NCBI GenBank assembly: GCA_965207455.1
Contig: CBDBMJ010000003.1
Coordinates: 320,001 to 384,000 of the forward strand
DNA from: Bdellovibrionota bacterium
GTDB taxonomy: Bacteria > Bdellovibrionota > UBA1018 > CAIPTA01 > JAALKR01
Reading direction: 5' to 3'
DNA: 64,000 nt
Positions 1 through 64,000 of this stretch are shown piece after piece. Below the pieces are notes generated by a model that saw nothing but the letters and a program-made list of their open reading frames with translations, did not search any database and was not told the DNA's origin. Position numbers and translations under genes: made by a program. Position 1 is the stretch's first letter. Each line of letters starts with the position of its first letter.

Positions 1-558
1 ATAAAAGAGGAATACGCTTCCTATGCTTTCGACGACAACGGTCAGCCTGCGAAAAAAGAATATTTAATCCAAGAAGGAAAACTCCTACGCGGACTAGGTG
101 GACTGGAAAGTCAATCCAGATCAGACGTTCCTGGAGTAGCGAATGCTCGAGCCAGCCTATGGAATCGTCCTCCCATTGACCGTATGGCAAATATCAACCT
201 AGAGCCGGGCACCAGTTCTTATGACAACATTATTAGCGGCATCGAGCACGGTGTAATCATGCACTCCAATTGCTCTTGGTCCATCGATGATTTTCGAAGG
301 AAGTTTCAATTTGGCTGTGAGTACGGCAAGCTTGTTAAAAATGGAAAAGTTGTAAAAACACTACGCAACCCGAACTACCGGGGAATTACCGTTCCTTTTT
401 GGAAGAATCTTAAGAAGGTGGGAAATGAAGAAACTTGGTCCGTTCTTGGAACTCCCTTTTGTGGTAAGGGGGAGCCGAACCAAGTAATTCGAGTGGGCCA
501 CGCCTCTCCTGTATGTTTATTTGAAAATGTGGACGTTTTTGGAGGAGCAGAGAAATGA
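1..558 (+). CDS. tldD: TldD-family metalloprotease, C-terminal part (5' end outside window)
   Basis: Frame 1 open from base 1 (YAFDDNG...RPPIDRMANINLEPG, SWSIDD..RKFQFGCE, CGKGEPNQ..VGHASP), typical TldD C-terminus. Confidence 0.9.
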   Translation: MKEEYASYAFDDNGQPAKKEYLIQEGKLLRGLGGLESQSRSDVPGVANARASLWNRPPIDRMANINLEPGTSSYDNIISGIEHGVIMHSNCSWSIDDFRRKFQFGCEYGKLVKNGKVVKTLRNPNYRGITVPFWKNLKKVGNEETWSVLGTPFCGKGEPNQVIRVGHASPVCLFENVDVFGGAEK

Positions 559-1943
559 CAAAAAAGATGCCAAACAAAATGACAGACGAAACCCCCAACC
601 ACCCCTGCGTAACCAAACCTTATTTTGAGTCTTTAAAGGATTTCATTTTCTCAAAACTCCAGAGCGACGAGTACGTCACTTTAAATCTTAGGGGAGAGAG
701 CACCCATTTTTGTCGCATGAATAATGCAAAGATACGACAAAACGGAACCGTAATGGACCAATCTCTCTCCATACAACTACAAAAAAACAAAGCGGGCGAG
801 CTTCGCACAGCCACAGAAGATTTTTCTCTAAGTAAAAATTTTGACCAAGATTCAGATCAAACTGCCTCAGCTCTGCGCACATTACGAAGCGAAATAGAAA
901 CATTGCCTGCGGACCCTTTTACCAGTTTGCCCGAATCCACCTCCACCAGTGAATCCGTGGAAAGCGGCACCTTGCTTAACCCATCGGACGCTCCTGAAAA
1001 AATTCTATCGAAACACACAGACCTGGACTTAACGGGGATTTACTCCAGTGGAAGCATGGTTCGTGGAACAGCTACCTCAACGGGAGCCATGCATTGGTTT
1101 TCCACAGATTCCTTCCTTCTAGATTATTCTATCTCCGGAGCGGAAGAACGTGCCTATAAAGGTTTTTACGGCGGTAGTTCTTGGGACACAGACGAGTATG
1201 AAAAAGAAATACAAAAAGCCCAAGAGCAACTCAACGCTTTAAAAAAACCTGTGCGTAAAATACCTCCCGGCAACTACCGCACCTACCTTGCCCCCACCGC
1301 GGCTTGGGCATTTTCCCAGACCCTTGCAAGAACATTTAGCGAAGGTAGTATTCGACAAGGCAGCTCACCCCTTCGCCTTGTCCGTAGAGGAGAAAAAAGT
1401 TTTTCCCCTAAACTTACCCTGTTAGAAGACTTTCAATATGGCGATACTCCTCGATTTACTTCAGAGGGAGAACTCTCCCCAGAAAACACGCCTCTTATCG
1501 TCGACGGCAAGCTTAAAAACACCCTTATCAGTAGGCGAACAGCAAAAGAGTATGGCTTGGAAGCCAACGGCGCCTCTTCAAATGAAGAGGTACGTAGCTT
1601 TGTTATTTCCCCAGGAAACTTAGCCGAAGAAAAAGTATTGGATCAACTCCACACCGGTTTATATATTTCTAACTTGCACTACCTCAATTGGAGCGATCAG
1701 AATCAAGGTCGAGTAACAGGCATGACCCGTTTTGCCTGCTTCTGGGTAGAAAACGGAAAGCTCGTGGCCCCCATCGAAAATCTTCGCTGGGACGATACTA
1801 TCTTTCGTTGCTTTGGATCGGAACTGGAAGACTTTACACAAAAAGTCCATGTATTTCCCAACACTGGCTCTTATGGCAACCGCTCTGTGGGAAGTGACCG
1901 CTGCCCAGGCATGCTACTAAAAAGTATGGCGTTCACGCTCTAG
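555..1943 (+). CDS. TldE/PmbA-family protein
   Basis: Overlaps tldD stop; motifs YRTYLAP, GLYISNLHYLNWSD, TGMTRFACFWVENG, NLRWDD. Confidence 0.85.
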   Translation: MTKKMPNKMTDETPNHPCVTKPYFESLKDFIFSKLQSDEYVTLNLRGESTHFCRMNNAKIRQNGTVMDQSLSIQLQKNKAGELRTATEDFSLSKNFDQDSDQTASALRTLRSEIETLPADPFTSLPESTSTSESVESGTLLNPSDAPEKILSKHTDLDLTGIYSSGSMVRGTATSTGAMHWFSTDSFLLDYSISGAEERAYKGFYGGSSWDTDEYEKEIQKAQEQLNALKKPVRKIPPGNYRTYLAPTAAWAFSQTLARTFSEGSIRQGSSPLRLVRRGEKSFSPKLTLLEDFQYGDTPRFTSEGELSPENTPLIVDGKLKNTLISRRTAKEYGLEANGASSNEEVRSFVISPGNLAEEKVLDQLHTGLYISNLHYLNWSDQNQGRVTGMTRFACFWVENGKLVAPIENLRWDDTIFRCFGSELEDFTQKVHVFPNTGSYGNRSVGSDRCPGMLLKSMAFTL

Positions 1944-1993
1944 CGCTGATAGCTAATGGATTGTCTCACTAAAATAGTACTTACTTGAAGGAA

Positions 1994-2872
1994 CTATAAA
2001 TAATAAATAGTATAATCATCTAACGCTCGATAACGAATAGTTCCTGCTGTCAGACCGAAGGCGGTTTTATACTTATTTTCAATTTTCTCACCTTCGCTAC
2101 TGGGCATCGATAGATTAAAATTCTTTAAATCATAATATGATTCAACACCGCTCTGCTCACCAACCATTAAATTAACTTGGTGTATATTGGCTCTTCCTCG
2201 TAAAAAAGGAGGGATAAGAATGTCTTTTTTATGATCTGCTAGTGAACCATATATTTTTTGTTCAATTTTCTTGTTTTTCTTGTACAGTGTTAGTCCAATA
2301 AAATTTTTCTTGCTAGAAAATTTATTTAGCTTCTTTTTCAACATCATCTGTGTTGTAGATAATCCTTCAGCATCAGGGTGATAAGTATATACCTTAAAAT
2401 GTTCTTCCTTAAAATCCCATCCTAGACCATAAAAATATTTCAATTCATTTTCCGACAGTTCTAAATTCCGTTTTTTCATAACCTTATGAACAATATCTAA
2501 AATATTTTTCTTGTTCCCCAAGTGTCCGCAGGCAAAGCGAGAACTATTAATCGAGCCTTTATATATCTTATGGCTGTACGTAGCTGACCTCAACCATGGA
2601 GCTTGATGAATATCATAACGCCAGAGAGTCATCTGCTGAGTACAAGCATCAATATATTCTTTTTCTTCTGTTGAAAAAGACTTTTGAAAGTCAAAATAAT
2701 TTTCACAATGCCACTGATAAAGAGTATGCATAATCCGAGAAAAATAACCTGATCGTCCTTTCCCAAAAGAACGATTCAACTGTCTCGATAACGCCATTGG
2801 ATTAAAAAAAATAATCCCCACAATACTTATAAGGATATGCTTTAAAAAATTTCTGCGATTCTGAGTAAACAT
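1994..2872 (-). CDS. Tat-signal protein, putative PagF/LynF/TruF-like (ABBA-fold) prenyltransferase
   Basis: N-terminal NRRNFLK plus hydrophobic stretch; colinear motifs SHKI..SRF, GWDF..FKVY, NFIG..KIY, YYDLKN, C-terminal TIYY. Confidence 0.5.
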   Translation of the reverse strand: MFTQNRRNFLKHILISIVGIIFFNPMALSRQLNRSFGKGRSGYFSRIMHTLYQWHCENYFDFQKSFSTEEKEYIDACTQQMTLWRYDIHQAPWLRSATYSHKIYKGSINSSRFACGHLGNKKNILDIVHKVMKKRNLELSENELKYFYGLGWDFKEEHFKVYTYHPDAEGLSTTQMMLKKKLNKFSSKKNFIGLTLYKKNKKIEQKIYGSLADHKKDILIPPFLRGRANIHQVNLMVGEQSGVESYYDLKNFNLSMPSSEGEKIENKYKTAFGLTAGTIRYRALDDYTIYYL

Positions 2873-2880
2873 TATTAATC

Positions 2881-4500
2881 CTAACGAAATTGAATGGGTC
2901 TAAAAATAGAGTTCACATAAGCATCTTTAATAAAAACAGTTCCTAGCTGGTCAGTTGTATCTACAAAACTCATCATAGTTGATGTATGTATTTTTTCTGG
3001 TATTATATCATAATCAAAGACTAGTGTTCTCTTTGTTGGAGATATTGCAAAAAATGGCTCGAGTTTTCCAAAAGGCAAAACTGAGGGGAATCCTGCAGCT
3101 CGCAACGTACTTAATATGATGTCCTGGGGCGTGGGTCTTGGAGGATCTTGACCATTAAGCATTTTATCCTTTCTGAGTAAAATAACAGGTGCATCAAGAA
3201 TTGCGATCCCATCAGGTGTAAGTCGATCATGTAAATAAGTATAGAATTCTACACTATATAATCTAGAAAGATCATAATTATCAGGAAAAGGAAAATCTAC
3301 AAAAATCAAATCATATTTTTCCTTAGACCTCTTCGCATAAGAAAATGCATCACCAATAATTAAATTTAAACGTTTATCTTTGAAAACATTTTTATTGAGT
3401 TTAGAAAAGGACTCGTGTTCACTGACCATCTTTACAACCATAGGGTCCAATTCAATAAGAGTAATTTCAGGGACATCAAAGAAGTCAAAAAGAGTCCGCG
3501 CCAATAAGCCATCTCCTCCTCCTAAAATAAGAACTCGACGGACAGGTTTATTTTTACGCAAATTGAAGCCGGCCATTACTGCTAGTTCATGATAGATGTG
3601 CCAATCTATTGTAGCAAACTGAGAATGTCGATTCAAATACAATGTTTTTGATGATGGTCGGTCTAGAAAATTCTTGAAAAAACTGTCATTATCAATGATA
3701 TCAATGCTCTGATACATGGATCGAGTGTGGGGGACATTGCCCACACTATGAAGTAATTCCCAAGCAAGAGACCAATCTTGCAAAGAAAAAGGATTAACTC
3801 GAAGATTGAGGTAATGGCGCTTAAGAAAATACTGATGGATCACTGCCGTATATTGACCTACTACAAAAAGAAATGCTGCAATAGCAGGGGCTAGGTAGAG
3901 ATACTTTAATGAAACTGATCTTCTCCATATAAGATAAATGAAAGTAACTAATAATAAATTTAGAGCGCCTATTAATAATGCTATATTTATTCTATGGAAG
4001 TGTGGCTCTAGGAAAAGAGGCAACAAAAGTGCGGCTAAAAGTCCACCGCTGTAACTTATTGCCCAGAAACGCCCTTCATTCCCGGTCTTACGTCTTACAA
4101 TCTGGCTCAGTAGTGTAACTTCGATACCAGATAAAAAGCCGACAAGCATAGTCAAAGGCTGAACAGAAAGTGCTGCAAGATAATTGCCAATTGAAACACT
4201 TCGAGTGATCTTGTAAATCACTCCTAGATCCATTACTCCAATAATAATCAACACGAGACTAGCTGAAATACCTCCCAAGCAAGCAAGTAGTATTTCTAAC
4301 GATAACAATTTCTTTAGTTCTTCCCCTTGCTTTATTCGACGAGAAAACCCTGCGCCAATACCAAGGGACAGCAAATAGCAGCCAAAGGTCAGGCTTTGAC
4401 TGAAAATTTGTTCTTGTACCGCTGCTGATACAGTATGCGCTATTAATAATTGGTATGACATGCTACAAAAGCTTGCGATAAAGACAATCACTAAGATCAA
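2881..4500 (-). CDS. Membrane-anchored spermidine-synthase-like aminopropyltransferase
   Basis: Multi-TM N-terminus, then QF..YHE, VLILGGGDG, IELDP, GDAF, YDLIFVDFP, LYSVEFY. Confidence 0.85.
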   Translation of the reverse strand: MILVIVFIASFCSMSYQLLIAHTVSAAVQEQIFSQSLTFGCYLLSLGIGAGFSRRIKQGEELKKLLSLEILLACLGGISASLVLIIIGVMDLGVIYKITRSVSIGNYLAALSVQPLTMLVGFLSGIEVTLLSQIVRRKTGNEGRFWAISYSGGLLAALLLPLFLEPHFHRINIALLIGALNLLLVTFIYLIWRRSVSLKYLYLAPAIAAFLFVVGQYTAVIHQYFLKRHYLNLRVNPFSLQDWSLAWELLHSVGNVPHTRSMYQSIDIIDNDSFFKNFLDRPSSKTLYLNRHSQFATIDWHIYHELAVMAGFNLRKNKPVRRVLILGGGDGLLARTLFDFFDVPEITLIELDPMVVKMVSEHESFSKLNKNVFKDKRLNLIIGDAFSYAKRSKEKYDLIFVDFPFPDNYDLSRLYSVEFYTYLHDRLTPDGIAILDAPVILLRKDKMLNGQDPPRPTPQDIILSTLRAAGFPSVLPFGKLEPFFAISPTKRTLVFDYDIIPEKIHTSTMMSFVDTTDQLGTVFIKDAYVNSIFRPIQFR

Positions 4501-5153
4501 AATTCACCTCTGATCATGCTGGAGGTTATTTTTCTTTTCATCTTATCATGGCGATTGAAAAATATATCTATAGCAACAAGAGCATTGAGCATTGCTGTGA
4601 AAAATCCTATCCAAAAAATTCCTAAGCTAGGTAAAAGCAGTAAAGGAAATAAAACCGCGGCTAAAAACATTCCCACATAATCATACACTATCAATAATGC
4701 TTTACTTTTTTCCTCTTTCTCAAGATATAATAGTATTGGTAGTTCAAAACCAGAAAAAAATCCACATGCGACTACAGGTAAATAATAAATTGGCAGCAAA
4801 AAGAAAAGTACAGTAGAGGATGCTTTTATTAACTCCTGATCCAAAAAATATAGCAATACCGGGCTAAGCCCTCCTATAAAAATCAGTAGAGATTCAATTT
4901 TAAATAAATAAAGAGAAGGTTTTTTGGAGAGTATAATATAATCGCTCACATAAGCCCCAGCACCAAGTGAAAATGAAAATAATCCAATCACGAGCGAATA
5001 TTGTAGAATGGTGTTACCGAGAAGCGCAGAAAGCAATTGACCCAAGTTTAACTCATAGAGGAAGCTACAAAATGCTAATAGTAAAGAATATAGATATAAG
5101 CGAGAAAACCCAGCATGCCGGTTTGGTCGATTTTTACTAGAGACCACCGACAC
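4497..5153 (-). CDS. Stand-alone membrane domain homologous to the N-terminal TM domain of membrane spermidine synthases
   Basis: FCSFLYEL..GQLLS, SLGAGA, GFFSGFELP, DYVG; parallels FCSMSYQL, SLGIGA, GFLSGIE, SYSG of the next gene; 4-bp overlap. Confidence 0.75.
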   Translation of the reverse strand: MSVVSSKNRPNRHAGFSRLYLYSLLLAFCSFLYELNLGQLLSALLGNTILQYSLVIGLFSFSLGAGAYVSDYIILSKKPSLYLFKIESLLIFIGGLSPVLLYFLDQELIKASSTVLFFLLPIYYLPVVACGFFSGFELPILLYLEKEEKSKALLIVYDYVGMFLAAVLFPLLLLPSLGIFWIGFFTAMLNALVAIDIFFNRHDKMKRKITSSMIRGEF

Positions 5154-5159
5154 ATTTAA

Positions 5160-5723
5160 TTAAATAGATTTTGCTTTTATTTGCATAAAGATTTTTTCAA
5201 AATATTCTTCTTCCTTATCCATAATCTCAGGCGGCATCCGAACAGCCAAAACATAACTTCCCGCACCGTCTTTCCTGATAGCGTGCACAACTACCATTGC
5301 TTGGCTACCATTGCAACCACTGTGAAAAGAAATTTTACTAAAACCTTTAGTATTATAAAGTTCCTTAGTCTGTATTACCACATGCATTAGTGGTTGGGAA
5401 AAAGCTGGCATAAGATGGGGATTGCCTTCCAGCCAGTCCAGCATTGCTTCAAAATTTTTATGATTTTTTTTGATAGCAAGTACTGCAAAATAGCCCCCTT
5501 TTTTAGCGTCTTTTCCAAATAACACCTCAGAGCTGCCGTCCTTGACGGTGCTATAATGAAAGGTTTTTGGTAATTCAACGGATATTTGCTGACGGGCAAG
5601 AAATTTGGAGGTTATGTGCTTAAATTCAGGTTGATGAACCCCCGCACTGAGAGCGGCAGGAAAAAGTATAAAGCATAACAGCACTTCGCATAAAAACATT
5701 TTTTTCAATTTTTTTAAAGTCAT
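5160..5723 (-). CDS. Secreted hypothetical protein, possibly PsbP/DcrB-like fold
   Basis: Signal peptide ending AALSA; SVELPKTF near the start, C-terminal FEKIFMQIK; ATG 5723 chosen over the longer ORF start. Confidence 0.5.
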   Translation of the reverse strand: MTLKKLKKMFLCEVLLCFILFPAALSAGVHQPEFKHITSKFLARQQISVELPKTFHYSTVKDGSSEVLFGKDAKKGGYFAVLAIKKNHKNFEAMLDWLEGNPHLMPAFSQPLMHVVIQTKELYNTKGFSKISFHSGCNGSQAMVVVHAIRKDGAGSYVLAVRMPPEIMDKEEEYFEKIFMQIKAKSI

Positions 5724-5963
5724 ACTCAAAAAATAACAGAAAAAAAAAAACACGCAAGTATTTTTACTTCAATTTTAAGCTTTTATTCAATAATGCTCGT
5801 TTAAAAGAAGTGAATTTTTGATATTAGCAGACGAATCGGGCTGTTTTAATTATAAAACCGTGTTAGCTTAGTGCTTTAGGGGGCTAGGACATAGTAAAAA
5901 AATGGGTCATTTAATTAAATGCACGCCAATTAATTAGAGCATAACCTAACATAATAAAAACCG

Positions 5964-7283
5964 ATGATGCGCATTAAAAGTAAAAAAAATAATAGTGAAT
6001 TCACTATAATAAAAACAACGCCTGCGGTTCCTCGAACGAACCTTGCAGGTAATATTTCTCATGCTGGAGAGCAATACTGCTACAGACACACCAGCGGTAC
6101 TTGGGTAAAACAAAATAACCTATGCTGGAATAAGAATGTACAAAAATTCATTAAAAATTCAACGGGACTTGCGCGATCTTCCTCAGGCATGTCCCTTCTA
6201 TCTGTAATAATGGCTGCAGGATTGCTTGGGCTGATCGCCCTAGGTGCAGCAAAGCTACAGCAAAACATGATATCTGGACAAAAGGATGTGGAAAATAGAT
6301 TTGAAATCAATAAATTATACTCCAATATTCGAGGTGTATTGGGAAATGCAGGGGCATGCGCTCAGACTCTAGGTAGAAATAATAGTAGAACTATAAATAA
6401 TACGCCCATAACCTCAAAGGGGGTTCATGGAACACCGGTTCTTATCGGAGCTATAAAAGATTCAAATGGAAATAAAGTATATGAAATAAATAGGACCTAC
6501 GATGATGTAAAGATAACAAAAATAGAGCTTTCTACATTTACGGTGGATGCCACGCCTTCCCGAGACGTTACAGTTCCTTCTACTACACCAGGTGGAAATC
6601 CTCAGACACTTTCCGTAAACGATGGCAGCACAAAAATAATCCTTTCTTTTACAAGAGCCAGGGCAAATAGTCAAGGTCTTTCTCATTTTAAAACAAGAGA
6701 GATTCAATTAAAGGCTGCTAGATATAATGGTGGAGGTGCGAATGTGGTATTTACTATTCATAGTTGCATCGCTTTATTTGCAGCCGATACTACAGTCCTG
6801 CGAAGAGAAGCACTGGCTGGCGTGAGCTGTACAGGAAATCAAGTCCTTACAGGGTTTGACCAAAGCGGTAATCCGCTCTGCAAGGATTTTGCGGTTCTCA
6901 CTGATACACAATGTGCTCCAGGAGAAGCCGTAACGGGAATTACTCAAGGAGCGGTTATATGTGCGGGTCCGCCACCGCCACCTCCTCCCGCTCCTCTCCC
7001 ACCGCCACCTCCTCCCGCTCCTCTCCCACCGTCCCCCGGTACTTATGTAACTCTCTCCTGTACCCCATCCGGCTACACTTGTGTTGGTAAGTCACGCGTT
7101 AATCCCAGAACCGGTAAGTATTCTTGTCCGTCGGGCTACGCATCCGCAAGAATTGCACCAACTAGAACTAGAACAACCACAGTAGACGAGTCCGTATGCA
7201 CACAGACGGGGCATGGTGGGCAAAATTGCAATACCCAATCAATTACAATAACGCACGTGGAAAGAACATATAAATGCATATAA
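5964..7283 (+). CDS. Pilin-like protein with Cys-rich repeats and Pro-rich linker
   Basis: Prepilin-like SSG/MSLLSVIMAAGLLGLIALG then L...ACAQTL; two C-xxxx-V-TG repeats; start uncertain. Confidence 0.65.
   Translation: MMRIKSKKNNSEFTIIKTTPAVPRTNLAGNISHAGEQYCYRHTSGTWVKQNNLCWNKNVQKFIKNSTGLARSSSGMSLLSVIMAAGLLGLIALGAAKLQQNMISGQKDVENRFEINKLYSNIRGVLGNAGACAQTLGRNNSRTINNTPITSKGVHGTPVLIGAIKDSNGNKVYEINRTYDDVKITKIELSTFTVDATPSRDVTVPSTTPGGNPQTLSVNDGSTKIILSFTRARANSQGLSHFKTREIQLKAARYNGGGANVVFTIHSCIALFAADTTVLRREALAGVSCTGNQVLTGFDQSGNPLCKDFAVLTDTQCAPGEAVTGITQGAVICAGPPPPPPPAPLPPPPPPAPLPPSPGTYVTLSCTPSGYTCVGKSRVNPRTGKYSCPSGYASARIAPTRTRTTTVDESVCTQTGHGGQNCNTQSITITHVERTYKCI
6972..7031 (+). repeat. 27-bp tandem repeat (2.2 copies) encoding PPPPPPAPL
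   Basis: ccaccgccacctcctcccgctcctctc at 6972 and 6999, partial third copy at 7026. Confidence 0.9.
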
Positions 7284-7360
7284 AAAATGAATTTGAGGTA
7301 ACTTTTGGCGAAACAGACCTAAGTAACTTTTCCATAATTTATTAAAACAAGGAGGCATTA

Positions 7361-9049
7361 ATGAAAAGAAAAATAATTTGTCCAGTAATTTTAGCGGCAT
7401 TTTTACAGATAAACCCTGCTATGGGGGTTAAAAGCGAAGCCAGTTGCCAGTTCGAAAAACAGAAGCGCAAAAAAATATCCTCAAATATCCTTTCACCTCA
7501 AATGAACCTGTGCAATGCCAACTTAAAAAGAAAAAATTTGAGCAGTATAAATTTGAGTAAAGCAAACCTGAGCTATTCCGACCTAACAAACTCAGACCTG
7601 CGCCAAATAAACCTTATTAAAGCAACTCTGCGCAAGACAATACTAAAAAATACCAACTTAAACTACAGCGATCTATCATTCGCCAACCTAACAAACGCAA
7701 ACCTAAAAGGATCCACTATTTCAAGTGCTAGACTGTTTCAAACTATTTTGAATACAGCAGATTTGAGTCATGCCTCTCTTCAGCAATCAAATCTATTCCA
7801 AGCAAAGTTAGTCGGAACAAACTTAAGCAATGCAAATCTAGAAAGAGCAAGCTTAGTTCAAGCGGACTTATCTAAAGCAAACTTATCTTCAGCTAAAATG
7901 AGTCGCACCGACTTTAGAAGAGCGCGCTTAACTGGAGCCAACCTGTCAAATTCAGATATGACACGAGCTAATTTACAAAACGCAAGTATGACTAACGTCA
8001 ATCTTCAAAAAGCAAAGTTGTTGCGAGCGGTCCTTAATGACGCGGACTTATCTGGATCCGATCTTTCTTTCGCAAACTTATACCAAGCAGATTTGCACAG
8101 AACAATTATGAAAAAGGCAAACTTATCCGGGGCTATCCTGATAAAAGCAAATTTACATAACTCCAACCTGAGTAACGCCAATTTAACCAAAGCTCGTTTA
8201 CATAATGCAAATCTAAATGGTGCAAATCTAAGTAACGCAACTCTCACCGCAGCCGAGCTGTTCGGCACTGAATTAAATCACGCCAACCTGACAAATATCA
8301 ATCTTGATAATTCTAAAGCCACGCGTTCTTATTTCCAGAAGTCTAACATCAGCAACGCCAGTCTTAGGTATGCAGATATATCAGAGTCAAATATGTACAA
8401 AGTTAATTTAAAAAATACCGATATGACTGGGGCTAAATTATATTATACTTATTTGGCTCATTCCAACATGGCCGATTCTATTCTGTCTGACGCCAATCTT
8501 TACGCCGCAGACTTAAGTGATGCCTCGATTAAACGAGCCATAATCAAGAATGCCATACTTTCAACAGCAAAACTTACTAATGCAAATTTAGAAGGAGCTG
8601 ATTTAACCAATACGAAGCTGACAAGGACAAATCTTGTCTGGGCCAAAATGAATAGAGCAAATTTAAAAAATGCAGCTTTAAATAGAGCTGATTTACGTAT
8701 GGCTAGCTTAATAGAAGCAGTTCTAATTTCGGCAGATTTAAACAACGCAGACTTGCGTAGAGCAAATTTTAAACAAGCGAACTTATATAAAGCAAATCTA
8801 ACTAAAGCAAAATTAAGTAATATTCACCTAAATAATGCCAATCTTTCTTTAGCAGACTTCACAGACACCACAGGACTGGACGAATTAAAATTATCCCATT
8901 TCAAGGGAATCTGGGCTTATGAAAAAGAGCTTCCAAAGAATCTACCAACCGCTATGATGAAGGAGCTTCGAAAAAATTTAAGGCGGGTACAGTATCAAGG
9001 CTCTAAAAAAATAACGCTTCGTGCGGAAAAAGAGGTAACCCATCGATGA
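7361..9049 (+). CDS. Secreted pentapeptide-repeat protein
   Basis: RBS aggagg; signal peptide; long A(N/D)Lxx repeat tract. Confidence 0.92.
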   Translation: MKRKIICPVILAAFLQINPAMGVKSEASCQFEKQKRKKISSNILSPQMNLCNANLKRKNLSSINLSKANLSYSDLTNSDLRQINLIKATLRKTILKNTNLNYSDLSFANLTNANLKGSTISSARLFQTILNTADLSHASLQQSNLFQAKLVGTNLSNANLERASLVQADLSKANLSSAKMSRTDFRRARLTGANLSNSDMTRANLQNASMTNVNLQKAKLLRAVLNDADLSGSDLSFANLYQADLHRTIMKKANLSGAILIKANLHNSNLSNANLTKARLHNANLNGANLSNATLTAAELFGTELNHANLTNINLDNSKATRSYFQKSNISNASLRYADISESNMYKVNLKNTDMTGAKLYYTYLAHSNMADSILSDANLYAADLSDASIKRAIIKNAILSTAKLTNANLEGADLTNTKLTRTNLVWAKMNRANLKNAALNRADLRMASLIEAVLISADLNNADLRRANFKQANLYKANLTKAKLSNIHLNNANLSLADFTDTTGLDELKLSHFKGIWAYEKELPKNLPTAMMKELRKNLRRVQYQGSKKITLRAEKEVTHR

Positions 9050-9792
9050 ACAATAAAATAATTATAATCACAATACTTTCATATATTTTGCCCCTTGATT
9101 CCAGTTCAAGTGTGAAATCTCCGAATTGCTATATAAATAAAAGTGCGATCCAGACTGTTGGACCAGGAGCTATGCTACATAAAGCTTCTTTATGCGGTGC
9201 TGACTTGAAAAAAACCAATCTAGCTAATTCTGATTTAAGCTATGCAAATCTAAAAAATACAAATTTTTATAGAGCAAATCTACATGCAGCAAATCTATAC
9301 TCAGCAAACTTGGAAAATGCGTCGTTGTCCAAAGCTAGATTATGTAATGCTACGCTAGAAAAAACTTCTCTTTATAAGGCAAATTTAGAATATTCTCGCT
9401 TATATAGGACAAATTTAATGGGAGCAGACCTGCGCAGCGCAAATATAAGGCGTGCTGGACTTATCGAGGCTAATCTTACAAAAGCTAACCTAAGTGGAGC
9501 AGACCTATTCGGTTCAAAACTTTATAAGGCGAATCTTAGAGATGCGAATTTAACTGGAGCAATATTACATAAAGCAGATATGAGATATGCAGACCTTCAT
9601 AATGCAAATCTTAATGGGGCAAACTTATCTTTGGCAGATTTTACTAAAGCTACCGGGCTTGATAAACTTCAAAGTTTTAAGAATGTCTGGGCATACGAAG
9701 GGGCAGAACCCAAAGGACTGCCTCTTACTGTAATGAACGAGTTAAGGAAAAACTTAAAAATTCGTCATAGAAAAAAAAATATAAGACACTAA
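9046..9792 (+). CDS. Secreted pentapeptide-repeat protein (shorter paralog)
   Basis: A(N/D)Lxx repeats; C-terminal cap shared with the upstream gene. Confidence 0.92.
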   Translation: MNNKIIIITILSYILPLDSSSSVKSPNCYINKSAIQTVGPGAMLHKASLCGADLKKTNLANSDLSYANLKNTNFYRANLHAANLYSANLENASLSKARLCNATLEKTSLYKANLEYSRLYRTNLMGADLRSANIRRAGLIEANLTKANLSGADLFGSKLYKANLRDANLTGAILHKADMRYADLHNANLNGANLSLADFTKATGLDKLQSFKNVWAYEGAEPKGLPLTVMNELRKNLKIRHRKKNIRH

Positions 9793-9811
9793 AAGTAGTA
9801 CTCGTTCCGAC

Positions 9812-10810
9812 TTAAAAATTCTCATCAAAGCGCACTTCGCCAGTAATATTCGTCTGATAGGCAGAAACACGCCTTTCAAAGAAATTTGCTAACTCTTGGG
9901 TGTCTTGAAGTTCCATAAAAGAAAAAGGATTTCTCACATTGTATTGACGAGGAATATTTAAACGATCCAATCTCAGGTCGGCCACATATTGTAAATATGT
10001 ACGCATGTCATTCGAGCTCAAACCCGCTAACCCTTGATCCAAAACATCATGGGCAAAAATCATCTCACAAGCAATGGCTTCTTCCATCATAATACAAATC
10101 TGTTGTTTCACGGCATCGTCCATCAGATCCGGCTCTTCTTGTAGTGCCACCTTAATGACTTCAAAAGCAAATTCAATGTGACAACTCTCATCCCTAAAAA
10201 CCCAATTGGTTCCTGTGGCAAGCCCGTTGAGCAATCCCTTGGAACGAAGGAAATAAACGTAGGCAAAAGCGGCAAAGAAGAACAACCCCTCAATGATCCC
10301 TGCAAAGCAAATAAGGTTCATTAAAAATCTTCTGCGATCCTCTTTCGTCCGTATGGCTCGCAAATCATTAATGGAATCCATCCAATGAAAACTAAATGCT
10401 GCTTTTTTAGAAATGGAAGGAATAGTATGAACGGCTGCAAACGCCGCTTCTCGTTCCTTTGGATCTGAAATATAATTATCCAAAAGAGTTAAATAAAACT
10501 GAACATGGAGAGCCTCTTCATACAATTGTCGGGAGAGGTATAGGCGCGCCTCTGGAGAATTGACATGTTGGTAAAGATTTAAAACTAAATTATTACTAAC
10601 AATGGAATCCCCTGTGGCAAAAAAAGCCACCAAACGGTGAATAAGAAACTGCTCAGCTGGCTTGATCTTGGAATGCAGATCAATAAGGTCTGAACTAAAA
10701 TCTACCTCTTCCACGGTCCATGTATTTTTAATGGCATCCTTGTACATCTCAAAAAACTGAGGATATTTCATGGGCCTTAGGGTAAGTGAAAAACCTGGAT
10801 CTAAAATCAT
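9812..10810 (-). CDS. nrdB: Ribonucleotide reductase class Ia beta subunit
   Basis: FFATGD, EEALH..Y, EGLFF, RDESCH, NFFERRV. Confidence 0.96.
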   Translation of the reverse strand: MILDPGFSLTLRPMKYPQFFEMYKDAIKNTWTVEEVDFSSDLIDLHSKIKPAEQFLIHRLVAFFATGDSIVSNNLVLNLYQHVNSPEARLYLSRQLYEEALHVQFYLTLLDNYISDPKEREAAFAAVHTIPSISKKAAFSFHWMDSINDLRAIRTKEDRRRFLMNLICFAGIIEGLFFFAAFAYVYFLRSKGLLNGLATGTNWVFRDESCHIEFAFEVIKVALQEEPDLMDDAVKQQICIMMEEAIACEMIFAHDVLDQGLAGLSSNDMRTYLQYVADLRLDRLNIPRQYNVRNPFSFMELQDTQELANFFERRVSAYQTNITGEVRFDENF

Positions 10811-10820
10811 ATATCTTCTC

Positions 10821-13280
10821 CTATTGACAAGCTTCGCAGGATTCAGGATTTTCCAGTACGCAAACTTCTTGTTCCGTGGGTGTGATTTTTTTCGACGGCT
10901 CCTGGACCGTAACCTTTGAAATTCTTGTGGCAGGTCGGGAGCGTAAATAATAAGTGGTCTTTAACTCCTTTTGCCAAACATACATATACATGCTGGAAAG
11001 TTTTTCAATGCTTGGACTCTCTATAAAGAGGTTCAGCGACTGACTCTGATCCACGTATGGTCCTCTGGCTGCTGCCATGTCGATAAGATTTTTTTGAGGA
11101 ATTTCCCAAGTGGTTCTAAAAATATTTTTAAGACTCGTTGGTATCTCCTCAATACCTTGAATGGAACCCTCGGATGCTTTAATTTTCTCACGAATCGTGT
11201 TGTTCCAGAGGTTTACTTTTTTAAGCTCTTTTACCAAATGGTGGTTAATCTGAATGAACTCTCCAGAAAGGGTTTCCCGTTTAAAATAGTTAGAGATTTG
11301 AGGTTCAATGGATTCATATACACCCGCTATGGAAGCAATGGTTGCGGTGGGTGCGATGGCAATGAGAAGGGAATTTCTTAGACCGTATTTTTCTATGTCG
11401 GCCTTTAGTTTTTTCCATCGCTTGGCAGTGGAGGCGTGGTGCTGTTTGTCTTCTGATGACCAAAGATCAAATTGTAATTGCCCAAGACTTGCCCGTGTTT
11501 TGGAAAAGGCATCGTGCGAGCCACTCACCTTGGCTAAATTACAGGAAGTGAGAGTTGCATGATAATAAATTTCTTCCTGTATCTTTACAGATAACTCCCG
11601 AGCCTCTTCACTATCAAAGGCCCAACCCATTTGGAAAAAAACATCCTGCAAGCCCATAAGACCCAAACCCACCGGTCGCCATTGACTGTTGGAGTTCTTG
11701 GCAGAATCGATAGGATAAAAATTAATATCAATTACCCTGTCTAAATAAGTAACTGCTGTCTTAACCGTTTCTCCCAGTTTTTTAAAATCAAAGGCTAGGC
11801 TACCATCAGAAGGATCCCGTTTTACGTGACGGCTCAAGTTGACAGAACCCAAGTTACAAACTGCCGTTTCTTTCTGAGAAGTAACCTCTAAAATTTCTGT
11901 ACATAAATTGGAAAGATGAATAACATTTTCGCTATTTAGCGTCTGGTTAGATTTTCGGTTACTTGCATCTTTAAAATTCATCCAGCCATTACCCGTCTGT
12001 GCTAACGTTTTCATCATACGGCTATAGAGATCTCTTGCCCGAACCTGCCTCACATATTTTTTCTCTTTTTCCGCTGCCGTGAAGGCCGCTTCAAATTCTT
12101 CACCATACATGTTCACAAAATCTGGCACTTCTTTGGGGTCGAAGAGAGACCACATGGCATTATCCCGCACTCGCTTCATAAAAAGGTCGGAAACCCAAAG
12201 GGCAAGATTTAGGTTGTGGGTCCGCTGGGCTTCGTCGCCCGTATTGTCCCGTAACTGCAAAAATTCTTCCACATCGGAATGCCAGTTTTCAATATAAACA
12301 CAGGCAGCACCTTTTCTCCTACCACCTTGATTAACGGCAGAAATGGAAGAGTCTAAAATCTTTAACCAAGGAATGAGACCATTGGACTGACCATTTGTTC
12401 CCTTAATTAAAGACCCTCGAGAACGTATCTGAGAGAAGGAAACCCCGATGCCTCCAGCAAACTTGGAGAGAAGAGCTATCTCTTTGTACTTGTCGTAAAT
12501 ACTCTTAAGACTGTCTTCGGGAGAATCCAAAAGATAACAAGAGGATAACTGAGTACGCCTCGTTGCGGAATTAAATAGAGTGGGAGAACTGGGCAGGTAA
12601 TCTAAATTGGAAATAAGATCGTAGAAACCCTTTGCTTCCTTAAAGTCGTTTGCCAAACCGCACGCCACACGCAAAAAGAAATATTGGGGCGTTTCCATTA
12701 CTTGTCTTGTTCTCGGATGTCGTAACAAATAACGATCATAGATAGTCTTTAAACCAAAGTATTCAAAAGATTCAGTGCGGGAATTATCCACAATAATAGA
12801 AAACGCCTCTTTATTCTCTCGAATCAACTGAAACTTTTGATCTGAAATGAGCTCCTCTCTATGAGCCAACACAATATAATCAAAAAAGGTATGTATTTTT
12901 TGATTGCGAATTTCCTCGGAAATATAACGACTCAATAAACGCGCTGCCAACTTAGAGTAATTGGGCTCTTCAGAAATTAAAAACGATGCCGTTCGTATGC
13001 ACAACTCATCTAATTCCTTGGTGGTAGCACCATCATACAAACCGCTAATAGCTTTTGTGGCCACTCTCATGGGATCCACCTCGGCTAAACCTGTGGAGGA
13101 CGCTAAAACCACATTAATAATTTTATTTACATCCACGGGCTCAAGAGTGCCGTCTCGTTTCATTACCCGCATGATCTTATGGGTATGAGTCTCTCCCGTG
13201 GGCAGAGGAGTGGCTAGTGTGGTTGGAATGTGCTTTAACTCTTTCGTTGCTTCTGTTCCATGAGGCTGAGTGATCTCCAT
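10821..13280 (-). CDS. nrdA: Ribonucleotide reductase class Ia alpha subunit with ATP cone
   Basis: KRDG ATP cone, SPTLFN, SSCYL, SNLCTEI, APTA, KTTYY, C-terminal CEACQ. Confidence 0.96.
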   Translation of the reverse strand: MEITQPHGTEATKELKHIPTTLATPLPTGETHTHKIMRVMKRDGTLEPVDVNKIINVVLASSTGLAEVDPMRVATKAISGLYDGATTKELDELCIRTASFLISEEPNYSKLAARLLSRYISEEIRNQKIHTFFDYIVLAHREELISDQKFQLIRENKEAFSIIVDNSRTESFEYFGLKTIYDRYLLRHPRTRQVMETPQYFFLRVACGLANDFKEAKGFYDLISNLDYLPSSPTLFNSATRRTQLSSCYLLDSPEDSLKSIYDKYKEIALLSKFAGGIGVSFSQIRSRGSLIKGTNGQSNGLIPWLKILDSSISAVNQGGRRKGAACVYIENWHSDVEEFLQLRDNTGDEAQRTHNLNLALWVSDLFMKRVRDNAMWSLFDPKEVPDFVNMYGEEFEAAFTAAEKEKKYVRQVRARDLYSRMMKTLAQTGNGWMNFKDASNRKSNQTLNSENVIHLSNLCTEILEVTSQKETAVCNLGSVNLSRHVKRDPSDGSLAFDFKKLGETVKTAVTYLDRVIDINFYPIDSAKNSNSQWRPVGLGLMGLQDVFFQMGWAFDSEEARELSVKIQEEIYYHATLTSCNLAKVSGSHDAFSKTRASLGQLQFDLWSSEDKQHHASTAKRWKKLKADIEKYGLRNSLLIAIAPTATIASIAGVYESIEPQISNYFKRETLSGEFIQINHHLVKELKKVNLWNNTIREKIKASEGSIQGIEEIPTSLKNIFRTTWEIPQKNLIDMAAARGPYVDQSQSLNLFIESPSIEKLSSMYMYVWQKELKTTYYLRSRPATRISKVTVQEPSKKITPTEQEVCVLENPESCEACQ

Positions 13281-13332
13281 TTTATTTTTTTCTCCTGTAG
13301 GTAATCTGTTTTCTTATTTTGTATTACTGTAA

Positions 13333-13360
13333 ATTATAGTTTGTGCTGGTAGACTGTCAA
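13333..13360 (-). promoter_or_regulatory. Sigma70-type promoter of nrdAB
   Basis: Minus strand TTGACA-16 nt-TATAAT, 53 bp upstream of the nrdA start. Confidence 0.65.
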
Positions 13361-13561
13361 GCAAAAGAAAAAGTGAATGTCGATTAAGAAACAAGCGTCA
13401 AAAATAACGAACGAAAGCCTGTGCAGATGGCACGCTGAGATAAATATTTTTCATTTAGAGTGGCTTCTCGTGAACTTTTTGCACAACATAACGCCACACC
13501 CTTAGAGTAGCAAAGCCCCATGACCTTTCCTAGAAAAAAATCCAATGAAAGAACTTGTTAG

Positions 13562-13589
13562 TTGACCGACCGTGGCTTGTCGGTATGAT
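13562..13589 (+). promoter_or_regulatory. Possible sigma70 promoter of the trypsin-like gene
   Basis: TTGACC-16 nt-TATGAT; RBS aaggagg follows before ATG 13657. Confidence 0.4.
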
Positions 13590-13656
13590 CTATATATATA
13601 TATTATAAGAAAGTGAGAGTTGCGTTGTGTAACTTTCATAATCAAGGAGGTTTACA

Positions 13657-14556
13657 ATGATTCTATTACGATCCGTTCTATTTTTTCTTTTTGTCTCGCT
13701 CACAATAAGCACACAGGCACGAGCTTTCCCCCAGGCACCCTTTAATGCACTTGGGTCTTCGCACGAGATAGTCTCTAGCCTAGCCTCAGTTGTCGCACTG
13801 GACTCGTCCGCTGATATCTACGATTTTAACGGCATTGTGAGACTATCCAACTGTAGTGGATTTCTAATAATGTTCGAGGGACAACCCTCTTCGTCAAACG
13901 CGCTGGTCCTCACAAACGGACACTGCTACCGCCGTTTTATCCGAGCCGAAGCAATCGTTCTCAACCAACCCTCCCGACGCACCATGCGAGTTAGTGACGC
14001 TAACAAGCGCTTTCACACCGTACGCGCAACCACTGTTGTATACGCCACAATGACGGGAACCGATGTACTCCTCTACCGACTAAAAGAAACATACGATGAG
14101 CTTGCCACTAAAAACATCACCCCGCTAATGCTAAGTCCAGTACGGCCTCAGCCCAACGCGGCCATTCAAATTATCTCCGGCTACTGGAAAAGAGGATACT
14201 CCTGCTTCATTGATGGCTTTGTCCATAAACTTTTGGAGGCCTCTTGGGAGTTCTACGATTCTTTGCGCTATAGCACAAAGGGTTGCGACATTATTGGCGG
14301 CACCAGCGGATCCCCCGTTATTCTCAAAGGAACGCGACAGGTGGTTGGTATCAATAATACCCTTAATGAAAATGGCCGACGGTGTAACATGAATAATCCC
14401 TGCGAAGTTGATGAAGACGGGAACGTAACCGTGGATCATAATCGAGGCTACGGACAACAAACCTATATATTTTATTCCTGCCTAGATTCCGACTATGAAA
14501 TAGATCTCACGCTGCAAGGATGTCAACTCGCTAAAGGTGCCTCTTCTCTAGAGTAA
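13657..14556 (+). CDS. Secreted trypsin-like (S1) serine protease
   Basis: Signal peptide; CSG, LTNGHC, TDVLLY, GGTSGSP. Confidence 0.88.
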   Translation: MILLRSVLFFLFVSLTISTQARAFPQAPFNALGSSHEIVSSLASVVALDSSADIYDFNGIVRLSNCSGFLIMFEGQPSSSNALVLTNGHCYRRFIRAEAIVLNQPSRRTMRVSDANKRFHTVRATTVVYATMTGTDVLLYRLKETYDELATKNITPLMLSPVRPQPNAAIQIISGYWKRGYSCFIDGFVHKLLEASWEFYDSLRYSTKGCDIIGGTSGSPVILKGTRQVVGINNTLNENGRRCNMNNPCEVDEDGNVTVDHNRGYGQQTYIFYSCLDSDYEIDLTLQGCQLAKGASSLE

Positions 14557-14568
14557 ATAGAAAAAGCA

Positions 14569-15366
14569 ATGCCAAACAATCAAAACTCTTTGTTTGAGGG
14601 GGATTGCCTAGACGTAATGGGCGCATTCCCCGATCAATCTGTGCACATGATCCTGAGCGACCTCCCTTACGGAACCACCCAAAACAAATGGGATTCTATT
14701 ATCAATCTCGACAAACTATGGTGCGAATACAAAAGAATTATTAAGCCAAACGGCGCCATCGTACTCACCTCACAGGGACCCTTCACTGCCAAACTCATCC
14801 TCTCCAACGAGGCTTGGTTTAAATATAAAATCGTCTGGGAAAAGTCCAAAGCTACAAATTTTTTGAACGCCAAAAGACAACCCCTGCGAAAGCACGAAGA
14901 CATTTGTATTTTTTATAAAAAACAACCCACCTATAATCCACAAATGCAAGACGGCGCCCCCTACGACAAAGGTAGGAGAAAAGAACAACTCTCAGGTAGC
15001 TACGGCGACTTCGATTCCTGTCATGTGAAAAGCACTGGCGCACGTTATCCCGTGGATATTGTTTATTTTAAAACGCCAGAAAGCGAGCCAGAGAAAACGG
15101 TTTGGCATGCCACGCAAAAACCAGTTGCCCTAGGCCGCTACCTAATACGAACATTTACAAATCCCGGCGACCTGGTCCTCGACAACGCCTTTGGCAGTGG
15201 AAGCTTTTTAGTTTCTGCCCACTTGGAAAAGAGAAACTACTGCGGGATAGAAAAAAACCAAGAAGTTTGTCGATTTAAAAAAGAACCCATTGACTATATC
15301 TCTGTTGCGGAGAAAAGACTGATGCAGCACGGCGACTCTCCCAGTATTGTTCGTAGCCATAAATAG
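14569..15366 (+). CDS. Orphan beta-class N4/N6 DNA methyltransferase
   Basis: GDCL, DLPYG, HATQKP, VLDNAFGSGS. Confidence 0.9.
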   Translation: MPNNQNSLFEGDCLDVMGAFPDQSVHMILSDLPYGTTQNKWDSIINLDKLWCEYKRIIKPNGAIVLTSQGPFTAKLILSNEAWFKYKIVWEKSKATNFLNAKRQPLRKHEDICIFYKKQPTYNPQMQDGAPYDKGRRKEQLSGSYGDFDSCHVKSTGARYPVDIVYFKTPESEPEKTVWHATQKPVALGRYLIRTFTNPGDLVLDNAFGSGSFLVSAHLEKRNYCGIEKNQEVCRFKKEPIDYISVAEKRLMQHGDSPSIVRSHK

Positions 15367-15546
15367 AAATTGCGACAAGCGTCGCGTTAAAAAATATTCT
15401 GTAAAAGCAAAGTTATCTAAAAGATGCATTGCATTTAAATAAAATTCAATACTGCGCAAAAAAAGATTGACGTACTGAGCTTTTTTCTTTAAAAGAATCA
15501 CAGTTAAGCAATAATGCTTAACATTAACAATAAAGGAGAATAGAAA

Positions 15547-16125
15547 ATGAAAATAAAAAATATAAACATTATGTACTTAGTATGCGCACTTACTATGCCA
15601 GTACTAGCCGAGGCTAATTATTATGATCTGGAGGATGCTTTTTATAAAGCGGGAACAGTATCTAAAGAAGAAGTTGTTGGCTGGATGGGTGGGCGATGCT
15701 TTCCTGCAAATAATCCATATCATTCTGAAAACTCATTACTGGTTGGAAGTCCCGTTCGGTATAGTAATGATGGTCCCGCATTTGGAGGAACGCATCACTT
15801 TATGATGTGGCATGCCATAAACTACGGTCCAACCTATTATGATTACATGTCTTCGCGTGAGATAGCAGGAGTGAAAAGGGTTGTGAATTGGGTTTTTAAT
15901 AACACTCAGAATCCATCGAGACAAAGTGATGGGAGCCTTACTGTCCATTTTTATTCAGACTACACTCATAATGGTCGGAACCACTATGTTAGTAATTCAG
16001 TGTACTCACTTAGAAAGGGATCAGTGGCAGGATCAAAAACGTCCTACCTTATTGCAAAACTGGATCTTAAAAACCTCCCTTCTAAATATTGCTACCAGTT
16101 TGAGCAAATTCGAAGCTACTACTAG
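15547..16125 (+). CDS. Secreted hypothetical protein
   Basis: RBS aaggag, signal peptide, 192 aa, followed by a terminator. Confidence 0.7.
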   Translation: MKIKNINIMYLVCALTMPVLAEANYYDLEDAFYKAGTVSKEEVVGWMGGRCFPANNPYHSENSLLVGSPVRYSNDGPAFGGTHHFMMWHAINYGPTYYDYMSSREIAGVKRVVNWVFNNTQNPSRQSDGSLTVHFYSDYTHNGRNHYVSNSVYSLRKGSVAGSKTSYLIAKLDLKNLPSKYCYQFEQIRSYY

Positions 16126-16146
16126 TCCAATCGAGTCGTTTCAATG

Positions 16147-16178
16147 AAAACCCCCCTCCCATGGTGAGGGGGGTTTTT
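16147..16178 (+). terminator. Rho-independent terminator
   Basis: aaaacccccctc-ccatggt-gaggggggttttt. Confidence 0.75.
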
Positions 16179-16197
16179 CTAGCCGGGGGGAATAAGA

Positions 16198-17088
16198 ATG
16201 GCGCACAAAAATAATATAGTAAACAATCTCGGGTTTCGCTCCATTCTATTTTTCCTTCTTGCCTCGCTTACTGTAAGCATACAAACACAAGCGTTTCCCC
16301 ATTCGCCTGGTGATCGCTTCAAAGATGTATGGCCGAAGAAGTGGGCCACAAAAGATAACTATAATTTTAATGGTATCGTGAGTATTGCATACTGTAGTGG
16401 ATCTTTAATAATTTTTGAGGGGCAGCCTCGCTCATCAAACGCACTGGTTCTCACAAATGGACACTGCCACAAGAATGATATTGCACCCCAAGAAGTGCTT
16501 GTGAATCAACCATTAAAACTCACCATGCGGGTGGGTAATGCCAACAGGCGAACCTACTCCGTGCATGCAACTACTATTGTATACGCCACAATGACGAAAA
16601 CTGATGTACTGCTCTACCGATTAAAAGAAACATACAATGAACTTGCCGCTAAAAACATCACCCCTCTAGTGCTCAGTCCATTCCGACCTCAGCCCGGATC
16701 AGAAATTGAAATTATCTCTGGTCTCTGGAAAAAAGGATACTCCTGCTCCATTGATGGTTTTGTCCATAAACTTTTAGAAGGAAACTGGGAGTTCCAAAAC
16801 TCCTTACGCTACACTCGACCGGGCTGCCACACTACTGCCGGCACCAGTGGCTCCCCCATTATCCTCAAGGGAACACGACGGGTGATTGGTATTAATAATA
16901 TTTTGAATGCGCCTGGCCTACCATTGGCTAGCGAGGTTGCGGAGGATGGAACCGTCACTGTGGATAGGAATAGGGGCTACGGGCAACAAACCTATATATT
17001 GTATTCCTGCCTGGACTCTGATTATAAAATAGATCTTACGCTGCAGGGATGTTGGCTCAATAAACCGAATAAAATCAGATACTTATAA
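16198..17088 (+). CDS. Secreted trypsin-like serine protease, paralog of 13657-14556
   Basis: LTNGHC, TDVLLY, AGTSGSP; long identical blocks with the first copy. Confidence 0.88.
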   Translation: MAHKNNIVNNLGFRSILFFLLASLTVSIQTQAFPHSPGDRFKDVWPKKWATKDNYNFNGIVSIAYCSGSLIIFEGQPRSSNALVLTNGHCHKNDIAPQEVLVNQPLKLTMRVGNANRRTYSVHATTIVYATMTKTDVLLYRLKETYNELAAKNITPLVLSPFRPQPGSEIEIISGLWKKGYSCSIDGFVHKLLEGNWEFQNSLRYTRPGCHTTAGTSGSPIILKGTRRVIGINNILNAPGLPLASEVAEDGTVTVDRNRGYGQQTYILYSCLDSDYKIDLTLQGCWLNKPNKIRYL

Positions 17089-17175
17089 ATAACCGACAAA
17101 ATATATATACATTGACATATCGTCGCATAATTTAGTGTATAATTACATTGTTATAATTGTCCTAGGAGGTCTTCA

Positions 17176-18719
17176 GTGTTCAGAGAAATAGTTCGTACTT
17201 TTGTAATTCTAATAATCATATTCTTTTCACTCACTCCATCTTTTGCTCAAACAGCAAAGGCCGAAGCAACTGTCGCATTAAAGAAAGCTTATGGACCTTG
17301 GTACAAGTATCACGAGGTGGGGAAGGCTCTCCTGTGCAAAATTGGTATTGAGCCTGGGACTTCAAACTCTGGTTTATCTTCTCCAGACACAAGCAAAATT
17401 AAAAAAGAAGTAAAGAGATTGTCAGGAAAAGAAGTACTCTCGGTTGATTTTCATAATACAGTCCAAGAATATTCTGGCGGGTATGAGAAAAGCGTCCATC
17501 TATCGCTTCAGCATTCTCACCCCTTAAGCATCAATATTGTTTCTGAGTTTGATTCCTCTGGTGTACAGAGTTCTACTCCGTATTCGATTCTAACTGTGAT
17601 TTCGCCGGTGCCACGATCTGGGAATACGACGATCAAAGAAAAAAGGTTCTTACAAATTTTGATTCAACCGGTAATATTGCTCAAATCATTTACACAAACA
17701 GAGAGGCACTCTCGCTTGAAGAAATTTATGGCAATAATAAACATCACAGGTCATTTAGCGAGTTAGCCGAGGTTGCTACAAGAACTGATCGTATATTGGT
17801 CACAATATTCGATACAGGCGTAGACTATAATCATCCCGATCTTGCGTACAAAATCCATAATATGCCTATTGATAAATTGACAAGAGAATCAAATAAACAA
17901 AAGGAAAATATACTTGAAAGTGAAATACAAAAGCTGCAATCTACGGGTGAGCACGAATCTAAATTAGCAGACCTTTATAAAGAACTTCAAAAAATTAGTG
18001 TCGGGTGGGACTTTAAGGATAAAGACAATAAACCCTATGATTACGCCTTCGATTTCGCCTCCCTCTCTCACGGTACCCCCATTGCTGGTATAGCATCTAA
18101 AGAAAGTGATGACATCTCAATATTGCCCATAAGACTCTCATTTTCTGAAGCAAAAATATTTTATAAAGCAATTGAATTAGCTCATAGCAGGGGTTCGAGG
18201 ATTGTTAATATGAGTTTTGGAGGCTTTGATAAAGATAGTGATAATATGAAGTTTCTAGACACTGCGATGAAAGATAACCCTGATATGCTTTTCGTTGTTG
18301 TTGCAGGAAACGACGGCGAGGACCTGGCTAATAGACCTACATATCCAGCGGCTTCTGATTACTCGAATGTGATTGTTGTGGCATCCGTTGACGAGAATAA
18401 TGAGCTCTCAGATTTTTCAAGTTATAATAAAACTATGATTGATATTGCCGCTCTTGGTAGAGATGTGCTTTCTCCTGAACCTGGAAATACTTATAATAAA
18501 CGATCTGGAACTTCCTTTGCAGCACCTCAAGTTACTAGAGTTGCCGCTAAAGTAAAATTTATTAATCCAGATTTAACTCCAGAACAAATTATTGCCATCA
18601 TTAGAGATAGCGTTACCCCAATAGAATCCTTAAAAGATACGGTTACGTTTGGTGGTGTTCTTAACGAAGAAAAAGCAATAGAGTTAGCTAAAATGACTTT
18701 GCAACAATCTCCGTCATAA
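17176..18719 (+). pseudogene. Secreted subtilisin-family (S8) protease, frameshifted near 17570
   Basis: Signal-peptide ORF in frame 1; frame 3 open from ~17570 (EFYSVFDSN...) into DTGVDY, HGT, AGND, SGTSFAAP. Confidence 0.8.
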
Positions 18720-18840
18720 TGCGCCTCACCAATACAATGCCCTGCAAAATGCCATGCTATCTGAGCCACAAATGTCTGTTAAAGAATAAGAACAAAAAAT
18801 CTTACTATACTACTGACCCCATGATTAATTGGAAAATTGA

Positions 18841-19968
18841 TTATGGGGTTGGACTTATCACTTTTGGACTGAACTTTTTCTCTAAAATAACATTCACAAC
18901 AGAGCTCACTGCAATTAATAACAGCACAACGCTTGCCAGTTCTTTAGAAATAATTTCTTTTTCTATGGCGTAGATCGCACCCACGATGCCAAAGCTCAAT
19001 CGATAGTTAAACAGTATGCCGCCGTACAGAGGGAAATCTTTATCTTTCTTAAAAATAAAGGCAATGGAGTACTGTGTGGCTAGCTGTTTAGAAATAAACG
19101 CCACAGAGCCTAGTATTAAAAAGAGTAGAACGGAATGGCCGGTGAGAGAATCAAAGACAATTAAAGTGCCTGCATGAAAAAAGAATAGGGGAGCGAGGAG
19201 GCTATATACCACTGCTGATAATTTTGCAATAATCTCCTCATGCTCTGGATCTATGTCGGATAGGGTCATCCCCAGCAAAAAAGCAACAATTGCGCCATGG
19301 AGTCCGGCGCCTTCTGCAATCAATCCAATCACAGGCAGGAGCAATAGTATGGTCTTTAGTTCCAGCTCGGCACGGTTGCCCTGGTATTTATTAAATACAA
19401 AGATAATAATTTTTTTAGAGAACCAGAAAATGGTGGCTAGGCCCAGTAAAAAGATAGCGTTTTGAATTGTATATTCAAAGAGAGTGACTCCGAGAACAAG
19501 CATGGATAACATATCCACCACCATGGCAGCACCAAGAAATATTTGTCCCTGCAAACTATGGAGGGTATTCCTGTCCCTTAAAATCATAAAAATTATAGCC
19601 AGTGATGTTGTGGACAAGCAAGCCCCAATAACAAGACTCTGTTTTACGGTAAGCCCGATAAGCAAACAAGTAACTGTTAATAATAAGTAAGGAACAAAAA
19701 AGGAATTGCACCCAATGAATAGGTTCGCTTTCAGATTTTTTTTAAGAATTTTTATATCTATCTCAAACCCGGCCAAAAACATAATGGAGAGCAAGCCCAG
19801 CTGGGAAAATAGTTCCATCCAACCTGTCTCATCGGAGCTAAGAAAAGCGCCGCCAATAATGCCAGCAATAAATTCACCGACGGCAACGGGAAGGGAAAAT
19901 TCCAGGCACACAAAGCCAGAACTGACGATAAGTAAGGGAACTAATAATTGTTTAAAACTCATCCACAT
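18841..19968 (-). CDS. Cation:proton antiporter (CPA2/KefB-like)
   Basis: Multi-TM; GEFIAGII, MFLAGFEID, STTS, AAMVVD, PLFF. Confidence 0.85.
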   Translation of the reverse strand: MWMSFKQLLVPLLIVSSGFVCLEFSLPVAVGEFIAGIIGGAFLSSDETGWMELFSQLGLLSIMFLAGFEIDIKILKKNLKANLFIGCNSFFVPYLLLTVTCLLIGLTVKQSLVIGACLSTTSLAIIFMILRDRNTLHSLQGQIFLGAAMVVDMLSMLVLGVTLFEYTIQNAIFLLGLATIFWFSKKIIIFVFNKYQGNRAELELKTILLLLPVIGLIAEGAGLHGAIVAFLLGMTLSDIDPEHEEIIAKLSAVVYSLLAPLFFFHAGTLIVFDSLTGHSVLLFLILGSVAFISKQLATQYSIAFIFKKDKDFPLYGGILFNYRLSFGIVGAIYAIEKEIISKELASVVLLLIAVSSVVNVILEKKFSPKVISPTP

Positions 19969-20037
19969 GGAAGAAATCCCCTCGTTACTTCTATGTTTCC
20001 ACAGTCGGGGTGAATAGAAAACAAAAAAGAATTTTTT

Positions 20038-21000
20038 TTAAAAAAAGATAGAGGCAGCTCGCCGTAATCGGTCCCATATCGCCTCCCATCTATCCCCATT
20101 CATAAATTCTTCCTTATGGGTATACAAAAAATCAACCTCTGTGCTGGATAGTTCGTGGAGTTGACTATAGAGGAACCTAGCCGCTATTTGCGGATCCTTG
20201 TTTAGGATCAGTTCTGCTCCTTGGGCAGAGGCAGATAGATTTAATTTTTCTAGGATCTCTGGCAGTGGCGATTGCGAATTTGTAAGAACCACCAAGGGCT
20301 TTATGGGTTGGTAGTGTTGGGCAAGGTGACCCGGGCTAGCCACGCTATTTTTTGCTTCCTCCACTCGCACTGAGCCCTGATAATCTTCTAAGTGTTTTCT
20401 TACATCGTTTGTGGTGATCACGCCTGGTCGTAGTACGGATATTTTTTCGTTCTTTTCCTCATCCGTGCCTTTTGGGGTGTGGATTTGAATAACCGTGGAC
20501 TCTATTCCAACGGAAGAAGCCCCTCCGTCCAATATATAGAGTTCTGGAAATACTTTTTTTACATGGTCGAAACATGTGGGGCTCGTCTTTCCAAACTTAT
20601 TTGCACTGGGAGCTGCCAACGGCTTACCCACATATTTTAGTAATGCCCTAGCCATGGGGTGGGCAGGCACACGAACAGCAACCGTATCTAGTCCCGCTGT
20701 AATTAGGGAATTTAGAGTCTTTTTTTTGGGCAACACCATGGTCAATGGTCCTGGCCAAAACTTTTTCGCAATAAATTCTGCCAAGGGCAGCCACCTATCC
20801 ACCACCTCGCCCACTTGCTCTTTGCTATATAGATGAACAATTAGAGGATCAAAAAGGGGGCGCTCCTTTATAGCAAAAATTTCCCGCAGCCCTTTTTCAC
20901 TGGAGGCTAGGGCCGCAAGACCGTAGACCGTTTCCGTCGGCAGCCCAATAATACCGTCGCTCTCTAAAATTCTCTTGGCTGTTTCTAAACTTTGCTCCAT
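20038..21000 (-). CDS. sua5: Threonylcarbamoyl-AMP synthase (Sua5/TsaC2)
   Basis: PTETVYGL, KERP..DPLIVH, APSAN, GIESTV, SPG...HY. Confidence 0.93.
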   Translation of the reverse strand: MEQSLETAKRILESDGIIGLPTETVYGLAALASSEKGLREIFAIKERPLFDPLIVHLYSKEQVGEVVDRWLPLAEFIAKKFWPGPLTMVLPKKKTLNSLITAGLDTVAVRVPAHPMARALLKYVGKPLAAPSANKFGKTSPTCFDHVKKVFPELYILDGGASSVGIESTVIQIHTPKGTDEEKNEKISVLRPGVITTNDVRKHLEDYQGSVRVEEAKNSVASPGHLAQHYQPIKPLVVLTNSQSPLPEILEKLNLSASAQGAELILNKDPQIAARFLYSQLHELSSTEVDFLYTHKEEFMNGDRWEAIWDRLRRAASIFF

Positions 21001-21098
21001 AGGTAGGGAGCCTACCCTAAAAATGCTCGTAAGCAAAAGCCCTTTGCGGTGATATGAGTCTTTCCAGTGCTTACGTTTTGGGATAAAGAAACTATTAG

Positions 21099-21551
21099 AT
21101 GTATTCTTTTTTACCCCATCGAATTTCTGTGGCAGAGACGGACCTCATGGGAATTCTCCACCACAGTAACCACATCAATTTATTGGAGCGAGGAAGAATT
21201 GAATTTATGCGTCAAATTGATATAAGCTACGCAGCCATTTCTAAAAATGGTTCCCATTTTCCCGTTCTCGATTTGGGGTGTCAGTATCGCTCTCCCATAC
21301 ATTTCGACGAGATTGCTTTGATTGAAACCCACCTATCTTTTATCAGCCCGTCCAGAATGGCTTTCTCCTACCGCATACTTGGAGGCACAGGCCTATCCCA
21401 GATAGATTTATCCCCATCGCCCCACGCAACAGGAAAACTTTTAGCGACTGCCTCCACCGAGCATTGCTGCGTTACGGAAGAAGGGCGACCCAAGCGAATC
21501 CCCGGTAACCTATTAAAAATATTTGCAAAATATTGTGTCGAGGACCGATGA
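21099..21551 (+). CDS. Acyl-CoA thioesterase (4HBT/YbgC family)
   Basis: ETDLMGILHHSN..LLERGR. Confidence 0.85.
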   Translation: MYSFLPHRISVAETDLMGILHHSNHINLLERGRIEFMRQIDISYAAISKNGSHFPVLDLGCQYRSPIHFDEIALIETHLSFISPSRMAFSYRILGGTGLSQIDLSPSPHATGKLLATASTEHCCVTEEGRPKRIPGNLLKIFAKYCVEDR

Positions 21552-22297
21552 TTACCATAAAATCTAGTCGAGAAATAGAGCTAATGCGAAGTGCGGGACG
21601 GTTAGCCGCAGAGTGCCTTTCCGAGATGGGAAAACTTATTGCTCCTGGCATAACCCCACTGGAAATTGACAAGGCTTGCTATGACTGGACCCTAGCACGA
21701 AACGCTGTGCCTGCTCCCCTAAACTATCGGGGCTTTCCCAACAGCTTATGCGTTTCTATAAACGATGTGGTTTGCCACGGTATTCCCGACAAGCGTCCAT
21801 TCAAAGACGGTGACATTGTTAATTTGGATGTTACACCCAAGCTTCAGGGTTACCACGGAGACACGAACCGCACCTTTTGTGTGGGAAATGTTTCCCAAGA
21901 AGCTAGGGATTTAATTTCTCACACAGAGAGGGCCATGTGGGAGGGAATTCGTGTGGTTCGACCGGGAGCTACTGTGGGAGATATTGGTCATGCCATTGCC
22001 TCCTTCACAAAAAAGAAAAAATATTCCATTGTTGTGGAGTACTGTGGTCATGGAATTGGACAAGAGTTCCACGAAGATCCGATCATTGTTCATGTGGGAA
22101 CTCCGGGGAGGGGTCCTGTATTAAAAGAAGGAATGACCTTTACCGTTGAACCCATGATCAATATAGGTTCTCGCCATATAAAATTAGCCGACGACGGTTG
22201 GACCGTCCACACCATAGACGGATCCCTGTCTGCTCAATTTGAACATACCCTGCTAGTAACCTCCGATGGTTATGAAGTGCTCACACTACTGGACTAA
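21548..22297 (+). CDS. map: Methionine aminopeptidase type I
   Basis: VCHGIP, HGD, GHGIG..FHEDP, EPMIN, AQFEHT; ATG overlaps the upstream TGA. Confidence 0.96.
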   Translation: MITIKSSREIELMRSAGRLAAECLSEMGKLIAPGITPLEIDKACYDWTLARNAVPAPLNYRGFPNSLCVSINDVVCHGIPDKRPFKDGDIVNLDVTPKLQGYHGDTNRTFCVGNVSQEARDLISHTERAMWEGIRVVRPGATVGDIGHAIASFTKKKKYSIVVEYCGHGIGQEFHEDPIIVHVGTPGRGPVLKEGMTFTVEPMINIGSRHIKLADDGWTVHTIDGSLSAQFEHTLLVTSDGYEVLTLLD

Positions 22298-22308
22298 ACG
22301 AGGAAATT

Positions 22309-23598
22309 TTGACTATCTCTTTCCGACGAACAGATTGGCCACAAAATAGAAAAGACACCATTTCATTTGTTAGCTCCTTATTAAGGGATCATAAACAACA
22401 GAATCCTCTTTTTTTTCTACTCTCTCAAGACCAAGAGCTTTCCCTTGCTTGGGGATCGGTTCACACCGTTTTTGCTTCTGGAGAAAATCGAACGGATCAG
22501 TTGCGGGAAAAAATACATCATTGCGAACAAGGTATGGATTCTTCCATACCTCCTTGGTTTGGTGGTCTCTCTTTTTTTTCTGCCCCTTCGAAAAACAAAA
22601 AAGATATATGGGAAGATTTTCCCAATAGCGTCTTTTTTCTTCCAAAAAACTTTATTCATTTCTCCCCGAATAATGAAAATGGCTATGCCCTATCGATGGA
22701 AAAAGACATGCCTAACTGGAATAAAGCACAGGAAAAGACTTCTCCCATGGGTTTTGGCAACCCTGTGGATCAAGATCAGGACAAAGAACAATGGGGGCAA
22801 TTATTTCAATCCGCTGCCACGTTGCTGGAGGAAGGGAGGATAAAAAAAATTGTCCTTTCCCAGAAAAAGACATTTCAAATACTAGAGAAGGCTTCTCTAG
22901 AAAATTATTGGAAACATTTTTATCCCCTGCTCGATTCCTCTCCCCACACAAATCTATTTTGCTTTCTCTGGAAAGATTCCCTGTTTATGGGTTTAAGTCC
23001 AGAGCATTTATTTCTTCTGGAGGAAAAAACCTTATCGGTTCCGGCTATTGCTGGCACGGCTTCACGAGGAGCCTCTCCTACCGAAGACAAGGAACTAGAA
23101 AAAAAATTACTCGCTTCCTCTAAAGAGCGCCTAGAGCACGATATTGTGGTTCAATGGATTCAAAAAAAATTTGCTGGGTTCGGAAAAAAATTTCCCCACT
23201 GTGTGCCTAAGATTTTAAAATTGCAGCACATCCAACACCTATACACAAACCACCAAGCTATTTTGGAAGAAAACCCAGACCCCTGGGATTTATTAAAAGC
23301 ATTTCACCCCACGCCTGCCATGTGCGGGCATCCTCAAAAAAAAGCTCTCGCCTTTTTGGCCGACAAAGAAAACTATAACAGGGGGCTATACGCCTCTCCC
23401 ATTGGTTACGTTTCTCCTCGACAGCACAAGGCACGCTTCGTAATTGGTATTCGTTCTGCTCTCGCACAAAAAGAGCAAGTCCATGTTTTTGGAGGAGCAG
23501 GAATTGTGCCCAATTCCCAAGTGCAAGAAGAATGGAGAGAAATAAATAAAAAAATGCGTCCCGCTGTGGACATTTTCACTCGAGGTAACCATGGATAA
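22309..23598 (+). CDS. menF: Isochorismate synthase
   Basis: KIVL, SPE, AIAGT, KERLEH, HPTPA, RGLYA, IRSA, GAGIV; first gene of the men cluster. Confidence 0.88.
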   Translation: MTISFRRTDWPQNRKDTISFVSSLLRDHKQQNPLFFLLSQDQELSLAWGSVHTVFASGENRTDQLREKIHHCEQGMDSSIPPWFGGLSFFSAPSKNKKDIWEDFPNSVFFLPKNFIHFSPNNENGYALSMEKDMPNWNKAQEKTSPMGFGNPVDQDQDKEQWGQLFQSAATLLEEGRIKKIVLSQKKTFQILEKASLENYWKHFYPLLDSSPHTNLFCFLWKDSLFMGLSPEHLFLLEEKTLSVPAIAGTASRGASPTEDKELEKKLLASSKERLEHDIVVQWIQKKFAGFGKKFPHCVPKILKLQHIQHLYTNHQAILEENPDPWDLLKAFHPTPAMCGHPQKKALAFLADKENYNRGLYASPIGYVSPRQHKARFVIGIRSALAQKEQVHVFGGAGIVPNSQVQEEWREINKKMRPAVDIFTRGNHG

Positions 23599-25288
23599 CT
23601 GGGGAATTTTTCAAGCACAGTGGGCTTTTTCTGCTCTCGACGGGTTAAGCAAAGCTGGAGTGCGCACCGTATGTGCCGCACCTGGATTTCGAAATTCCCC
23701 TTTGATTCTGGCAGCAAAAACAAATCCCAATATTCGTTGTGAATTAGCTGTGGACGAGAGAGGGCTTGCTTTTTTTGCTCTTGGGATAGCAAAAAGCACA
23801 TCCACGCCTGTGGTGGTTTTGTGTACCTCGGGCACTGCCGCTGCAAATTTACATCCCGCTATTTTAGAAGCTTACTACGATGATGTGCCACTGATCGTTA
23901 TCACTGCCGATAGGCCCCATGAACTTATTGGTAGTGGTGCGAACCAAACCATGGATCAGATGCATTTATTTGGAAAGCACGTTCGATTTTTCCAAAACAT
24001 TCCCGTTCCTGAAACTTTTAGCGATTTCCAGTACCGGTTTTTAGCTCAAATGATGAATAAGGCTTATTGTTTTTCCATGGGTCCTAGTCCGGGCCCTGTG
24101 CATATCAATATGTCATTCAGAGAGCCGCTCCTACCCGAAAGTGAGCAAGAATTCTCTTTGCCTTCTCACACTTATGACGATTTTCCCTTCTCCCCTACTT
24201 TAGCTATTTGTCCTAAGCGAGCTAAAGAAGCGGCTACGCTTATGTCCTCCAGTAAAAATCCTGTTTTTCTTTTGGGTCCGGGTCACTATACGGAAGATTT
24301 TTTTCAAGTTATTGTCCGTATGGGAGAAGCTCTTTCCTGCCCTGTAATTGCAGAAGCGGCTAGTGGACTCCCCTTCAGCTACGCTGCTCAAAAAACAAAA
24401 AATATTATCATCGCTAACGACAGTACCATAAAACCGCTGACTCAAATCTTTTCGCCGGACTTACTAGTTCGTTTTGGTCGTCCCATGACCAGCAAATTAT
24501 TCCAAACCTGGGATAATAAAAATATAAAAACATTACTTTTCGATAGGGGAACAGAGGTGCGAAATCCTTCCTATTCTCCTAGCATGCATTTCAATGGTCC
24601 CTTGGAGGGATGGGGCAAGGAAGTGCTCCGTTACCTACCGACAGTAAAAAATCCTTTGGGATGGAAGGAAGAGCTTTCCCAAGGAATTCAACAAGAAACT
24701 CAAAAGATAAATGCTTCCATTTCCAAGCAAACAAAACTAACGGAATGGTTTATCAGTAATTACCTTTCTTGTAATAATGAGCACACCACAGCGAATTTAT
24801 TTCTCGGCAACAGTATGCCCATACGGGATTTTAACTCCACTTGCACGCGCTACGGAATAAAAAAAATGCGAATTTTTCATAACCGGGGGCTTAGTGGTAT
24901 TGATGGAATACTTTCCACTGCAATGGGCGTTGCACTAAATAAAGGCCAACAAGAAAAAACAACACTCCTGTACGGAGACCTTTCCGCCCTTCATGATCTC
25001 AATGCCTTTGCTTTGTTAAAAAAAATGGAGTCGAGACTAAACATGACTGTTATTTTAATTAATAACAACGGAGGAGAAATTTTCCGTCAAGTGGCCACAA
25101 ATTATCCAGAGGATTGGTTTGTCCTGCCGATGGAAATAGACTTTCAAAAAATTATCCAGGGTTTTGGATTAGCTTATTATAAAACAGACTGTCCAAAAGA
25201 TTTTGCACGCGCAGTGAACAGTGACGGTGTGCAGGTAATAGAAGCCATCTGCTCCAGTCCCCACAACCAGTCCGTTCGGAATATATAG
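23591..25288 (+). CDS. menD: SEPHCHC synthase
   Basis: PGFRNSPL, DERG, CTSGTA, TADRP, NSMPIRD, NRGLSGIDG, GDLSALHD, NNNGG. Confidence 0.95.
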   Translation: MDNWGIFQAQWAFSALDGLSKAGVRTVCAAPGFRNSPLILAAKTNPNIRCELAVDERGLAFFALGIAKSTSTPVVVLCTSGTAAANLHPAILEAYYDDVPLIVITADRPHELIGSGANQTMDQMHLFGKHVRFFQNIPVPETFSDFQYRFLAQMMNKAYCFSMGPSPGPVHINMSFREPLLPESEQEFSLPSHTYDDFPFSPTLAICPKRAKEAATLMSSSKNPVFLLGPGHYTEDFFQVIVRMGEALSCPVIAEAASGLPFSYAAQKTKNIIIANDSTIKPLTQIFSPDLLVRFGRPMTSKLFQTWDNKNIKTLLFDRGTEVRNPSYSPSMHFNGPLEGWGKEVLRYLPTVKNPLGWKEELSQGIQQETQKINASISKQTKLTEWFISNYLSCNNEHTTANLFLGNSMPIRDFNSTCTRYGIKKMRIFHNRGLSGIDGILSTAMGVALNKGQQEKTTLLYGDLSALHDLNAFALLKKMESRLNMTVILINNNGGEIFRQVATNYPEDWFVLPMEIDFQKIIQGFGLAYYKTDCPKDFARAVNSDGVQVIEAICSSPHNQSVRNI

Positions 25289-25293
25289 AGGAT

Positions 25294-26079
25294 ATGAAGA
25301 AACAAATTATTTTTTTTCACGGCTTTGGCGGCAAGGATTCGGATTGGAATTCTGTTATTTCCTTCCTTCCTTATACCGCTCACAGCCTGCTCCTACCCGG
25401 ACACGCAAGTGCCCCCAGCCTAGAGGATTTAAATATACATACTCCCATGGACATGGGAAAATATTTAGCAGAAAAAATAACAAGGCTGGTATCCGGCAAG
25501 GTTTATTTATGCGGTTATTCCATGGGAGGGAGGCTTGCCACACTTACAGCGGAGCATTTGCCTATGGTTCTGGGTTTAGGTTTAATCTCCAGTGGTGCGG
25601 GGGAAAATACACAGCGACAGCTCTCCGACCAAAGATGGGCCAATTTGTTGCGGAAAAACAAAGCTCGCTTCTGGAAAGAATGGTTAGGGCAAACACTTTT
25701 TTCCTCCCTTCGTCGCGACGCACAGTTATCAGAGCGCTGGCTCGAGGAAAGAATGTGTCACGATCCTCAGTCCCTTGCCCAAGTTTTAGAAAAGCTTAGC
25801 CCCTCTGCCCATCCGTCGCTCTTAAAGTACTGGCACAAACACCAAGATTTGCTGTACATTGTGGGAGAGCAGGATAAAAAGTATTGCAGATTACTGGACA
25901 GGGTGGAAGCAACATTGCCCCTAGCTACCACAAGGATTGTCCCTGGAGCATCCCATAATATCTTAATGGAACGCCCTCAGGATCTAGCGCAAATACTACA
26001 AAACTGGATAGAGGAAACTGAACATGGAAAGAAAAATACGTCAAGCGGATATCCCTTGGAAAAGCGTCAAAGACTTTGA
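25294..26079 (+). CDS. menH: SHCHC synthase (alpha/beta hydrolase)
   Basis: HGFGG, GYSMGGR, GEQDKKY, ASHN; operon context. Confidence 0.85.
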
Positions 26080-26863
26080 AGATATTCGTTACGAAAAAGC
26101 GAACGGCATTGCAAAGATTACTATTAACAGGCCTTCTGTGCACAATGCTTTTCGCCCCGCTACTGTAAAGGAATTATCTCTTGCCTTTTCAGATGTGAGA
26201 GAAGATCAAGAAGTGGGTGTGGTTATTCTCACAGGGGATGGCTCCGATGCTTTTTGCAGTGGCGGAGATCAAAGGATCAGAAGCGACAAGGGATATGTGG
26301 GAGACGACGGAGTTCCTCGACTAAACATATTGGACCTGCAAAAACAAATTCGAACACTACCCAAACCTGTAATTGCTATGGTTGCAGGCTACGCCATTGG
26401 TGGTGGTCACGTGCTACATATTGTTTGTGATTTAACAATAGCCGCAGACAATGCTCGCTTTGGTCAAACGGGTCCAAAGGTGGGAAGTTTCGACGGTGGT
26501 TTCGGTGCCGGTTATTTAACTCGACTAGTGGGTCAGAAAAAAGCACGGGAGATTTGGTTTTTGTGTAAGCAGTATAGTGCCCAAGAGGCCCTTTCCATGG
26601 GACTTATCAACACTGTTGTTCCTTTGGAAGAGCTGGAAGAAAAAACTGTGGACTGGTGTAGAGAAATATTACAACACAGCCCTATGGCTTTGCGCTGCTT
26701 AAAATCTGCTTTTAATGCAGAACTGGACGGGCAGTCCGGAATTCAGGAGTTAGCAGGAAACACAACACTTTTATACTATATGAGTGAAGAGGCTCGGGAA
26801 GGAAAAAATGCTTTTCTGGAAAAAAGAACCCCAGATTTCTCCAAATTCCCCCGCCTTCCATAA
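26024..26863 (+). CDS. menB: 1,4-dihydroxy-2-naphthoyl-CoA synthase
   Basis: [25 protein letters not shown]. Confidence 0.97.
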
Positions 26864-27758
26864 ATGGCTTGTTGCCATTCGAGGGAAAACACTGAGTGCC
26901 GCTCTTTCACCTATCATTCTCTCTGGAGCTTTTGCTTTTTATGTAAACTCCTTTCACTTGCTATCTTTCCTAGCCTGTATTTTTTGCGCCTTCACCATTC
27001 AGATAGCCACTAATTTTATTAACGACGCCGGAGATTTCGCCCGGGGAGCGGACACAGAAGATCGCCTTGGTCCACCAAGAGCCGCGCAAAGAAAACTTCT
27101 AACAGTGCGACAATTATATACTGCCGCTGCTGTGCTGTTAAGCCTCGCTTTCCTCGTGGGTACCTATCTTATTTTTCGTGGTGGAATGCCCATATTTATT
27201 ATAGGGATTTTATCCATTGCCTGTGCTTTTCTCTATACAGGCGGTCCCTATCCCTTGGCCTATTATGGTCTCGGAGATTTTTTTGCTTTTGTTTTTTTTG
27301 GCGTATTTGCGGTTTGTGGCTCCTTCTATGTACAAACCCATTTTTTAGATAAAAACATCATCCTGCTTTCCTTTGCCATAGGGTTTCTAGTAAGTTCTTT
27401 AATCGCTGTTAATAATACAAGAGACATTCCAACGGACAGGAAGGCAAATAAGAAAACCCTATCCTGTTATATGGGAGAAAAAATATCCAAAATATACTGC
27501 TCCTCCTTAATGCTGTTTCCATATGCTATTTATTTATTTCTGATTTCCCGAACGTTAGAGCAAGAGAAAAATATCTCCTGGCTTTTGCTCCCCATCCTCG
27601 TATTTCCCTTTTGTATAAAAAATATTTTTTTACTCCATGGAGCAAGAACGGGGGCAAGTTACAATCTTTTACTGGGCAGAACTTCCATTCATCTGCTTCT
27701 TTTTTCTTCCACCCTGGCTCTCGCACTTCTTCTCTTTGATGGATCCTTAGTGGTATGA
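26808..27758 (+). CDS. menA: DHNA polyprenyltransferase
   Basis: [27 protein letters not shown]...KKTL; start uncertain. Confidence 0.92.
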
Positions 27759-28744
27759 AAATTTCTCTGGCTCCATTTTGTCGAAAGCTCACACAACCAT
27801 TTCGCTTTGGCAATACCACCCTCACAGAACGAAGTGGTTATTTGCTAAGGGCGACATCTAAAAATGGTGAAACATATTTTAGTGAAGCGTCTCCACTACC
27901 CGGATTTTCTAAAGAGTCACTGGAAGAGGTAAGGAAATATTTACTAGATTTTCGTTGGGAGAGTTGGCAAGAAAAATCTCAAGACCTTTCTCTTTCAATT
28001 CCCTCCAGCGTTCGAATGGCTTTAGAGTTTTTAGGTCCGCATCCCTCCTCAACTGTAGGAGCAAAAAGCCTTGCTGTTAGTGGAGTAATTCCTCTCTTGC
28101 CTGAGCCTCAAAAAGAAATAAGGAACTTGTGGCAGGAGGGGTTTCGCACATTTAAATTTAAAATCACACCGAAATCTACAGAGCTTGTTTGTTGTCTTAT
28201 TTCTTTTCTTGGATCCATTGCTAATGAGAAATATTCCATCCGACTGGATGCCAACCAAACATTAAGCTACTCCCAGTTCTTGCTTCTAGAAAAACGCTTG
28301 CCCCTAAACCTTGTGGAGTATATGGAAGATCCAATGCCTCTTGAGGATACTACTTATCTTCGCGCCAAAAAAGAACAGGCCATACCTATTGCCATCGATC
28401 AACCTCTCCATTCCATAGAAAGCCTGAGACATTTTTTAGATAAAGATCTATGCAATGTTTTTTTATTAAAACCCATGTGCTTTGGTGGTTCCTTGCTTGT
28501 CAACACAGCAGCTCAGCTTATCCGACAGCACGGAAAGAAATATACCATTGGGAGTGCCCTAGAAACAGAGGTTGGCTTGCGCTCCACCCAAAGAGTTTGC
28601 TTGTCCACCCCCTGTGCGGACTATGCTTATGGTGTGGGCACAGGTGGTTTTTTTAATTCTTCCCCCCGTCAACCGATAATAAAAACAGGCGTCTCTCAGG
28701 AAGAAAAAATTTTTGTCAATAAACTACAATGGTGCGACTTATGA
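27755..28744 (+). CDS. menC: o-succinylbenzoate synthase
   Basis: EASPLPGFS, KFK, RLDAN, EDP, AID, KP. Confidence 0.88.
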   Translation: MKISLAPFCRKLTQPFRFGNTTLTERSGYLLRATSKNGETYFSEASPLPGFSKESLEEVRKYLLDFRWESWQEKSQDLSLSIPSSVRMALEFLGPHPSSTVGAKSLAVSGVIPLLPEPQKEIRNLWQEGFRTFKFKITPKSTELVCCLISFLGSIANEKYSIRLDANQTLSYSQFLLLEKRLPLNLVEYMEDPMPLEDTTYLRAKKEQAIPIAIDQPLHSIESLRHFLDKDLCNVFLLKPMCFGGSLLVNTAAQLIRQHGKKYTIGSALETEVGLRSTQRVCLSTPCADYAYGVGTGGFFNSSPRQPIIKTGVSQEEKIFVNKLQWCDL

Positions 28745-30110
28745 GAATACCAAATATTTTTTTAGCGTCACGAAAAATAAACCAGGAGAAAGTAGAGAAA
28801 AACATTAATCGAATCTCTGCCACTCTCCATATAAAAGGAATACAAACCAAAGATTTGCTTCTCATCCGATCCGATCAATCCCTAGAAACCCTCTACTGGA
28901 TCATTGCTTGCTTTCTGCGGAAGCAACATTTTTCCATCCTTCCCCACACACTTCCCCAAGAAGAGTTTTCCCAAAAGATAGAAGTTCTTTGCCCCAAAGC
29001 CATTGTGCACGCTGGATCAATAACCTCTAAAGCACACTCAGCCCAGGGTGGAAAAAACAACGCTATGATATTGCTTCCCACATCCGGTACCTCTGGAAGA
29101 TCTAAAATAGTTGCTTTAAGCTGGGAGAATTTCAAGCACAGCGCTCTAGCCTATGGAAAGCGCTACACCATTACCCACAAAGACCTATGGCTATGCGCCC
29201 TTCCTTTTCATTTTATTGGCGGTCTCTCCATCGTTGCAAGATCCTTGCTATTGGGAATGGACATTGCTTTTACTCCCAAGTTTACAATAGACGCCGTGGA
29301 AACATTTTTAAAATCCCATAAAATTACAGGGCTATCCCTGGTTCCCACCATGCTGGACAAGCTATTAAAGGCAGATAGTTTCTCCCTGCCCTCAAGTATT
29401 CCCCGCTGGATACTGGTGGGGGGGGATGGAATTACAAAGCACGTCCTAAACCAAGTCCAACAATATAAAAAGAAGCTCCCCATTTACGGTGTGTACGGAA
29501 TGACAGAAACTTGCTCCCAAATTGCCTGCACTCAAAACCTAACAACCCAACAAAACCCACGCCTCCAACCATTCCCCACCATATCCCTGCGAACAGACAA
29601 AGATGGAGAACTCTGGGTGAAAGGAAATACCCTAGCCTTAGGTGAATACTACAAAGGGACAGTAAAGAAACAAACCGACACAAACGGCTGGCTTCCCACC
29701 GAAGATTTTGCCACGATCTTTAACGATGGATCTTTCTCCATCCAGGGAAGAAAATCCAATATCATTATTAGCGGAGGCATCTCTCTCACCCAGAGGAAAT
29801 AGAATCTAAGATACTGGAATCTAATGTGTTTGCAGATTGCTTTGTATTTGGTCTTCCCGATGACTATTGGGGAGAGTGTGTTGCTGCTATCTATACAAGT
29901 AAAAGCGGAAAACCTTTGGAAGAAGAGGAACTCACAAACCTCTCCCTTGATCTAAAAAATAGATTGAGTAACTCACAAATACCTAAAAAGTTTTTCTTTG
30001 CACAAAAACTACCACAAACACCTTCAGGAAAAATAAGCCGACAACAATTGCTAAATTACAGCGATGTAGTTACACCGCCAAGAAAAAATGGCAGCATAAC
30101 TACACTATAG
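28741..30110 (+). pseudogene. menE: OSB-CoA ligase, split by a 1-nt frameshift near 29785
   Basis: TSGTSG, YGMTET, GRK..IISGG in one frame; HPEEIE, WGE, LPQTPSGKI in the next frame. Confidence 0.85.
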
Positions 30111-32501
30111 TCTTGGTGACTCCACTATCTGTGTTGTCTTGAGCACCTCAATTCCATCTGCAAATTTGGAGAATGCATCAATATTTTCAAAAACCATTCT
30201 GGCACCATTATTATTAATAATTTCACCTAGTTTGTCATCTTTATACACTCCTAGCCACACGTGCCCCGCTCCTTCACTTCCAGGTTTTCTTCGGTTTTCA
30301 AAGACATTGCCTCCAATAATTTTTGTTTGTATACCATATTCTGAACAAACGCCCACACATTTTTCTAAGGAACGCCCCAAATCTGATTTTCCTTGATTCT
30401 TCGTCTGTTCCATATCTCTTGAGAACCCGTAGGCACCATGGCTGCGATCTGAAGGATTTTCAATTTTGGGAACTATATCTTTCAACCAAACTTGATAAAT
30501 CATTCTTCTATCCGAATCAAAAAGAGGCTCATGCTTCCCTGGAGTTATACCAGTTTTTCTCCTAATTATATCTATCGACCTATTCATCCATTTTTGTAAT
30601 GATGGAGAATTAAAATCAACTAGTATCACGCCCAAGTCGGATTCACCAAGATTGAAGTCACTTAACTTTTTACTTAAAAAGTTATAGGGGCGATTTTCAA
30701 AGTAATCTTTGGATCCTTCATGCACTTCTAATTCCATCTGGTCGTATTACATTCACAGATAAGTTTTTACCAATTTGTTCGATAAGCTCTCCCTCTAATT
30801 TTTTCCCTCCATATTCTATTAGAATATATGAATAATACTTTTTAAGAGTCCCTTTGTTATATTCTTCCATGAGTCTCTCGCTGTCTTACTCTGAGTAAAT
30901 CCCTGTCTTTTATAATAACTCTTGAATCAAGCACACGATCTATTCGTGCCATAAGCCTAAAATCATTCAATACAATAATCCTCCCTTGTACTTCTTTACC
31001 GGCTTTATCTCTTAGCATTATCGGTTGGTTTATCTTAATAATCTCCAAATCTATTCTGACCCAAGAATCTATCATGATGGTCTCGATTATTATCAAGATA
31101 TCTCTCGTCTTCCTTTGCTACATAAGAAGCCTCATCAAGGATTTCTTTCGCCTTTATATCTATTCGCATATAATTTAAATTTTTTATCTCTTTAACAGTG
31201 TGTTCTTGACCAAAAACATTTCTAACGACTACTTTGTTTTTATCTGAAGATACAATTTTAACTGCTATCTCTTCGCCATAAAGATTTTTATAAAATCCAT
31301 ACTGATTATCTTCTTGAAACCTCCCTCTCTCGTTAAAAATAGTTCTAAATTTGTTAACAGAAGCATCGGGCGACTTTTTAAGAACGGTTGGTCGCGTAAA
31401 CCAAGGGAAGCTGACGCCAACAATTCCATTGTTCATTAAAATTCTTCTTTCTTTTTCAGGGAAGCCGGCTTTCTTTAATATTTCTGCTTTTTTCCCCAGT
31501 TGCGCCAAGGTGTAATCGCCAATACTAGCAGTTTCTGTGCGCCTTCCCTTTTCACCTTCTCCCACACGATGGGCCTCCTCTAAAGCACCCTGTTCACTAT
31601 TATTCAATTTCCTCTGCAAAACACTTTCCGCAGAGCTTATTCGCTGGTGATCTGAGGCTTTTGTCTCCGAACTATTTTCTATCTTCTCTCCTTGCCCCAA
31701 GAAGAAATTCTTTACTCTTTGACTTTCTATTGTGCTATAAAAACGTCTCTCCTCTGACTCTAAATATTCTATTGGTAGGTTTTTTTTCACAGTTCCCTTA
31801 CCATAAGTGTCGTAAGAAACCACATCAAGCAAACCGTTCTGGTTTATGAAAAGTCTTTGCATCACCTCCGACCCTGTTCCTAAAAGCCTTCCTGTGGAAA
31901 CATAAATGATGCTTCCCTTTCCATTGCCCGCCATTGCTTGATTATAAAATTTCCAGAAGGAAAAAATACTCCGCAAAGAGTTACTGCGCCTATTAGTAAT
32001 TAATAAATTCAAAGTATATTCTACTGAGCTGTCTTTATTTCTCTTGAACCCTTGATTAAAAATCCTTCTATGCGTATTAAGCTCATCCACTCTCATTTTG
32101 GAATAAAAGTCTCTTATAGGTTTCATTTGATTTTCAGAAACTTTTTCTTTTTCAAGAATCATCTTCAAAACCAAATAATTAGTCCTAATGTCTACTACTA
32201 ATAGTTCAGAATGTTTAGACACCAGTCTCAAAATTTCACGCTCAGTAATAAATTTTAAATAACTGGCTTTCTTGACTTTGTGCATAAATTCTATCATATG
32301 CTCAAGATGCTCTTTGGCAGAAACTATTGCCTTACTATTCCCTGTTTTCTGTACAGCCCTTTCTTTCGCCTCATTTTTGTCTCTTAGATCTGTCTTGCCT
32401 CGTATTTTCGCCTCTGCATTTTCAGGAAAACTGATGAAAATCAGCCCTACCCCGAGTAGACTTAGAAACTGTTGCCTTATTGTTACTTTTGTTGCATCCA
32501 T
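30105..32501 (-). pseudogene. Large secreted multidomain protein broken by about three frameshifts; C-terminal transglutaminase/papain-like motifs
   Basis: Overlapping ORFs 31035-32501, 30857-31096, ~30718-30870 and 30105-30737; signal peptide; GVCSEY and GHVW motifs. Confidence 0.55.
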
Positions 32502-33021
32502 TTTTATTATTCCCTTCCTTAAGTTGATTGTAGTACTATGGTAAAATCAATTGCTTTATAGCACTATGCGTCAAGCCGGTCAAATAAAAAGATTAGCTGG
32601 GGGTCATTTTTTTTTTTGCAAGAGCAAAATAATTGTTAAATACCTAAAAATACTAGTGAATCTATATTAATCTTTTTCCCGGGAGATCTGGATTATGGCG
32701 GCTAAAAACAAGACTAAAATGCTCATATAATGTGTTCGCACGCTAGATCCAAGCAAGTGTGGGTTGATCTTTCCCAAAAAAAACGGACGCTTTTATAATC
32801 TGCGATATGGGTATAACTTAAAAAGGTGATTCACCCATTTTTGGCTTAAACCAAGCTTTCTGGCAGCCTCTGATTCTGTTACTTGCCCCAGAACAATGAT
32901 CTGCATTTATTTTTCGTCATTATTAACATTCCTTTCCATTAATGCTCCATTACTAATACCTTTATAAAAGAGGTGCATGGTGTGTCTCTTAATAAAATTA
33001 TCAAGAAAAGAGGAAAAAATT

Positions 33022-33543
33022 ATGAACATACTAAAACTAACAATCATATCAATCGTATTTACTATACTTTGTGCTTTGCCAAGCTCTCCAGCTTTTGCCA
33101 TGGGAGAATCTCCCATGACTGAAATGGAGCTAGAAATTGTGCCAAAAGTACCTTCAGGTGCACTGGCAAAGTGTCAAAAAGAGACTATGCTTGATTCTGA
33201 TGGCAATATGCTCTACACAACACTCTGCCAAACTACACAGAAAGTTGAAATGAATGGAGAAGCAGAAACTTTTGTAGTTTTAATGAGCTTAGCAACTGGC
33301 GGACAAGGTGAGAGTTCTTATCTCGAATTTAAAGCAGTCGTATATTCTTACGAAGATATGTTCTCACCAAAAGCCTCTATGGCAATTAACTGTACCAAAA
33401 GTAATACCGGCGAGCACTGTGAGTCTTCAGAAAACCTAGAATCTTTACATGAAAGAGGTTTAAATCTTTATTTGGCGGTTATGCCTGAAAGTAAAGATGA
33501 GCTTGATGTCGGAGTAGTTGAGTTCAAGCTTAAAAAAAGATAA
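33022..33543 (+). CDS. Secreted hypothetical protein
   Basis: RBS gagga before ATG 33022; signal peptide ending PAFA. Confidence 0.7.
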   Translation: MNILKLTIISIVFTILCALPSSPAFAMGESPMTEMELEIVPKVPSGALAKCQKETMLDSDGNMLYTTLCQTTQKVEMNGEAETFVVLMSLATGGQGESSYLEFKAVVYSYEDMFSPKASMAINCTKSNTGEHCESSENLESLHERGLNLYLAVMPESKDELDVGVVEFKLKKR

Positions 33544-33575
33544 GACCACTCGCGAAAGTGCATCTTGTTTCTTGC

Positions 33576-33701
33576 TTTTCCCTCACTAGTTCCTCGCTCG
33601 CTCGGAACCAGCGCGAGTCATTGCTTCGCGTTCGAATCCCTCTGCTTATTTTCTTATGTATAGGTGCTAGGGTTTGAAAGGTTTTTATTCCACATTGTGT
33701 G
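33576..33701 (-). repeat. Partial copy of the tRNA-linked element, directly 3' of tRNA-Trp
   Basis: Near-identical to ~50847-50973 (ccctcactagttcctcgct...gttcgaatccctctgc...ccacattgtgtg). Confidence 0.92.
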
Positions 33702-33778
33702 TGGCAGGCCAGGAGGGATTCGAACCCACAGCCCGCGGATTTGGAATCCGCTGCTCTACCAATTGGAGCTACTGGCCT
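33702..33778 (-). tRNA. tRNA-Trp (CCA)
   Basis: AGGCCAGTAGCTC...GCGGA-TTCCAAA-TCCGC...GTTCGAATCC...GCCA cloverleaf. Confidence 0.96.
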
Positions 33779-33784
33779 AACATC

Positions 33785-34975
33785 TTATTCTAAAATTTCT
33801 GTCACTAAGCCGGCGCCCACTGTTCTGCCGCCTTCTCGTACAGCAAAGCGTAGTTCCTTGTTCATTGCCACAGGTACTAATAACTCCACTTCAAATTGGG
33901 TATTATCTCCAGGCATAACCATCTCCACATCTTTGGGTAATTGTACGGATCCAGTAACGTCTGTGGTTCGGAAATAAAATTGTGGACGGTAGCCGTTAAA
34001 GAACGGAGTGTGTCTTCCACCCTCTTCTTTCGAGAGTATATATACCTCAGCTTTGAATTTCTTGTGGGGTTTAATGGAACCGGGTGCAGCTAGAACTTGT
34101 CCACGCTCCACGTCCTCCCGTTTTGTTCCTCTAAGTAAGGCTCCTATGTTGTCTCCCGCACGACCCTCGTCCAAAAGCTTACGAAACATTTCCACACCCG
34201 TAACGATGGTTTTTGTGGTGTCTTTAATTCCCACGATTTCCACCTCTCCACCTACTTTTATAATTCCTTGCTCCACACGACCCGTTGCCACAGTTCCCCT
34301 ACCTGAAATGGAGAACACATCCTCCACAGGCATAAGGAATGGTTTGTCGATTTCACGCTTGGGCTCTGCAATAGTGCTGTCCACGGCTTCCATTAATTTT
34401 TCAATGGCAGGGGCACCAAGCTCAGAGGTGTCTCCCTCTAAGGCCTTGAGGGCAGAACCTATGATGATAGGAATTTTGTCGCCGGGAAATTCATAGCTGG
34501 AAAGTAGCTCCCGCACTTCCATTTCCACGAGTTCTAGAAGTTCTTTGTCGTCCACCATGTCTGCCTTATTTAAAAAGACCACAAGGGCAGGAACTCCCAC
34601 CTGACGAGCCAAAAGGATATGCTCCCTTGTCTGAGGCATGGGACCGTCGGCAGCGCTCACCACTAGAATGCCACCATCCATTTGGGCAGCTCCCGTAATC
34701 ATATTTTTCACATAGTCGGCGTGGCCTGGACAGTCTACGTGGGCGTAGTGGCGATTGCTTGTTTCATATTCCACGTGGGCTGTGTTGATGGTAATTCCAC
34801 GAGCCTTTTCCTCAGGTGCAGAGTCGATATCCGCATAGTCCCGAAACACACCCCCTTGCTTGGCCGACAATATTTTTGTAATTGCCGCTGTTAGGGTTGT
34901 TTTTCCATGGTCGACGTGACCAATTGTTCCGATGTTTAAGTGGGGTTTTGTCCGCTTAAATTTTTCTTTTGCCAT
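33785..34975 (-). CDS. tuf: Elongation factor Tu
   Basis: MAKEKF after RBS aggagg; [17 protein letters not shown]; 396 aa. Confidence 0.99.
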
Positions 34976-35013
34976 AATGTATTGCCTCCTAATAAAATTT
35001 CCATTCCCAAACT

Positions 35014-35090
35014 TGGAGCTCACAACGGGATTCGAACCCGTGACCTCTTCCTTACCAAGGAAGTGCTCTAGCCATCTGAGCTACATGAGC
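35014..35090 (-). tRNA. tRNA-Thr (GGT)
   Basis: GCTCATGTAGCTCAG...CTTCC-TTGGTAA-GGAAG...GTTCGAATCC...CCA. Confidence 0.96.
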
Positions 35091-35173
35091 ATAAGCATTG
35101 GCCATTTTATAACTCAATTTATGTTGATGCTAATTAAAAAAAATAACAAGAGCAAATTTTTTATTCGTCCATT

Positions 35174-36130
35174 TTATTTATTGGAGCAGTGCACCTGCCT
35201 TTTTACGCAAAAACACTTCCACCCAGTATCAGGACCCCTGCGACTAGCCACACAACCGTCATCACGACCACTCAAGCTCTTACCTATGGTAAATAAACGA
35301 AAGTCCTTCTCTCTGCACTGCTTTGCTGCCTCTATACCATGTTGCTTGATGGCAGAACCTTTAACCCTCGCATCAATTGAATCTATGCTCTCACCTAATT
35401 TTGCTTTATATATGGAGCAACCTCCGACGTTTAAGGTCAGCGAATCACCGTTGCCCTCTTCCAACCTCTTTTTTTCCTCAGCAGCCTTTTTTTCTTGCCT
35501 AAGTTGTTCCGTTGCACGCCCTGCCCCCAGCTGTGCATACTTTCTAATGCTCATCTCTTCCTCATCCGTTGACCCCTCTGTAGCAGCAATAGCTTTATTA
35601 TACCATTCCAATGCCGTCGCTGGGTTTATGTCATCAAACGTGGTGCCTCCCCTAGCAGTGAGATAATACCCACCAAGAACAAGCTTTGCTCTCAAGGACC
35701 CCGATCTGGAAGCGTTCTTATACATTTGTACTGCTTTTCCATAGTCTCGTGCCTTCAGCGGACTGGACCCTTGGTCGTATACAGTGGCCAATTTATATTC
35801 GGCATCTACAAAGCCTTTCCCCGCAGCTTTTTTAAGCCAGTGAAACCCTTCTCTTGCCTCTCTTTGAACGCCAAGCCCAGAATAATACAACTGACTGAGT
35901 TCATACATTGCCTGCGCATTATCACCCTTTTCAGCTGCTTGCTTCGTCCGAATAAAATGTTCTTTTTCCTCTATTTCTCTAAACAAATGGTAAGGGGAAC
36001 TCTCCACTTGCGAACAGCTCTCTTGACTATCTACTGTCCCCACCAATGCTTGTGTGGGTAGGTGATGGCTCATTAGTAGTACGAGCACCAAATAAAGGCT
36101 TTCTGTTTTATTTTTAACTCTCATGCTCAT
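35174..36130 (-). CDS. Secreted Sel1-repeat protein with Cys-rich C-terminal domain
   Basis: AMYELSQLYYSGLGV..., AEYKLATVY..., ALEWYNKA; signal peptide. Confidence 0.82.
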   Translation of the reverse strand: MSMRVKNKTESLYLVLVLLMSHHLPTQALVGTVDSQESCSQVESSPYHLFREIEEKEHFIRTKQAAEKGDNAQAMYELSQLYYSGLGVQREAREGFHWLKKAAGKGFVDAEYKLATVYDQGSSPLKARDYGKAVQMYKNASRSGSLRAKLVLGGYYLTARGGTTFDDINPATALEWYNKAIAATEGSTDEEEMSIRKYAQLGAGRATEQLRQEKKAAEEKKRLEEGNGDSLTLNVGGCSIYKAKLGESIDSIDARVKGSAIKQHGIEAAKQCREKDFRLFTIGKSLSGRDDGCVASRRGPDTGWKCFCVKRQVHCSNK

Positions 36131-36309
36131 TACTCCCTTATAAAAATTACATGATTAATATTGTTTTATACCGTATCTCTTACGGTGCGTAACGTCAAAT
36201 CTTTTTGGCTTTAACCCGACCTGCAACGCCTTGATTCTTCCGACTTTTACGAAAACTCTGTATTAAAATAAAAATGCCTATAGTATAGAAATTACTAAGC
36301 GTTTTCTGA

Positions 36310-36386
36310 GGCTTCGTAGCTCAGCTGGATAGAGCAACAGCCTTCTAAGCTGTGGGTCGCAGGTTCGAGTCCTGCCGGAGTCGCCA
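36310..36386 (+). tRNA. tRNA-Arg (TCT)
   Basis: GGCTTCGTAGCTCAG...ACAGC-CTTCTAA-GCTGT...GTTCGAGTCC...GCCA. Confidence 0.96.
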
Positions 36387-36600
36387 TTTTTTTCGACAAG
36401 TGTCTATTTTTTAGTCAGTCGAGGGTGCTACAAAAGCCGCCCTTCTGTGGCTTTCTCATCTAGCAATACATACAAACTCGCAAGTATTTAAAAATGAAGG
36501 GTTTTTTACTATCCCTCTTTTGAGGTATTTTGGCACAGTATTTGCATTATATAAATACATGAGACAAATAGTATTAACAAAATTAAGAAGGAGAAAGAAA

Positions 36601-36982
36601 ATGAAAAAGAATAAAAATATAATAACCACGATAGCACTGGTCTTTGCTATAGCATTGCCAACAACTGGATACTCCACAGACACAGCAGATAAAAAAACAT
36701 GGGGGAGAAACATATGATATTTGTAGAGAATGGTTCAAAAAGACAACTTTTCACTCAGAATCGAAATTCCAAATGACTCTGCAATATGTTGAGCCGATTA
36801 TGTCTTTTTATAACATAATTTTCTGCTCTGGACATTCTACTCTAGTTAGTACCGGTAATCTTTTTAGTTCTGGAGATTCTAATGACCCTGCCGTTCAATC
36901 GGACCACCCATCGAGTAATAAAAACGATGCTCCGTCTAACAAAACCTCTACGAGCAGTAAAAAAAGCGGATCTGCCATATAG
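36601..36982 (+). pseudogene. Small secreted protein interrupted at an A7 run (36691-36697)
   Basis: RBS aaggag and signal peptide; removing one A fuses it to the 36773-36982 frame. Confidence 0.6.
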
Positions 36983-37095
36983 GATCTGCGTTGATCATGC
37001 AATTATCCTAAGGCAAAAACTTTCTTTGAAAAAACTATGATAGAATCAAGTGTAACTTTGTTGTAGTTAATGGGAAAAATAGAGCGAATAAAAAA

Positions 37096-38265
37096 ATGGG
37101 CAACAGATCAAATATCCACAAGAGCCAAAAAATAGAAACAACCGCTATTCATGCAGGAGAAAGGGAGCATTCATGGAATGGAGCTATTGTTCCTCCTATT
37201 TTTCAATCGTCCACGTTTGAAGGCACTGGTGAGGAGAAAGAGTATAAAGACATTCAATACCTGCGTTTAAATAACAGTCCTGCCCATACATTATTACAAA
37301 AAAAAATATCTCTTTTAGAACATGGGGAGTCTGCTCTCGTTATGGCCAGTGGAATGGCTGCCATTAGCACCACCTTATTGACTGCTCTTAGTGCTGGTGA
37401 TCAGCTTCTCGCCCAGGAATGTCTTTATGGGGGAACCATCCATCTTCTCCAAGGGCATGCTCAGGCATTGGGCTGGAAGTACGAGACTATAGATTTAAGC
37501 CAACCCAGTACTTGGAAGCAGAAGCTTTGTAAGGAAACAAAGGTGGTGTATGTGGAGTCCATCACGAATCCTTTATTGCAGGTTGGAGATTTAAGAAGAG
37601 TTGTGGAGTTTGCAAAAGAGCATGGCTTGGTGACAATTATTGATAATACAATTGCCTCGCCTGTAAACTTTAATCCTATTGATATTGGTTTCGATCTTGT
37701 GTGTCACAGTTCCACGAAATACATGAATGGACATAGCGACATTGTCGCTGGCTGTGTAATTGGTCGGCACGCGTGGATAGATAAAATAAAAGAAAAACTT
37801 ATTTGCATGGGCGCTACTCTAGATCCTCACGCTTGTTTTCTTCTCAATCGGGGATTGAAGACCATGCCCCTTCGGGTGCGTGAGCAAAACAAAAACGCTA
37901 AAAAATTAGCTCAATTTCTCCACTCTCACCCATCCGTGGAAAAAGTTTACTACCCAGGATTGGAAACCCATCCAGATCACTTACGTGCAAAGGAACTTTT
38001 TTCTGGCTTCAGTGGTGTTTTAAGTTTTGAGTTAAAGGGAGACATTTCAAAAGCAAAAACTTTTTTGAGTAAGCTCACGATTCCATACTTTGCTCCCAGT
38101 CTCGGTGGAGTAGAAACGTTAATCACTCGACCTGCAGCCAGTTCCCATAAGGCAGTTCCACCAAAAGATCGTGCTCGACTTGGAATCCGAGATACGTTGA
38201 TCCGCCTATCTGTTGGCCTTGAAGCAATTGAAGATTTGCAGGCAGACCTCGAACAAGCTTTATAA
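37096..38265 (+). CDS. Cys/Met metabolism PLP enzyme (cystathionine gamma-synthase/lyase family)
   Basis: PPIFQSST, SGMAA, ESITNP, DNT, HSSTKYMNGHSD, SLGG, RLSVGLE. Confidence 0.92.
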   Translation: MGNRSNIHKSQKIETTAIHAGEREHSWNGAIVPPIFQSSTFEGTGEEKEYKDIQYLRLNNSPAHTLLQKKISLLEHGESALVMASGMAAISTTLLTALSAGDQLLAQECLYGGTIHLLQGHAQALGWKYETIDLSQPSTWKQKLCKETKVVYVESITNPLLQVGDLRRVVEFAKEHGLVTIIDNTIASPVNFNPIDIGFDLVCHSSTKYMNGHSDIVAGCVIGRHAWIDKIKEKLICMGATLDPHACFLLNRGLKTMPLRVREQNKNAKKLAQFLHSHPSVEKVYYPGLETHPDHLRAKELFSGFSGVLSFELKGDISKAKTFLSKLTIPYFAPSLGGVETLITRPAASSHKAVPPKDRARLGIRDTLIRLSVGLEAIEDLQADLEQAL

Positions 38266-38471
38266 TAAAAACAGGTAAATTATATTTGTTGTACATTGTT
38301 CCGTTATTTATTGACGGCAAAAACGTGTATTTCTTTATTAAAAAAAAAATATTGCTCCACTTGTTATAGATACTTGAGTTCTATATGGAACTGAGCGAAA
38401 ATGATATAAAATGTAAGGATTATGGATTATCCTGTTTTCCTGACCATCTTAACTGTAAATGGAGTTACAAT

Positions 38472-38834
38472 ATGGACAATAAGCGTAAAAAAGTATACCA
38501 AGAATGTAAGCAAAAACTTCTCACACTAAGAGAGGAGCTTATAAATAAATTAAAAGAAAAGCGTTATGATCTTACGGATAAAGTGGAGGGCGACGAGGGC
38601 GATATGGCTCAAGTTTTCCAAAATCAAAACTCCTCCATCTCCCAGCGTGAAAATAATCTAAAACGTTTAGTCGAGATCGACCATGCTTTAGAAAATATTG
38701 AGAACGGCAGCTATGGCGTTTGTGAAGAAACGGAGGAACCCATTGAGTTGGAGCGTTTACTTGCCATTCCTTGGACGAGTTTAAGTATCGAGGGAGCTCA
38801 AATTATCGAAAGTCAAAGAAAACGCTTTGGATAG
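38472..38834 (+). CDS. dksA: DksA/TraR-family protein
   Basis: RBS ggag before ATG 38472; coiled coil with DEGD tip; YGVCEETEEPIELERL. Confidence 0.85.
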   Translation: MDNKRKKVYQECKQKLLTLREELINKLKEKRYDLTDKVEGDEGDMAQVFQNQNSSISQRENNLKRLVEIDHALENIENGSYGVCEETEEPIELERLLAIPWTSLSIEGAQIIESQRKRFG

Positions 38835-38842
38835 CAACGGAC

Positions 38843-41800
38843 TTACACCCTAACTTGAACGGACACCATTTTCGACATACCAGCATTTTCCATGGTAACA
38901 CCATAGAGTTTATCATTTAATTCCATCGTTCTCTTATTGTGGGTGATTACAATAAACTGAGACGTTTGTGCCATTTCTCTTAGAAGAGTATTAAAGCGAC
39001 CAATATTGGCATCATCTAATGGAGCATCCACCTCATCTAAGAGACAAAACGGACTTGGCTTCACAAGAAAAATAGAAAAAATAAGGCTAATGGCTGTTAG
39101 GGTTTTTTCTCCACCCGAAAGCAGATTAATGTTTTGTAATTTTTTACCCGGCGGTTGGGCCATAATATCCACTCCTGTTTCTATAAACGAATCTGGATCG
39201 GTGAGTGTGAGCTTAGCTTCTCCTCCACCAAACAAGGCTGGGAATATTTTCACAAACTGTTTATCCACTTCATTGAAGGCACGGAAGAATCGTTCCTTGG
39301 AGATTTTATTCAGTTTTTCTATGGTTGCTCGCAGATCTTTCATAGAATTTTCTAAATCTTCTTTTTGTTCCGTAAGGAATGTGTATCGCTCGTTAAGCTC
39401 GTCGAACTCTTCAATGGCCGCTGTATTTACATCACCAAGCTTGCGGATCTTTTCACGAAAGCGCACAACATCCAGTTGCAGGTTTTTCCTAAATGCCTCA
39501 TCTTGACTCTTCAGGCTCTCCACCTGTTCAATAACTTCTGGTGTTTGAGTGTACTCCCCTAGCTCCACACCGTATTTTTCTAAAATATTGTCGTGGAGGT
39601 TTTGGGATTCCATCTCTGCTTCCTTTAGGCTTAACGTGTAGTCATGGAGCTTGTCTTTAATCTGACGTTCTTCAGTAAAGGCCTCCTCTGATGTCTCCCG
39701 GTATTTATCCAGCTCACTATTAAGCCTATCCACTTCATCCTTAGCCGTTCGGTAAGCATTCTCACCCTCTGCAACAGCTGTAGTGGTTTCTTTTATCTCT
39801 TTTTCCAACTGGGAGATTCCTGCCACAGTTTCTTCTCCCAACACTTTCTTTTCTTGTGACTTTTCAAGGAGATTGGCAATACGACTCTGTGCTGCCTCCA
39901 AACCCTCCCTTGCATACTCCAGTCTGCCCTGGGCGGATTTTTTTTGTTCCAAAACTGAGGCTTCTTCCACCCTAACTTTAGACAAATCCTCTTGGCTCTC
40001 CTGTGCTTCTGTTCTCAATCCGGCTAATTTTTCCCTTGCTGCTTCCCATGTGAATTCCAAGTCTGCTTTCTTTTTTTCCAACTCCTGGGTTTTTCCCTCT
40101 AAAGTCTCTTGTTTTGTTTTAAGTTCTTCCTCTTCTCTAGAAAAATTCTCCCATTCTTCGCCTGTGTTTTTTACTGCCGCACTAACTTCAACGTACTTCG
40201 CTTCAACAGATGCAAGCAAAGAAGATTTTTCAGAAACCAGGGGCCAGTGCTTTTCTTTTTGAGCAAGTTCAAGGGTTATGCGATCGCTTTCACAGCCTTC
40301 CAATATACCCTCTTGTTGTGCGAGGCTGTCCTGCATTTTTTGAAACTTCTCCTCTAACCCCACAAGTGTTTCTTCCAATTGAAGAATCTCTTGGTTGCGC
40401 ATCACTAAAGTACCCGCAGTTTTTCCTCGGTAGCCACCAGCCAAATACCAAGCTCCTTTACAAATCTCGCCATCATCTGTAACAAAAGTATAATCTGGAT
40501 AGGTGCACGCAAGGGATTGGGCTGTGGCAAGATTGTGGGCATGGAATGTGTTTTTTAAGATGAATTGTAAAAATCGACCCTGGCTAGGATTCTCTTCCTG
40601 TAACCTTACAAAACGCAACAGCGGACAAAGGGATTTATCTTCATCAACACCAACGGGAACTTCACCCACCTGTGTGAGATCTGCAAAAGCAGCATGACCA
40701 CTTTCCCCCTCTCTTAACTTCTGTGCCAATTCACAAGCCACAGAACTATTGTTCGTAAGTATAAGTTCTAAGTGCGTGCCAAGGGCTGCATCCACAGCCA
40801 CTTCTTTTCCCGACTCCACAATAACTAAATCGGCCAATGTGCCCAGTACATGTTCTTGCCAAGACTCGTTATGAACAAGTAAATCTTGAAACACGGCTTG
40901 CACCCCTGAGGCGCTACCTTCATAACGAGATTTTTGCTCCCGTAACGTTCCCAACTTAGCCTGTGTCCCTGCCCTCTGCGCTCCAAGCGCGGAGGCCTCC
41001 CTTTGCTGGTTTTGCGTTTCTTCCCGTAGTCCATGTATCTTTTCAGAAACAACCTTGAGATTGCCTTCTGCAATTTTTGCTTCCTCTTGAACTTGCTTTA
41101 AACCGTCGCGAACTCTTTGCTCCTCGTGAAGTAATTTTTCTTGAGCCTCTTTTTTCTCTCCCAACTGAGTTTCTAAAAGTTTATTTTTTTTCTGTACATC
41201 CGTAAGCCTGTTCTCCACCGTACGAAGCTCCTGCTCTAAATCCACACACTCCACACTCGATTGGGTCAATAGATTGCGACTCTCCTCTGCATACTCCTCT
41301 CCCGATTGCAACGCTTCCCTCTTATCAGTCGCAATGCTTTCCTTTTCCGTTCGTCGGCTAGAAATTTCCTCATATAAATCTTGTATGGAATCGCTGTTTT
41401 CTTGATGTTCCGTACGCTGGCTCTCTAAACCAAGAAGCTGGGATCGCTCCACTTCTTCCTCTTCTTCTAACACTTGGGCCGTTTTTTCTACGTCTTCCAA
41501 AAACTTTCGTTTATACAGGAGATTGCTTTCTACGGTACTGAACTGCTCCCGCTGGCTTATCCATTTCTGCTGAAGCTCCTCACTTAGTTTACCCGATGAA
41601 ACTACCTCTAGGCGCTTTTGTACCACATAGGTATCCGCCGTTTCTCTCCGCAATTGTAATTCCAACGACTGCGCTTCTTGTTTTTCTTTGCTCTCCCCTA
41701 AGGTGTCGATCTTCTCCCTCACCTGCTCCCACTGGTAAGCACTGGAGGATAACTCCATGCCATGGAGCTTTGCTTTCCACTCCTTATATCGACGAGCTTT

Positions 41801-42466
41801 TTCTGCCTGTCTTTCCATCTGTCGCTTTTGGCTTTCAATTTCCTTTAATATGTCGGTAACACGCAAAAGATTTTGCTCAGTACTTTCCAACTTGCGAGCA
41901 GACTCTCGCTTACGAGATTTATATTTTGTAATCCCTGCCACGTCCTCTATCATTGCTCGCCTGTCCTCAGGCTTTGCATTCACTAGCTCAGAAATTTTCC
42001 CCTGCTGAACAATGGAATACCCTCGCACGCCTGCACCCGTATCCATAAATAATTCTTGTATGTCCCGAAGACGACAAGGCATCTTGTTGAGTAAATACTC
42101 ACTCTCCCCATCCCGGTATAACCTACGCGTAATCGTCATCTCTCTAGCAATGGGATTCTCCACATTTGTTGCGCCCGCTGGAGCATTCGGCCCACTAATT
42201 TCCGGCAACATTTGAAGAATAAGACTCACTTCGGCAATATTCGCAGGAGCGGCCTCTTTGGTACCGCTAAAGATGAGATCCTCCATGGATTGACCCCTAA
42301 GGTTCCGTGGATTCAATTCCCCCAAAACCCAAAAAAAGGCATCCACTATATTGGACTTTCCACAGCCATTCGGGCCCACAATACCCGTAATCCCCTCATC
42401 AAAGTGGATCACCGTCTTGTCCTTAAATGACTTAAACCCCTGTAATTCTAACCGCTTAATCAGCAT
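38843..42466 (-). CDS. smc: Chromosome segregation protein SMC
   Basis: GFKSF, GPNGCGKSN, hinge, LSGGE, LDEVDAPLD. Confidence 0.97.
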   Translation of the reverse strand: MLIKRLELQGFKSFKDKTVIHFDEGITGIVGPNGCGKSNIVDAFFWVLGELNPRNLRGQSMEDLIFSGTKEAAPANIAEVSLILQMLPEISGPNAPAGATNVENPIAREMTITRRLYRDGESEYLLNKMPCRLRDIQELFMDTGAGVRGYSIVQQGKISELVNAKPEDRRAMIEDVAGITKYKSRKRESARKLESTEQNLLRVTDILKEIESQKRQMERQAEKARRYKEWKAKLHGMELSSSAYQWEQVREKIDTLGESKEKQEAQSLELQLRRETADTYVVQKRLEVVSSGKLSEELQQKWISQREQFSTVESNLLYKRKFLEDVEKTAQVLEEEEEVERSQLLGLESQRTEHQENSDSIQDLYEEISSRRTEKESIATDKREALQSGEEYAEESRNLLTQSSVECVDLEQELRTVENRLTDVQKKNKLLETQLGEKKEAQEKLLHEEQRVRDGLKQVQEEAKIAEGNLKVVSEKIHGLREETQNQQREASALGAQRAGTQAKLGTLREQKSRYEGSASGVQAVFQDLLVHNESWQEHVLGTLADLVIVESGKEVAVDAALGTHLELILTNNSSVACELAQKLREGESGHAAFADLTQVGEVPVGVDEDKSLCPLLRFVRLQEENPSQGRFLQFILKNTFHAHNLATAQSLACTYPDYTFVTDDGEICKGAWYLAGGYRGKTAGTLVMRNQEILQLEETLVGLEEKFQKMQDSLAQQEGILEGCESDRITLELAQKEKHWPLVSEKSSLLASVEAKYVEVSAAVKNTGEEWENFSREEEELKTKQETLEGKTQELEKKKADLEFTWEAAREKLAGLRTEAQESQEDLSKVRVEEASVLEQKKSAQGRLEYAREGLEAAQSRIANLLEKSQEKKVLGEETVAGISQLEKEIKETTTAVAEGENAYRTAKDEVDRLNSELDKYRETSEEAFTEERQIKDKLHDYTLSLKEAEMESQNLHDNILEKYGVELGEYTQTPEVIEQVESLKSQDEAFRKNLQLDVVRFREKIRKLGDVNTAAIEEFDELNERYTFLTEQKEDLENSMKDLRATIEKLNKISKERFFRAFNEVDKQFVKIFPALFGGGEAKLTLTDPDSFIETGVDIMAQPPGKKLQNINLLSGGEKTLTAISLIFSIFLVKPSPFCLLDEVDAPLDDANIGRFNTLLREMAQTSQFIVITHNKRTMELNDKLYGVTMENAGMSKMVSVQVRV

Positions 42467-42792
42467 GGCATTTATTTTAAACCTCTACGTGTAACAACAC
42501 CCCTAGCATATCGCAGCTTCCTTACTTTATGCAAGAATCCATGTTCAATAGTTTGCTTGGGGTTTTATGGGATTATGCTCCGCATTAATTAAATAAGAGA
42601 AATAGACGCATTTTTCTCCTGCCTAAGTCCGATTATAAGGCTTCGCTTAATAGAGACGGGGCTCTCGCGCAAGATAGCAGAATTTTTTTGTGACACAAAA
42701 ATTGCATTCCTTGGAGTGTGGGAGATATGATGGCGCAAAATAAGATAAATTCAAACTAGCACTGTAAATGATATTTGGAGTTTAAAATAAAA

Positions 42793-43866
42793 ATGCCTAA
42801 AGAAACATTAGGAATCAAACTTAACCTCAATATACTGAGGCACTGCAGAAAGCAAATGTCCCTGAGTATCGAGGAAGCTCAAAGAAAAGCAGGCATGACA
42901 ACCTTGCTTAAAGTTGAGGCAGGAGAACGTGAGCCAACCTTCAAGCAGATTGAAAAACTATCTGGAATATACTTAGTTCCTTCTTGGGTTTTTATGGAAG
43001 AAGCGCTGCCTAAAAAATATAATTTTTCCAAAACCATCCCTTCATTTAGAAAATTTCAGAACTCACAGGGTGACAAATTTAAATATAAATCCAGATTTCT
43101 GATCACAATGATAGAAAGTTTTAGAGAAACAATCATAGACCTCAAAAAAGAAATGAAGGAGTCGGTCCATAAGTTTTCTCCGCCTATCGAAGGAATAAGC
43201 TCTAACAATATTGAGTCTTGCGCTAATGAAGTTCGTTCATGGCTAGGGGTTAAAAAAGGATCGCTTAATTTTAAAGAGTGGCGAAAAAGGGCAGAAAAAA
43301 AAGGTGTCTTTATTTTTGCCACTAGCGTTTTCCCTGGCTGGTCAAAAATTGAGCCAAGTGTTTTCCGGGGTCTTAGTGTTTATCATGAAACCTTGCCCAA
43401 AATTGAAATATCAAGGTTCAGACGTGAAATTGATGAAAATCGGAATATCAAAACTGTGAAAAAAATCGCTAGAAAATTCAAAGTGAGTGACTACGCAACC
43501 ATTGTAAGACTAAGAGTTCTAAAATTTATTGATCAAAAAACATTCAATAAACTAAAATCCAGCATTGATAAAGAACATGAAATTAGACCGACAAAGTCTC
43601 TGCCTATCCCCATCGAAACAACCGAGGCGGCACTTACAAAAGACCACAGGGAACATTCGAAAATTTACAGGTATAAATCGAAGCTGAGCGCAGATAGTCC
43701 TGCTAAGAAAATGAACAAAAGGTTGCTCAAACAATACGGTGGAACCTATTTAGAAACTATAATACAGGCCTATTTCAACAAAGACATCACTCTACATAAA
43801 GCAAGAAATATGCTTGGACTTAAAAAAACCGACTATATACTGAAATTAATTGAAGATATCGCATGA
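42793..43866 (+). CDS. XRE-HTH / ImmA-IrrE-like protein lacking the HExxH peptidase core
   Basis: HTH (VEAGEREPTFKQIEKL), PSFR, FRG...LP, FKVS; no HExxH; paired with DUF4411. Confidence 0.7.
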   Translation: MPKETLGIKLNLNILRHCRKQMSLSIEEAQRKAGMTTLLKVEAGEREPTFKQIEKLSGIYLVPSWVFMEEALPKKYNFSKTIPSFRKFQNSQGDKFKYKSRFLITMIESFRETIIDLKKEMKESVHKFSPPIEGISSNNIESCANEVRSWLGVKKGSLNFKEWRKRAEKKGVFIFATSVFPGWSKIEPSVFRGLSVYHETLPKIEISRFRREIDENRNIKTVKKIARKFKVSDYATIVRLRVLKFIDQKTFNKLKSSIDKEHEIRPTKSLPIPIETTEAALTKDHREHSKIYRYKSKLSADSPAKKMNKRLLKQYGGTYLETIIQAYFNKDITLHKARNMLGLKKTDYILKLIEDIA

Positions 43867-44382
43867 AATATTGTTTTGACGCCAGTTCCTTCATACATCT
43901 CTGGAATGAGGCCTATCCAAAAGGAACATTTCCTACTCTATATGACAAACTAAAAAAACATTCTGAAAAAATAATTTTAATCAAACCCATTTTTTTAGAA
44001 ATAGAAAAAGAATCAAACCTTATTTTATGGCTTAAACGTATAAGCTTAACTCCTATAGAAATAGCAGAAAAACACACAGTAGCGGCGTTCAATATGAGCA
44101 AGAAATACGGAATAGACGACAACACTAATGGAGCTAACGAAAATGATGTGAGATTAATTGCTTTTGCAAAAATGGAAAATTATACTTTAGTTACTGAAGA
44201 AAAATATCAAACCCCCCCCACCTGAAAATTTATGGAGCTATAGAATTCCCTTGATTTGCAAAGAGGAAAAAGTTACCTGTATGAAGTTTGTAGAGTTTCT
44301 ACAAGACAGTGAAATAACGGTCCAGCCCCTCGCCCAAGCATCACCTAGAAAATTCCTGACGATTAAACGTCATATTTATTGA
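43863..44382 (+). pseudogene. DUF4411-like PIN-domain protein, frameshifted at a C8 run (44212-44219)
   Basis: YCFDASSFI, D..LIAFA, VTEE; RIPLIC..EFL (KIPxVC-like) continues in the shifted frame. Confidence 0.75.
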
Positions 44383-44764
44383 GGTATTCCTCTATGTCTT
44401 TATACCAAGGAGTTACCCCTGTTCTATTGGAGGGGAACCTTTCACATGCAGCCGCAAATACGTCTTTGGTTTTGGAGCCAATGAAGCACACAGGTATCCC
44501 GCCTTGTTTTTTTATTTTCTGATTGATGGGTTCTATTTTATCAAAAACTGCTCGCAGAGCAAGTGAGTCCCAATACTCTAAATCTCTAACATCAATAATA
44601 ACTACATCTGATTCCAGCAACGCCAAAAGGGATTTGATGGCATCTTTTAATTCTCCAAATGTGGCATCGTCTACACCATAGCCCACTTCACCAGATAATT
44701 GTAAAATCGTACCGACTGAAACATTTTTTTTATCCTTCAATACTTCTTTTTTTATAGTAAGCAT
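44363..44764 (-). CDS. STAS-domain anti-sigma-factor antagonist-like protein
   Basis: LQLSGEV...VIIDVRDLEYWDSLAL (DS phospho-acceptor); RBS aggaggag. Confidence 0.75.
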   Translation of the reverse strand: MLTIKKEVLKDKKNVSVGTILQLSGEVGYGVDDATFGELKDAIKSLLALLESDVVIIDVRDLEYWDSLALRAVFDKIEPINQKIKKQGGIPVCFIGSKTKDVFAAACERFPSNRTGVTPWYKDIEEYLNKYDV

Positions 44765-44791
44765 TCTCCTCCTCCTACACTTCCGTATTTT

Positions 44792-45229
44792 CTAATCAAT
44801 ATCTGTGCCAGCATCAATCTTTAAATTAACTTGAATTGTTACTACACCATCATCTGCAACAGAATGTTTTCTTTTGTAATCAAGGAATTCTTTGACTGAA
44901 TCGCCACAAACATTATCTACTTCACTTGGATCAAAATACTTTCCACCATCATACTCCATATCTATTTTGCAACGAGTTTTTGAGGAGTTCGATTTTGAGG
45001 CAACGCTAATCTTTGTCCATGTTTGGTTATGATCAACGATATTTGCCACTTCCTCTACTATCTTCCGACACATTTTTATTACTAAATTTTGGTTTTTAAA
45101 AATCTCCCTCGTTCCCCTTAGCATTTCCTTTAATTCTGTAAATTTTTGAGAACTGTGTCGTTTCCCAAACATTTTTGGGTCTTTTTTAAAGTCTGATTTA
45201 ATCGCTGCCCAACGCTTGCCTCCACTCAT
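44792..45229 (-). CDS. Divergent RsbW/SpoIIAB-like HATPase
   Basis: N-box EEVANIVDH and G1-box DGGKYFDP; GxGL box absent. Confidence 0.55.
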   Translation of the reverse strand: MSGGKRWAAIKSDFKKDPKMFGKRHSSQKFTELKEMLRGTREIFKNQNLVIKMCRKIVEEVANIVDHNQTWTKISVASKSNSSKTRCKIDMEYDGGKYFDPSEVDNVCGDSVKEFLDYKRKHSVADDGVVTIQVNLKIDAGTDID

Positions 45230-46140
45230 CCTTTATTCCTTATCATTAGACAAGAAACGTCATCATTTAGTTCCCTGCACAACAGTTTATCTTCAAAGTT
45301 TTTTAGCAACTTTAATAGTAAACCATAAATATTTTCTTTTTTAAATTTGGCAAGAGAAGGAATTTGCACATCCAACTTTTCATCAGAGAATTTATTAAAG
45401 TTTTGCAGAAACCCATCTGAGAATGTAATCAGAGTGTCTTTTTTTTCTAGCGTTAAAATATCAACCTCAAATCTTTCTTCCTTTTTCTTATTTCCAACAG
45501 GGGGCCACGAAGAGCCGTTAAACACCTCCAGCTTATTTCCCTTACTCCTCAAAACATACGGTCTTGGCATTCCTGCGCAAATTAACTCAAGCCTATCACT
45601 TTTTTCATACGCAGTTATAAAAAAAGAACTAGGACTGTCTTGCCACATTTTTTTATTTTGCCCTATGACCTTATTGAGGAACGTATATATTGAATCTGGT
45701 CGAGCATGATCTTTCAGCATATTAAGAATAAGTCCGGAGAGTAAAAATAAATAATCCGTATCACGAGATGCTGGTGCTCCCATTCCCGCCGCATCACAGT
45801 GTAGTAGGTGCGCCTTTCCCCACGAATTCTTAGCATAGTAGAATATTTTATCGCCAGACAATTTTCGAGGGTAGGAAAAATAAGCAATTTCCCAATGCTT
45901 ATACACCTTATGAAAGCAAGATTTTTCAAAATCATACCGTGGCACATCCGCTTTTTCATCTTCAAAAAGCTTGAGAATCTTATATCTTAGGGCTTCTGAT
46001 GCTCTCCCTCCACTTTCCAGCCTAGAAATATGCACCTGCGTAGTCTCAAGCCTTTTTGCTATTTCCTTTTGACTAAGCCTGAGCCTTTTTCGAATATCTT
46101 TGAGAGCCTCGGCGATGGTAGGGGCTTTTTTTGTGTCCAC
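45226..46140 (-). CDS. XRE-HTH fused to SpoIIE/PP2C phosphatase
   Basis: LSQKEIA...ISRLESG; SGD, DAAGMG, AGMP, SDG, DDVS. Confidence 0.85.
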   Translation of the reverse strand: MDTKKAPTIAEALKDIRKRLRLSQKEIAKRLETTQVHISRLESGGRASEALRYKILKLFEDEKADVPRYDFEKSCFHKVYKHWEIAYFSYPRKLSGDKIFYYAKNSWGKAHLLHCDAAGMGAPASRDTDYLFLLSGLILNMLKDHARPDSIYTFLNKVIGQNKKMWQDSPSSFFITAYEKSDRLELICAGMPRPYVLRSKGNKLEVFNGSSWPPVGNKKKEERFEVDILTLEKKDTLITFSDGFLQNFNKFSDEKLDVQIPSLAKFKKENIYGLLLKLLKNFEDKLLCRELNDDVSCLMIRNKG

Positions 46141-46505
46141 TTAAACAAATCCTCTATTTATAATTATACATAAAATTCTCATAATATAGTATAAATGAAA
46201 AAATTATATATATAAAAATAGTAATGATATAACTACTTGTTTTTAAACATCTTTTTCTGTATATAGTTTTTGTCATGTATGTATTTTTTAATTTTTTTAT
46301 AAAATTTCTTTAAAAAACCATACTTTTTTAGAAAAAACACGCTATTTTTTGCATTTTATTCATTAAATTTAAGTAATTTGCTATAAATACAAAATAATAT
46401 ACATAAAAAAATCCACTTTAATTTCAATAGTTTATGCTGTTTAAGTATACTCTACTGTCTGAAAAATCTCTATGTATATACATTAAAATACTCAGTGGTT
46501 TTCCA

Positions 46506-47612
46506 TCATGATAATTTGAGTTCATCCGTCACTTTGAGGTTTTCCACAAACCGCGTGTCGTGGCACACAATTACCATTGCTCCTTCAAACTTCTTGATCG
46601 CTGCCTCCAAGAATTCAATGTTACCAATATCCAAGTTATTTGTTGGTTCATCAAGAATCAGGAGTTGCGGTGGTGGATCTTGGAGCAATATCTTCGCTAA
46701 AGCCGCTCGCATCTTTTCACCACCACTAAGGGTGGCCACAATCTGATTAACTCCGTCGCCTCGAAAAAGAAACTGGGCAAGAAAATTTCGTATTTCACCT
46801 ATAGGAGTCTGAGTTACCCCTTGAATATTTTCAAGTATGGAGCGGTCTGATTCTAAAATACTGAAGGACTGATCGAGCAAACCAAAAGAAACATCTCCTA
46901 AACGGAGATCTCCTCTACTCTCACCCTGTAGTTTTTTGAAACCAGTAATTAGATTGAGCAAAGTGGATTTTCCTGATCCGTTTTCTCCAATCAAGCGCAA
47001 CCTAGATCGACCTTTTAGCCCATAAGATACATCATCCTTCCAAAGATATTCGGCCCCACTATACTTAAAATTGAATTCTTTTGCCTCAAACACAAGTCGA
47101 TTCGATGGCAAAAACGTCTTTGGAAATTCTGCATAGATGATATTATTCACCTTCAAGCTGCCGGAGGCCCTCTGAGCATCAGCAACCCTGCTATTGATTG
47201 CTTTCTCAGTTTCCACGTTCAACCTTCCTTGCGTTCTCTGCGCTTTCCTCTTCATGTCGCCTTGAATAGCCTTATCGACTCCAGTTCTAAGAGCGGCTTT
47301 TTTACCATCTCTTGTCCGCTTCTCTTGACGTTCCAGTTTAATAATACGATCTTGTTTTGATTTCTTTGCTGCTCTTTTTGTCTGGTCCAAACCTTCAAAT
47401 AACCTATCCCGTTCCGCTCCACTTTCAGCTTTATAGAATTCCCAGTTACCACCAAATACAGTTAAACCGACATTCGATAATTCAAATATAACATCCACAT
47501 GCTCCAATAATTCACGATCATGGGAAATAACTAAGACACTTCTACGGGTTTGCTTTAGAAAATCATAGACTGAATCAATTATTATCGACATATTAACCTC
47601 ACCGTTGAACAA
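46506..47612 (-). pseudogene. 5'-truncated ABC-F family ATPase
   Basis: Begins at the H-loop (SHDR) of the first ABC domain; second domain complete (GENGSGKST, LSGGE, LDEPTNNLD). Confidence 0.8.
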
Positions 47613-47808
47613 AGACGCAATTCAAGGATAAATTTTATGGGAATTAAAACTGGATTTAGTTAGATATGATCATAATAGTCCGATTCAGAGCCGGACCTCT
47701 TTATTGTCGCTTATTCGAGCGCTTATTGCAACGGTCCAAAAAAGGGGGAATCCGCTCTTGACTAATTGAGTCATAAATGGTAAAACAATATATTCAAGAG
47801 GTATCATT

Positions 47809-49176
47809 ATGAAAAAGTCAATAATAACAGTCATGTGTATCGCTATAACTCTTGCCTCCACTCGAGCCTCCTGTAACACTCCCAACATACCCGGGGAGAA
47901 ACCCTTCAGAACAGCTATCGTCTTTTCTGGGCTAGTCCTAAACACTGCCTTCTTTTTAGGCATGTTTGACGGAATAGAAACCTCTGCCTCCGGACTGAAA
48001 GATATAGACCTTATTATTGGCAGTTGTGGTGGAGCCATTGCCGCTGCCCTTATCAATACTATTCCTGACTCCACAAAACGCTTAGAGTATATAAAAAGTG
48101 AAACGTTCCATAAGACATTACTCATAAACCAAGAACGAAATAAGAATACTGGTGAAAGTAAAGTGAATAATGCTGGTATACTAAAACTTGCCAGTATAAT
48201 TGTTAAGCTGGGATGGGAAGCGTCGGATATAAGGAGCGTGCAAAATAAAATACTTCAAGAGTATAAACAAAGAAAAATCGAGAATACAACAGCAAGCACC
48301 ACTATAAAGGAATTTTTAAGCAAAAATTCTTCCTCTGGTTCTTCTTCTGGCGAATATACCTATCCCTTTAGTAATAGTCTAGATGCAGATTTCTCGCTTT
48401 TAAGATTAGATGATGATGAGTTCGAAAAGTCTAAATACCTAAGAAAGAATTTTAATAAAAATAACATACCTATTATATTAATAGGATCACGCGCTGGTTA
48501 TAGTAGTATGCAAGATCTCCATAAGACGGGTGGATCCTATCCTGAGCATCTGGGATCCTCTCTCCTCGTCGGTATGAAACGCTTCACAGAAATATTACTT
48601 ACAGATAAACATACAGCAAGTAAAATACCGAAAAATTTTAAATCATTCATTGGCTCTACTCAACCAATGAGCGCTATTCGTGAAAATGTGGCGATTATAT
48701 CTGACCTCACTTTAGCACAAGCTGTACGTATATCAGTTTCCGATCCCATACTAATCGGACCTGTGGAAATTGAAAATAACCATTATCTAACTGGCGCCGT
48801 TAATCTATATCCAATTAATATTGCAGAGTCTCTAGCAGATAAAGTAGTAACGCTCTATCCATATTCCTTTCCTTTTTATGCGAATTGGACTATGTTATCC
48901 GCATTCAAATTTGATACAAATAAAATTCGTTACGACATAATAGAGAAGAATTCTAACGTAAATTACTGGGTAGACATGAGTGACCTAACTGATACAGCAC
49001 CACGCATGACCCCTGGGGTAGAATACATTTCTTTTCAATGGAACGTTCCCGAAAATTACGACGATTATAAAATAATTGTAGAGAAACAATATGCCTATGG
49101 TTTTAATCGTTCCGTGGAATCTCTAAACTATAAAGATAGCAAAAGCCATATTAGAAACCGCCTAGAAGAACCATAA
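47809..49176 (+). CDS. Secreted patatin-like protein with atypical motifs
   Basis: AIVFSG..., IGSCGGA, AVRISVSDP, YLTGAVNLYP; signal peptide. Confidence 0.6.
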   Translation: MKKSIITVMCIAITLASTRASCNTPNIPGEKPFRTAIVFSGLVLNTAFFLGMFDGIETSASGLKDIDLIIGSCGGAIAAALINTIPDSTKRLEYIKSETFHKTLLINQERNKNTGESKVNNAGILKLASIIVKLGWEASDIRSVQNKILQEYKQRKIENTTASTTIKEFLSKNSSSGSSSGEYTYPFSNSLDADFSLLRLDDDEFEKSKYLRKNFNKNNIPIILIGSRAGYSSMQDLHKTGGSYPEHLGSSLLVGMKRFTEILLTDKHTASKIPKNFKSFIGSTQPMSAIRENVAIISDLTLAQAVRISVSDPILIGPVEIENNHYLTGAVNLYPINIAESLADKVVTLYPYSFPFYANWTMLSAFKFDTNKIRYDIIEKNSNVNYWVDMSDLTDTAPRMTPGVEYISFQWNVPENYDDYKIIVEKQYAYGFNRSVESLNYKDSKSHIRNRLEEP

Positions 49177-49272
49177 TTATTACAAATTGAACCAAACACA
49201 TGCATTTTTGTGCCCAAGAATTTATTCCTGCGTGATTTAAGCGTGATTCAGATGGTTAATATAAGGTAACTA

Positions 49273-50504
49273 GGGGTCTCCTAACTTGATGGTGTGCGCA
49301 CCGCTTCCTGACCATTTTACTTAGATGAGACATAGGTACCAACTTTCAGTAAGATTAAATTGTAAAAGCTTAATTTTATTAAAAGAAAGGACACCTATGT
49401 CTCCAGAAAATCATCTCGTAAATCGCTTCATTTTGCCAGACTTGAAGTTCAAAAAATTCATAAAACAATCTAACAAGACGTTTCTCTTCTTCTGCGTTAA
49501 GAAGAGCCAATGGGAAGTATCGTAATGAACTCCTTTATGACTTCAGGCAATCGTCTTGCGCAACAACTGTTGCTAAAAAGCTAAGATGCTCCACCTCTTT
49601 TGTGACTTACACTGTGAATGAAAGGCTTGAGCTTGAACTTAGAAAGTCAAGGAACGCTCCTTGGTCTAAAACAGTCTTAATTGATGAGCATGCTTTTGGT
49701 CGCAATAAGAAATTCAGGATAAAAGATTTTGTTACTTGCTTTGTCGATAATCCTCGTCGATGCCTAAGAGAAATGGCATCTGGTCGTAATCATACTGATC
49801 TTTATGAAGCTATTAAACACATCCCTGGGAAAGAAAATGTATCTCATGTTGTTATTGATATGAGTGCAAACTATAAAAATTTTGCAGAAAGTTATTTCAC
49901 AAATGCTCGTATTGTTGTTGATAAGTTTCATGTTTTAAGACTTCTCTTAAGGAACGGGAGAGATTTAAAAACCTATCAAAAAAGGGCGATTGGAAGATTT
50001 TGTAGAGAAAACCCTACCCTTGGTGAGGTCTATAATTTCAAAGAGCGAATAAATAACTTTTATAGAATAAAAGGCTTCAATCAAGCATCAAGAATTTTAA
50101 CAAAGATCACTGATGATATGGCCTTATCCAAAATAAAAGAGATTAGAACGATGCGTAGAACAGGTCTCACCAATGCTCGTATTAAAGGATTCAATCGAAA
50201 GTGTAAGCTCCTTCAGCGGCAGGCATACGGTTTTCAAAACTTTGAGAACTATAGGCTGCGAGCACTCTACAAATGTAGTTAGGGCCAGAACTAGATGCCT
50301 TTGAAGGGCCTAAGGTTCGTTTTGGAGTATAGGAAGCACTGATTTTAAAAAATCAGCTGGATAGCTTTATCTTAAATCCTATAAATATGTTGAAAATGAC
50401 TATAAATCATGCGATATCCATGAACAGAAACTGAAAGTTGTTACTCGTGTGAGCCTCTAGGACTGTGTTTTGGAATGACTTCCACCATTAACTTTAGAGA
50501 CCCC
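49273..50504 (+). mobile_element. Degenerate ISL3-family insertion sequence
   Basis: Terminal inverted repeats ggggtctcctaacttgatggtg / caccattaactttagagacccc (18/22); transposase fragments IDEH, VIDM, DKFHV, GFNRKCK...AYGF.NF. Confidence 0.88.
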
Positions 50505-50973
50505 TTTATTCCACATTGTGTGTGGCGGAGAGGGAGGGCTCGACCCACTACAGGAAACCCCCTCCAGGGATTTCCCTGCGTAGGCTCCCCTACGCAATTT
50601 AAAAAATCATCAAGGATTTTTTTCCCCTCACTAGTTCCTCGCTAGCTCGGAACCAGCGCGGGTCATTGCTCCGCGTTCGAATCCCTCTGCTTATTTTGTA
50701 TGTGTGGGTGCTAGGGTTTGAAAGGTTCAACTACTCCACATTGTCATATTGGCGGAGAGGGAGGGCTCGACCCACTACAGGAAACCCCCTCCAGGGATTT
50801 CCCTGCGTAGGCTCCCCTACGCAATTTAAAAAATCATCAAGGATTTTTTTCCCCTCACTAGTTCCTCGCTAGCTCGGAACCAGCGCGGGTCATTGCTCCG
50901 CGTTCGAATCCCTCTGCTTATTTTCCTATGTGTGGGTGCTAGGGTTTGAAAGGTTTTTATTCCACATTGTGTG
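50505..50973 (-). repeat. tRNA-linked tandem repeat, two ~225-bp units plus a truncated third, each ending in the tRNA-Ser 3' terminus
   Basis: tggcggagagggaggg at 50523, 50750 and 50974 (the tRNA itself); units nearly identical. Confidence 0.95.
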
Positions 50974-51063
<90 letters not shown>

Positions 51064-51089
51064 CATTTTTTCCTGCCGTCATACTCAAG

Positions 51090-51166
51090 TGGCACGCGAG
51101 AGAGGAGTCGAACCTCCGACCTACAGATTCGTAGTCTGTTGCTCTATCCAGCTGAGCTACTCGCGC
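51090..51166 (-). tRNA. tRNA-Arg (ACG)
   Basis: GCGCGAGTAGCTCAG...ACAGA-CTACGAA-TCTGT...GTTCGACTCC...GCCA. Confidence 0.96.
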
Positions 51167-51340
51167 ATGCGGCTCTCTTTTTATCAATAGCCCATAGTGC
51201 AGTCTTTTTGCAAGATTCGCGTTGTATTGCCCTAGCTTTTCTTCCCACTTCCCTTAACCGCCAAATTTAGTTATAGTACCCCCTTAGAGTAGTGGTTTGG
51301 AGGGCATGCCATCTACGCAGGTGGCAACGCAGGGTTTTTC

Positions 51341-52708
51341 ATGAAAGTCAATCCGAATATTTTTCGTGCATACGACATCCGCGGCATCGTGGAAAAGGAC
51401 ATAACACAGGAATTTGCCTACCGGCTTGGGCGAGCATATGCGAAATGGGCCACCCTTAAAAAAGCAGAAATCACCGTTGGTCATGACACCCGCTCAACTG
51501 GAGAAAAATACTACCACGCCTTAATCGCAGGCTTACGCGATGGAGGAATCCAAACCCATGCCCTAGGAATGGTAACCACCCCCATGGTTTATTTCTCCAT
51601 GTTTCACTTAAATCTTGAAGGCTCCATCGTAGTTACAGGATCCCACAACCCAGCCAACTACAATGGCTTTAAAATTTCCATTGGACAAACAACCATATTA
51701 GGGGACGACATCCAAGCACTAAAAAAAATAATCGAAAGCGACAATACCCCCTACACACCCACACCCACTAAAGACATAAAAAAGCTGGATATTTTTCCAG
51801 CATACTCCACATACATTACAGAAAATATTACTCTCTCCCGTCCCCTACACATTGTTGTGGATGCTGGAAACGGAGCCACAGGCCCATTCACTTCAGCCAT
51901 TTATGAAAAACTCGGCTGCAAAGTAACTTCAATGTACTGTGAGCCAGACGGGAACTTTCCCAACCATCCAGCAGACCCCTCAGTCGAGGAAAATTTAAAA
52001 GACTTGAGGAAAAAAGTAAAAGAGACTGGCGCCGATGCCGGTTTTGCCTTTGACGGAGACGGGGATCGCATTGGCGTTGTGGACAATAACAGCAACATTC
52101 TCTGGGGCGACCAACTAATGATTGTTTTTTCCCGCAGCATCTTATCAAAAAACCCAGGTGCTATAATTATATCAGAGGTTAAGTGCTCAAAAAATCTTTA
52201 TGCAGAAATAGAAAAACTTGGCGGCAAGCCCATAATGTGGAAGACGGGTCACTCCATAATTAAAAAGAAAATTAGAGAAACTGGTGCCCTTCTAGCTGGA
52301 GAAATGAGCGGTCATATTTTCTTTGCTGATCGTTTCTTTGGCTTCGACGACGGAACATACGCTGGAGCTCGGTTTCTGGAGATACTTTCCAACACTAAAG
52401 AGGACTCATCTAAACTGCTGTCCAATGTACCAAAAACATACTGCACTCCAGAGATAAAAATTGATGTTGACGATCTCAAGAAAAAAGCTATCGTAGATAA
52501 ACTAATAACTCGACTACAGAACAAGCATGAAGTCATAATCATAGACGGCGTTCGAGTTACATTTGACGACGGTTGGGGGCTTGTTCGACCATCCAACACC
52601 GAACCAAAAATAGTTATGCGCTTTGAAGCGGACACTCCACAAAGACTGACAGAAATTAAATCCTATATAGAATCTGAATTAAATACCGTTATGGCTAAAC
52701 ATTTATGA
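51341..52708 (+). CDS. Phosphomannomutase/phosphoglucomutase (AlgC-like)
   Basis: FRAYDIRG, TGSHNP, DGDGDR, GEMSGH, RPSNTEP. Confidence 0.95.
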   Translation: MKVNPNIFRAYDIRGIVEKDITQEFAYRLGRAYAKWATLKKAEITVGHDTRSTGEKYYHALIAGLRDGGIQTHALGMVTTPMVYFSMFHLNLEGSIVVTGSHNPANYNGFKISIGQTTILGDDIQALKKIIESDNTPYTPTPTKDIKKLDIFPAYSTYITENITLSRPLHIVVDAGNGATGPFTSAIYEKLGCKVTSMYCEPDGNFPNHPADPSVEENLKDLRKKVKETGADAGFAFDGDGDRIGVVDNNSNILWGDQLMIVFSRSILSKNPGAIIISEVKCSKNLYAEIEKLGGKPIMWKTGHSIIKKKIRETGALLAGEMSGHIFFADRFFGFDDGTYAGARFLEILSNTKEDSSKLLSNVPKTYCTPEIKIDVDDLKKKAIVDKLITRLQNKHEVIIIDGVRVTFDDGWGLVRPSNTEPKIVMRFEADTPQRLTEIKSYIESELNTVMAKHL

Positions 52709-55539
52709 CAAAAAAAAATAAAATTGAAGATTATATTGTTATCAAACGTGCAAGAGAGCATAATTTGAAAAATATTTCCGTTGACATACCCAAAGAAAAA
52801 TTTGTGGTAATCACGGGACTTTCTGGATCTGGAAAATCTTCTTTAGCCTTTGATGTAATATATGCGGAAGGACAACGTCGTTATGTGGAAAGCCTCTCCA
52901 CTTATGCACGAAAGTTTTTAGATCAATTCACAAAGCCCGCTGTGGATTCCATTGAAGGATTATCTCCAGCCATTTCAATTGAACAGCGAGGAGTGAATAA
53001 AAACCCAAGATCCACCGTCGGCACTATTACAGAAATCTATGATTATATGAGACTTCTCTTTGCAAAAATTGCTATTCCCTATTCCCCAGTAACAGGAAAG
53101 AAACTATCTTCCCAATCCCCGGAAAAAATCTTGGAAAGAATAATGGCCCTAAAGGAAAATACCAAAATACAAATTCTCGCTCCCATTGTTTTAGAGAAAA
53201 AGGGCGAGCACAGAAAAGAAATAGCCTTTGCTCAAAGCGCTGGTTATACAAGGGCAAAAATAGATGGAAAAACCATAAACCTAGATGAAGACACCTATTT
53301 AGATAAAAATAAAAAGCATAATATTTCCATAATTATCGACCGTATAACTATTAAAAAAAATATTGAACGTAGACTCGCCCAGTCCATAAAATCCACCCTA
53401 AAACAAACTTCAGGTCTCTTGACCGTGGAACTTCTAGACAGTGGAGAAGAAATAAAATTTAACACGAGATTTTATTGTCCAGAGAGTGGAATGAGTTTTC
53501 CAAAACCAGAACCTCGTTTGTTCTCCTTCAATAGCCCAGTCGGTGCTTGTGAAAAATGTAATGGTCTTGGTTATAGAACTAGATTCGACCCCGACCTCAT
53601 CATACAGGACAAAACGAAATCTATTTTAGGTGGTGCACTGGAAGCCTGGTCAGGGAAAAGTGCAAGCCAGCTAACTCCACAGATGCAAATACTGGAAACG
53701 CTTAGTCATCACTATAGTTTTGATTTAAAGATGCCCTATTACAGACTCAGCGATAAAATAAAAACCATGCTTTTCTTTGGGAGTGGCAAGGATGAGATTC
53801 AATTTAAAATAAAGGGACGTACCTCCACCTACCGCTCTTTGCAAAAATTTGAAGGAGTAATAAACGAATTTAAAAGAAAATATAAAAACGCTAACTCCAT
53901 AGAAGAGTCGTTCTACGAAAAGTTTTTATCTAAAATGTCTTGCTCTTCCTGCAAGGGAGCTCGCCTAAAGCCGGAAACACTTGCTTTTAAAATAAATAAA
54001 AAAAGTATCGCAGAAATAAACCTAATGCCCGTGGATTCGTTAAAAGAATTTATTTCCTCCATTACATTAAGCGAAAAGGAAAAGAAAATTTCCTCGGATA
54101 TGGTAAAAGAAATATCTGCTCGCTTGGTTTTTTTAAGCTCCGTAGGTCTAAACTACCTTTCCCTATCTCGACCCGCAGCCACTCTCTCCGGTGGAGAAAT
54201 TCAAAGGGTGCACCTTGCCACTCAAATTGGAAGCTCTATCACTGGAGTTCTCTACGTTCTAGACGAACCCTCCATTGGCCTGCACCAACGAGATAACAAC
54301 CTTTTATTAAACTCACTAAACACTCTCAAATCCAGAGGTAACTCTGTTATCGTCGTGGAACACGACAGGGAAACAATCGAGGCCGCAGACTTTATTATAG
54401 ACATGGGCCCAGGTTCTGGCATCAACGGTGGAAACATTATGTTTGTCGGCACGCCCAAACAACTTGAAAAATGTAAGAAAAGTGTCACTGGCGCCTATCT
54501 AAGAGGAAGCAAGAAAATAACCCATGCAAAGAAAAAAAGAAAATCTAATACAAAAATATCTTTAATCGGTTGTCAACAAAACAACTTGAAAAATATTTCC
54601 ATAGATATACCTCTAGAACAACTCATTTGTTTTACTGGGGTCTCTGGTTCGGGAAAATCTTCTTTGGTAATTCAAACCCTGGTTCCTGCCATTAAAAATT
54701 TGGTGTATAGGAGAAAACACCGGAGCACAAGTTTAGAAAGAATTACAGGTTTAGAAAATATTGATAAAATTATCAATGTGGACCAGTCGCCCATTGGCCG
54801 TAGTCCACGCTCCAACCCAGCCACCTATTCCGGACTGTTAACTCATATACGAAACCTCTTAGCAAAAACAAAAGAGGCTAGCATCCGAGGATACAAGCAG
54901 GGGCGATTTTCTTTTAACGTAAAAGGAGGACGATGTGAAACCTGTGAGGGTGCTGGACATATCAAAGCAGAGATGCATTTTTTGCCAGATATATTTATTC
55001 CTTGTCATATCTGTAATACTGCTCGCTTCAACCGGGAAACCCTCACTGTTCGCTATAAGGGCAAAAATATTGCTAATATTTTAGATATGACCATAGAGGA
55101 AGCTCTGAAGTTTTTTTCCACTATCCCTGCCATAGAAAAATATTTAAAAATCTTATCCGATATTGGTTTGGGCTATATAAAACTAGGACAATCGGCAACA
55201 ACTCTCTCCGGCGGGGAAGCCCAACGCATGAAATTAGCCAAGGAACTATCCAAGCGCCCAACGGGAAAAACTATTTATGTATTGGACGAACCCTCCACAG
55301 GGCTGCACTTTGCCGACATTGAAACTCTTTTAAAAGTACTCCATAGGCTGGTGGATCGGAAAAACACCGTTATTATCATTGAACACAACCTTGATATTAT
55401 TAAGCATGCGGACTATATCATCGACATGGGACCAGAGGGAGGAAACCTGGGTGGAGAAATCGTAGCCCAAGGAACCCCTAAGGAAATAATCAAAAGTAAA
55501 AAGAGCTATACAGCTAAGTATCTTAAAGAATACCTATAG
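52705..55539 (+). CDS. uvrA: Excinuclease ABC subunit A
   Basis: Two GxSGSGKSS, two LSGGE, zinc fingers, EGQRRYVES. Confidence 0.98.
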
Positions 55540-55574
55540 GGGGGTGCGGCCGCTTTTTATGCGGCTCCCTTTTG
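55538..55574. terminator. Probable bidirectional terminator between convergent uvrA and atpE
   Basis: GC-rich stem gccgc-tttttat-gcggc flanked by gggg/ccc and followed by a T-run. Confidence 0.5.
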
Positions 55575-55599
55575 CTGTTTTATTACTGTTTTGCTTCTA

Positions 55600-55902
55600 T
55601 TACATCGTAATAGAGATCAACCATGCGAAAATCGCAAGGGACTCTACGAAAGCAATTCCAAGAATCATTGGCGTTTGGATCTGAGCCGCTGCGCCTGGAT
55701 TTCTTGCAATACCCTCTAGTGCTGCAGCAACAAGCTTACCCTGTCCTAGAGCTCCACCAAGGGCTGCCAGTCCTATACTTAGTGCTTTTGCCACATAAAA
55801 TAGCCCAGGCTTTTCTCCCTCTGCAACTGCTTCTTCAGCAAACGCTAGGAACGGGATAAAAAATACTGTGGCTCCTGCTAGTATCATCGTCATTTTTTTC
55901 AT
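55600..55902 (-). CDS. atpE: ATP synthase F0 subunit c
   Basis: GLAALGGALGQG, ARNP, FVES; signal-like N-terminal extension. Confidence 0.95.
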   Translation of the reverse strand: MKKMTMILAGATVFFIPFLAFAEEAVAEGEKPGLFYVAKALSIGLAALGGALGQGKLVAAALEGIARNPGAAAQIQTPMILGIAFVESLAIFAWLISITM

Positions 55903-55939
55903 ATTCGTATCTCCTTTTTTTAGTCTTTTTCAGTTTTAG

Positions 55940-56638
55940 TCAATGCGCTGTCTCTCTCGCCATAACAATATACACCATTGTAAGCAAACTAAAAACAAAT
56001 GCTTGAATAAAACAAATCAAAAATCCTAGAAAATAAAACGGTATGGGTATGATGAGGCCAAAGGGAGCCAAATCCGTCATTACATTTAAAATCATGTGGT
56101 CTCCTTGCATATTTCCTGATAGTCGCAATCCTAAAGAGAGGGGGCGAACCATATGGCTTATAATTTCAATGGGTAAGAGGAGCCAGGCCATATACCAAAC
56201 GGGCCCTAAAAAATGCTTTAGATAGGAAAGCCCTCCGCTCCGTATGCCCTCGATATTATAATAAAAGAAAACAAAGAGACCACAGGCAAGTGTCTTATTC
56301 ATATTGTCCGTTGGTGGTGTGAAGCCGGGGATAAGTCCCAGCAAATTACTGAAAAGAATATATAAAAAAATCGTTCCCACTAGAGGAAAGTACCTTTTTC
56401 CATCTTTTCCAAGAACACGCTCGCACATACTTAAAAGACCTTCTGCGACCATTTCAAAGGCATTTAAAAAACTAAGCTTCCTGTCTGGTACAAGGACGTT
56501 CCCAACAGAAGCCAACCTGAGACGTGCGATTCCAGCGAAAGAAAGTAAAATTATGGCAACGGAGGACGACCCCAGCAAGTGCACGGGTAAGACCTCTGAA
56601 AAGGGGAGATAATTAAACCAATTAAAATGATGTTCCAT
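55940..56638 (-). CDS. atpB: ATP synthase F0 subunit a
   Basis: NLLGLIPG, RPLSLGLRL.GN, IQAFVF. Confidence 0.95.
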   Translation of the reverse strand: MEHHFNWFNYLPFSEVLPVHLLGSSSVAIILLSFAGIARLRLASVGNVLVPDRKLSFLNAFEMVAEGLLSMCERVLGKDGKRYFPLVGTIFLYILFSNLLGLIPGFTPPTDNMNKTLACGLFVFFYYNIEGIRSGGLSYLKHFLGPVWYMAWLLLPIEIISHMVRPLSLGLRLSGNMQGDHMILNVMTDLAPFGLIIPIPFYFLGFLICFIQAFVFSLLTMVYIVMARETAH

Positions 56639-56643
56639 AATAG

Positions 56644-56880
56644 CTATTTCTCATTTTGCACTTTACAGTACACAATTACTCTACGAATAGAAAGACCCAA
56701 ACCCAAGAAAGCTCCAAAAATACCAAGATAGGTCTCAATTTCTGTGCTGCCTAAAAAGGAATCTAAGAAAGAACCCAGCCAGGAGTTTAGCCAAAAGCCC
56801 CCTGCCACATAACAGAAGATTTCCACCGAAAGTGCTCCAAAGGCAGCCATTTTTTTTGTCCACGTCGGGTCTAATAGCAT
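56644..56880 (-). CDS. AtpZ/AtpI-like small membrane protein
   Basis: Two TM helices immediately upstream of atpB. Confidence 0.6.
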   Translation of the reverse strand: MLLDPTWTKKMAAFGALSVEIFCYVAGGFWLNSWLGSFLDSFLGSTEIETYLGIFGAFLGLGLSIRRVIVYCKVQNEK

Positions 56881-56947
56881 GATTTTCCTCTATTCCTCTT
56901 TAACAAGGACATATTATTCATGGCATTATATCTGTTTTTTTGCCACC

Positions 56948-57310
56948 TCATCGGCTCCTCCTCGTACCAAGAGCAAAATGAAAAAGTGCTCCTAAAAAAG
57001 CAGCTAGTCCCATCATAAGTCCCGTGGCTGTTTCCTTGGGTAACCAATATATAGAGGAGAGTAGAAGGATCAAACATAACGCTTTACCCAAAAGTAGGAA
57101 AATAAAGCTTCCTCGCCCCTGTTTCCCATCCTTTGCGAGCTCACTTACTAAACCTATGGTGAGTTGGAATAAAGTAGCCAGAACGAGAACGCCGGAGAGT
57201 ATAATTCCCACTTGGTAGAGGGGGTGGATCGCTAGGGATATGAGGCTAATACATAGAACCCAGATGGATAGAATGCGCCAAAATCGTCGCTGTTCCTCTT
57301 TTTTTTGCAC
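56948..57310 (-). CDS. ATP synthase protein I-like membrane protein
   Basis: About four TM helices; position in the atp operon. Confidence 0.55.
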   Translation of the reverse strand: MQKKEEQRRFWRILSIWVLCISLISLAIHPLYQVGIILSGVLVLATLFQLTIGLVSELAKDGKQGRGSFIFLLLGKALCLILLLSSIYWLPKETATGLMMGLAAFLGALFHFALGTRRSR

Positions 57311-57318
57311 TTATTTGC

Positions 57319-58119
57319 CTACCTTTGGCGAAAAATTTTTCTTCGTTTAATTTTTTTCATCTTCAACATAACCACGGAAGGAACAGGATAGGTATTTTTA
57401 ATGCCTGCAAATAGATCGTAGGCTTTATCTAAATTATCTAACTCCTCATAGCAGGAAGCTAGGCCAAATGAAATAAAGCTTCTTTGCTCTTCACTTTGTT
57501 TTTCATTTTTTAAGAGTTTTTTATATTGTTTTACCGCATATTTACAATTCCCATTGGAACTCATGGCGTTGGCTATTGCTAGCTTTGATTTTTTGGCATA
57601 TTTACTTTCAGGATATAGCTTAGCCAACCTACTAAAAACTTTTATGGAATTATCAAACATCGACAGTAGAAAAAAGGATCTTGCTATACGGTACAAAAAG
57701 AAATCTTTTTCTACTTTTGACGAAAAATCTTTCAACAAAATTTTATAATTTCTTATGGCTAGCCTATAATTTTCAAATTTCTCAAAATACATGGCCGCAA
57801 CTATTTTTCTAACACGAAACGAAAATTCCTTATTTTTTGTTTTTTCCAACAGGCGCTCGTATGCTTTTAAAGCAATCAGTGGTTCTTTTGTATAAAGATG
57901 GCGAATAGTTGCTACTCTATACAAAGACTCCAGCCCTAGTGTAGATCCCTGATCTTTTTCAAAAATTTTTTGAAACTCATGGGCAGCTCCCTCATATTTT
58001 TTATCCTTAAAGAGTTGCTCTGCCAGTTCAAACTGGTTTTGAGAACTGTTAATATTACAGGCTGTGAGAGTAAAGAGAATGAAAAGAATTGAAACAATTT
58101 TCGTCTGTTTACTTTTCAT
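57319..58119 (-). CDS. TPR-repeat lipoprotein (BamD/CpoB-like)
   Basis: Lipobox LTAC; TPR helices; YPES, YP motifs. Confidence 0.8.
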
Positions 58120-60547
58120 CGGTTTCTTTTTCGACTATGGGCTGAACAGCCATCAATTTTTCCGTTGGCTTTAAGCGAACAAGACGAATGCCCTGAGTAT
58201 TTCTGCCAATAGTGGATATTTCTTTCATTCTTGTTCGAATGATTTGCCCCGTGTCCGTAATCATCATTAAATCGCTGGAATCATTGACTGCATGTATGGC
58301 CACCACAGGTCCATTTCTTTCTGAAACTTTCATATTAATGATCCCCTTGCCTCCCCGGCTTTGAAGACGATATTCCGATGCTTTTGTCCGTTTTCCATAT
58401 CCATTTTCTGCCACGGAGAGAATATCAATTTCTTCTGTCTTACCAATAACAGTCATTCCAACTATGGCATCCTTTGGAGAGAGGGACATGCCCCTAACTC
58501 CGGCGGCTGCTCTACCCATGGGTCGTATATCTTTTTCATGGAATTTTATAGCAAGCCCATTCTGAGAGCCTAAAATAATGTAGCTGTCTTCCTTTGTATA
58601 AATCGCATTCACCAATGCGTCTTGGGCGTTGATGGTAAGGGCATTGATACCTCCTGGTCGCGGATTGGAGAAGGCGGAAAGAGTTGCTTTTTTCACTGTT
58701 CCTTTTCTTGTGGCCATTACTATAAATCCTGGAGTGTTAAAGTCATCGACGGGAAGAACAGAGCAAACTTTTTCTTCTTTGGATAATCTAAGAAGATTCA
58801 CTATGGCTTTTCCTCTAGCTATCCTGCTAGATTCCGGTATTTTGTGTGCTTTTAACCAGTATACCCTACCTAAATTGGTAAAGCATAAGATATAGGATTT
58901 AGTTTTTGCCATGAAGATATCTTTCACAAAATCTTCACCTTTCATGGCCATTCCCTTAATTCCTTTTCCACCTCTGCGTTGAGCAGTGTACAATTCCGGA
59001 GAGTTCCGTTTGATATAACCTTGACTAGAGATGGTGATAATCATTTCCTCGTCCTGGATCATATCTTCTTCTTCTATACTTTTAACTTCGCTTATTATCT
59101 CTGTTCGTCTTGGAATACCATATTTATCCTTTATCTCCTTACATTCTTCTTTTATGATGTCCAAAATCATTTTTTCAGTGGAAAGAATTTTTTTATAGTA
59201 TTTAATTTTATCATTTAATTCTGAAAATTCTTTTTCTAAGTTGCTTGTTTCCAGACCTGTCAGTCTTTGAAGACGCATATCTAAAATAGCTTTTGCTTGT
59301 ATCTCTGTGAAGCTAAAACTTTTCATAATCGCTTGCCGCGCATCTGCTCCATTTTTTGATTTTTTTATCAAAGCAACAATGGCATCCACATTACTAATAG
59401 CTTTAAGTAAGCCACCCACAATGTGTAGTCTTGCCTCTGACTTTCGTAACTCAAAAGCTGTCCTTCGTACCACCACTGTTTTTCTATGCTGTATGAAGAA
59501 ATCAATAATTTCTTTTAAGTTTAAGACCCTTGGTTGCCCATTATGTAATGCCAATAGAATAATGCCAAAGCTGTCTGAAAGCTGGGTCAACTTATACAGA
59601 CAATTGATAATAACTTCTGTATTTTCCCCTTTTTTAACATCAATAACAACTCGCATGCCCTTTCGGTTGGACTCATCTCTAATGGCACTAATTCCTTCTA
59701 CTTTCTTCTCTTTGTAGAGAGAGGCTATTTTTTCTATTAACTTTGCTTTATTTACTTGATAGGGAAGTTCCGTGATAACAATTTTATCTTTTTTTCCCTC
59801 TTCAACATGAACTTTTCCTCTAATTTTAATAATTCCGCGACCATTCCTATACGCATTTGCAATTCCTTCTGAACCAGTTATGTAACCTCTTGTGGGAAAG
59901 TCCGGGCCTTTTATGATTTTCATCATGTCCACTATTGTGGATTCCGGGTGACCAATAGTGTAAGTAATAGCGTCCAACACCTCTGACAAGTTATGGGGTG
60001 GAATATTTGTGGACATACCAACAGCAATACCAGATGAACCGTTTACCAGTAGGTTTGGCGTTCTTGCGGGCAGGACACTTGCTTCAATAGTGGAGCCGTC
60101 ATAGTTAGGTACAAAATCTACAGTTTCCTTTTCAATGTCGGCCAAAAGCTCGGAAGCAATTCTGCTCATTCTCACTTCTGTGTATCGCATGGCTGCTGCG
60201 GAGTCTCCGTCTATGGAACCAAAGTTTCCTTGTCCATCTATGAGTACATGGCTCATGCTAAACGATTGTGCCATTCGAACAATGGCATCATAAATTGCAG
60301 TATCTCCATGGGGATGGTATTTTCCCATAACATCACCAACCACACGTGCAGATTTTTTATAGGGTCGATTCCATTGGTTCCCTATCTCATGCATTGTATA
60401 TAGTATTCTTCGGTGTACTGGTTTTAAGCCGTCACGCAAATCGGGAAGTGCTCTGCCAACAATTACACTCATGGCATAGTCCAAATAGGAAGTATGCATT
60501 TCTTTTACAATGTTTACGTCTGTAATGTTTGCTTGCTTTTCTGTCAT
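58109..60547 (-). CDS. gyrA: DNA gyrase subunit A
   Basis: YHPHGD, AAMRYTE, GyrA-box QRRGGKG. Confidence 0.98.
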
Positions 60548-60550
60548 AAT

Positions 60551-64000
<3,450 letters not shown>

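Follow-up and report, generated by a model that had tools for sequence, protein, structure and literature searches.

The closest described systems to the protein reported here are the cyanobactin F enzymes (KgpF, LimF, DciF, PagF, PatF, and PirF). In PagF, we take Glu51 to be the catalytic residue, and R65, D125, K136, Y186, Y235, and Y290 presumably bind the diphosphate; PatF is a non-catalytic binder or carrier. The same barrel occurs in the DMATS-type indole enzymes (CymD, PriB, IptA, and FgaPT2), which are soluble, 340–430 aa long, act on indoles and carry a glutamate on beta-1, as well as in the NphB-type enzymes (NphB, CloQ, EpzP, and AmbP1; PF11468), described as soluble secondary-metabolite enzymes. 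Reviews describe ABBA/DMATS enzymes as soluble and as part of secondary metabolism (PMC7253389, PMC7973389, PMC13290415, PMC12715784); RiPP tailoring is the other setting in which ABBA prenyltransferases are described. Precedent for N-prenylation of cationic acceptors is given by AgcF, AutF, and DciF, F-family members acting on arginine in peptides, and by Aer3, which acts on agmatine (PMC12371840, PMC9609003) and is UbiA/terpene-synthase-like (PMC12371840); no export and no tie to a spermidine synthase was reported for these four enzymes in the literature searched. That literature, accessible in part and mostly without subscription papers and supplements, contained nothing on an exported ABBA enzyme, on the family or operon described below or on prenylated polyamine biosynthesis.

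The window, a stretch of 64,000 nucleotides of Bdellovibrionota DNA, contains the gene P0001 (1994..2872, minus strand), a real ORF of 292 aa with an ATG start, assigned to an ABBA/PT-barrel protein on the basis of the ORF, its relatives, an AlphaFold2 model and Foldseek and VIA-align comparisons. A likely ribosome-binding site AGGA (2879..2882, minus strand) lies 6 nt before the start and overlaps the stop codon of the upstream gene; a promoter scan remained at chance level (15 vs 14.3). P0001 is the last gene of a tightly packed run on the minus strand. The run begins with a single-anchor, predicted periplasmic protein of 197 aa (5160..5753; phmmer links and a topology heuristic), which has no Pfam or NCBIfam match. 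It is followed by a six-helix membrane module (4497..5153; NF002956, E 1.7e-32) related to the N-terminal part of PRK03612-type enzymes, and by a membrane-anchored spermidine-synthase-type aminopropyltransferase of 539 aa (2881..4500; PF01564, E 2.6e-25, PRK03612 below cut-off), to which the six-helix module is fused in several orthologous loci. A type IV pilin-like gene of 439 aa (5964..7283, plus strand; weak NF007848 match, relatives matching PF07963 at E 3.3e-7) is divergent from the run. The convergent PmbA/TldD-family gene (555..1943, plus strand; PF19289, E 3.1e-30) was treated as lying outside the operon because it was not seen beside relatives of P0001. After the pilin-like gene, the window encodes two consecutive pentapeptide-repeat-like proteins with signal-like N-termini (7361-9792).

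P0001 starts with a likely twin-arginine signal peptide (approximately residues 1-29, 2786..2872, minus strand), with a predicted cleavage site, identified with a regular expression of our own, the TatC of the genome and TIGR01409 matches of relatives. The two arginines are residues 6-7 (nt 2852-2857), in the context N-RR-N-F-L-K followed by a hydrophobic stretch. The strict form of the expression (RRxF[LIVM] plus an uncharged 13-mer) matched one of 1,744 genome ORFs of at least 150 aa, namely P0001, whereas a looser rule matched 12 ORFs. TatC is encoded in the genome (E 2.7e-64), and TIGR01409 was matched by 7 of 112 family members at E<=0.1. The twin-arginine signal described in the original prediction was thereby borne out, and export of P0001 by Tat is likely from its sequence. 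Some 30-40 relatives without a signal would fit a non-functional RR motif in a cytoplasmic or membrane-anchored protein. This reading is highly improbable in view of the unique strict match and the TatC gene, of the RR- or KR-type start of 39 of the 110 full-length relatives, and of the Sec-like signals that operon orthologs carry in place of RR.

The AlphaFold2 model of P0001 computed on 112 sequences (pLDDT 92.6, pTM 0.90) shows ten strands in alpha-beta-beta-alpha order, i.e., an ABBA barrel, as had been predicted from the letters of the DNA; with the P0001 sequence alone, pLDDT was 34.8. The nearest solved structures are F enzymes in both comparisons. Foldseek gave KgpF as the best match (E 7.6e-9, TMq 0.67, 15% identity), followed by LimF, DciF, PatF, PagF, and PirF, all before any DMATS enzyme, and the top 18 ranks listed were all F enzymes. 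VIA-align gave Z 18.5 for KgpF (rmsd 3.4, 236 residues aligned), 17.4 for LimF, 17.3 for DciF, 16.8 for PagF, and 15.0 for CymD. P0001 thus shares with the F enzymes a compact ten-stranded barrel of similar size (Z 15.4-18.5) and with the DMATS-type enzymes the same barrel (Z 12-15), whereas the NphB-type enzymes, which have the same fold, score below both (Z 10.7-12.5). In a wide structure search, 19 of 19 chains at Z>=8 were ABBA/DMATS prenyltransferases, and the next fold reached 5.9. The K-x-Y pairs on strands 4 and 6 of P0001 resemble what we take to be the metal-independent diphosphate cradle of the DMATS enzymes; the beta-1 glutamate of these enzymes is absent in P0001. PF11991 (DMATS) and PF11468 (NphB type) were not among the matches listed for P0001 or 112 family members (25 of 42 families listed), and none of the families listed was matched by more than 5 members. 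An invariant Ser-His pair, considered as a mark of a pyruvoyl SAM decarboxylase, was dropped after the fold became known. P0001 likely works like an ABBA prenyltransferase.

The original prediction had further placed P0001 in the PagF/LynF/TruF family. This membership was abandoned, as no profile search gave an F-family match, an outcome that the original prediction itself had named as refuting it: TIGR04445 and PF19156 matched neither P0001 nor any of the 112 family members, they were absent from its genome at E<=1, and none of the 401 genomes of the phylum had a PF19156 match above cut-off. Comparison of the P0001 family with the F family by HHalign gave a probability of 0.6%, BLASTP between the two only scattered matches (E>3), and the P0001 family profile matched none of the new PDB entries FjoF, Fl3F, SmiF, and OcyF, whose names hint at current research on F-like enzymes. 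The F-family set used here consisted of genes gathered by a motif scan, of which 19 were aligned, one being colinear with PagF in the same numbering. By sequence, P0001 is not an F-family member, its identity to F enzymes being 10-15%. The five PagF-like blocks that had led to the assignment are all present in P0001, and the PagF segments quoted for them are those of the real PagF, but the likeness of the blocks does not reach significance when judged by sequence alone. The NFIGLTLY block belongs to a strand for which the family fits a register one column over, and the YYDLKN/YYHLKN likeness is partly specific to P0001, since Gln occupies the Y246 position in 67% of the family. Order-matched strand pairs between the P0001 family and PagF nevertheless outperformed permuted orders (p=6e-5, or 7e-4 when odd/even parity was preserved; strand order from the AlphaFold2 model, PagF strand centres set by eye), which argues for a distant homology even though strands 7 and 9 rank poorly. 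The proposed register fits seven of ten strands at p<=0.023, strands 7 and 9 having no clear fit and strand 6 two tied registers. Reading the donor chain length from the positions of PagF F222 and W271 had been considered and was dropped, since they lie on these two poorly registered strands.

With residues paired from profiles, not by coordinate superposition, P0001 keeps S53/S100, K55/K102, R65/R112, G123/G151, D125/D153, K136/K160, and Y290/Y290 (PagF/P0001), the last five of which are invariant in the 19 F sequences; Y186/Y208, likewise invariant in the F sequences, is kept in one of the two tied strand-6 registers. Changed are F69 to Gly116, H138 to Tyr162, D174 to Thr, and R288 to Thr288. 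PagF E184 and D174 have no acidic counterpart in the P0001 profile pairing, and the counterpart of Y235, Y246, is Gln in most relatives. The loss of R288 is not disqualifying, as Asn is found there in KgpF, DciF, and LimF, too. The loss of the catalytic glutamate, noticed in the original prediction, was confirmed: Glu51 corresponds to Thr98 in P0001, and the family has Ser (39%) or Thr (29%) there, unlike the F sequences with Glu in 95% of 19 and Asp in KgpF. P0001 resembles AgcF and DciF in having Gly at the PagF Phe69 position, and the beta-2 pattern R-[LF]-A-x-G of its family resembles R-F-G-I-G of DciF; small residues on beta-2 are also present in KgpF, a tryptophan enzyme. Three F-family sequences (L061, L089, and L114) carry Arg at PagF position 51 and Asn at 55 and are possibly inactive PatF-like copies. 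The location outside a cyanobactin cluster held as well, for the neighbors are other genes and no PatG-type protease gene was found: PF18065 (PatG_C) had no match in the 94.7% complete genome, and no control genome passes the cut-off either.

P0001 had no notable Pfam, NCBIfam or PDB sequence match; PDB sequence searches with P0001 or its family gave nothing at E<0.7, ESM Atlas gave no usable match for P0001, BFVD none at E<=0.001, and a plasmid tblastn search none. A signal-less homolog gave feature matches of 0.93 in ESM Atlas, with low recognition, to clusters in which 12% of the members carry PF19156 and 41% carry PF11468. Word-based homolog searches gave just one, two, and three proteins, and the family was revealed by a full HMM scan. 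The first homolog, of 23% identity, was found in one of 126 other genomes of the class; it carries an RR signal and is preceded by the same gene as P0001. With a four-sequence profile, the family comprises 188 clusters at E<=0.001 and 138 at 1e-10 and occurs in bacteria, protists, and giant viruses, named members including a Riflebacteria protein and a Lacrimia lanifica protein. The family profile matched in 14 of 401 genomes of the phylum, among them the window genome (G000) and G042, and in 13 of 151 genomes of Vulcanimicrobiota (the phylum of G426); in a metagenome locus scan, 0 of 285 candidates were confirmed. Heuristic sorting of the 150 clusters listed gave 27 Tat-type, 12 looser RR/KR-type, 31 with a hydrophobic N-terminus and 40 without signal, besides 21 fragments and 19 long proteins. 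One Vulcanimicrobiota copy is signal-less, given a stop codon 12 nt before its start. N-anchored copies lie on three viral contigs, one of them a GVMAG; the copies on these giant-virus-type contigs (L055:5935-6729, L056:5439-6305, and L057:5920-6723) have intact core residues and a common neighborhood. In three proteins of about 915 aa with signal-like starts (P0082, P0083, and P0137), the family domain is C-terminal; two of them have TPR repeats and one a weak methyltransferase match. P0001 belongs to a family of its own, whose members are exported, anchored in the membrane or without signal.

Seven core residues predicted from sequence to bind the diphosphate (R112, D153, K160, Y162, K206, Y208, and Y290) were scored in the locus proteins and in 105 full-length relatives, five of the 110 having been left out and five moved to another class by eye. 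P0001 keeps all seven and the G042-like P0002 six, while P0001 is without the family-conserved R241 and D277. At least six are kept by 31 of 40 Tat-type, 20 of 34 hydrophobic and 27 of 31 signal-less members, as well as by both fusions and both viral proteins. None of the 12 other operon orthologs has six or more, and five keep none or one, in an alignment that is perhaps not reliable for them. P0001 branches in the tree together with Tat-type, signal-less, viral and fused members (support 0.91) and separately from the other operon orthologs.

The family is mostly equipped with export signals or anchors, linked to aminopropyltransferases and without cyanobactin genes, unlike the F enzymes. An aminopropyltransferase gene is present in all 14 family loci of the phylum search and adjacent in 13. 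The 12 loci other than those of the window genome and G042 contain an aminopropyltransferase gene (12/12, adjacent in 11), a gene related by phmmer to the 197-aa anchored protein (12/12), an acyltransferase-like membrane gene (12/12), pilin-like genes (11/12), and a SAM decarboxylase gene (2/12). The acyltransferase-like protein had one weak PF01757 match (E 6e-5, below cut-off) and no match in the window genome. Two genomes, G005 and G009, have more divergent family copies with Sec-like signals in the same operon slot; the 175-aa copy of G009 (L020:2184-2711) keeps the N-terminal helices and the last strands and is without the barrel middle. In G034 the operon is present and no family match was found in it, so the barrel gene appears dispensable there. 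Most such operons also encode a conserved membrane protein of about 330-370 aa without Pfam match (L044:5657-6640 and orthologs), a look-alike of which follows the aminopropyltransferase of another cluster type. In G042 (contig C59; L003, approximately 6160-6410), the membrane-module part of the fused aminopropyltransferase contains an in-frame TGA beyond which the frame continues, a pseudogene or an assembly error.

The association extends beyond the phylum. In Vulcanimicrobiota, 9 of 16 family loci had a BpsA- or SpdSyn-type gene in the stretch retrieved, seven of these nine having one common gene block; no aminopropyltransferase gene was in range in the other 7, some of them on short contigs, nor in the three viral loci. 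P0066 and P0128 are direct fusions of a spermidine synthase domain (PF01564) with the barrel. Several signal-less Vulcanimicrobiota members (L137:4955-8157, L145:567-3809, and L132-L136) lie beside a small Gly/Gln-rich ORF, a GNAT acetyltransferase and an UPF0489-like/TPR protein, often with a BpsA-type gene, in a block that looks like a peptide-modification cluster. At L144:8561-10573, a 670-aa fusion of BpsA_C and spermidine synthase lies two genes from a family member, beside a methyltransferase. As loci within each phylum share descent, the family loci with an aminopropyltransferase represent few events, not 23. The association thus comprises three kinds of link to two kinds of aminopropyltransferase in a handful of independent events. 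This repeated link, absent from the original prediction, is the most informative feature of the locus and a new result.

Like PRK03612-type enzymes, the operon aminopropyltransferase combines a seven-helix anchor with a PF01564 domain and GGGDG, but it reaches only 243 of 472 bits (below cut-off), it has DFP[FY]P instead of DFPDP, and its operon contains barrel and pilin-like genes. In the window protein, GGGDG is kept and the acceptor motif is DFPFP in place of DxxDP. G327, G329, D330, and D402-F-P are retained throughout the 18 aligned membrane enzymes. Human spermidine synthase uses Asp173 for catalysis and binds the far (N4) amine of putrescine through Asp176 (PMC13619349). Mapped by motif onto the operon enzymes, the latter position, three residues beyond the catalytic one, holds Phe, Tyr or Leu in 16 of 18 (one paralog has Glu, one was not parsed), and it holds Asp in three membrane controls of another cluster type, in a soluble spermidine synthase and in P0066. 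Since the second Asp of DxxDP is replaced, the operon enzyme likely takes a hydrophobic amine as acceptor, as far as the motif tells. The catalytic domain was predicted outside the cytoplasm in 17 of 18 proteins, including all three controls without nearby barrel gene, by a crude hydropathy and positive-inside heuristic that found just 6 helices in the window protein. The other cluster type (L022:8484-9980, L024:8587-10092, and L026:8170-9747) has the canonical DFPDP, no barrel gene, seven helices and a domain predicted outside. The window genome encodes a SAM decarboxylase (PF01536, E 2.7e-66; G000:C1:970413-971315, L149), a family found in 0 of 14 control genomes, and gave no PF02675 match; it encodes HMG-CoA reductase and gave no IspH match.

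Taken together, the barrel fold, the Tat signal and the repeated adjacency or fusion to aminopropyltransferases point to prenyl transfer to an amine outside the cytoplasm. The lack of Glu at the PagF 51 position and the conserved acids E204 and D248 argue for an amine as acceptor rather than a phenol or indole. We therefore favor, tentatively and with somewhat less than even confidence, a role of P0001 as a periplasmic enzyme that N-prenylates an amine in concert with the aminopropyltransferase. Tat would carry the folded, predicted barrel into the periplasm, where it would ionize an allylic diphosphate held by Arg, Lys, and Tyr residues, and the isoprenyl chain would pass to an amine. The aminopropyltransferase, with its catalytic domain predicted to face outward, would then add an aminopropyl group to this hydrophobic amine; we infer this order of prenylation before aminopropylation. 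The product may be a lipophilic cationic envelope component, either a free lipid-like amine or a group on pilin-like proteins. Both donors, prenyl diphosphate and decarboxylated SAM, originate in the cytoplasm, and the operon membrane proteins might deliver them across the membrane. We know of no route of the donor to the periplasm, which counts against periplasmic prenylation, as do the core loss in other operon orthologs, the missing R241 and D277 of P0001, the truncated G009 copy, the G034 operon without the gene and the Vulcanimicrobiota and viral loci with no aminopropyltransferase gene in range. In its full extent the proposal is on the unlikely side: an exported ABBA prenyltransferase and an outward-facing aminopropyltransferase would together produce a polyamine-type lipid with a prenyl chain or modify type IV pilin-like proteins, and elsewhere, in other bacteria, in protists, and in cells infected by giant viruses, signal-less, anchored and fused forms of the barrel would yield prenylated polyamines.

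The same losses suit a barrel that has become accessory to the aminopropyltransferase, as a non-catalytic periplasmic binder or carrier of polyprenyl diphosphate or of the aminopropylated product. The PagF Glu51 position is lost, the core has decayed in most operon orthologs, which retain the N-terminal helices and the signal, one copy is truncated and one operon is without the gene. As the complete core of P0001 and its retention in signal-less, viral and fused members stand against such a role, and as a core preserved from bacteria to protists and viruses is easier to reconcile with catalysis, we consider it unlikely, though still to be reckoned with. Somewhat different evidence bears on a prenyltransferase acting after export on Tyr, Trp, Arg or Lys of the pilin-like proteins, with signal-less relatives modifying the adjoining small Gly/Gln-rich ORF. 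The closest structural matches of P0001 prenylate peptides and have an open pocket (PMC13290415), pilin-like genes accompany 11 of the 12 further operons, and small ORF, GNAT and UPF0489-like genes lie beside several signal-less members. The acidic residue at the PagF 51 position is absent, however, the spermidine synthase fusions point to a small amine, and no such pilins are in view beside the viral and protist members, so that this is a rather improbable role.

Another chemistry on diphosphates was also weighed, for instance the hydrolysis or ionization of undecaprenyl diphosphate exposed to the periplasm, or the transfer of a group other than an isoprenoid. It would agree with basic and Tyr residues being kept while the acceptor-side residues differ, and undecaprenyl diphosphate is to our knowledge the sole allylic diphosphate on the periplasmic face. 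All solved matches at Z>=8 are prenyltransferase-fold entries, though, and signal-less and viral members would need another substrate, and we give this explanation little credence. Amine prenylation by P0001 together with the aminopropyltransferase remains the reading that we favor, with the reserve expressed above.

P0001 represents a new family and a new setting for a known fold. At least 188 clusters share the predicted ABBA fold without any Pfam or NCBIfam model, and most members carry export signals or anchors. A testable role is offered for membrane-anchored spermidine-synthase-like proteins, and the two spermidine synthase fusions (P0066 and P0128) let the idea be tested directly in one protein. 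If true, the proposal would place prenyl chemistry outside the cytoplasm and would provide a biocatalyst for amine prenylation; for these likely predatory bacteria, it would mean a new class of lipidated polyamines or a modification of pilins.
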